The position numbers and the translations under genes were made by a program. A stretch of 61,317 bases of DNA, filler included, from Dugesia japonica (lineage: Eukaryota): NCBI GenBank assembly GCA_001938525.1. It is 6 parts of 6 records of this genome, joined end to end, with 100 filler letters (N's around TTAATTAATTAA, not from the genome) between each part and the next. Parts side by side here need not be neighbours in the genome. Positions count along the whole stretch, not along the records: positions 41,844 to 50,370 come from MQRL01600589.1; 5 more parts are not named here. The stretch is one strand, 5' to 3'. Below the pieces are notes generated by a model. The model ran no database searches. It was not told where the DNA came from and saw nothing but the letters and a program-made list of their open reading frames with translations. Shown here piece after piece: positions 1 through 61,317 of the stretch. Positions within the stretch are counted from its first letter, which is position 1, and every line of letters starts with the position of its first letter.

Positions 1-13255: not shown

Positions 13256-15124
13256 GTTAAAGTTGGTTTGTCGAAAACTATGTTCTGATTAAAACTTAAT
13301 GTTCAAAATAATATATGTCAATTAAATTTTATTGGTCAACAAATTTACCCGTCGGTTAAGAGTTCAGTCACAACATCTTGAGAGTGGCNAATATCGCGTA
13401 CATCTTGTCAACTGATAGAACTGTTGCAACTCCAGCTCCTTCTCTTTCAGCTGAGTCCGACAGATGTCCGACTTTGTATTTATACTCTTTGACTTTAACA
13501 ATTTGGACCTGAGCTCGCAATAATCTTCATTTCATTTCTCCAGGATGCTCAGCACGTCGTTCCTCAACATCGTTTTCTCGTTTTTCGTTGCACTAAAATA
13601 GTTGATGATCAACACTTAATAACTTTCATCGTGATATAACATTTAATTTAACAACATTTTTCTATCTCAAATCAATATCATAATTGATATGGTTAATTGA
13701 ATAATATTTAATTTACTTTTACAGTTTTTACACCATCACTCCATTAATCAACTTAATGAGAATTGACAAGCTTTTAAATTACGATTTTCATCTGTCTCAC
13801 AAAATTTCAAAAGAAAATTATGTTTGACATACTTTTTAATACGAATATAATTGAGTAAAGATAAAAATTCGAACAACACCAGATCTTTATTTAATTACGA
13901 ATTACACTTTCATGATATTTGGATCCTTCTTTTCTGCCGATTCTCTAGTTTCACTCATCAACTATTCCAACAATCGTTCCTCGACGCGTTCCATCAACTC
14001 TCCTTAGTTTTTATTTTGTTTTGTTACCGCCGCTACGTCATCGAACATCAAGTGCATCTTCTTGCGAACATTTGCGATTTTCATCTCACTCTGTTGAATC
14101 ATATCTCGAGAATCCGCTAATTGTTGCCTCTTAGAAATCATTATGATGACGCATCACAACTGCTTTCTCCTTCTCATATAATGCGTTCTTTTCCTCAATC
14201 AATTCTACCGTGCAACACCAAAGTATCCCATAACACCGGTCACCATCATTACTCTTCTCGGAAATAATCTTTAATTTGTGAATAAAATTATCACAGTATA
14301 ATAAAATGATTCAATTTAATAATATAAGGCATAGCATCGTTTCTATAGCTGCTTTGTCCGCACTCGTGGAATAAGAACGGCAGAAAACATTGCTGTGTTT
14401 TCCGCTTGAGCACCTAAGGAATTCTGTTAAATTTTCTTATATCAAAACTTCAAGAATTATTATTAAAGAAAATTTTATAATTATTTATTAAACTCGCTAG
14501 TCATTTATTCAACATTAAATTGTACTTAATTGAACCAACGCAATCTATTTTAATTTTAATCAGCGTATTTTTTAATTCAAAGGTATTTAGTTAAAGAGAA
14601 TTCAATTAATATTTAACAGAATACCTATTTAAAAACTAATCAAATTCTATTTAATGGATAAATCAATATATAATAAAAATAACATTCACTAAAGTTAAAC
14701 AATTTATTTCGTTTATTAGAATCAATAATCATACGTGACAGAAACTAAAACAAAAAATTAAAAATAAAATAAGCATAAGACTTATAATCGAATTGCTTGG
14801 ATGAATTACTGATGGCTGAGCTCTTTAAATTTTCTATTCACTCTATACGAATCCCAAAAATTGGCATCAGAAATCTCTTCAGAAAAAGAGATGGAAATTC
14901 ATGCGACATTTATTACAAATAAGTAGAAGGATAGGAGCTCACAACACCAAATGCTTTTTTATTTTTTGTTTAAATGAAATGAAATTATTTTTTTTGCTTA
15001 AATGAAGTAAAGTTATTGATTTTTGTTTAAATTAATCGAAATTAATGATTATTTGTTTAAATTTAATGAAATTAATAATTTTTGAGTTTCTTCATGGAAA
15101 AGTTATTGAAAAAGCTTGTTATTG

Positions 15125-15580
15125 TCCATAGTCTCTTATCGTCATTGTTGGTTAATGCTATTTTTGATCTCTTAAAACTAAACAATTGGTGGTTTATTGT
15201 ACCTACCCTAAATTATTCTACTGAGACCGATTAATTGTTATTGTAACAATCTAGATACNANTGGTGTGTTAAGTCGGTATCTTTAAATGTTACCCCCTTA
15301 GCCTTCATGCTGGTCTTTTAGCTAAGGAGACTATAAAATTTTGGTCTCAGAAAAACCCATTCCTTGTATCTTTTACCCTGATTTTCGTCTTTGAATTTCC
15401 CTACTACTGGATTTAGCTTGTCATTATAAAGCGGATGTTCTACATTATAATTTAAAGTGTCCAAAAACTCATTCTGAACCATCAGTTTTAACAATTATTC
15501 CAATCTAATACCTTTCACTTCCAGGAAAAAGCTGTCGGTATCTCCTGCCCCAATATTTATAATATATTCGGAAATTGAAT
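15125..15580 (-). pseudogene. Polinton protein-primed family B DNA polymerase, C-terminal fragment
   Basis: GDTDSFF...DTLNY...HPLY...VVGKFKDE...EWVFLRPKFYSL...KAKG...KIALTNNDDKR, with internal stops. Confidence 0.88.
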
Positions 15581-15649
15581 TCAATTCCACCTTGTAAAGA
15601 AGGACGATCAAAAATGAATAGTTTAGTTTTTCCACAAATCATCTTTCAA

Positions 15650-16015
15650 ATATAGTTCCATAGACTTTCATTCGTTAGTTTTAACCTGATATGATTGATT
15701 TTGTACGTTTAATACCAGCGCCTTTATGATTTCTATCATTTTTTGGACTCATTTTTGAAAGTTCGCCAGAATCTACAATATTGTTAAATTCAGTCATTGC
15801 ATTTGCATTAAATGAAGGCAAAAGTTTTGATTTATTTGATATCACATCCTGAGCTGTTTTCATAACAATAGCTTCAATACGTCTAAGAATAAGCAAAGCA
15901 AATCGATCAATTGTTTGCTACCATCTGGAGCCATACTAATTTCATACATAGTATGGTAATTCTCCTTCGGCTTGACTAGTACTATACAATCAGATAATAT
16001 CCGGATTAGACATTT
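15650..16015 (-). pseudogene. Polinton small GSG/GG-motif core-like protein
   Basis: YTSQAEGELPY...YGSRW..TI.RFA..ILRRI...KTAQDV...KGAGIKR. Homologous to 37870-38234. Confidence 0.6.
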
Positions 16016-16021
16016 TCTTTT

Positions 16022-17040
16022 TCAAAAATGTAGTTTATTATGAGTTTTTGAGTCTTTAGCAAAATTGATTAAATTTCCGTTATCATCTCGTATATTGATT
16101 TCAATATTGTTTATACACAATGTGGATATTGGTAAATAAATTAGATTTTCAACAATTTTTTGGACCACTTGATCATCTTCATACTTATCCAACCATATTG
16201 ATTTCAACAGAGGAACACTAGCATCAACGACAATAACCGGTTCAACAAAGCTACTATGGATGAACATTTGTTGATGATAGTTCAACAATTTCGGTTTCTT
16301 AGGTGCCGTGAATACAACAGCTCCTTGACTATCAATTATATCACCCCGGAAATACTTGTGTTTGACTAATCTAAGTGTTTTTGTTAGAATGCATTGAAGT
16401 TTTACACTTTACATTATCTAACATCGAAAATCTGAATGGTTCATCTTTTATTAGATACAGAGTTTCAAATATATGAAAACAATTTTCTACAAAATTTTTA
16501 TTCAACTGCTCTATTCCCATTATGTACAAATCATCTTTAAACTGAATGACATTGACAGTTTCTATTGAAGAAAATAATTTTATTTTTATGGTTTCTATCT
16601 AACCATTGTTTTTAAACGTTTGAAAGTAAGTAAACGTTTTTGCAATTTCAATGTCGTTATTTAAATTTTCAAATCTAAATCAAGGTTTTCAAATTTCAAT
16701 TCATATTCATGATGTAATAATTTGATGTGTGAGTTTTCTTTTTCATATATTTGAATAACATCGTCATCACTGATACTCAATCTTTTTTCCTTATTATTAA
16801 TTGTAACAAGCATTTCGTTCCATTCGTTTTTTCTTGTTACGTATTCAATATTGGATTTACTATAAAATGGAAAAGCTGAATATACAAAAGTTAAATCCAT
16901 CAAGGCCACTTCCCATTGACCGTCATATAAATTGGATTTTGAAGTTCGACAATGAAATTACCAGCAATATTATCCGGATGAATAAGTAGACAACTATTAG
17001 TCGGTAATAGTGTATAGAAATTATTCGTTTTGCTCATATT
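16022..17040 (-). pseudogene. Polinton minor capsid (penton-like) protein
   Basis: N-terminal FYTLLPTNSC...PDNIAGNFIVELQNPI...WEVAL and C-terminal MFIHSSFVEPVIV.D..VPLLK...YLPI...I.NIEINIRDDNG.LINF...LHF. Confidence 0.8.
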
Positions 17041-17129
17041 TTCTTCTTTGTTGAATTTACTATTTGAGATGCTGATATCCAAGTAGGCTTTTCGTATACA
17101 TGCCATTTTACATTTAATTGTTTATTATC

Positions 17130-18070
17130 TCCTGTTCCCTATGATTTTATAATCCTTTTTCTTCTGAATACGTTTGTTTTGGGAATTACTAGTAATGCTT
17201 GTTCATAGAATTTTCTTTGAATGATATCAATTTCATAGTCTTTATTCACATACATGATTGGATTCTGCTTGGTAATGATTTTCGATATTTGAAAGACTTC
17301 ATCACTCCATTTACTATCAAAATTCCTGCTGATATCTTTGAGATTCTAATATCGTCACAAACTTTATATTTTAGTTTTTTAATTACTTTTGGCTTTTGTT
17401 TCAATAACCATAATTTCATTGAATTTTCAGATGATACATTTACATGTCTTGCTCCATTTATGACTTGTATGATTATAATTATGAAATATTTTCGGTAATG
17501 CATGTATCCATGTTTTATTTCCAGTATGTACAAAATAACCTTTCAATGCATCTCTCAATGTTCAATTAATTCTTTCAACATTTGCTGCTTTGTATTGCAA
17601 ATATACTGAATAGTGATTAATCTTGAGATTTGAAATGATATTCTTGACTTTAGAATTGTAAAATTTCTTTCCCAAGTCAGTTTGTAAATTATCACGATGT
17701 ACATCGTCAAACATTAACTTAATTGCATTTTCCATTTCATTTAAAGATTTTGAATTGACTGGAACAGCTCTCGCAAATCTGCTAAACACGTCGATACATT
17801 TTTAAATGTACTTCTAACCTTTATTAATATTTGAATAAGGTATCATTTTCATCAAATCCATTTGCCATAAATCGTCAATACCAAATGTTTTATACGCTCT
17901 TGCTGGAAATCTTTTCCACATTGGTTTGTTTAGACTATTTANGCTAGTTGACCTTTCTTTTTCTTTTGCGTCTTGTCTTTCGAATTTTGTGTTGCTTTCC
18001 ATAGTTATTTTACTCCTTTAAATCCTGCTGGATTTTCCGAATCTGTCCAAATAATCTCAGTTTTGTCCAT
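17130..18070 (-). pseudogene. Polinton retroviral-type (rve) integrase
   Basis: IDDLWQMDL, CIDVFSRFARAVP, LQTDLGKKFYN and KAANVERIN carry the DDE residues. Contains stops. Confidence 0.9.
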
Positions 18071-18397
18071 TACAACAATTTTATGCAAATCTTACATTAA
18101 TTTTAGGTAATGATTCTAAGTTTACCATTGTTTATATAAAATTTGATATATATTGTTTATTCAAAATTTGTTAGACTTAATGCAGCGATAAAGCCACCAT
18201 GTTGTTTGTATAATGTTTTCTTCATTAATTTCTTATTCTTAGTATGTACAAGTGAAAGCAATGACTTTTTGGGTTTTTCCAATGCTTGTTTTCTAACTTT
18301 GCTTATGACTCATACAAGATTACTCATATAATTTAAAAATTTCTTTTAAAATTAAAGAAATATATAACCAAAATGATCATAAATCAAATTGATAAAT

Positions 18398-18764
18398 ATG
18401 AGTTACACTATTCAATACAAAGATATGGATACAGATTTTAGTGATGATGATGGATTTTCAAAACATGATGAATGCGGTATATATGCAATACCTAAAAAAG
18501 ATAAATATCATGTTCATGAAATCGTTTGAGTAAAAGGTTAGTTTATTTATTAACTTTAATTAANTAACTAATTTGTTTCTAGATATTAATAAAGATAATT
18601 TGGAAGAAAAATTTTATAATTCAAGTGGCGATTCAGTATATTGGGCTCCTGAAATATTGGTATCGTAAAAAATGTACTTTGATGAACCAATCAGTTGCTC
18701 ATATTCTTGCACATGTTGTCAACTAACAAAACTTAGAAAGATTGTAAAACAATTTATTAAATAA
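18398..18764 (+). pseudogene. Two-exon accessory gene inside the Polinton, unknown function, Cys-rich C-terminus
   Basis: ATG at 18398. A 46-nt GTTAG..CTAAT..CTAG intron (18537-18582) whose removal preserves the frame. Stop at 18762-18764 overlaps AATAAA. Two premature stops. Confidence 0.55.
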
Positions 18765-19902
18765 ATCTTGTTTTCATTGTTTCTGTACTATTAATTGTTT
18801 TATATAAAATAATAAGACAACAGTAATAAAATAAATCAATAATATTTAATAGACATGTTCAAATGAAAATATTTATTAACATTACAAATCTATTATATAT
18901 TTTTAATACTTTTAACTTTCCATATCAGAGCCACTTGTTTTCCAATCTCTTATATCCGAGTATTTCAGCTGTATTCATTAGTTTACTTGAATTTTCATAG
19001 GTGATCTCTTCCTTCAAGCTGAAGAATGATGTATCTGTTATTTCTAATAATTGGTTGATTCTCGAAAACAATTCATTCAGCGTTGATTGATTATCCAAGC
19101 TTCTGTCATGAGCATATTATAGGTACATTTCTGAACTTTAACAGCTTTCTGAATCAAAATATTAATAAAAATAATCAAAATAATATATAAATTTTGCTTA
19201 ATTTGAACAAACGTAAGCTTTTTCAATAACTTTTCCATGAAAAAACACAAAAATAATTAATTTCATTAAATTTAAACAAATAATCATTAGTTTCGATTAA
19301 TTTAAGCAAAATAATTAATTTTCCTTTATTTAAACAAAAAAAATCAATAACTTTACTTCATTTAAACAAAATAAATAATTTTACCTCATTTAAACCAAAA
19401 ATAAAAAAGAATGTGGTGTAGAGCGGACTTATCCTTCTACTCAAATAAATATGTTCTTTTCATCGATTTAGCAAGAAATCTAATCTAATAAAATTATCTA
19501 ATTAAATTAATAAATAACTACAATAATTTTGGCTTAGTAATACACTAAATAATGAATTAAAAAGATGTTTTACATAAACAAATTATTAAATTATTTATAT
19601 CAATCGTTACAGAAATATCAAATTTAATGAATATTAATAACACTTATCGGAAAAATTCAGACTATCGATTCCCAATAAATTCTGAATATTAATTTTACAA
19701 AAACAAGCATCTCTATCTTATTCAAAATTATTCATATACCACACTATTTAAACCACTCTTTGAAAAAAACAGGTATTAATAAGACTATCTTATAAATTTC
19801 CTTAAAAACTACCTTTACAAATAGCAGGGGTGGCCAAACCAAATGACCAAATAATGAATTATTATTATAGTGTTTACTATTATTCTTACATGTAAACATA
19901 GA

Positions 19903-19907
<5 letters not shown>

Positions 19908-19973
<66 letters not shown>
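19908..19973. repeat. (AAT)n microsatellite
   Basis: Seen directly in the sequence. Confidence 0.95.
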
Positions 19974-20828
19974 NNNNNNNNNNNNNNNNNNNNNNNNNNN
20001 NNNNNNNNNNNNNNNNNTTAATTAATTAANNNNNNNNNNNNNNNNNNNNNNNNNNNNNNNNNNNNNNNNNNNNAAAATCATTATAATTATTATTATCGTT
20101 ATTATTATTAGGTAATAATTATTATTATAATTATTATGGCGTACTTTAGGAAATAACAAAAAATGGAGATAGTATTGAATTTGAAGTTAACATTTTAAAA
20201 TACCAAATGCTNNNNNNNNNNNNNNNNNNNNNNNNNNNNNNNNNNNNNNNNNNNNNNNNNNNNNNNNNNNNNNNNNNNNNNNNNNNNNNNNNNNNNNNNN
20301 NNNNNNNNNNNNNNNNNNNNNNNNNNNNNNNNNNNNNNNNNNNNNNNNNNNNNNNNNNNNNNNNNNNNNNNNNNNNNNNNNNNNNNNNNNNNNNNNNNNN
20401 NNNNNNNNNNNNNNNNNNNNNNNNNNNNNNNNNNNNNNNNNNNNNNNNNNNNNNNNNNNNNNNNNNNNNNNNNNNNNNNNNNNNNNNNNNNNNNNNNNNN
20501 NNNNNNNNNNNNNNNNNNNNNNNNNNNNNNNNNNNNNNNNNNNNNNNNNNNNNNNNNNNNNNNNNNNNNNNNNNNNNNNNNNNNNNNNNNNNNTATTAAA
20601 CTATTATTTGATAATTTGATATTATTATATAGTAATAATGAAATTAACAAACAACAACAAGTATGAATTTGTTGGAAATCAAAGGAATATTATACGTTAG
20701 TGAAATGAAGAAATAATTTATTACATTCATTTTACGAAACAACTTTTTAACAGTCAAACAAGTAATATGATTATATAGAAATATATTTTTAGAACTTGCA
20801 AAATAATTTAAAATTTAAGTGAGTTTAC

Positions 20829-21368
20829 CTTTATTTCCAACTAATGCCATATATGGCATTTTCTTATTTTCAATCTCAAATATTTTCTTGACAGTATCTA
20901 GCCAATCAACAATGTTTTCAAAACTATTGTTGTTCGTTATATCATAAACAAATAAAATGCCCTGAACAAATAAAGTGTAATTATTAAATATTTCCTTAAT
21001 TTCATACATCTGCGTTATAAATGTAGCCATTAAGTAATGGACCACCAAGTGTTTGACCTCCAATATCCCATAAGTTAACTTTAACACTCAAACCTTATAT
21101 TAGGTGTTATAAATTTCAAATACATTTTAAAACAATAATTAACCTGGCAAATTTATTATATTGCTAAAAAAATCGATGCCAATGGTCTGCCTATAGTCTT
21201 TATTAAAACATGAATTAACAAAACGATTGACAATCGAAGTCTTAATATTAATTCCTTTATTAAATAAATAGAAAATAACCTCAGTATACTAACTTTTCCA
21301 GCTGAACCATCACCAACCACAACTAATTTTATACATTTTTCTTCGAATTCATCTTCAGAATCACCCAT
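20829..21368 (-). CDS. RAB28: Ras-related protein Rab-28, first four exons (21368-21294, 21240-21144, 21093-21008, 20961-20829); 3' exons probably in the gap at 20212-20593
   Basis: MGDSEDE N-terminus, GDGSAGKT P-loop, QTIGIDFF, Rab28-type WDIGGQTLGG, YDITN and LVGNK. GT-AG introns of about 50 nt. Confidence 0.88.
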
Positions 21369-21796
21369 ATTTTAAAATTATTTGAAACTTGAAAAACACA
21401 ATTTCGAATACTAATATTTTTATAACTTTAAATTTTAATTAAAATTTAATATTCTTAAAATTTTATTTAGTAACAAAAATTAGTTTTTTGAAAATAATTT
21501 TTGCAAATAATTCAAGGTTGCTAATAAACTATTCAGAAAATTATTTTAAGTGAATTAAACAAATTATATTGTTTGATTAATAAATTTGTAGAATAAAAAT
21601 TACACACAATTTAAATTAAAATTTATTGTAAAACAATAATAAAGCTTTTGAATTTCAATAACCTTATATTTTCAAAGCCATTCGAAAAAAACTTTTTTTT
21701 ATCATAAACATGCATTATCGAAAGATTGGGAAAGTAATTACTATCTATCGTACACAGATATTCGACATCATATCAATATTTGAAATAAGGGATAAA

Positions 21797-23204
21797 TTAA
21801 GCTTCAGCCGTTATTTCATTTGCAGCTGGTGCTTCGTTCGCATTATGTGTATCATTGTCCATGACAACTTCTCCACCTTGTTCTCCCATCTGAACTTTAA
21901 ACCGAGGCTCAATTTTTGTAAAGTATTCTGAGTACAGAGGTCCATCAAATACTGTAGATCTGTCTCTAAAACTTCTTGGATCTTTGACTCTTTCATATTG
22001 GCTATACATTACTACTTTTGGCTAGAAAAATTTTTTAAATATAAATAGATAAATCTGCATCTTACTGGAGCTCTTGACATCTTAGAGGGCAATGCATCTC
22101 TAAATTTATTAAAATTAATTGTTTTTATATATTAATAATAAAATAATTAAAATAAATATTTTGAAGAAATGATTTACGTTTGAGCCACATTAACCTTTTG
22201 CCCTTTACCACTAAATAAAATTAAAATAATAACATTTATATTGACATTAATAATAGAACCCTTTGTTCATTTGACGAGCTCTCTCAGCCAATTCCATCAA
22301 CTAAAAAAATCAAATAAAATATAAATGAATTTTTAAAAATATTTACGTCAAGAGTTTGTCTTTGGAATTGTTGTTCCAGATCATATTTTTCACTTTCTAA
22401 TTTATAAATATTTTGATGAAGTTCTTTGGCTTTTTCTTTAAGCTTTTGTAAATCAAATCCATCTATAACTAATGCTTGAATTCTTTGTTCAAGAATAGCT
22501 TTCCTTTCGGCTTCTAATTGTTCTTTCGATTTTGCAACTTCTTCTTTTGTTGGTTCATCTTTTTCCAACTACAAATATGGATAAATTATCAATTATATTA
22601 GTTAACATACTTCATTGCTAGCACGTTTATTAATAATAAAATTTGGTCTTTTGGAGGTTTTTGATCGTTCTTCAGCTTCTTTATTTTTCAATTCCCTCTC
22701 TTCACGTCTTTTTTGTTCTTCTTCTCTTTTGCGACGTTGTCTTTCTTCCTATTTTAAGTAATTAATAAAACAATCACTTAATGAAAATATACATCTTCAG
22801 CTCGACGTTTTTGTTCTTCAACAACTCTTAATTCTGCTAATCTTTGTTCTTCAGCAGCTCGTTCCTTTTTTCGTTGTTCCTAATTAGAATAAGAGAAAAT
22901 TTAAAAAAAATATAAAAGCTTACTCGTCTTTCACGTAATTGACGAATTTCTTCGGCTTCCTTCTCTTTTTCAGACTTTCTCATTTCTTCATATTCCTTCC
23001 ATTCTTCCTCCGCTTTTTCCTTTCTTCTTTTTGCATCAGCCTTAAACATATTTTAATTTAAACAATAATTTACAGTTCATTACTTCCATTTTTATTTGAG
23101 CTTCTGATTTTCCTCCTTCATCACTGATGCTTTCTCTTTATGACATGATAGAAATAAATAGAAATAAACTTATACAATATTTACCTTCTTTCGTCGTCTG
23201 ACAT
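21797..23204 (-). CDS. TnT: Troponin T (invertebrate type), about 10 short exons
   Basis: MSDDE start, E/K/R-rich coiled coil, RPNFII.KR, KSKEQLEAERKAILEQRI, KAKELH..I..LESEKYDLE, ELAERARQMNK and PKVVMYSQYERVKD.R.F. GT-AG introns are traceable throughout. Confidence 0.92.
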
Positions 23205-23697
23205 TTTAAAAATTTAATCTAAAGTTTTCCAAAAATATTGAAAGTCGACTGAAAAACGGAAAACAGAGAGAGTCTATAATTATTGGAAAAATTCTGTAAA
23301 TAAAATTTGGTATTCTACAACGATATTTATTGATTAAATTTGCTTCGTTGATGCATGGAGTTGAATTAGCACAGAAAAACACACCATATTATAGCAGATG
23401 TAAAGCAGAGTGCACAGAACTATATTTTCCCGATTAAAGCATTACACACAAATGTGTTTTGCTAAGGTGAGTTAAAGTACACAGTGAATGTAAGTTGAAT
23501 ACCAGTGACTAACGGGACGTGTAAATTTAAATCAGGGAAAAAGTATGTGTATACATCATAGAAATGTAGATAGAGAAACCGAATTACGATTTATTACATA
23601 ATTAAATATTTAGTAAATTAATGAAATTTTCCTAAAAAAAATTAAAGAACTCACGCAGCTTAATTTGAATTTTATTTATTGTTGAGAATTTACTAAT

Positions 23698-23766
<69 letters not shown>
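23698..23766. repeat. (AAT)n microsatellite
   Basis: Seen directly in the sequence. Confidence 0.95.
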
Positions 23767-25044
23767 NNNNNNNNNNNNNNNNNNNNNNNNNNNNNNNNNN
23801 NNNNNNNNNNNNNNNNNNNNNNNNNNNNNNNNNNNNNNNNNNNNNNNNNNNNNNNGATATATATTTATGTTGATATTTTCACCTTTATGTTTTTTTACGA
23901 TATTAAAGTTTCAGATTACAGTATATAGTGTAGTAACTTAAAATAACAAGAACATCTCAAGTTATTTTAATTAATTTTTTAAATTGTAATTATTTATATC
24001 AGTTTTTTTAAAACATTTAAAACTTGAAATTAATTTTGGAGCTGTTATTTTTTATAAATTTTGTATTATCCTAAGTTAAAATATATTTCTTTACTAATGA
24101 TTTTTGAATAATTCTGTTTTCTTACAATAAATATTAATACTGTATTAATATTGAATTATCTTTGGAAATAACAAAATTGACACAAAAATGTGATTTTAAT
24201 CAGGTGGGTTTAAATTCTTAAAATCAAAATTAATTTAATTTAAGTAAATCTATTTAATAAATATTTAGAGATATATTTAAAATAATTAAAAACCTCAAAT
24301 ATTCTTCTTTTTCATTGTTGAATTCTAGTATATATTGTTAATAAAGCTAATATAATTGGGGTTTTAAATTGNNNNNNNNNNNNNNNNNNNNNNNNNNNNN
24401 NNNNNNNNNNNNNNNNNNNNNNNNNNNNNNNNNNNNNNNNNNNNNNNNNNNNNNNNNNNNNNNNNNNNNNNNNNNNNNAATTAAAATATTTAAACTATGT
24501 TAAAAAATGTTTATTTATAAAAAGTTTATAGATTTTGAAATGAATTTAATAATAAATAAAATATAATTAAATAAATCTCGCCATCTAAAAATAACTTACT
24601 AGTGGCTGATTTTTGACAAGGAAAAACTGCTAGATCGATCACTTCAAATTGAGAATCCAGTAAATTTCAGACGGGGTTTTCTGATTAAATCAAATCTGCT
24701 CGTGATTGCCTTGCAATTACCATTGACAGTTATGAGATTTTCCTACACCAAAAGCTCTGTAACACACCGACATTTAGAAAATCTCTTACTTATAATTCGG
24801 ATACATTTGTCAGCTCGACATCTTGTAAGATAGAACTAGTATATTTAAACCAAGAAAAATCCCGAAACAACAGATTTACTAAATCACAAATTTTTGAAGA
24901 AAAGCTTATCAAACTCACGAGAAACCTGAAAAATCAACCAGAATCAAGTTTCCGTGTTCAATCCCATAGTCACCAATCAAGTATGTTAGTTATATATTTA
25001 TAATTGTAATGAATTAATAGTGTTTTAAACATAAAAGCCTTCGG

Positions 25045-25047
<3 letters not shown>

Positions 25048-25080
<33 letters not shown>

Positions 25081-25210
25081 NNNNNNNNNNNNNNNNNNNN
25101 NNNNNNNNNNNNNNNNNNNNNNNNNNNNNNNNNNNNNNNNNNNTTATTGTTATTATTATTATTGTTATTATTATTATTGTTATTATTATTATTGTTATTA
25201 TTATTATTTT
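25048..25210. repeat. (TTA)n/(TTG) microsatellite spanning a gap
   Basis: Seen directly. Explains the poly-Leu ORF at 25147. Confidence 0.9.
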
Positions 25211-25839
25211 TATTATTTTTAGTAGTTTATCTGATTGCTGTTAAAATTTTATTAATTCGGAATTCGAAAAAGAAAATAAAAGTGAACGTACAGAATAGAT
25301 TTCGGTATCAGAATAAAAATAATAAAAGTGAACTAAAGAATTTGGAGTCGAGTTGATTTTGATTTTTAATCTCCAACAGAATCCGATCAATTGAGTTTTC
25401 ATCCTTTGGGTTATAAAAAATTGATTGTTACCTATTTTGGATTTTTAATTGTTATTTGTATTTTGTATATTTATTAAATAAAACCAAATATATTTATTGG
25501 ATATTTAATCGATTACGAGATTTCGAAGTTAGAGTAATCAATAAAAAACCCAAACATATATTTTGTTGAGTCTAATGAACAGAACATCAATTGAAGTAAT
25601 TGCCGCACAATTCAATATCTAATTGCCATTGAATAAAGTTACAAAATTGAAATAGTAAAGTGAAAATTTATTATTTTATATTTTATTTCAATGAGAAAAT
25701 TATTTGAAAAATTTCGTGAATTATCTTTAAATAAAAATAATCCAAATTGTTAAAATAAAATTTGAGAAACTGAAAAGCTGAACATAGAATATCTAGTTAG
25801 ATTAGCCGATTTTATGAGTGATTATTATATGTATGAAAC

Positions 25840-27785
25840 CAAGGACGGATCCACAGGGAGGTGATGGGGGCGAGCGCCCCCCAAATATCCGAATTTTGAT
25901 AAAGCTATATAATTATGCGGAGTGACTACTCATATGAATATTGAAATAGCAGTATGAAAAAGTAAAGAAGAAATGAAAAATTAAAAACAATTTTGTATCT
26001 AAAAATCAAAACAAACATGAGAAAAATAANNNTAAAAGTACTAAATGCTATAAAGGATAAATTAAATAAATTTTATAATAAAAATTAACTTTAAATAGAA
26101 ATTCTTTAAATAAATAAATTTAATTAATTAATTGAATAAATTTTTAAAGCATTACAAATAATTTTCAAGTTATAATTATTTAATTATTTTAAATATATCA
26201 GAATTTGTGATTTTTTAAGAAATGAAACGATCAATGCAAACACCGATTTTACAATTTTTTAAAAAACAAAATCAAGATAACATTACAGAATCAGAAAATA
26301 TAAAACCAGTAGATGCACTTTTACCAGAAGAAAAATCTTCTTTCCCTCCATCACTATCGCTATCGACATTATCATCGTCATTCTACGATTCAAGTGACAT
26401 TGGTCATTTTATCAATAGAAAAGCTGACCTAGACGACATCACCAAATATAATATGAAATAAAAATTCTTGGCAGCCACCTTCAACTTTAAAATTTTCATT
26501 TTCTGTTCACCAAAAGGGTAACATTGAAGAAAAAAGATATATTCAACATAATAATCTTTTAAATCACAAATAGCTTATATATTCTGATATTTATAAAAGT
26601 CTCTTCTGCAAATATTGTGTACTATATGCTGAATTTTGTGGTGCTAATAGAAAAATTAAAGTGGAAAGGTTTGTAACAAAACCTTTGAAAAAGTTTGCAA
26701 AATTATTAGGAACGGATGGTGAATTTCTATTACACGACAATTATTTTTATCATAGAAAATCTGTAACTGCAGCTTCTAGGTTTTGTCAAGTTTTTAATGA
26801 TCCTTCGAAATCGATTTCAAATTTAATTACCTCAAATAGATTAAAAATAATCAAAGATAATCGCGAACCGTTATTATTAAAACTATTCTTCTCATGAGCC
26901 TCCAAGATGGACCTCCAAAAAGATAAAGAAGATAACGAAAATACATTGCAAAACAAAGGAAATTTCCGAGAACTGTTAAAATATCAGATCGATGCTGGTG
27001 ACACTGTTTTTGAAGTTTATTTGAAAAATTCAAATTCGAATGCCACTTATAAAAGTAAAACCACACAAAATTAATTAATTGAGGCACGTAGAGACGTCAT
27101 CAAACAAACTATTTTAGGTCGGATTAACAAGGCAAAATATTTTTCAGTAGTATTTGATAAAACAGTGGACAACACAACTTTCGATAGTGTTGACGCATGT
27201 TTATAATAAGAAAAGATATGAAGATTTCTTAGAATTTATTAATATTCATTAGTCCATTTTTGTAAACCAAGATGTTATGCAGGAACCAAAAGTGAGTGGA
27301 AAACTTCTCGGGAAATTAGTGGTAACAAAACTGGAAGAACCTTGCTTGAATCTGGATTTTTGTATTGTTATTGGAACTGATGGATGCTCGGTGATGACAT
27401 CTGAAAAGTAGGTGCCGTGAATGAAATTTAAAAAAAAGCTAAAAATGCTGTCCACTATCCTGGTTACAACCATAGTTTAAATTTGTCAATTTTGATATCA
27501 TCAAATGTCACAAGTATTCGAAATTCGATTGAATTAATTAAAGACACAATTTCATTTTTAACTTCTTCTTGCAAACGTAGAGTGATAATTAAGTAATTTT
27601 ATTGTTATGTACGTATAATATGGGTGTTTTGTGTTTTTATTATGAGTGTAATATTTATTATAAATGTAAGTATGTTTTTTGTAAATAAACATGTTTGATG
27701 TATTAATCAATTTTTCTATTAACAAAAATATTATTATAATTTTTTTTATCACCCCCCCCATGAAATATTCCTGGATCCGTCGTTG
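25840..27785 (+). mobile_element. hAT element (PRKRIR/THAP12-like transposase), internally deleted, with TIRs and 8-bp TSD
   Basis: TIRs CAAGGACGGATCCA and TGGATCCGTCGTTG. TSD TATGAAAC / TATGTAAC (7/8 match). Motifs LFCKYCVL, FVTKPLKKFAKLLG.DG, KAKYFSVVFD and GTDGCSVM at 26222-27560. Confidence 0.88.
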
Positions 27786-27794
27786 TATGTAACG

Positions 27795-28450
27795 CGTACC
27801 CAGACATTTCATATAAAACATTTTCATATAAAAACTTTTCATATAACACTTTTTTATATAAAATTTTGCATTATAAAATGAACCATAATAGTTAATTACA
27901 GTTATAAAATAATAACTAGAGATTTCAAAATCAAGCATAACAGAAACAATTTTTAATTTACTGATAAATCTGAATAAATATGAGAACTTGTGATCTACAA
28001 TCTTAATACAAGATTAGAATAGAAGATTAAAATTCTACCAGAATCATTTAAGCCAGGAATGCAAAAATGCCTCCCCTAAAAGCGTTCTATTATTTGAAAA
28101 ATCGATAACGCATGTATCTAAGGAGGAAGAAATTTTAGGCCTCTTACTGTTTTGAATCTTATTTACCATTTTTAATAAAGATGTTTTTTTTCAGCAATAT
28201 TAGCTGTGAGGATTTATGGGAAAGAAGAATTTTTAGATTTTGTTTAACTATTATAATGAGTTTGTTTGGACTGGGTTAAATTTGAAAAATAAATCTTGAT
28301 TATAAAGTTATATCTGAAGGTATATTTATTTTGGAATTTCGGCAAGGTAATATTGTTTCTTTTATAAATTTTAAAGTGTAATTTTTATCAATTGTTTGTA
28401 AAATTTATTATTGTAAAATTTATCTAAAACCCTAAAGTTAGATAAAATTT
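27795..28450 (+). mobile_element. Probable MULE-type remnant with tandem CATTTTCATATAAAA-like terminal repeats
   Basis: Four roughly 16-bp tandem units at 27801-27870 and weak transposase-like fragments. Confidence 0.35.
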
Positions 28451-28501
28451 TAATAAATATTTATGCTAAAAGAAAATTGTTCTTTACCAGAGGTATGTAT
28501 G

Positions 28502-28560
28502 CAGCGACGGATTCAGGAACTTTTCATGGGGGAGGGCGATGTAAAAATAATTACGTCATT
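28502..28560. mobile_element. Isolated TIR of the hAT family at 25840-27785
   Basis: CAGCGACGGATTCAGGAACTTTTCATGGGGG matches the reverse complement of 27750-27785. Confidence 0.65.
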
Positions 28561-28798
28561 TATTATGTAATCGACCAGGAATTAAATTTTTAGTTTAAAT
28601 AAAGTAAAGTAAAAGTAGAATTTTTTGTTTACATTTACTAAAATTTATTTTTAATTAATTTTCACGAAATCCTGTAGAAAAGTCCATTATGTTTAAATNN
28701 NNNNNNNNNNNNNNNNNNNNNNNNNNNNNNNNNNNNNNNNNNTTAATTAATTAANNNNNNNNNNNNNNNNNNNNNNNNNNNNNNNNNNNNNNNNNNNN

Positions 28799-29711
28799 TT
28801 TTGCAAGTAGTTTTTCTCTGCTGTTTGTCTCTTTCTGTCAATTCAAAAGGTATTCTTTTTCCTTTAATCAGAATCTTTTCATATCACGTAACCAGTTTGA
28901 AATAATTTGTTCGAGGAATCATTTGCCTATGCGCTTGAGCATCGTTTTCGTTCAATAATGCTTACAATTCCTCAAATATTATTGATGATTTCTCATGCTC
29001 CTTTTCATTTACACCAAAATCTCAGGTTTTGAGTCGTATAAACCATGGTTGTTATAATCNNNNNNNNNNNNNNNNNNNNNNNNNNNNNNNNNNNNNNNNN
29101 NNNNNNNNNAATTTTGCAAGTAGTTTTTCTCTGCTGTTTGTCTCTTTCTGTCAATTCATAAGGTATTCTTTTTCCTTTAATCAGAATCTTTTCATATCAC
29201 GTAACCAGTTTGAAATAATTTGTTCGAGGAATAATTTGCCCTTGTTCTTGAGCATCGTTTTCGTTCAATAATGCTTACAATTCCTCAAATATTATTGGTG
29301 ATTTCTCATGCTCCTTTTCATTTACACCAAAATCTCAGGTTTTGAGTCGTATAAACCATGGTTGTTATAATCCTCTCCAAGCAATTTGTGTACATTGATA
29401 GCATTTTTCTTCAAATTGAACATAAAAAGTAATACTTCCCGTAAACGGTGTTTATCAGGCACAAATGTCACCTTAAATGCTAAATTAAAATGGTAAGATA
29501 TAAATAGATAGTGCTTAAACTGCACTTCAGATAAACAGCAACACAACTTGCAAAATTTTTTTGTTTGAAAATTGATACACATAGTTACTAAACGACGGAG
29601 TCATACTTGTACACATAATAATTTANNNNNNNNNNNNNNNNNNNNNNNNNNNNNNNNNNNNNNNNNNNNNNNNNNTTACTAAACGACGGAGTCATACTTG
29701 TACACATAATA
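28799..29711 (-). mobile_element. mariner (Mos1/mauritiana-like) 5' remnant, partly duplicated across gaps
   Basis: FVPDKHRLREVLLFMFNLKKNA..HKLL.E resembles the Mos1 N-terminus. TIR TATTATGTGTACAAGTATGAC..GTCGTTT at 29586-29621 and 29676-29711. Confidence 0.78.
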
Positions 29712-29967
29712 ATTTAGCTATATAAGTAATTGCAATGTACTATTCGAAATTTTCACAGAAAACAATAAAATTCCAGACAAATCAACCAATAGTTGGCCTT
29801 CACTACATGCTTCAGATTAATTAGGAAGTTGTATAAACATTATTGATTTCTTTCATCTCTAAGAATAAAAATCTCAATTTTGCTCTTAGTGTCATAAATC
29901 GTGATTTATTATCGTTAATTTAACTATTCACAATATATTTTTTGTTTGTATTCTTTTTTATAAATAT

Positions 29968-30810
29968 GTTTAACCATTCCCGGACGATAATTTTTTTTCC
30001 AAATAATGTCATTTTTGGAGGACATCTTGAAATTTCCTTATTTTTCTATTTGTGCACAGATTACTCCAGTTAAAAATACATACAATACATGCAATACATT
30101 TCTGTTTCAATAATTCACAATGTATGAACGTTTCATGTTCTTTGGGATGCCATACTTAGTGATCTCCGGTTTATCAATTTTGTCTTTCTCAGTGGAACGA
30201 ATTGATCATCGACCTCTTCATTCCAAAAGATTCTAAAGGCATAGTTTTATGTCTAGGTTGTTTTCTTCATGAAGTTTTATTTGATTCAATATTTTATATG
30301 AGTCAAAGGCTTTTTTGATTCATTATCTGAATTGTTTATACCGAAGCAGTAACCAAATGAAAAAAACAACATTATTATTCTTAGATGGCTCTCGAATATT
30401 AGATACTTGCTGACAATCACTGGTTTCGCATATGAAATACTCACCCATCGACCTTACAAGTCACCAATTAATTTCAAATATTGGCCATTGTACGAGCGCG
30501 CATCCACCAAGGTGATGTGCAAAATATTACAATAGCTGTCGAAATTCAATGACCAAATAAACGAGCTATGCAATATCAGGAATAAGCCTAATTCTACATA
30601 GGCCAAAGTAGTTAATTGAAATACTGAGACTGAAAATATGAAATATATATATGAAAGACGACTCACAATTTTTTTCTGGGGAAATCAGCCAATAAACTCC
30701 AAAACTAAACCCTAGTCCATATCCTCCTCGACTGTGTCTAAAAAATACTTTCAAACTTGTTGATTTCGCCTATTCGCTTCTTTCACTATATTTTATACCA
30801 GTTATCTAAT
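29968..30810 (-). mobile_element. Probable piggyBac 3' remnant
   Basis: TTAA followed by a CC-starting terminus at about 29969. Minus-strand Cys-rich C-terminus (HC...KCIACIVC...LC) and an SRR-W-like segment. Confidence 0.5.
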
Positions 30811-30862
30811 TTTATCTTGTAATTTTAGTAATTATTATGACTAGTAATTTTAATGTGTATAT

Positions 30863-31700
30863 TAAGGGGTGATGCTATATTCCAACAGGTTTATTTCATC
30901 GTACATAAATTTTATTACAAATCGATAAAGTACGATTAATAGCGTGTCTATAATACATGATTATCACAAATCCTCACATGTTCCATTCCGTATCGTCGCT
31001 TGCAATCCAATTTCTTAGGAACATTTTTGACCATAGTCTGTATTATACCTATGTCAACTTTCTTCAAGCACCTTTTAATGCGCATAATGAGCTGCTCAAC
31101 GCTTGCAGTCTTCCAATACTTCGCATACACCAAACCTTTCAAAATCGACCAGAAATGTTCCGTCGGTCGCATTTCCATTATACAGGGTGGATTNTCGTAA
31201 CCTTTTTCGCATAATGTGTCGATGCTAAGTACGGTCAGAAGGTGTAAATACTCTGAGTGGGATACTGTTGTATGAATGGAATGATGCAATTCACAATACA
31301 TTCCTTTAAGTTTACGTCGGCGTTGACAGAAAGTCCAGATGGTNNNNNNNNNNNNNNNNNNNNNNNNNNNNNNNNNNNNNNNNNNNNNNNNNNNNNNNNN
31401 NNNNNNAATTTCTTTACCTCTTGGAAAAATATTGATTACTCTCATATTCTACAGTTTTCAAAAGGGTGCTACCGTATTTTTTTCTTATTATGCACACATA
31501 AAAAACGTAAAACTATACTTTCTGGATTTTCAAAGCCTGGCTATATTGAAAAAATTGTTGAGCCTATTGAACTAAATACTTGAAATTCTAGTCTAGATAG
31601 ATGTCATTTCTAACAGCACTCTCAATTTTACAATACAATAAATTTTAAGAAAATAAATATGGTATCTGAATTTAATTCTGAATCGTAATATTCTAGCTAA
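30863..31700 (-). mobile_element. Tc1/IS630-superfamily transposase remnant
   Basis: YTF.PYLASTHYA (FWPDLASxHY-like) and NPP...RPTEHFWSILKGLVY. TA plus a terminal sequence at about 30863. Confidence 0.72.
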
Positions 31701-33179
31701 AAAAATTAATTATCTGTTGAGGAATATAATTTTTTTTCTTACCAATGTTTATAGTTTCGAAGTACTCTAAGTTTGTGTCCCAAAAAAAGAATATCGGGTT
31801 AAAACAAATTTTATTTTTGACTTACGGAGTCAAATTTTTGAGTTCTTTTTCGACTTATTTATTTAAATAAAGATTTTATTACTTATTAAATCGTTTCGAT
31901 AATTTATTTAATTAAATATNNNNNNNNNNNNNNNNNNNNNNNNNNNNNNNNNNNNNNNNNNNNNNNNNNNNNNNNNNNNNNNNNNNNATAGTTCTGATAA
32001 AAACATTAGTTTGTTAGCAGAGGTTGATTTTGACATACAAAGATTTGTGGATGAACATCAGCGGAGATCTCTGTTGGAATAATTTTTCACTATGACGTTA
32101 AGATTTTTATATAGAATTTAGCTCAATTTTAACGATAACCGATAAATGATTTTAGGTGTGATTTGATTTTGTAATATATTTTTAATTGAATGAGTAACGA
32201 AATCGATTTTCATCTTATAAATAATTAAATTTGTATTTTTTGTGTCTAAGTTAGTTATTCTTCTGTAAAAGTTCCATAAGCTCCATGAAAGTGTTATTTA
32301 TTTGAATTATATTTTCAATTAAGTTTTAATTGTTTTTCTTCCAAAATTAAAGCAAGACAAATTAATACATAATTTAATTTTCACAATTTATATTTAACCT
32401 TTTATCAGAACTCTATTTCCCTAATTAATTTCTTTTTTCTTTGAAGTTTAGTTTTACTTTTTCTATACTGGTTGTTATTGATTAAAATTTCAAATTAGAT
32501 GGTTTTCTCTATTATTATCCAATCAGTGTAACCCGTCTTTAGAAAATTGTCTTCATGCTGACTTTCGCTCAGTTGATTTCATTCTAATTAATAAGACAAC
32601 GAAACGTATTGATATATACATTTATTTAACCAGGCTCTACTGATAAACGTCGTCCTTCGTGATAAGACAATCCGGATCCTTGTTTACTTGTTTCATTTCA
32701 TGTCTTCCAGAGTGTCTAAACATTAGCCAAAACTGAAGCTTCTCTTTTGGAATAACTTTCGATGATTTCGGCCTTCATCCTATTGTTGGCCTTCAGTTTA
32801 CCCGCTTGCACAAGATAGTTATCCTTTTTTTGAAATTAGCGCTCTTATCTTTTGCCTCCTTCAATCTACCTAGTAGCGACTTGCTCTGTTAATAATTCTT
32901 CTCTACTTGGTTGGCTAATTTTTTGTTGACATACTGAAAACGTAATTAGGTTCATGGATTAATTATTGACAGTTTCATTTATTTCAATTTGTTAGATTAT
33001 TATCACATTTTACTGTTCTTAAATAATGAATAGGTAACATTAAGAGTTGAAAATTCTTATGGGTAAAATATGATCAAATGTTATGGCATTTATTAAAATC
33101 TACATTAAGAATTTATTTTATGGAATATACACATATATAGTCAGTCCCTTACTCAGATTTATACCTATCTTCCTAAGAC

Positions 33180-33690
33180 ATCCTCTTTCTCCTCATCGTT
33201 AAAATATTCGTCATATTATAAAAATTGGAACAGTTTGAAAGTAGATTTCAGCAATTTGCCATTGGGCACGTTTATTATGAATTATTTTTCTGCAAAAGTA
33301 TACATTGTTGAAACTGCTAAATTAATAGCAGAACTTCTTCAAGAAAAACACCGAAAATTGAATAAGAGATGTTAAATTTTCAAATTGACATTAAAATTTC
33401 ACGATATAGATGAAATCTTTTGGAATTTAGTTGACCATAAAAAGTATAATCTCTTGAAAAAATGATCTTTAAAATCAAATCTTGTTTTGATTCCACATAT
33501 TTGTACGGATCTTTATTTATCACCATGAATATTATGAAATCGAAAATTAGAGTTTCATCCTCCGAAATTAAAAAATTGAGTGCGCTTAACGTCAGATAAC
33601 ATTTGTGAAAATATTTTTACGATTGAGACTATCATATTTCGCTACCAACTGTGAGAAATTGACAAAAAAAATGTCAAAGATCGCATTGAT
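33180..33690 (+). mobile_element. hAT (GTF2IRD2-like) C-terminal remnant
   Basis: KIKSCFDSTYLYGSLFITMNIMKSK.R and a CQRSH* ending. Confidence 0.7.
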
Positions 33691-34029
33691 TGGATTTTAT
33701 AATCTTCTATATTATTTCCCATATCTGTATGTATGCATGTGTATTTGTCTGTAACACCTGAGTTATAATGTAAAGGTTAATATAAATTACTACGGAATAC
33801 ATACAAGTTTAAGAGGTATAAATTTAAAGTTTAAATGATTAAAATTTTTGAAGATATGGATGAGTAAAAACGCATTAGTGACATACGATAATAAATTAAA
33901 TTTAAAAATTGACCATGATTTTTATTAAAAGTGTAGGAGTGATTCATAGATTTTAAATATCTGGGAAATTTTTTAATTTTGTATATATTATATTATATTA
34001 TATTAAAAAATTTTTTTGAAACATTCAAT

Positions 34030-37000
34030 ATTATTGTAAAAAAGTAAAAACAGATTTTTAAGATAAATATTCATGGCAGGCAACTGGGATATTGACAGAT
34101 AAACAAGGCAAAACATCAAATTATCACAAATGAAGAACCAATAAATGCAAAACCATGGAGACAACCAATGCATTTAGAAAATAAGATATATGAAGCTGTC
34201 AAAAATTTGTTTGACAATGGCATTATTAGGAAGTATAATTGTCAATGGAACACCCTGTTAGTTTGTGTTTGGATAAATGAAAAGAAAATCGTTAAATTAT
34301 GTCTAGATTTTAGAAAACTAAATGCAAACACAGAAAGACAGGCATTTTCGATGTCCAATGCAGAGGAAATACTAGACAATTTCAGTGGTTCAAGATATTT
34401 TAGTACTATTGATTTGGGTAATGCATATTATCAAGTTCCCTTACATAAATATTCACAAAAGAAAACAGCATTTTCTATGAAAATTTACAGTATTGTTTCA
34501 CAAGAATGCATTTTGCTATATAAGTGCATCATCTGGAACGTTTAAAGAATTAATGACAAAAGTATTAGGAAGATTGAGAGGAACGATGGTATTGTTAGAT
34601 CTTGTGGGGAGAAATAACAATTAATTTATTTATTTATGCTGACTCCAAATTTTACTAAAAAATATGTGCGTGAAGGTTTATAAATAATGGAATGTGATAA
34701 TAATAATAAATTAAAATAACACAATTTTATACTTATTTAGATTTATTAATCAAATAAAAATTACAAATAATAAAACGTATAATGATTTTTGGGATTTAGC
34801 TTAAACCGCTCTATATTGAATTTAACTGAAGGATGAAAACCGGGATTACATTACCGTACTGATGCGCCTAAGTTTCCTCACCACACGTAGATAATTCAAG
34901 ATGTGTAATTTTAGTGAGATTTTATTACAATTAAAACAGAGTATTTAAACCACTGTAATATTATCTTCAATTAAATGATTAAAAAAAATATGAAACAAAT
35001 AATGATCCAATCAGATTTTTATTTGTCCAAATCTAATAAAATTTTTACCTTTTTAATTTTACTGCTATCTTAGCAAAATTCAATTTTTAGCTTCAACTGC
35101 TATATGGTAAAAACTTTTTGGCTGCTTTTAGCTTAACAGCTATTTTATCTTGAAAAGTTTTGTCTGCCAAAACTGATTTTGTAATTAGTATATATACAAA
35201 TTTTGTGTTTACGATTACTTAACAAAATTCCTAAATAAATATGATATTACTTAAAATGGCAATTTTAATTACAAAATTTAAAAGAAGTAATCAATAGGAG
35301 TGATTTAAAATTTATTTATTTAGTGAGGAATAATATAAAATAAATAAAATAATGTAGGTTATACGTAATTATAGTAATTTTCTTCAAAATCGAATTTATT
35401 TAATTATAATTTTTAAAGATTATACTTATGACCTTGATTAAATTAACGAATTTAAACAAGTCAAGAAATTTTTTAAATAATTAAATTATTTAACTGAATA
35501 AAACTAAAGTAATTTAATGTAAGCTTAGCTTACAACCCTAACAGTATACATGGATGATATATTGATATTTTCCGAAAATTTAGAGAAGCACATTAGAATT
35601 GTAGACCAAGTTTTTAAAAGAATTCAAGAATCTGGATTAGAATTAATCTAAAACAATATCATTTATTGCGAGCAGAAATCAAATTTTTAGGACATGTAAT
35701 AGACAAGAATAGGTTTCAGACTGATTTAATAAAAATTGAAGCAATAAAAAATTTCNNNNNNNNNNNNNNNNNNNNNNNNNNNNNNNNNNNNNNNNNNNNN
35801 NNNNNTACTAGATGCCATCGGAGCAGGTTTATCGCAAATACATGAAAGAAATTTAGAACAAGTCATTGCCAATGGGTCAAATGCAAAGTCAGCTCATGGA
35901 AAAAGATATTGTATAACAAGAAAGGAATTATTTGCTTTTTACTATTATTTTAATCATTTTAAACATTATTTGTATGGAAAAATATTTTTTGTGTGAACAA
36001 ATCACAAGGTGATGGTATTTATGATGCAGACAAATCAGCCAATTACAGAATTGGATGAATTTTCTTGGTAGCGTAGATATAGTATTGGAATTTAGACAAG
36101 GTGCGCAACATACGAAAGCCGATATGCTGTCGAAAATTAATTGTGGTACGTGTGTAAAATGCTGCACTGATCATGAGAATCCAAAGGAAGGAAAAATAAA
36201 GACCAGAAGAATTAATGGTATATTAGGTTTTATTTACATATATATATGGCAAAGTAACGTAAAAGAAATTAAACAAATAAAGAAAGATATACAAATTGGA
36301 ACATGTAAAGAATTTCTATTAATAGAAGATATATAAAATAAAAAACGTCAAAATAGTGATCCCCTATAAAAAGAAAATTCAAATGGTAAAAGAAACGCAC
36401 TATTTATTGGTGCACGCAAACACTGGAAAGGCAATAAATTATTTAAAAATGAATATGATATGCAGGACTTTAGAGAAACTGTGTCAAAAGTAAATAAACA
36501 ATGTACATCGTGTCAAATGAACAAGGTAACAACAGTTAGAACAAAGAAAGAAACTATAAAATTAATCGCTAATGAACCATTTGAGAAGATTTATATTGAT
36601 ATCCAAGAAACGTTAGGATGAAAAAGATATACATATGCTTAACAGCCCCATTTAAACAAGATAAGGGATCAATAAAGAAAACAATTATGGATAAATGGAT
36701 ACTGAGATTTGATGTCCGAAAATAGATACATGTAGATTGTGGGCAGATCTTTGAATCGAGAGCTTTTAAAGAGATTACAAATTCAATGAATATTAAGATT
36801 TGTTTTTCAATTCCATATCCTCATAATGCAAACGGAATAGTATAACATCAATTCAGAACGATTGGAGATTACATTAATGCAACATTCAAAGATAGAAAGA
36901 ATAAAAATCGGGCAAAGTTAATACCAGAAATTGAATATACACTAAATTTAACAAGCCAAAAAACTTTGGCGATAAGTCCAGCAGAAATGATATTTGGTAA

Positions 37001-37170
37001 GAAGATACATAGAAAAAATAGTTTTAATAATGGCGAAAAAAATGAAGAATCTGAAGAGTTGACACCAACAAAGAGAAATTTTCAAGTTGGATACGAGGTT
37101 CTAATTAAGTTAGAAAACAGATCAAAAGACAAAGAAAGATACATAGGTCCATACGAGGTAATAAATAGAN
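34030..37170 (+). mobile_element. Ty3/Gypsy retrotransposon pol (RT, RNase H, integrase), decayed and interrupted
   Basis: LCLDFRKLN, YFSTIDLGNAYYQV, VYMDDILIFS (35544 onward), YCITRKELFA, integrase HYLLVHA..C..CQ, HVDCG..FES and SPAEMIFG. Confidence 0.92.
34593..35543. mobile_element. 951-bp solo LTR (or Ginger-type non-autonomous element) with 4-bp TSD
   Basis: TGTTAG...CTAACA termini flanked by GTAT (34589-34592, 35544-35547). Its removal restores RT ...GTMVYMDD. Confidence 0.82.
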
Positions 37171-37299
37171 NNNNNNNNNNNNNNNNNTGCTGAAGAGCAA
37201 AAAGATTTGGATGCGATAGTTTAAGTAACAATATTTCAAATGGAGGCATTTTTCCTAAAATAATAGGAAGCTAGATACAATGAAATTTATATTAAAGTA

Positions 37300-39223
37300 T
37301 TAATTAGAAAATACTACTATATTATCTTTTGATGATGTATTATACATAAAAGATCTATCTGAATTAAATGAATACATTATACATGCTTTTATAAATATAT
37401 TCAAAACCTTTATTTTAAAGAAAAAAAAAGACCATTTAAATTTTCGTTGGAAATACATATTAAAAGAATCACCTTTGATAGAATCCTGAAAAAAATTTGG
37501 GAATTTATAGTCCAACATATACCAAAAGTAATATAAATATAGTTCATATACAAAAAATATTTGAAGAAGTTAGAAACCCAAAAATTATCACCAATTTTAT
37601 CAAATGTTCATCTATAATAATATAGTTGAACCTATAACTGTTGGCAATTCAAATGTTCATTTGTTAAAATCAGTATGTCTGAATATTTTTGAAGATGATC
37701 AACTCGTTCAAATAATAGTGAAGAATCCAATGTATCTATTAATTACTATCCCAAGTATAAGCTATATAGACATCAACATCCTCGACGATAAAGGCGAGTT
37801 AATTAGATTTGTTTCAGTCACAAAACCTCATTTAATATTTTATTTTAGAAAATTAATTATCTAATCCTATTATTATAGCATTATATAGCACCAGTCAAGC
37901 TGGTGGTGAATTACCATACTTTGTAGAAAAACAGTATGGATCAGGATGATTGCAAACAACTGGTTGATTTGCGTTACCAACTCTTAGACGTATTGATTGA
38001 ATTGGAATGAAAACAGCACAGGATGTAATAAATAATAAAGCAAAAATTTTACCATCACTCAAAACAAATGCAATAAATAAATTCAACTACTTTATGGATT
38101 CAGATGAACTTTCAAAAGTGATGTCAAAACCAGAGAATGAAGAAAATCTTAAAGGAAGTGGAATAAAACGTAAGAATTCTATCTTGATGGGTATAAACAA
38201 ACGAATGAAAAGATATAAAACTATAATCGACTAATAATTTGTGGGAAAACAGAATTGCTCATTTTCATGTCTAAATTTTCTAAAGTTTTAGTTAATCTTC
38301 ATACTATTAAGGAAACCGATAATTACATGACCAACCAAACTGGTTATAAGGACAATACTGTTCCAAATGATATCAACTCTAAGAAATACGAAAACGGAGT
38401 CATAAAGACAACAATAAAGAAATCTATAAAGAAATCATCAAAAAACCAATCAAGGAAACATTCAAAATGACAACTAAAATGTTATTCAAAGATTAAAAAC
38501 AAGAAAAAGCCAANGAAACAACAAAAGAGTAAAGTGAAGATAAAGATTCAATCAATTGGTAAATGGTGGAAGCTATAGAAAATCTAAAAATGTGTTTTTT
38601 AATAAATATTATGACATTTCAATAAAGTCTTCCTTATTTAAAATTTTTTTCACAACAGTCTACAATGAAAATGTTACAGTCATTTCCAAAGTTTTTTATT
38701 GATAATTAATTAGAGATTGTTGTAAAAATTTTTCGAGGAAATGTAATTCATAAACAAGATAAAAAGCTTATTTTACAACATCATAAAAACCATTTCTATC
38801 AATTGTTAAAACTAATAATATGAAATTAATGACAGAAATAATCTTTAAAAAAAAGGTGGATTCATTGCTACATCATTACCAGTAGCATTAGAAGCATTAG
38901 GATTAACAAATTCATTATAAACAATGGATAATTTAGAGTCATTGTCACGAATATATCTGAAATTTATAACAAATTGTTTTAATGGAAAAAATATGGACAG
39001 ACCCAAAACATCCAGCAGGGTTCAAAGGAGCGGAAAAATTATGGAAAGTTACAAAACGCTCAAAAATCCAGACGAAAAATCGGTTACCAAACCAGTTAGC
39101 GTACAAGCCAATGTTGAAAAGGCTCCCAGCAAGACCGTATAAAACCTTTGGAATTGATGATTTATGGCTTATGGATTTGATTGAAATGATCCCATATTCA
39201 AGAATTAATAAAGGTTACTAGTA
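37300..39223 (+). mobile_element. Second remnant of the same Polinton family (minor capsid C-terminus, GSG protein, MCP start, GG-ORF, integrase N-terminus)
   Basis: 37604-37864 matches 16022-16288, 38007-38234 matches 15681-15896, and 38982-39221 matches 17814-18070 (YKTFGIDDLW.MDL..MIPYS.INKG). Confidence 0.88.
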
Positions 39224-39225
39224 TA

Positions 39226-40395
39226 TTAGGGTGTTCCATAAGTCTTTTCGTATTTTTGTTTTATTATTTCAAAGTAATTTTTGTAATTGATTTAAATATT
39301 TGAAACTCTATAATTATATATCATTTTGAAGACATTTTGATCCTTTATCAGACGGTAAATTAATATCTATTAAATAATTGTAAATTATTGTTTTAATTTA
39401 TTTAGACGAAATATGGATATNTTTGAAATTAGGGTACTTTTAAAAAACTATTGGAAACAAAATGTCAATGCAACTCAAGTGGCCAAGAAAATATGAGAGG
39501 TGGAAGGTGAAAACTTTGTTTCCATTTGTGTTGCTCAAAATTGGTTCAAAAAATTTAATCTGGGTCAGGATTACCTTCAAGATCAAGCACGACACGGTAG
39601 ACCTATAAAAACGGATTTCGAATGTATGCGCAACGCACTGGAGGCTAATCCATTGACCAGCACTCGAAGATTATCTGACGAACTTGGAATTCCAAAGACA
39701 TCAATTTTTAGACATCTTTGTTCAATTAGCAAGATGAACAGTTGCTTTCGACAAATTCCACACGAATTGACAGAAAATCAAATAAAACAACGTTTGATTA
39801 CGTGTAAAAAACTGCTTTCAAATCGTTCTTATGCTTGTTTTATACAACAGATTGTGACTTCAGATAAAAAAATGGGTCTACTTAGATAACCCTAACAAAC
39901 ATAATCCATGTCTTGACCCCAGACAATTGCCAAATCAGCTGCCAAAGAGAGATGGGTTATCTATAAAAGTATTATTGATCGTTTGATGGAATTTCGAAGA
40001 TGTGATCAACTTCAAACTTCTTGAAAACAATGTGGCAATTGACGTAGATCTCTACTGCTCTCAACTGGGTATGATGTACATAAAATTAAAGCAAACATAT
40101 CCAGCATTGGTAAACTGAAAGAGAATACTTCTACAGCACGATAACGCCAAACCGCACACTGCTAGGAAAACCATGGAAAAAATAATGGAGCTAAATGCCT
40201 ATAAACTTTTTTACATCCAGTGCACAGCCCAGATCTTGCGCCATCAGACTATCATCTTTTCCGGTCTATGGCACATTTTCTGCTAGGACAAAGTTTCAAT
40301 AATTTGGATGAGGTACAAAAGGGGTGCTAAGATTTTTTCAGCTCCAAAGACAGACTCGTATGACCGCCGGATCCAGTAGCTTGCCGATAGATGAA
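39226..40395 (+). mobile_element. mariner (DD34D) element, near full-length pseudogene, inserted in the Polinton integrase
   Basis: TA plus TTAGGGTGTTCCATAAG TIR. RHGRP, IPHELT, IVTSD.K, QHDNAKPH and SPDLAPSDYHLF motifs. Confidence 0.9.
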
Positions 40396-41065
40396 TTTAA
40401 TCTGGCCTCCCCAAAAATCCAGATCTTTGGAATGGAGCCGTTGACATGTAATCCAAGTTCAGACTCTCATTCCTATGGTTTGGGTTCATACTTCATAATA
40501 CTCGCTTGATCTTTAGAACTACTTAATCTCTATTGGTCAATGGTGTCAGTACTTTGCATTGAATATCTACCTCTAATCAAGGTTTCTCCATATCAATACT
40601 CGTTATGATGAGTGGGGGATTAGCATGTGGTCTAATAATTAAAGTGAAAAATATTGAGGTAAAATTTTTAAAGTCATGAGCGAAAGCTAAGTGCCATGTG
40701 AGCTTATTGTTATCCTGAAGCCTAGATTTTATAACAGGAAAAATGATTCATACCCCTCTTTGTGGTCAATTAGATAATGTAAATAAACTGTAAATTATTT
40801 TCAGCACGATTTGTCAACAACACCATTATTAGATAACCTCCCCATTCGCGCCAAATTTCATCATTATTTCGAGTCACTAACACTACACGATAGGCACTGC
40901 TTACTAGAAAAGAGAAGTTAATCTAGTTGAAAAATTCTTGTTTAAATTAATCATGAGCGGAGGTAATTGTTAGGTAGTTGTTTCTAGTATGAACGTTTAT
41001 AATTTACCAATTTACATATTACTTAGTTCCTAAAAAGGTGAGTTAATTTTAATTCTAACCACTGG

Positions 41066-41743
41066 TGTCAGTTTAACAAAAGAATTTAAATAAAATAAAA
41101 TCACATTAAATAAAAGAAATCCGGTTATGGAAAGTTATATTATTGTTAATTCCATTCATTACACATTAAATTAAAATTAAATCAATATAACTAAAAACTA
41201 ACATGTACTGCATCTCGATCTGGAGTAAACACATAGGAATCATCTCATTATTCACTTCTTCAACCATTCTTTGGTAGCTTCTTCTGATTCGGCAACCGTT
41301 GTAGAAATCAGGTGATGAGAGATTACCTTGAAGTAATAATTTCTTAGTTGAATTTGTTTCACGTTTGGTTTTCAAAATTTTGATTGACTTTGAGTTAAAT
41401 TTTCGCTTCGGAATTTTTATGAGTGTTTTTTGTCTGAAATTGAAACGGTATTTATACTGTTTCTCTTTACACCCTCGTTACTTTCATTGGTTACTTTTTT
41501 CTAATGTTTTTATTGGCTTGATCGTCACATGAGTTCTTTGTATTGGTCGTTATTTTAGGATTCCAAAATTATTGGTCAATCNTCAAACCCTTGTATCTTT
41601 TTCTGAGTCTTGTTATGATTTTTTAGTTTGGATATTCGAATTCTCCTATTTTGTCTTGATCATAATCTCTCTAATTGCTAGTCTACCTTGGAAAGTCATC
41701 GTTTTTGACATATTTTACAAAATATTTAATTTTCTTTTAAAAA
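41066..41743 (-). mobile_element. Probable LTR in reverse orientation
   Basis: TGTCAG start at 41066, reverse TATA box (TATTTATA about 41450) and four ATTGG (CCAAT) boxes at 41486-41575. The other end is lost in a gap. Confidence 0.4.
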
Positions 41744-41843
41744 NNNNNNNNNNNNNNNNNNNNNNNNNNNNNNNNNNNNNNNNNNNNTTAATTAATTAAN
41801 NNNNNNNNNNNNNNNNNNNNNNNNNNNNNNNNNNNNNNNNNNN

Positions 41844-42752
41844 CTCCAAATCCAAAATTTGCAAAGGAGATTGGTTTTACTTACTATCAGCATTGTTGCA
41901 AACTTTTTACTCAAGGCGTCATCGCAAATGCTATTGCTGCCTCTGACTATATTAGAAATTTATGAAAAAAATAAATGTCATGGAGTGGGATTTCTTATTC
42001 ATCGTCAGAGCAAGAAACAACCTTCTCCAAACAAATTACAATTCTTACAGGCTCAAAAGAAATATGCCTACTCACTGCAGATAAAATGGTACTCATGCTG
42101 AGACACAAACGCACATCTTTAATCACTGTCCGACCATGAAAAGCCAGAAGTACAACAAACAGCTGAATTCTGGAAAAGATGGCCTCAGTATTCAGGAAAT
42201 GGGACTTTGACGTACAGTATGATTGCTCTTTTCAAGGCCTAGAAACAAAGTTGAGACCCGACGTGGTTATAACTAGTAATAGGAATAACAAGATTTACAT
42301 TCTAGATGTCAATGTGCTCTATGATTCTATAGAAGGCAGTAAGAATAGACAACAAAAACAAATATGAGCAAATTCGAATGGATCTCGGGACCAAGTATCA
42401 CAAAGAAGTAACTTTCGATGCAATAATCCTTGTACCCTGGTATCTTGGGACCCAGTCAATCAAAGAGCTCTCAAAACAATTGGACGAAATAAAGCACATC
42501 TCATAGGCTCTTATAGAAAAGGTAATTAAAACCTATCATCGGATCTTTTTAGATCATATGATAAATAAGGCCAGGTTCAATACAATCGATTGCACTCCTC
42601 TACCATGATGTATGAGCTAAGTTTGTTAGAACTTTGCTGTTTGAAGAAATTAATTGCTAAAAAAAGAAAATTAAGGTTATGGACTCGTCTATACCTATCT
42701 TGACTTAATTAAGGACTAGTCACCCATCTGTATTGATTAATAAAGCTTTATT
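41844..42752 (+). mobile_element. Non-LTR retrotransposon 3' end with restriction-like endonuclease (NeSL/R5/Utopia-like)
   Basis: FIVRARNNLLQTN, CR.xG..ETQTHIFNHC (zinc knuckle), LRPDVVI...IYILDV (PD..D), K..KYE and SWDPVN. The 3' UTR ends in AATAAAGCTTTATT. Confidence 0.85.
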
Positions 42753-42759
42753 GTTTTTT

Positions 42760-43582
42760 AAATCACGTTGCGTCAAAGCCGTTCATAATCCATCGCAACG
42801 GTTTGTTTTTATTAGACAGTCGGATTTCTCTAGTCTATGTCAGTTCTAGATTGATTGTTTAGTGCACAGCAAATACTACAAATTCCGAAAGACTCATAAT
42901 ATNNNNNNNNNNNNNNNNNNNNNNNNNNNNNNNNNNNNNNNNNNNNNNNNNNNNNNNNNTTGCCCTAAACCTAATTACAACTCTGTTCTATTCCAATCAA
43001 CTTCTTGATAAAGTCCACCATGCTTGATCCCTAGAGCCAATCCTTTTACCGAAGGTACGGATCTAATTTGCCAACGTTTCTTACCTACATTGTTCTAAGA
43101 CTATAAGCTGCTTGGAAATCTGCTGCGGATATCAATACTGATTGATATGAAATTTATGACTGGTCCCTTAAATTTTTAAGGGTAATCAAGTACGCTTCGG
43201 ACACCACGTGAAACGTGATGCTTTTAATATTTCACATTCCTTTCTCAAGATAACCTGATTCTAGAGACATGTTTATGTATACAAAGAAAATGTAACTCTT
43301 CTTAAAATACCTGATGATGTACCTGAGATTGCTTGTGTTGCCACTTTGTGTTGCCGAAACAACCAAAATTTATAATGTCTATCACCTCGTTCTGATAACT
43401 GAATTACCAGATCACTTTGGACCGACTAACCCATGTTCAAATACTGCTCACATGAGACNCTTCTCACTTAAGTCTTCAAGGATCTCACATGAATAATTGC
43501 TACTACTACCAAGATCTGTACCCGTGACCGCTCTACTCTGACTTACGCCAGTAGCTTCTTAGCAATTACGGTTACTTTCCTC
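42760..43582 (-). rRNA. 28S rRNA: 28S (LSU) rRNA fragment, degenerate pseudogene copy
   Basis: Reverse complements of conserved LSU blocks: AAATCAC.T.GCGTCA, ACAGTCGGATT, AGAGCCAATCCTT..CCGAAG.TACGGATC, CTTACCTACATTGTTC, GACCGACTAACCCATGTTCAA and GCTACTAC.ACCAAGATCTG. Confidence 0.9.
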
Positions 43583-45267
43583 CGTTATTAATTGTCCTTT
43601 TTTGTTCTCTCAGTCTGTTTGTGTCTTCCAACATTTCTTTACTCTTTTTGCGACTCAATAGGTTATGGATCATCCCCATATTCAGTTCCTTAATTTCGGT
43701 TTTTTCTTTAATTATTCCTTTTGGTAACTTGTCTGACTCCTTCTTTTGTCTGTATTCTTCGTTTTCCTTCTTGTGGCATTCTTTTGAATTTCGAGTTTAC
43801 CCATCGCTGGTATATTTTCTATTTTCAGGTGTTTCACCCCAAAACTGGGATACACATTTGTCATTTTATTCTTAGAGACTTCAGTAGACATTTTTTAAAT
43901 TAATAATTTAAAAGTCTTAATAAATTTATTAAAATACTTTGTGGTGCAAATTTAGTTAATACTTACCTTGCAGTATTTAATCCTTTACTATTTAATATTA
44001 TAATATTATAAATATATTTATTTTCAGGTAATATTAATGTAATCCTTAATACTGGTTTAAATAAATTTTTATGTCCAGCAAGAACTTGATAATTTTCTAT
44101 TAAAAATTTAAATTCTTCTTTTTTTCTTTTAGTAAAATTTTATTCAAAACTTTTATTAATACCATTAAGTATTTTAATTATTTGAAAATATGGAATATCA
44201 CAATATCCATGAAAAAAGAAATATACTTTTTGTTCAGATGGATTTTATGTAAAATATAATTCCAAAGGTTTATTTAAATAAAAATATCCTAGTTTTTTAT
44301 TTCCATTCCTGTTTATTTTAATTAAATTAATATTATTTTCTAATAATAATAAACTTGTTAAAATTATATCTTTATAATCCATTTCTACTTTCATAGTTAA
44401 TAAAAAAAGTATTGTAGATTTTATTATTTCATTACTTTTAAATTTACTAATATCACCAGTTAAAAAAATATTATCAATTAATTTTTTTAAATTATTTAAT
44501 AAAATTGGATCATAATTTTTACCAAGTGATTTTTGTTTATTTAATTTAGAAATATAATCATCAATTATTTTTATTAATTTAATATGAATATATTTTTTAA
44601 TTTTATTATATAAATCTAATATATTTTTTAATTCTCGAGCAGAGTCTGATGCCATATCTAATATTTCAACCTTTGGTTTAATAATTTCTTTTTTATTTTT
44701 ATCTTGTAAATTTTCTATTATAGTTTTTACATTTTTTAAAAGTTTTTCAACATGATCAAATACTTCTTTTAAAAATTTTTAATACCATCTTGTATTTCTT
44801 TTAAATCTTTTTTTAAATCTCAAACAGAATTTTGCAAATCTTTATTTATTAATTTACGATTTTAATCTCTTGTTTAAACTCTAGAATCTCTAAATCTTGC
44901 TTTGCTTTAGATTTTTAATCTGTTGTTGCATCTCTAATTATTGTTCTTTAACAGAGTCTTTAAAATTTTTTACTTCTTTTTTAAATCCTTAAAACATGTT
45001 TTATTATATTTTATTAAATCCTTTATATTATTATATTCTTTTATTGTATTTGTAAAATATTTTAAATTAATTGCATTCAAATCATTTATTGGATCACTAA
45101 GAATTTTTAAATTAGTTATTGTATCACCATTTTCATTAATAAATTTCTTTTCATTTAATATAGATTCTAATTTTAATTTTGCTTGAAGTGTTCTTTAGAA
45201 ATTGAATTTTTACTTGTTATATTAACTGGCATATAATACATTGGAGGCATTTTCTAAAGTAAATATT

Positions 45268-45650
45268 TTATAATAAGTCTTTAAATATTAATTCTAATTC
45301 TTTAGTTATAACATCAAAATTTTCAGAATCCAAGTCAATCTTGTTTAAAAAGTATAAACATAATATACCACAAATTTTAGTTCCCCATGGTTGAAATTGT
45401 TTATAATTATAATAATTAACAAATTCTTCAACTTCTTTTGTTGGTGGTAAACCAAATGAATCGAAGTAAAATCCTCCGGAGAAGTCTTGCAAATCCTTAG
45501 GATGTTCTTCAGAAAAATAATAATCATTTTATAATGAAACCCAATGACTTCCTTTTTGATTTGAATTTTGATAATTTAAAATTACGCAGTCATTTTCTAT
45601 TCCAGAAATTTCATTATTCATTAAAACTTGTATTTCTAAATTTAAAAATT
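45268..45650 (-). pseudogene. Adenovirus-type cysteine maturation protease
   Basis: CVILNY...GSHWVS, YFDSFGLPP and Q.Q....ICGILCLYFL carry the His/Asp/Cys triad. Confidence 0.88.
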
Positions 45651-45654
45651 TAAT

Positions 45655-46128
45655 ACTAGTAATTAAATTACATGAAATATTTATCGAATGAATATTTATT
45701 ATTTGTATTGTTTTTTCAGAAACATATTCTCCTAATTTATATTCTTTTGCAGAACCCTGCGAATCTTGGGAAGCAAATCCTAATATTGTATAAAAAACAT
45801 TTATCATTAAATTTTAAAGACCCTGTTTTCGTTATTTTCATTTTTGATTTAGCTGTTGATTAATCAACTTTTATTTCAATTCCATATTCACTTGCTTTTA
45901 ATATTTCAAATAATTCATCTAATTCATAAGCTCTTTGTACTAATATTTTTTTTCACCATTAATTTCAAATGAATTATTTTTACTATTAACATTAAATATT
46001 ATATTATAACATGTAAACCATAATAATCCTAATTCATAATCATTTGGATTTTTATGTAAATTAATTGGTCTTAGTAATTTAATTTCTAAATTACTTTCTT
46101 TACCAATAATTAAAAATTGAATAGACAT
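45655..46128 (-). pseudogene. Polinton/adintovirus minor capsid, N-terminal part
   Basis: RPINL...YELGLL.F..YN.IFNV...NNSF, AYELDEL, ILGF and Y.SEK.IQI.NI.SINISCNLI. Confidence 0.75.
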
Positions 46129-46488
46129 TTTTTCTTTGAAAGAATTTAGATTTTAAAGCTATGTAAACCAAAGACTCGCAGAGCCCTGGTCGAGGTTCCA
46201 GTTTAATATCATAATCGTTTTGATTTCTTGATAAATGTGGAAATTTATATGAAATTCTTGCACCTAGAAATTTTTCACCAAGTTTTTTATTTTTTTAAAA
46301 TTATTATATACTTCTGAACATGATAAATCACAATCTAGTATAAAAGAATTATAAAATGTTATTTCATNAAATAATATTAATTTATTTATATAACCTGGTG
46401 AATAATTAATATTAATTTCATTTAAATGTTCATAAAAATCTTCTTTTTATTAACAATTTTCTTTTTATTACTTTTAATCTACATTCTA

Positions 46489-47184
46489 AGAAGATGGGTA
46501 GTAGCATTCAACCTCAGCACACATTCAGGTAGCCCCCCTCCGACGTAATCAAATTATTACATAAGTGAGGCTATATTTTTCCAATGTAAATAAACCAACC
46601 AAAAATTTGACCAATTCACATAAAAATTACCCAAACTGAGCAATCTTGAGGAAATATTGAACCAAATTCACCTGAACCAACAAAAAATTGATCACATTCG
46701 ACCTCACCGAGTAAATTTCCAACCAAATTCACCTAAAACCAATCAAAAATTGACTTCATTCAACCTCACCGAGTAAATTTCCAACTAAAAAGCCTAAAAA
46801 ATATTGCTGCTTAAAAAAGCATAAAAAATATTACCGTTTAATAAATCTAAAAATATTTTCCCAACTAAAACCCCAGAGAAATCCATAGCCACTTTGCCCT
46901 CTAATAAGCTTGAAAAACTTTCTCACCTAAATACATAGGAAAAGTTAAACCCTAGATTACCGCTTAAAATGCCTAAAAAATTTACTCAACTAAAACCACA
47001 GGAAAAAGTAGCCTCACGTACGTAATAATGTCGCGACGAAATTAATTACATTATGTAATGCACATAAATGTGTGCCACCAACTATTTACATTGGAAAAAT
47101 ATAGCCTCACTTATGTAATAATCCGTTTATGTCGAGGGGGGTTCCTGAATGTGTGCTAAGGTTGACTGCTACTATCCATTTACT
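46489..47184. mobile_element. 696-bp non-coding Polinton-type MITE with about 105-bp TIRs and 6-bp TSD
   Basis: Termini AGAAGATGGGTAGTAGCA and TGCTACTATCCATTTACT. TSD ATTCTA (46483-46488) / ATCCTA (47185-47190). Confidence 0.85.
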
Positions 47185-47949
47185 ATCCTAATTGATAAAA
47201 ATAATATAATGAAGCTCTAAATATTATATTTTTTTTGATTAATACATCTATATCATCACATTCATCTATTGATGATCCAGTATGAATATTATTTAATGGT
47301 ATAAATATTTTTGTGTTTCATTTCTTTTTTATCAATTGAAGATAAAACATTTTGTTCAAATGATGATATTTTAACCTTTTCTTTTTCTGCATCTATTAAT
47401 TCAATTATTTGATCATCTAGATCACCTCTTGGAATTTCAGAATTTTGATCTAGATTCCAGTCGAGATTATTAGAAATTAGTGATATAGCGCCTGGAGTTT
47501 CGACGGAATCTTGAACAGAATCTTGTTCATCATAATCCTCTGAAAGAATTTTTTTTATTCATATTATATTCAATTTCATTAATATCTTCAAATTTTTCTA
47601 AATTATTTTCAGATTTATTTAAAATAGGATCCACAAAATCTGAAGTTTTTTTACTTTTTTAATTGCAATTTGAATTGCCTTCGAAGCGGTTGCGACAGAC
47701 AAAAATAATTGAAATTTATTAAAATCAGTATTCGATAAATTTGTTTTTAAATAATCATATACTAAAATATTATTGTTTTTATTTTTTGAAAAATTTGAAA
47801 ATAAATCTTTAATATTATGAGTAGAAGCCATTTCATTAATCAATTTTTTAGTTTTGTTTTTTTATCAAAAAATGTTTAGCTATTTCTTATAAAATCATAA
47901 CATGATTTTTTTAAAGAGAAAAATTCTTATAAAATCTATCGCAAGGTCC

Positions 47950-48690
47950 CCAAGGTCATAAATCACGATTTTATTAATTTTCAAAGAGATCTTCCATTAA
48001 AATATCAGCTTCTTGATCTAAATAAAAATAATTATATTTTGTTTTCCAATGTAATGTTACTTGATAATCATATTCCATTTTATTATAAAAAATATTACTA
48101 AATAAATCATGATAAACATTATCTTTATCTGTTATATTTAATTTAATTTTATTTAATTGAATTTTTATCTAAATGAAAATATGTTTGTGCTATATAAATT
48201 ACATAACAATTATTATGTCTACTTCTTGTAAAATATGATTTTTGTACTTCTTGATTTTTTTCATTAACAACATCATCAAAAATAATTAATTTTTTGCAGA
48301 GGAATTCGATAATGGATCACATGGAATTATATCATTATGTTTATTACTTAAAGTTATAAATATACTTTGTGGTTTTTTATCAATAAAATTTCTTTTTTAA
48401 AAACCATTTAAGAACTTGTTGTGGTGTGTTAATCAATTCTGGAATTATATTTTGTTTTTCAATAATTAAAATAATATCTTCTTTTGATAAACCATTTTCA
48501 AATCCTTCTCTCATTAATTGTAATTCAAATCGATTTATTGTTGTTGAATAAATTATTATAATCTATTAATTCTGGTTTTAATAACATTTTTAACAATAAT
48601 ATATGCATTTTTTCCACATCCTGATTATTCTATAATTAATAATCTAAAATTTGATGGAAATATTTTATTATTAAATACTTTTTTATTTTT
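47950..48690 (-). pseudogene. A32/FtsK-like genome packaging ATPase
   Basis: FP.NFRLLII..SGCGK (Walker A), LIIFDDV (Walker B) and YFTRSRHNNCYVIYIAQTYF.L. Confidence 0.88.
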
Positions 48691-49009
48691 TTCAATAAAA
48701 CCTAAGATTTCCTATTGTATTATTTTTTCACATAATCAGAAATTAATTTTTTTTGAACCCATATTCATTAATGCTAAACCACCATTAATTAAATTTATAT
48801 TATTTAAATCATTAAGACCATTATTAATATCTTTAAGAATTTTATCTCAATATTATTTTTATTCTTCTTTTGTCATGTATTCAGATGTATCAGTAATTAA
48901 CCATTTCCAAGATGTTTTTGGTTTTTTATCTTCTTTATTTTCTTCTTTATTATTATTTTCATTTTGTGTATTTCCCATTCTTATATTTATTTTACATTAA
49001 ATTTTTTAA

Positions 49010-49800
49010 AAAATTTATAAAACAGTTTTTTGAAGTTCATTATCATAACATCTACCTAAACTCTTTTCATTATCGAAATCAGTAATTCCATAAGGTTTTG
49101 GTTTTGTCTTATATACTTTTGTTATTATAAATATTTCAGTTGTTCATTAGCTCTAAATCCCTTTTTAAATTTATATTTATATTTAAATATTCTAACTCGA
49201 TCTCCTATTTTAAATTTTTGTTTAAATATTATATTGTCATTTTCAGTATTATGTTGATTATTAATGTCTTTTTTATCTGGATTTTCACTAGCATATTTTG
49301 GTGTTGTTTTTATAGAATTATAAATTGTATTATTATATTCATTTACAATTTTTTGTAATAAATTATTATTCCATTTTTGATTTCCAACTGATGTCAAATA
49401 TTTCCATATTTTATTTTTTAAAGTTTTAATAAATCTTTCTGCAAAACTGATTTACCGTCATTCTCTGTATGATAAAAATTAAAATTATTTTCTTTAAGAA
49501 CTTTATCAAATTATTTTGATTTTATTGCTGATTATTTATTAAACCATATATTATTTGGAGTTCTATTATTTTCTTGAAATATATTTTCCAATGATTTTTT
49601 TAATGATTCTTGATTTTTATTAATCATTGGAACTCAAAATCCAGAATATAAATCAATACAAACTAATATATAAAGAAACATTTGAATTCGTAGATTTTTT
49701 AACCATATCAGCAATATCACATCCCCAAGCTTTATCAATTTCATTATTTATAACTTTTAAATATTTTTTAGATTTTCTATATTCTTTATGTAATTCCGTC
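49010..49800 (-). pseudogene. Polinton rve integrase
   Basis: LATELHK, IDKAWGCDIADM, FAERFIKTLK.KIWKY, IVNEYNNT..NSIKTTP and FKIGDRVRI.K.K..F.KG. Confidence 0.88.
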
Positions 49801-50115
49801 GCTAAATTATCTCCTGAAATACCTTGTCTAATAAGAATTTTTCCTTTAAATATTAATTTAACTAATGCAGCTTCTAATTATTCTCCTAATGATGAATTAA
49901 TCATATTATTTAAATCATATTTATATCAGCAATATGTCTACATCTAATATTTTCATTTTTATATGCTAGATCATGCTTATATGCAGCTTTATCAACTTGA
50001 TTTATTGGTTCATTTTCTGGTAATGGAATATTATTTTCATCTAAGTTTTTTTTCTAAATTTGTTCCTGGTCCAGTAAAATAATGTCCTGGAATATGTCTT
50101 TTTCCTTTATATGTA
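49800..50115 (-). pseudogene. Parvovirus VP1u-type phospholipase A2 domain
   Basis: HIPGHYFTGPGTNL (Ca-binding loop), PINQVDKAAYKHDLAY (catalytic HD) and RHIAD. One frameshift in an A-run. Confidence 0.88.
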
Positions 50116-50139
50116 AATAAAATAGATAAAATTTAGCCA

Positions 50140-50370
50140 AATATTAAAGAAATCGAATTTTAAGTAAATGTGACTCCCCTTGGAATGCTTCTTTGGTTTG
50201 TGTAAAAAAACGAGACAATGATGAAATACGACTTTGCTTAGATTATAGATTGTTAACTGAAGTTACAGAAAGACCAATTTTTCCTATTCCAAACACTGAG
50301 GAAATTATGTATATTTTATATGGAGCCAAATATTTTACTAGTATAGATTTGGGTAATGCTTACTATCAAG
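50140..50370 (+). mobile_element. Ty3/Gypsy RT fragment
   Basis: CDSPWNASLVCVKK...RLCLDYR...FPIP...YFTSIDLGNAYYQ. Confidence 0.88.
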
Positions 50371-50779
50371 NNNNNNNNNNNNNNNNNNNNNNNNNNNNNN
50401 NNNNNNNNNNNNNNTTAATTAATTAANNNNNNNNNNNNNNNNNNNNNNNNNNNNNNNNNNNNNNNNNNNNTCCATCCAAACTCAAAGGTTCTTTAGACAA
50501 TATATAGACCAAATTTTTTTCCAACCACAACCAAATCTTTAAAATTACAAAAAAATTATTTCCACGATCTCCAGCTCCTCCTCCTTTTTGTTTTGTCCAC
50601 TCTTACACACACACACACTTTAAGGATAAAAAAACTGATCCGATCAAAAAAAATTTGATCCGATTGACAATTTTTTGATCCTAAAAAAACGAGCACATAA
50701 ATCATGTGAAAAAAGGCAGCTCAAAAGTAGTGTTTCTGCGCCCCCTCCGGGGGAGGGGGTGATTTATCAAATTGTGCCT

Positions 50780-51318
50780 GTGTTCCACTATCTATTTACT
50801 ATCAACGGCACCCTACCAAGATCGGTCGTGATAAGACCGATTGTCTTTGTCCCTCATTGTACCTCATCCACTGTTATGAGTTGGGATAGATAGTCGTTCC
50901 GTTGGTGCATAGCTAACAAGTCGCAACAAATTTTTTCCCTGTTGGCTTTAATTTCATCTGACAAAAAATGTGTCAACCATCTCTTTGCCAAGTATTGCTT
51001 TCCCATTTTGTGCAAGTGTCGGAGTATTGTTGTGTGAGACAATGACAGCTCTTCTGCTTATTATTAACTTATTACGAGATGTATCGTATTTGTCGTAAGT
51101 CAGAACCTCTTTGATTCGATTTTCTACATCATCTTTAACCAATGGTTGTCCACTTCTCTCTTCATCATCAATGACGAAATCACCAACAATGAATTTTGCA
51201 ATTGTTCACTGGCAGTTTCTCACAGACACAGTACTGGTGCCACGCACGGAGTTAATCTTCTTCTCAATTGGAGGCGCATTCATTTCAATCGCCAAAAAAT
51301 TAACCTACTTAACCATTC
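50780..51318 (-). mobile_element. mariner transposase 5' remnant
   Basis: DEERSGQP, SHTTILRHLHKMGK, RWLTHFLS and LITVDE. Confidence 0.82.
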
Positions 51319-51897
51319 CCGAGGAAAAATTCAATCAAATTCAACCAGACCGATGAAAGATTTGACTGAATAACCCAAAAATTACCCAAACTGATAAATT
51401 CGATCAAATCACTCAAATTTTCCATTCGAAAAAATATTCCACCGAATACCACAAAAATTACTGTAAACCAGTCAAAAATTGATCATATTCGGCCACATCG
51501 AGAAAATTTTCGATCAAATTCCCTCGAACCAACCAAAAATCGACCTCAGTCAACCTCTCCGAGGAAATTCCAGACAAAAACCACCTAATTTTCACCTCCT
51601 TGAATAAATTCCTAACCAAAAAGCTTGAAAAATAATCCAGCTTAAAAAGCTTAAAAGATTTACCAAAATAGCCTAAAATTTTAAAATAATTCGCCAAACT
51701 TTTCAAAACTCGATTAAAAGTTACATAATTTATGTGCAAAAAAATTTCCCAACTAAAATTGTTTAAAACAGTAAACTAATATTACCTAGTATGGTGCCAT
51801 TTTTAAATTGCCAACTAAATGCATTAAGATTAAGTTTCATACATCACTATTCCTATACTGAATGTGTGATGTTCCAGAGTGCTACTATCCCTCTACT
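51319..51897. mobile_element. Polinton-type right terminus with subterminal repeats
   Basis: Ends in TGAATGTGTGATGTTCC...GCTACTATCCCTCTACT. Internal AAAAATTACCCAAACTG and AAAAATTGATCA repeats are shared with 46620-46800. Confidence 0.72.
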
Positions 51898-52238
51898 ATT
51901 ACATAAAAGTATTAACAATCAAAGAAGATAATAAGTAAAAATAGTGTACAGTCATTATACGTAAAATACTATGGAACATGTTACTAAAAATTGCCCAAGG
52001 ACAGGATAAATTCCTGTTACCCAATTACTTTGAACATTATTAAATTTTAGAAACTAATGAAAACAAAAGGCAATATTTTCATATTTCCTGCATTAAGCTA
52101 TTTTAATGCATAGTAACTTATTAGTAATTTCACATGATCAGCCAAATGCTTCATTCATAACATCCACTTTTTAAATAATAAAATATTTTAATATTCTAAT
52201 ATTTATTTTAATACACATTTAAAACACATTGTATGTTG

Positions 52239-55200
52239 TCATTTCTTGGTGTCATTCGACTTCCGATTACCACATCTCAATATAAATTCGGACTAAAAAT
52301 GAAATAAAATTATAAAATAATTAAAACAAAATGTTGAAATTTTAATTTATGTAATTTCCAATACCAAATACCAAATATTTTTTTGATAATTCATAAAAAT
52401 TTTTGAAATTTTAAATTACCCAAGATAATACTACAAGTTTTATGAACTTACTAAATAATCAATCGGATCTTCAGTTCTAACTTTGCTACAATCCATCAAA
52501 CCATCTGTAAGAACCGGCATAACTAAGTGCATTAAATAATTTCTTAATGGAAGATTATGAGTCTCAAGATACTCATATTGCTGTTGCCTAACTAATTCAA
52601 GATTTTCATTCTTGAAGAAAAAATGAATTTGAATCTATGAAATTATAATTTACCCATTCTGATTGATTATGTTTTCGAATAGTCAACATTTCAGATTCCT
52701 TAATTTTTTTGTTTTCACTTTCTATTAATTTCTGTCTTTTCGCAGCTTCTTGTTCTTTTAAATTAATAAGAATTTTTTCCTCTTCATTTGGACCGTAAGT
52801 ATGGGGCTGACCGAGTTCATAAAACATTTCGTTAAGAAGATTAATGTGATTTTCATCACCATCCTATCATTAAAAAAATTTCTCAATTAACTACTATAAT
52901 TTAGAGAATTCAAACAAAAATTGTTTCATTCGTATATATAATTGAAATAACATTTTAATTAAAATTTTATTTGATATTTTAAGAAAAACATATTATAAAA
53001 CTAATTAATATTGGAAAGAAAAATTGAATTTTTCGTAGATAAGAAGATTATTTATTTAATAACTTAATATACTTTTTTCAGTAGTGAAAAGCTTATTAGA
53101 AGAAAAGTGTATTAGAAATGTGATTAAAATTAAAAATGCAACTTTTAAAATTTAACTGTTTATAACTATGAAATTGTTTTAAAAACTGGTTAAATTTATT
53201 GTTTTCTCAGATGAAATTTTTCTTTTTCTTTAGTGTAAATTAAATTGAAAATTATTAGAATAAAGTTATTAAAAAATATAAGTAATGAATAAAAAACTAA
53301 TTTATAATACTATGCGAAATATATTTCGAAGCAAGATNNNNNNNNNNNNNNNNNNNNNNNNNTCGATAACAAAAAAGAGCAAGAACGAATATACTTGACG
53401 AAAACTTACTGAAGGTAAAACCTTCAAAAAACTGACGGATTTCCAGAAAGATCATGAGTAGTTTTTGAAAGAAAAAGAGATGTGATAAAATATTTTCAGA
53501 ATCTTATTATATATTGACGTTGTGGTGGAAAACTAAAAAATGTGGTGAAAATTTGTTAAAATAAATAATTATTCAAAAAAGAGATCAAATGCTGCGTTAC
53601 CAGAATAAGGTGATCCTGTCATTTAGAAATTCAGAAATTATCCAATAATTAATATAAAATTTCAAAAGGTACTATTATTTTTATAATTATTAAATTTTTT
53701 CTGAGATATTAAGAAAATAAATGAGAGAAAACACAAGGATGACAAAGAAAAACAAAATTAAATAATCTAGAATGGAATCCAAAACAAGGACAATTAAAAA
53801 ACAAGCAATGATATTAATTTCTAATAAATGGCAAGGTTATGCGGCAAATAATAATAACCAAATAAAAATTTATAATTTCCGAAATAACACACGAGTAATG
53901 TAAAAATAATAATAAGTTATGTTGCTGAATTTTTTTTAAAGAAATGAGAATATTTAATAATGCATTGTTTGTGTTTATAGAAAATCAATGAACTGTCGTT
54001 TAAATTATTTTCCTTATTGAAACTGGATCAACCGGGTTTAGGAAAAAAGAATATATAAAGAAGCAGCAGTGAGAATTAACATCATCGTATTTAATTACAA
54101 AAGACATCCAATAATCGACTATATTCTCCGTATTAAATTTATATTCTCTAACCTTTAAGGGAATTATATATATTTGAACTCTTACTAGTTAACACATAAA
54201 TGTAAATCAGACTCCAAAAACAATCTTCGCCAACAAGAGTATGAAGCGAATGCATCATTAATAGCCACATGATGATCTATTGATTTTCTATATAACAAAC
54301 ATTGACAACAAAATGTTCAAAGCGAAAACGTTAGTGGCACCTAACGTTTCAAATGTGAAGTTCATAAAATAAGAGAGAAAATAATTGATATTATGACGTG
54401 AATTAACTTAAATTGCTCAACTAAAAACAAGGTCGGAACGCACAACAAGATAATCGAGATAAATGTTCAAGACAAACTACATGGACGATGTAAACGATGC
54501 AATTAGAATACTAGAATACGCTGACTTTAATCAAATTTTTATGTTTATGCGATTAGAAATAAATAAACCTAGCTAAAATGTCGTTTCGGTTTGATTTATT
54601 GAATACCTAATGAAGTAAAACTTGAGTTTCAATTTTTCCAATAAACCCAAAGAAAAACATAACGGATATGCTTGTTTGTATAGATAAGAGTTACCAATTC
54701 TATAGCGAAACTTGGAAGTTAAACATCGGAAAGCTAAGTACAGAAAGAGGTTATTTTTGGGACACACCATTAAAAAAATAGACAACACTCAAAACTAAAC
54801 AATTTAATAAACATTCTAGTGGTATTGAGATTAAAGCCAATAAGATAAATAGTAAAGTAAGATATCAATTCCAATTCTGAGGATTATATAGAGAATGATT
54901 ATATTCAAAGCCACTTAATGATAATTTATAGAGTTTGAAATTCTATATAGTTAATTACCAAGTTTTCAAGTACTTTTGTGACAGTATTTTTATTTGATAT
55001 ATAATTTCGATAAATAATTGTTTGATAAAATAAATACTTTCATATAATACATGAAGTAATATAAACGGAAAAGTAAGCTCAGTGCATTTTGATCTTATCT
55101 CTTATCGGACGTACAATAAAGTATCTATAGCATCATGATCTCATTATAAAACAGTGCTATTTTATTATATTTGTATTATCATTAAAGTACAAAATAAATA

Positions 55201-58200
55201 AATTGAATTTGTTGCTGAAAAAACATTTTTATTTAATTTAAATATATATAAATATATTAAAATAAAATCAAAAATATCAAATACCAACCTTTATAATGTT
55301 ATTTTATTACTACTACTATTTCAAATAATATAAATTATAAATACTAAAATAATTATATATTTTAAAAAACTTGCAAAATGAATTTTTATATATAAAATAA
55401 TTTTCCTGACAAACTTTAGACAAATCTTCTTGTAAATGCAAAACAATTGGATGAATTTCGCGTAAATCAAAAAATGTAAAAACAGTTTCTTCGTCGATTT
55501 CCTCTAAATCATCGTTGAGGCTTCTGTATTCCTTTAATTTGCGTTTGAACTCTTCATCAATTGTATCGTCGTTAGAAGATTTTAAAATTGAGTTTCTTAT
55601 ACTCAAATATTTATCAGATACCTTTAAAACAAAAACATGTTGAGGGGTAATCAGTGGATTAAATCCAGGTTTCTTGATATTTTCTTCTTCGTCAGTTTCC
55701 ACTAAAAAGGTAAAATTACTTAAACGAATATCATATTTACAAGATATATTTTTCAAAAGTTCGGCAATTCTAAAAGCAAGTTATTTGAGAAATTTTAATT
55801 TACACTATAAACACTGAATTAAATAATTAAAATAATTGGCAAAATGCGTTTTATATTTCAATTTTGTTCTATAAATTTTTTCCAAGTGCTCAGTCAGAAA
55901 AATAAAACTCTTATGAAAATAATTTTATTTAGACTTCAATATCAACAGGTAATTTTAATGTTGTTTTTATCCAATTCATGAAATGATCAAGTAAAAGGAG
56001 TGTTATATTGTGAGAAATTTATTTATGAAGAGGATAATGATGAAGCTGGTTAGTATAACCAAGATGTGAAAACTATTGGAAAGTGTTCAAATAATAGATT
56101 TTGAAATAAGATGTGCAAAATTAATTTTTCGAAACGATAATAGGAAGATTTAGCTTATAATCAAGTCCGGTAAATTTAATAAAGTAGATAGAAAGTTCAA
56201 AACAATCAAAGATTGATAAGATACTAAAGAAGTACAAATTGAGTTTATAAATGTAATACAAACTACAAGAATGTTTAATTCCACTTTTTTCTCCTTTCAA
56301 TACTGTTGTTTTAATCGTCATTTTCTTAGCATCTTCGAGTGACATTTGACACTGTACACATACCTCAGATCTTGATCTAATTAAAATATTAAGACATATG
56401 CAATATATGCATACACATGTTGAATTCCTTTTCTATATTCTATTATTAATAATAATAATAGAATATAGAATGCCATGTCTAAACTAATGAGATAATAATA
56501 AATAATGAATAAAAATGAATATTATATAGAAAATTGAGATACAGTATCAAGAGAATGCACATCATATAATATTATCAAGGTAACAACAGTCACAACAAAT
56601 GAAGAGACTTTAAAGTTTTTAAAAACTTTCATCATTTGAAAAGATTTAGTAAAATATTAGCGCACCATTTCAAGAACACCAGAAAGGAAAATATATGAGC
56701 TATAATAGATAGATAATAATAACAACGCTAGCCAGACAAGGCAAGGAATCAATAAAGAAAGTGCTTATGGAGAAATTAAATAAGATTTGGCGCCTCGATT
56801 GAAGCCCATAGATTGCGGGGGAAATATAAGGTTTTAAGAAATATCAGATTCAATCAATATATTATTTGTTTCATTTGTTTGTTCATATCACAGTAGTACA
56901 AATGGATTAGTAGATCGTTTAGTCAGAAGATAAAAGGAAATATGATTGAGGAGGTTTAATATTAGATACTGATTATAAATTGAATGTAACGAATCAGAAG
57001 ATTTTTGAAAAAAGCATATCATATTCATAGTATTTTGAATTTTTGAAAGACGGTTAATTATCTGTTTGAATATTCAAATTAAAGAAAAATATAAAAATTT
57101 TCAGAAAGAACATGTAATAATCAATAAAACCTTTATGGAAGACTATAAAAATGTCGCTTTAAATTGGATTAACATAGTTTTATTAGAACAATGCTGAAAT
57201 AGAAAAGGAAATAAAAATTTTAATCTATAATGATATGAGTGAAGTTCAAATGAATATTTCGATTTATTTTGTACAAAAAATTTATGAAGTAAAATGTGTC
57301 CATTCCTTTATCTGGAGTATCAAAATAACACATTTCAAATTCTTGAGATCATAAAGAACAGTGTATTAGAAAATCTTATATACAGGACATTAAATTCATA
57401 CCAGTATAAAAATTCTTTTTGTGGAATTCCGAAATTGAATATATATGATACTTTATTAATGCCCAATACTCAAAGGGAAAACATGAGCATACTCTAAAGA
57501 AAACAATCCTGAATTAAAAAATTGTTGTTTTAATTTGTGTTGCCTAAAAATCGGCGAACAATTATTAAAATACTTTCTGTTAAATAAACAACTATACCAA
57601 TATTTAGAGCACAAAATATAAATTTCATTACAAAATTTCAGTCATTCAAAAAATTAGAGGGAAAATTGATTGTGGAATTATAAATTTAGGATTTAAACTT
57701 GCCATAAATTATGAAAACTTTAATATTTTACTAACTTGTGTTACAGATACTTAATCTTTATTTGTATTTGTATAATTAATTAAATTTTAATAAGTTTTGA
57801 ATCGATATACGAGCTTATAATGACATTTTCTGTAAATTTAGAGATTGCCTTCAACTATAAATTCAAATAAAATAATATACTTGAAAATAACAGTTTGGCT
57901 TGTTCTTTAGTTTTCGGAAAACCATCCAAAATAAATCCATGATTTTGGCATTCTTTTCTTTCTAATGTTTCCTTATAAATCCTTCAAAAATTAAAATGAC
58001 AAATATTAATAGTCTTTACATAGCTAAATCTTCGTCATAAAGTCTTCCTTGATTTTCAGTCATATTATTTAAAAATTTTGTTTGGGTTTCAGTGGCAATA
58101 GAAGCTTTTGTTTCTGCTTCATCAAGTTCTTCAATTCCAAATTCCGTATCAATATTTTCTTCAAATTGAATTGATTCTTTTTCTTTTTCAATTTGCTCCT

Positions 58201-58608
58201 TTAGTTTCGTAGGATATGCAATTATATCATCCTAAAATTTTAAATTATTATATANAATTATTATATATTATTACAAAAATTTATTACCAAGCAGTTCATG
58301 TAATCTGCAATAACTTCTTTGATTTTCATATTTTTTAATCCATATTTGCTAGCCAGTTTATCACTGTAGTAAGATTTTCCTGATCCAGGAGGACCTAATA
58401 CACAAACCTTGATAGGCTTAATTTCTTATTAAGGTTTAATAATTATAAATAAGTATACCAAAAGATTTCTGGAAACTTTATATTCATTAATAATGCTATC
58501 TATATTTTCAACTAATCCTGTTTCAGCAATCCATTTAATTTTCATATCTTCCTTAATTGTCATCGCTTCTAATCGTAAATCCACCATCAATATTTCTAAA
58601 TCGTTCGG
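52239..58608 (-). CDS. AK7: Adenylate kinase 7, 3' exons (58608-58459, ~58418-58288, ~58231-58019, ~57981-57882, 55701-55415, 52863-~52654, ~52610-52452, ~52292-52239); 5' exons lie further right
   Basis: PIKVCVLGPPGSGKS (P-loop), CQNHGFILDGFPKT.EQAK.LF, G.PHTYG and the C-terminal Dpy-30 domain PLRNYLMHLVMPVLTDGLMDCSKVR.EDPIDYLSEFI. Splice phases are consistent. Confidence 0.9.
53360..54950 (+). mobile_element. Possible highly decayed Helitron Rep/helicase remnant in an AK7 intron
   Basis: Scattered motif-like pieces (EAAVRI, LVAP.NV...V, GT...II.I). Very degenerate. Confidence 0.3.
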
Positions 58609-59049
58609 CTAAATAACAAATAGCAGTTAAATCATGAATTAATTAATTATAAAAGAATTAAATTATTATCACTATATTAGAATTGAAAATTAAAATAAAT
58701 AATTATAACAATTATATAATTAATGCATATAAAACGCGGTTCAATAACACGCAAGTTCGCTTCGCACACGGTCATGCCATGTCTCCAATGTTACTAAGCA
58801 ATCGTCAATTGTGGCGTCAGTTATAGATTGATAAATCCAACCGTTGATTAAAAAATTAACTTTTCTTAAAGTAAAAATCAGTAAAATGCTTTTCAATTAC
58901 TATTTGTTATAAATAACACATGTTTTGTATGGTATATAAAAAAGTGCTCTTAAGTTTTTAAAAATTGCCACTACTATCTTTTATCGCCCAATTACACAGA
59001 TGTTCCGTAATTTGAGGTTTATTTAACACACGGTATATAACTTTAATTT

Positions 59050-60900
59050 TTTAAAACATTTATTTGTAAGACATGTTTCGGACAAATCTATGNNNNNNNN
59101 NNNNNNNNNNNNNNNNNNNNNNNNNNNNNNNNNNNNNNNNNNNNNNNNNNNNNNNNNNNNNTAATCAATCCAATAAAATAAGATTAAAATAAATTTAAAA
59201 GTGAGTGTATGTCAATCTGAGTATTAAGAATCGGATTATGCAACCAAATTCTCAAAGCCTCACACGCAATTCTTTCAAANNNNNNNNNNNNNNNNNNNNN
59301 NNNNNNNNNNNNNNNNNNNNNNNNNNNNNNNNNNNNNNNNNNNNNNNNNNNNNNNNNNNNNNNNNNNNNNNNNNNNNNNNNNNNNNNNNNNNNNNNNNNN
59401 NNNNNNNNNNNNNNNNNNNNNNNNNNNNNNNNNNNNNNNNNNNNNNNNNNNNNNNNNNNNNNNNNNNNNNNNNNNNNNNNNNNNNNNNNNNNNNNNNNNN
59501 NNNNNNNNNNNNNNNNNNNNNNNNNNNNNNNNNNNNNNNNNNNNNNTTGAAGTGAAAATGAATCTAAATTTATTATCATCAAAATATTTCATGAGAGAGC
59601 ATTTTAATGATTTAGATCCTCCCGAGAATGGTAGTTTTATAGTTATTTTTTCTTCTTTTTCTTCATTCTTTTTAATGTTTTCTTCTTGGTCATTATTTGA
59701 TGTTGAGCACAGTTTGTTTCCAGTACTCCTTATATAATTATAAATCATTTTTTGATTATATCCATTAGCTCGAAGACTACTATCTAATTTGTTAAGACCA
59801 TCGTCAGCAATCTTAAAGCTTGATGATATACACCACACTCGATGAACCAAACCTTTTATTATTCCATTCTTATATCGATCATCGCAAAAACTTTTAAGAG
59901 TGGTATAAAGTGTCTGTTGGTTTTTTATAAAGTGAAGTATTATAGTTGCAATCCTGTCTACAAACCAGGACATCTAAGAATGGTAGTTTACCTTCTTTTT
60001 CAACTTCTATAGTGAATTTCATATTTTGATGAAGAGTTTTCATATATTCAAGGAAAGGTAGTATATCATCTTGGTCTTTAAAAATAATCAAGATATCATT
60101 TACGTATCTTTTGTATTTTGAGTTGATTACCGGAAAAATTAGGAACTCGTGACTCTATTGTAGACACGAATAATGATGCTGATATCGGTGCAAAGGGAGA
60201 ACCCATTGCAACACCATCTTTCTGAGTAAACCAATCATTATTAAATTTTAAAAAATTAACATCTTTACAGCAAAATGTCAACAGTTCTTTCAAAGCTGTT
60301 TCATCAAATTTATAGGTTAAATTTGCGTAATGATTAGCACAGAGATCAACACAAATATTGATAGTCTCATTTATAGGAACGTTTGTGAACAGGCTTACTA
60401 TATCAAATGAAACCATAATTTCCTGATGTGAGATCAGTTGTTTATTTTTTAAGCAATTTAAAAATTCAAAAGTATCCTTAGATTCTCTATCATTATATAT
60501 TAATGGTTTAAGCATTTTGTCAAGTACTTTAGCAACTTTGTATTGCGCTGTATTTATCATCGATAAGACCGGTCTTAAAGGGACTTCAGGTTTATGTACT
60601 TTTGGTAAGCCATAAAGCTTTNNNNNNNNNNNNNNNNNNNNNNNNNNNGAATTTGAAATTAAACTATCTATGTGATTTCCTTTTTTTAATTTATTTAAAA
60701 TTTTTAATAATCTATTTTCATCATTAATTGGTGATGATGAAAATTCTTTTCATGAAAAATCCTATTCTTTCTTAAGTTTAATCATTTAAATTTATTTGTA
60801 TTCAATACCATCATCATTTTACTGTTATAATCATGATCATTAGTCCATTGACATTTATCAAATTTGCAAATGCTCAAATCTTTCTTTTTTAATCGTTTCA
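59050..60900 (-). mobile_element. Penelope-like element (RT plus GIY-YIG end) upstream of the first visible AK7 exon, probably intronic
   Basis: LYGLPKVHKP.VPLRPV, SFDIVSLFTNVP, Q.DGVAMGSP, RYVND (YVDD variant), LPFLDV, YKKPT and R.ACEAL.I..HNP.LN.Q. Confidence 0.92.
59070..59092 (-). ncRNA. 3' half of a minimal hammerhead ribozyme (Penelope terminal repeat)
   Basis: The minus strand reads ...GTCCGAAACATGTC TTAC AAATAAA: GAAA, palindromic CATG, TC, then a polyA signal. The CTGANGA half would lie in the adjacent N gap. Confidence 0.55.
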
Positions 60901-61317
60901 GTTGGAAATAAATGTGATCTTAAAGTTTTGTTTGTATATTAAAATGTAAATAACAAATANNNNNNNNNNNNNNNNNNNNNNNNNNNNNNNNNNNNNNNNN
61001 NNNNNNNNNNNNNNNNNNNNNNNNNNNNNNNNNNNNNNNNNNNNNNNNNNNNNNNNNNNNNNNNNNNNNNNNNNNNNNNNNNNNNNNNNNNNNNNNNNNN
61101 NNNNNNNNNNNNNNNNNNNNNNNNNNNNNNNNNNNNNNNNNNNNNNNNNNNNNNNNGGAATTGAAACGTTCTCAGCCACAAATAACTTCGACCTCATGTC
61201 AACTTTCGATTTCTTATTAGATGGCGACGCTAAGGAATTATGACTAGCTTGCAAAGCACGAATCAAAATGAACGATAAATCAACAAGAGATTGGTTCAAA
61301 TTAAAATTCGTCAAAGA

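Follow-up and report, generated by a model that had tools for sequence, protein, structure and literature searches.

R2 elements insert in the sense orientation into the 28S gene between AAGG and TAGC, and R9 elements insert in the antisense orientation. R5 of the planarian Girardia tigrina is said to use infrequently transcribed 28S genes, and its site reportedly lies within a few bases of that of R2 rather than about 82 nt away. As described in PMC5035012, R9 is a rotifer element of the R2 superclade that uses another 28S site, R2Hm-B displays an apparent 15-nt shift possibly due to target letters carried by the element, and R2NS-1_SMed is a non-specific R2-like family in planarians.

Closer still to the locus reported here are the planarian families LIN9_SM, LIN24_SM and LIN26_SM. 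In PMC4640811 these families are said to target 28S rDNA, which PMC5035012 repeats, and section 10 of PMC4640811 assigns them, within the NeSL clade, to an R5/LIN cluster (96%) whose targets have diversified. S6 Fig of that paper prints the 28S reference antisense and shows LIN24_SM and LIN26_SM of Schmidtea mediterranea inserted antisense, each ending in AATAAA and, after a short spacer, a T-tail, next to which the flank reads ACATTG, ACGTTG or ACGTCG. By our hand count of the printed rows, the 3′ end lies in 28S in 14 of 17 rows for LIN24_SM and in 8 of 30 for LIN26_SM, the remainder being off-target. Several LIN24 rows contain only about 25 nt of 28S before unrelated sequence, which resembles a short 3′ transduction of the target. 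Among the LIN26 rows, T-tailed copies are found both on- and off-target, and all A-tailed copies are off-target. For LIN24, LIN26, LIN9_SM and R5-1_SM, the relevant papers among the 12 listed by our literature search were PMC5035012, PMC4640811 and PMC7650587, with no later description.

Results

The 3′ end of an RLE element

The window, by which we mean the entire analysed stretch of 61,317 nt from Dugesia japonica, consists of AT-rich eukaryotic DNA that is rich in transposon relics and gaps. Its features are collected in Table 1.

Table 1. Features identified along the window, in order of position
Feature	Position	Strand	Basis or remark
Intronless rhodopsin-family GPCR ORF, 322 aa	4935-5906	-	Pfam 7tm_1, E 9.5e-15
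Identical 100-letter joins, n=5 (44 N + 12-nt linker + 44 N)	11048, 19974, 28699, 41744, 50371		Adjacency across joins not to be trusted
Gypsy-like RT fragment	34096-34545	+	Pfam RVT_1, E 1.4e-6, below cut-off
Integrase-like remains	36000-37170		By eye
Decayed mariner-like transposase	39400-40400	+	Pfam HTH hints
Broken C-terminal coding end, RLE non-LTR element	41844-42608	+	Motifs read with X at breaks; tblastn; tree
Degenerate CCHC zinc knuckle, C-x2-(C lost)-x8-H-x4-C, second Cys lost	42076-42129	+	Read with X at breaks
Endonuclease core PD..D, as RPD-x13-D, with KY motif	about 42254-42308	+	Read-through protein
WDPVN motif	42446-42460	+	Read-through protein
Stop TGA	42606-42608	+	End of coding part
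3′ UTR, 145 nt	42609-42753	+	Sequence
AATAAA	42739-42744	+	Inside perfect 14-bp palindrome 42739-42752
T6 tail, last letters of element	42754-42759	+	Sequence; related copies stop aligning at 42748-42757; LIN24/LIN26 T-tails
Orphan decayed 28S rDNA piece, about 0.8 kb	42760-43582	-	Rfam, contigs, probe letters
N gap within 28S piece	42903-42959
Decayed Polinton/Maverick-like relic, adjoining far end of 28S piece	43575-46450	-
Tandem repeats, periods 62, 30 and 27 nt, beside Polinton-like relic	46652-46857

Over its ~760 nt, the coding end of the element changes frame five times and is interrupted by two in-frame stops, and in contigs from other copies extra letters adjoin three of these frame changes, at 41955, 42158 and 42431. 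The read-through protein also carries an AR-N-L motif, and the knuckle matched Pfam zf-RVT with an E-value of 7e-5, below the curated cut-off. Furthermore, the C-terminus matched the C-termini of full RT-RLE proteins by tblastn. Judged from these letters, the predicted protein has a CCHC knuckle followed by a PD..D/KY restriction-like endonuclease, the arrangement of RLE non-LTR retrotransposons. The copy itself is dead, and both the element and its 28S flank have decayed. Comparison of 60 proteins, most of them RT-bearing, with the window gave no match outside 41986-42511, and an RT is absent from the window. The visible part of the element begins directly after the join at 41744-41843, likely a scaffold gap that conceals the rest of it, with the 5′ junction outside the window; the downstream half of 28S and the R2 site are likewise absent from it.

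The junction and its empty target

The T6 tail is followed by antisense 28S from 42760 with zero gap, placing the junction between 42759 and 42760. A 224-nt contig from run X4, which belongs to a study other than X1 and X2, spans this junction and covers 42599-42822 with 4 differences. The corresponding empty site, ending GGCACTGGGCAG, was detected in 10 contigs of run X2 that reach exactly 42760, and the start of the flank, AAATC, is an exact match to this empty target. Because separate studies yielded the junction and the exactly matching empty site, the junction was not produced by misassembly. A preliminary description of this DNA had proposed a plus-strand RLE element with zinc knuckle, PD..D and WDPxN that is joined without a gap to minus-strand 28S, and this was borne out by the motifs, the X4 contig and the empty-site contigs taken together. 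The break had also been placed about 80 nt upstream of the R2 site. This was close to what we found: a hand count on the reference line of S6 Fig, as printed in PMC4640811, gave 84 nt to the R2 nick, and the distance becomes ~82 nt with the empty site of the window's host, which is 2 nt shorter than that reference.

An insertion between AAGG and TAGC, as in R2, was not found at this locus, where the junction is antisense and about 82-84 nt upstream. Nor was there a 3′ flank of U2 snRNA or spliced-leader RNA, as used by Utopia and NeSL-1, the Rfam matches in the window being to LSU rRNA only. Folding of the 3′ UTR RNA was no better than chance when compared with shuffled sequences (z 0.05). The palindrome at the end of the 3′ UTR puts AATAAA on both strands just 5′ of the T-run, and it could also terminate transcripts coming from the 28S side.

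The flanking 28S piece

Rfam LSU_rRNA_eukarya gave two minus-strand matches, one covering 42736-43075 and the other 43099-43694. An internal deletion is likely near 43367, because RNA reads break at this position. Compared by eye with two S. mediterranea 28S probes, taken from the PMC6884822 supplement, the piece agreed in 39 of 40 letters at 43474-43513 and in 35 of 40 at 43319-43358. RNA reads from the same organism restored the probe letters at 43321-43322, 43238 and 43247, where the window has decayed. The 28S letters are therefore likely those of a dugesiid planarian, which at the family level would agree with the planarian hosts of R5/LIN elements. The empty-site letters of the window's host differ from the reference printed in S6 Fig of PMC4640811.

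Most RNA reads on the 28S piece were less than 90% alike (33118 of 49709). At 42855-42993 the piece is unlike expressed rRNA and some DNA contigs resemble it there, while its decay confounds rDNA typing; the piece may derive from a little-transcribed second rDNA type of dugesiids. Separately, position 43191 is A in high-depth DNA contigs and in only 8 of 8990 RNA reads, a discrepancy suggesting that the organism has two rDNA classes, one of them little transcribed. In one RNA run the depth was 0-3 over the element versus thousands over 28S, too little to judge the element copy.

Other copies of the family

Summed contig depth over the element was 190-2900, as compared to 4-33 for any single listed contig. 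This indicates that the family is multi-copy, the summed depth not being a copy number. Contig pieces were evaluated from the best 24 of 3349, a selection that likely favours unique flanks and thus yields no on-target fraction. At least nine of these pieces reach the 3′ end of the element: one spans the junction, one is uninformative and seven continue differently. Among the matches listed, these seven, which represent three distinct loci and are 83-85% alike, stop aligning at 42748-42757 and run on for 58-259 nt unaligned to the 28S of the window. The three loci are probably off-target copies. No short joint to 42760 was present among the joints listed. One single-copy contig, however, found in all three DNA runs, leads from the element (to 42600) into antisense 28S (42791-42854, then from 43030 on) with the same polarity, and is likely a second, diverged candidate copy beside antisense 28S.

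The family thus appears to be site-preferring but leaky. The preliminary description had called it site-specific and had named unrelated flanks in other copies as evidence to the contrary. Preference for the site stood, given the nearby published site and the second joint; strict specificity did not, given the three loci with apparently different flanks, so that the contrary evidence appears to be present in part. In the rows of S6 Fig (PMC4640811), LIN24 and LIN26 are equally leaky, and such flanks therefore speak against strict specificity and not against site preference. A search of metagenome contigs for the junction pattern (T-run plus target motif) gave 58 matches. None of these showed similarity to the 28S piece (blastn) or to any of six RLE proteins (tblastn), and all 58 are therefore chance matches.

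Relationship to described families

A phmmer search of the whole library identified five proteins. The proteins closest to the window were the unnamed P0004, P0005 and P0010, with 46-61% identity over the knuckle, followed by P0007 and P0011, which combine a Ulp1 protease with RT and RLE; P0007 aligns over its RT and C-terminus to the R2 protein 9nl3. With the read-through protein as query, a word-indexed search yielded none of 324 candidates and a PDB search gave no matches. For the C-terminal tree, 54 of 61 rows were kept and seven were dropped for short coverage, the profile used for cutting including the window sequence. In this tree the window grouped with P0004, P0005 and P0010 at 96/86. 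The clade sits within an 11-row group (90/94) that also holds the protease-bearing P0007 and P0011-P0016 and contains no named anchor, and an arthropod/turtle group stands apart. None of the protein searches returned a named R5 or LIN protein. Because of this, and because the window is without an RT, the likely membership in R5/LIN rests on the site, the tail, the host and the indirect evidence of the C-terminal grouping.

The site and tail can be compared directly with the rows printed in S6 Fig of PMC4640811. Like LIN24_SM and LIN26_SM, the element is inserted antisense into the 28S of a planarian host, a short distance upstream of the R2 region, has a T-tail within about 10 nt of AATAAA, and occurs in both on- and off-target copies. 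Unlike them, the window copy is broken, its tail is just six T's, and its flank begins 5 nt earlier, with AAATCACGTTG in place of ACGTTG, ACATTG or ACGTCG, so that the ACRTYG position is not where it joins 28S. By hand count on the reference line, the flank starts at position 87 in LIN24/26 and at position 82 in the window, which corresponds to 89 and 84 nt, respectively, from the R2 nick. LIN9_SM is alike in its antisense 28S insertion and short T-run, and differs in its 3′ end and its 28S site, which lies outside the window's piece. When the terminal ~50 nt of the 3′ UTR were compared by eye with the 40-58 nt printed for LIN9, LIN24 and LIN26, only AATAAA and the T-run were shared, from which it follows that the window element is not one of those families. 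R2 and R9 both share the RLE-type C-terminus and the 28S target with this element and differ from it in their sites, AAGG/TAGC for R2 and a different 28S site for R9, and R5 of G. tigrina is, like it, a planarian element directed at 28S and likely shares its lineage. Within the NeSL clade, the window element likely adds a new member to the R5/LIN lineage, and is not LIN24 or LIN26 itself.

Surroundings of the locus

Pfam searches with seven neighbouring ORF pieces, including the Polinton-like relic, gave no match at cut-off level. Pieces at 45271-45813 of this relic contain HW, FDSFG and CG motifs, which we take to be those of the Polinton cysteine protease, and the adjacent tandem repeats are possibly its terminal region. 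Of the long ORFs tested, none other than the GPCR ORF was clearly a host gene. At 39400-40400 the catalytic motifs are presumably those of a mariner-like transposase. Copies of LIN25/26 lie inside Polintons according to the printed rows of S6 Fig (PMC4640811).

Discussion

Very probably, the locus preserves in decayed form the 3′ end of a non-LTR retrotransposon of the RLE type, likely of the planarian R5/LIN lineage, that was inserted by target-primed reverse transcription, with its 28S junction 5 nt from that published for LIN24_SM and LIN26_SM. By analogy with the R2/NeSL model, the endonuclease would nick the sense strand of 28S after ...GTGATTT, and the nicked 3′ end would prime cDNA synthesis on the RNA of the element, starting at its 3′ end and leaving AATAAA and the T-run against antisense 28S. 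The T-run could represent a U-tail or an untemplated addition. Since the antisense orientation would rule out the co-transcription by Pol I on which R2 relies, such an element would need a promoter of its own. Element and flank now lie outside the rDNA array, which they may have left together, or the element may have hit a 28S piece that had already strayed; co-dispersal of the element with its 28S target fits the data. A 3′ transduction of the entire 0.8-kb flank was considered as well and is unsupported, no tail being evident at its far end.

As a refinement of this explanation, the target site may have drifted within the lineage, with a distinct family nicking 28S at a position of its own, 5 nt away from that used by LIN24/26. 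The identity of AAATC with the empty target and the difference in 3′ UTR from the LIN24/26 rows printed in PMC4640811 argue for this, and the apparent 15-nt shift reported for R2Hm-B in PMC5035012 offers a precedent. The exact junction was seen only once, however, and the five extra target letters could reflect one imprecise round of priming, or the RNA may have brought target letters with it, which is how PMC5035012 reads R2Hm-B. On balance we give the separate nick slightly short of an even chance. That the element stands for an undescribed dugesiid LIN-lineage family with a nick 5 nt off that of LIN24/LIN26, and thereby for a third site at which planarian elements enter 28S in antisense, is a tentative proposal, and we lean modestly against it. 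The preliminary description went further, stating that no described element was known to use this antisense site and proposing a novel rDNA-targeting family. This could not be upheld, because LIN24_SM and LIN26_SM have been published 5 nt away, as seen in the S6 Fig alignments of PMC4640811. The site is not new, and the sole possible novelty is the 5-nt shift of the nick, which rests on one junction. The offset site may already be listed in Burke 2003 or in Repbase entries; the available portions of PMC3636483, PMC13580325, PMC7650587 and PMC3849761 do not contain the exact site of R5.

Two other readings were considered. If the family were non-specific, one copy would have entered a 28S piece by chance, for which at least three loci with apparently different flanks and the planarian precedent R2NS-1_SMed, as described in PMC5035012, could be adduced. 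Yet if an insertion into 28S is taken as given, the chance that it falls no more than 5 nt from a published antisense site is still only ~0.3% by a rough estimate (about 22 of 7400 strand-positions), a second joint of element to antisense 28S appears in three of three DNA runs, and off-target copies are printed for LIN24/26 too (PMC4640811). We consider chance entry improbable. The other reading, raised in the preliminary description, is that a 28S fragment bearing a short A-tail was retroposed against the end of the element. Indeed, the minus-strand piece is an orphan and ends in six A's. The T-run, however, comes after AATAAA, where related copies also cease to align (42748-42757), and the same order of AATAAA, T-run and antisense 28S recurs in the LIN24/26 rows of PMC4640811, which makes retroposition of the 28S fragment very unlikely.

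With the likely R5/LIN element of this locus, the antisense-28S, T-tailed behaviour described for LIN24/LIN26 is seen in what is apparently another planarian family, a finding of modest value. In the parts of PMC4640811 and PMC5035012 available to us, the T-tail and antisense transcription of the LIN families appear only as alignments, and an intact copy is therefore worth having. Should the 5-nt offset hold across copies, it would allow the determinants of the RLE nick position to be mapped by comparison, which is relevant to work on rDNA-targeted gene insertion. If true, a family with a shifted nick would form, together with LIN24/LIN26, a natural pair for the study of nick drift and of priming by T-tailed elements.
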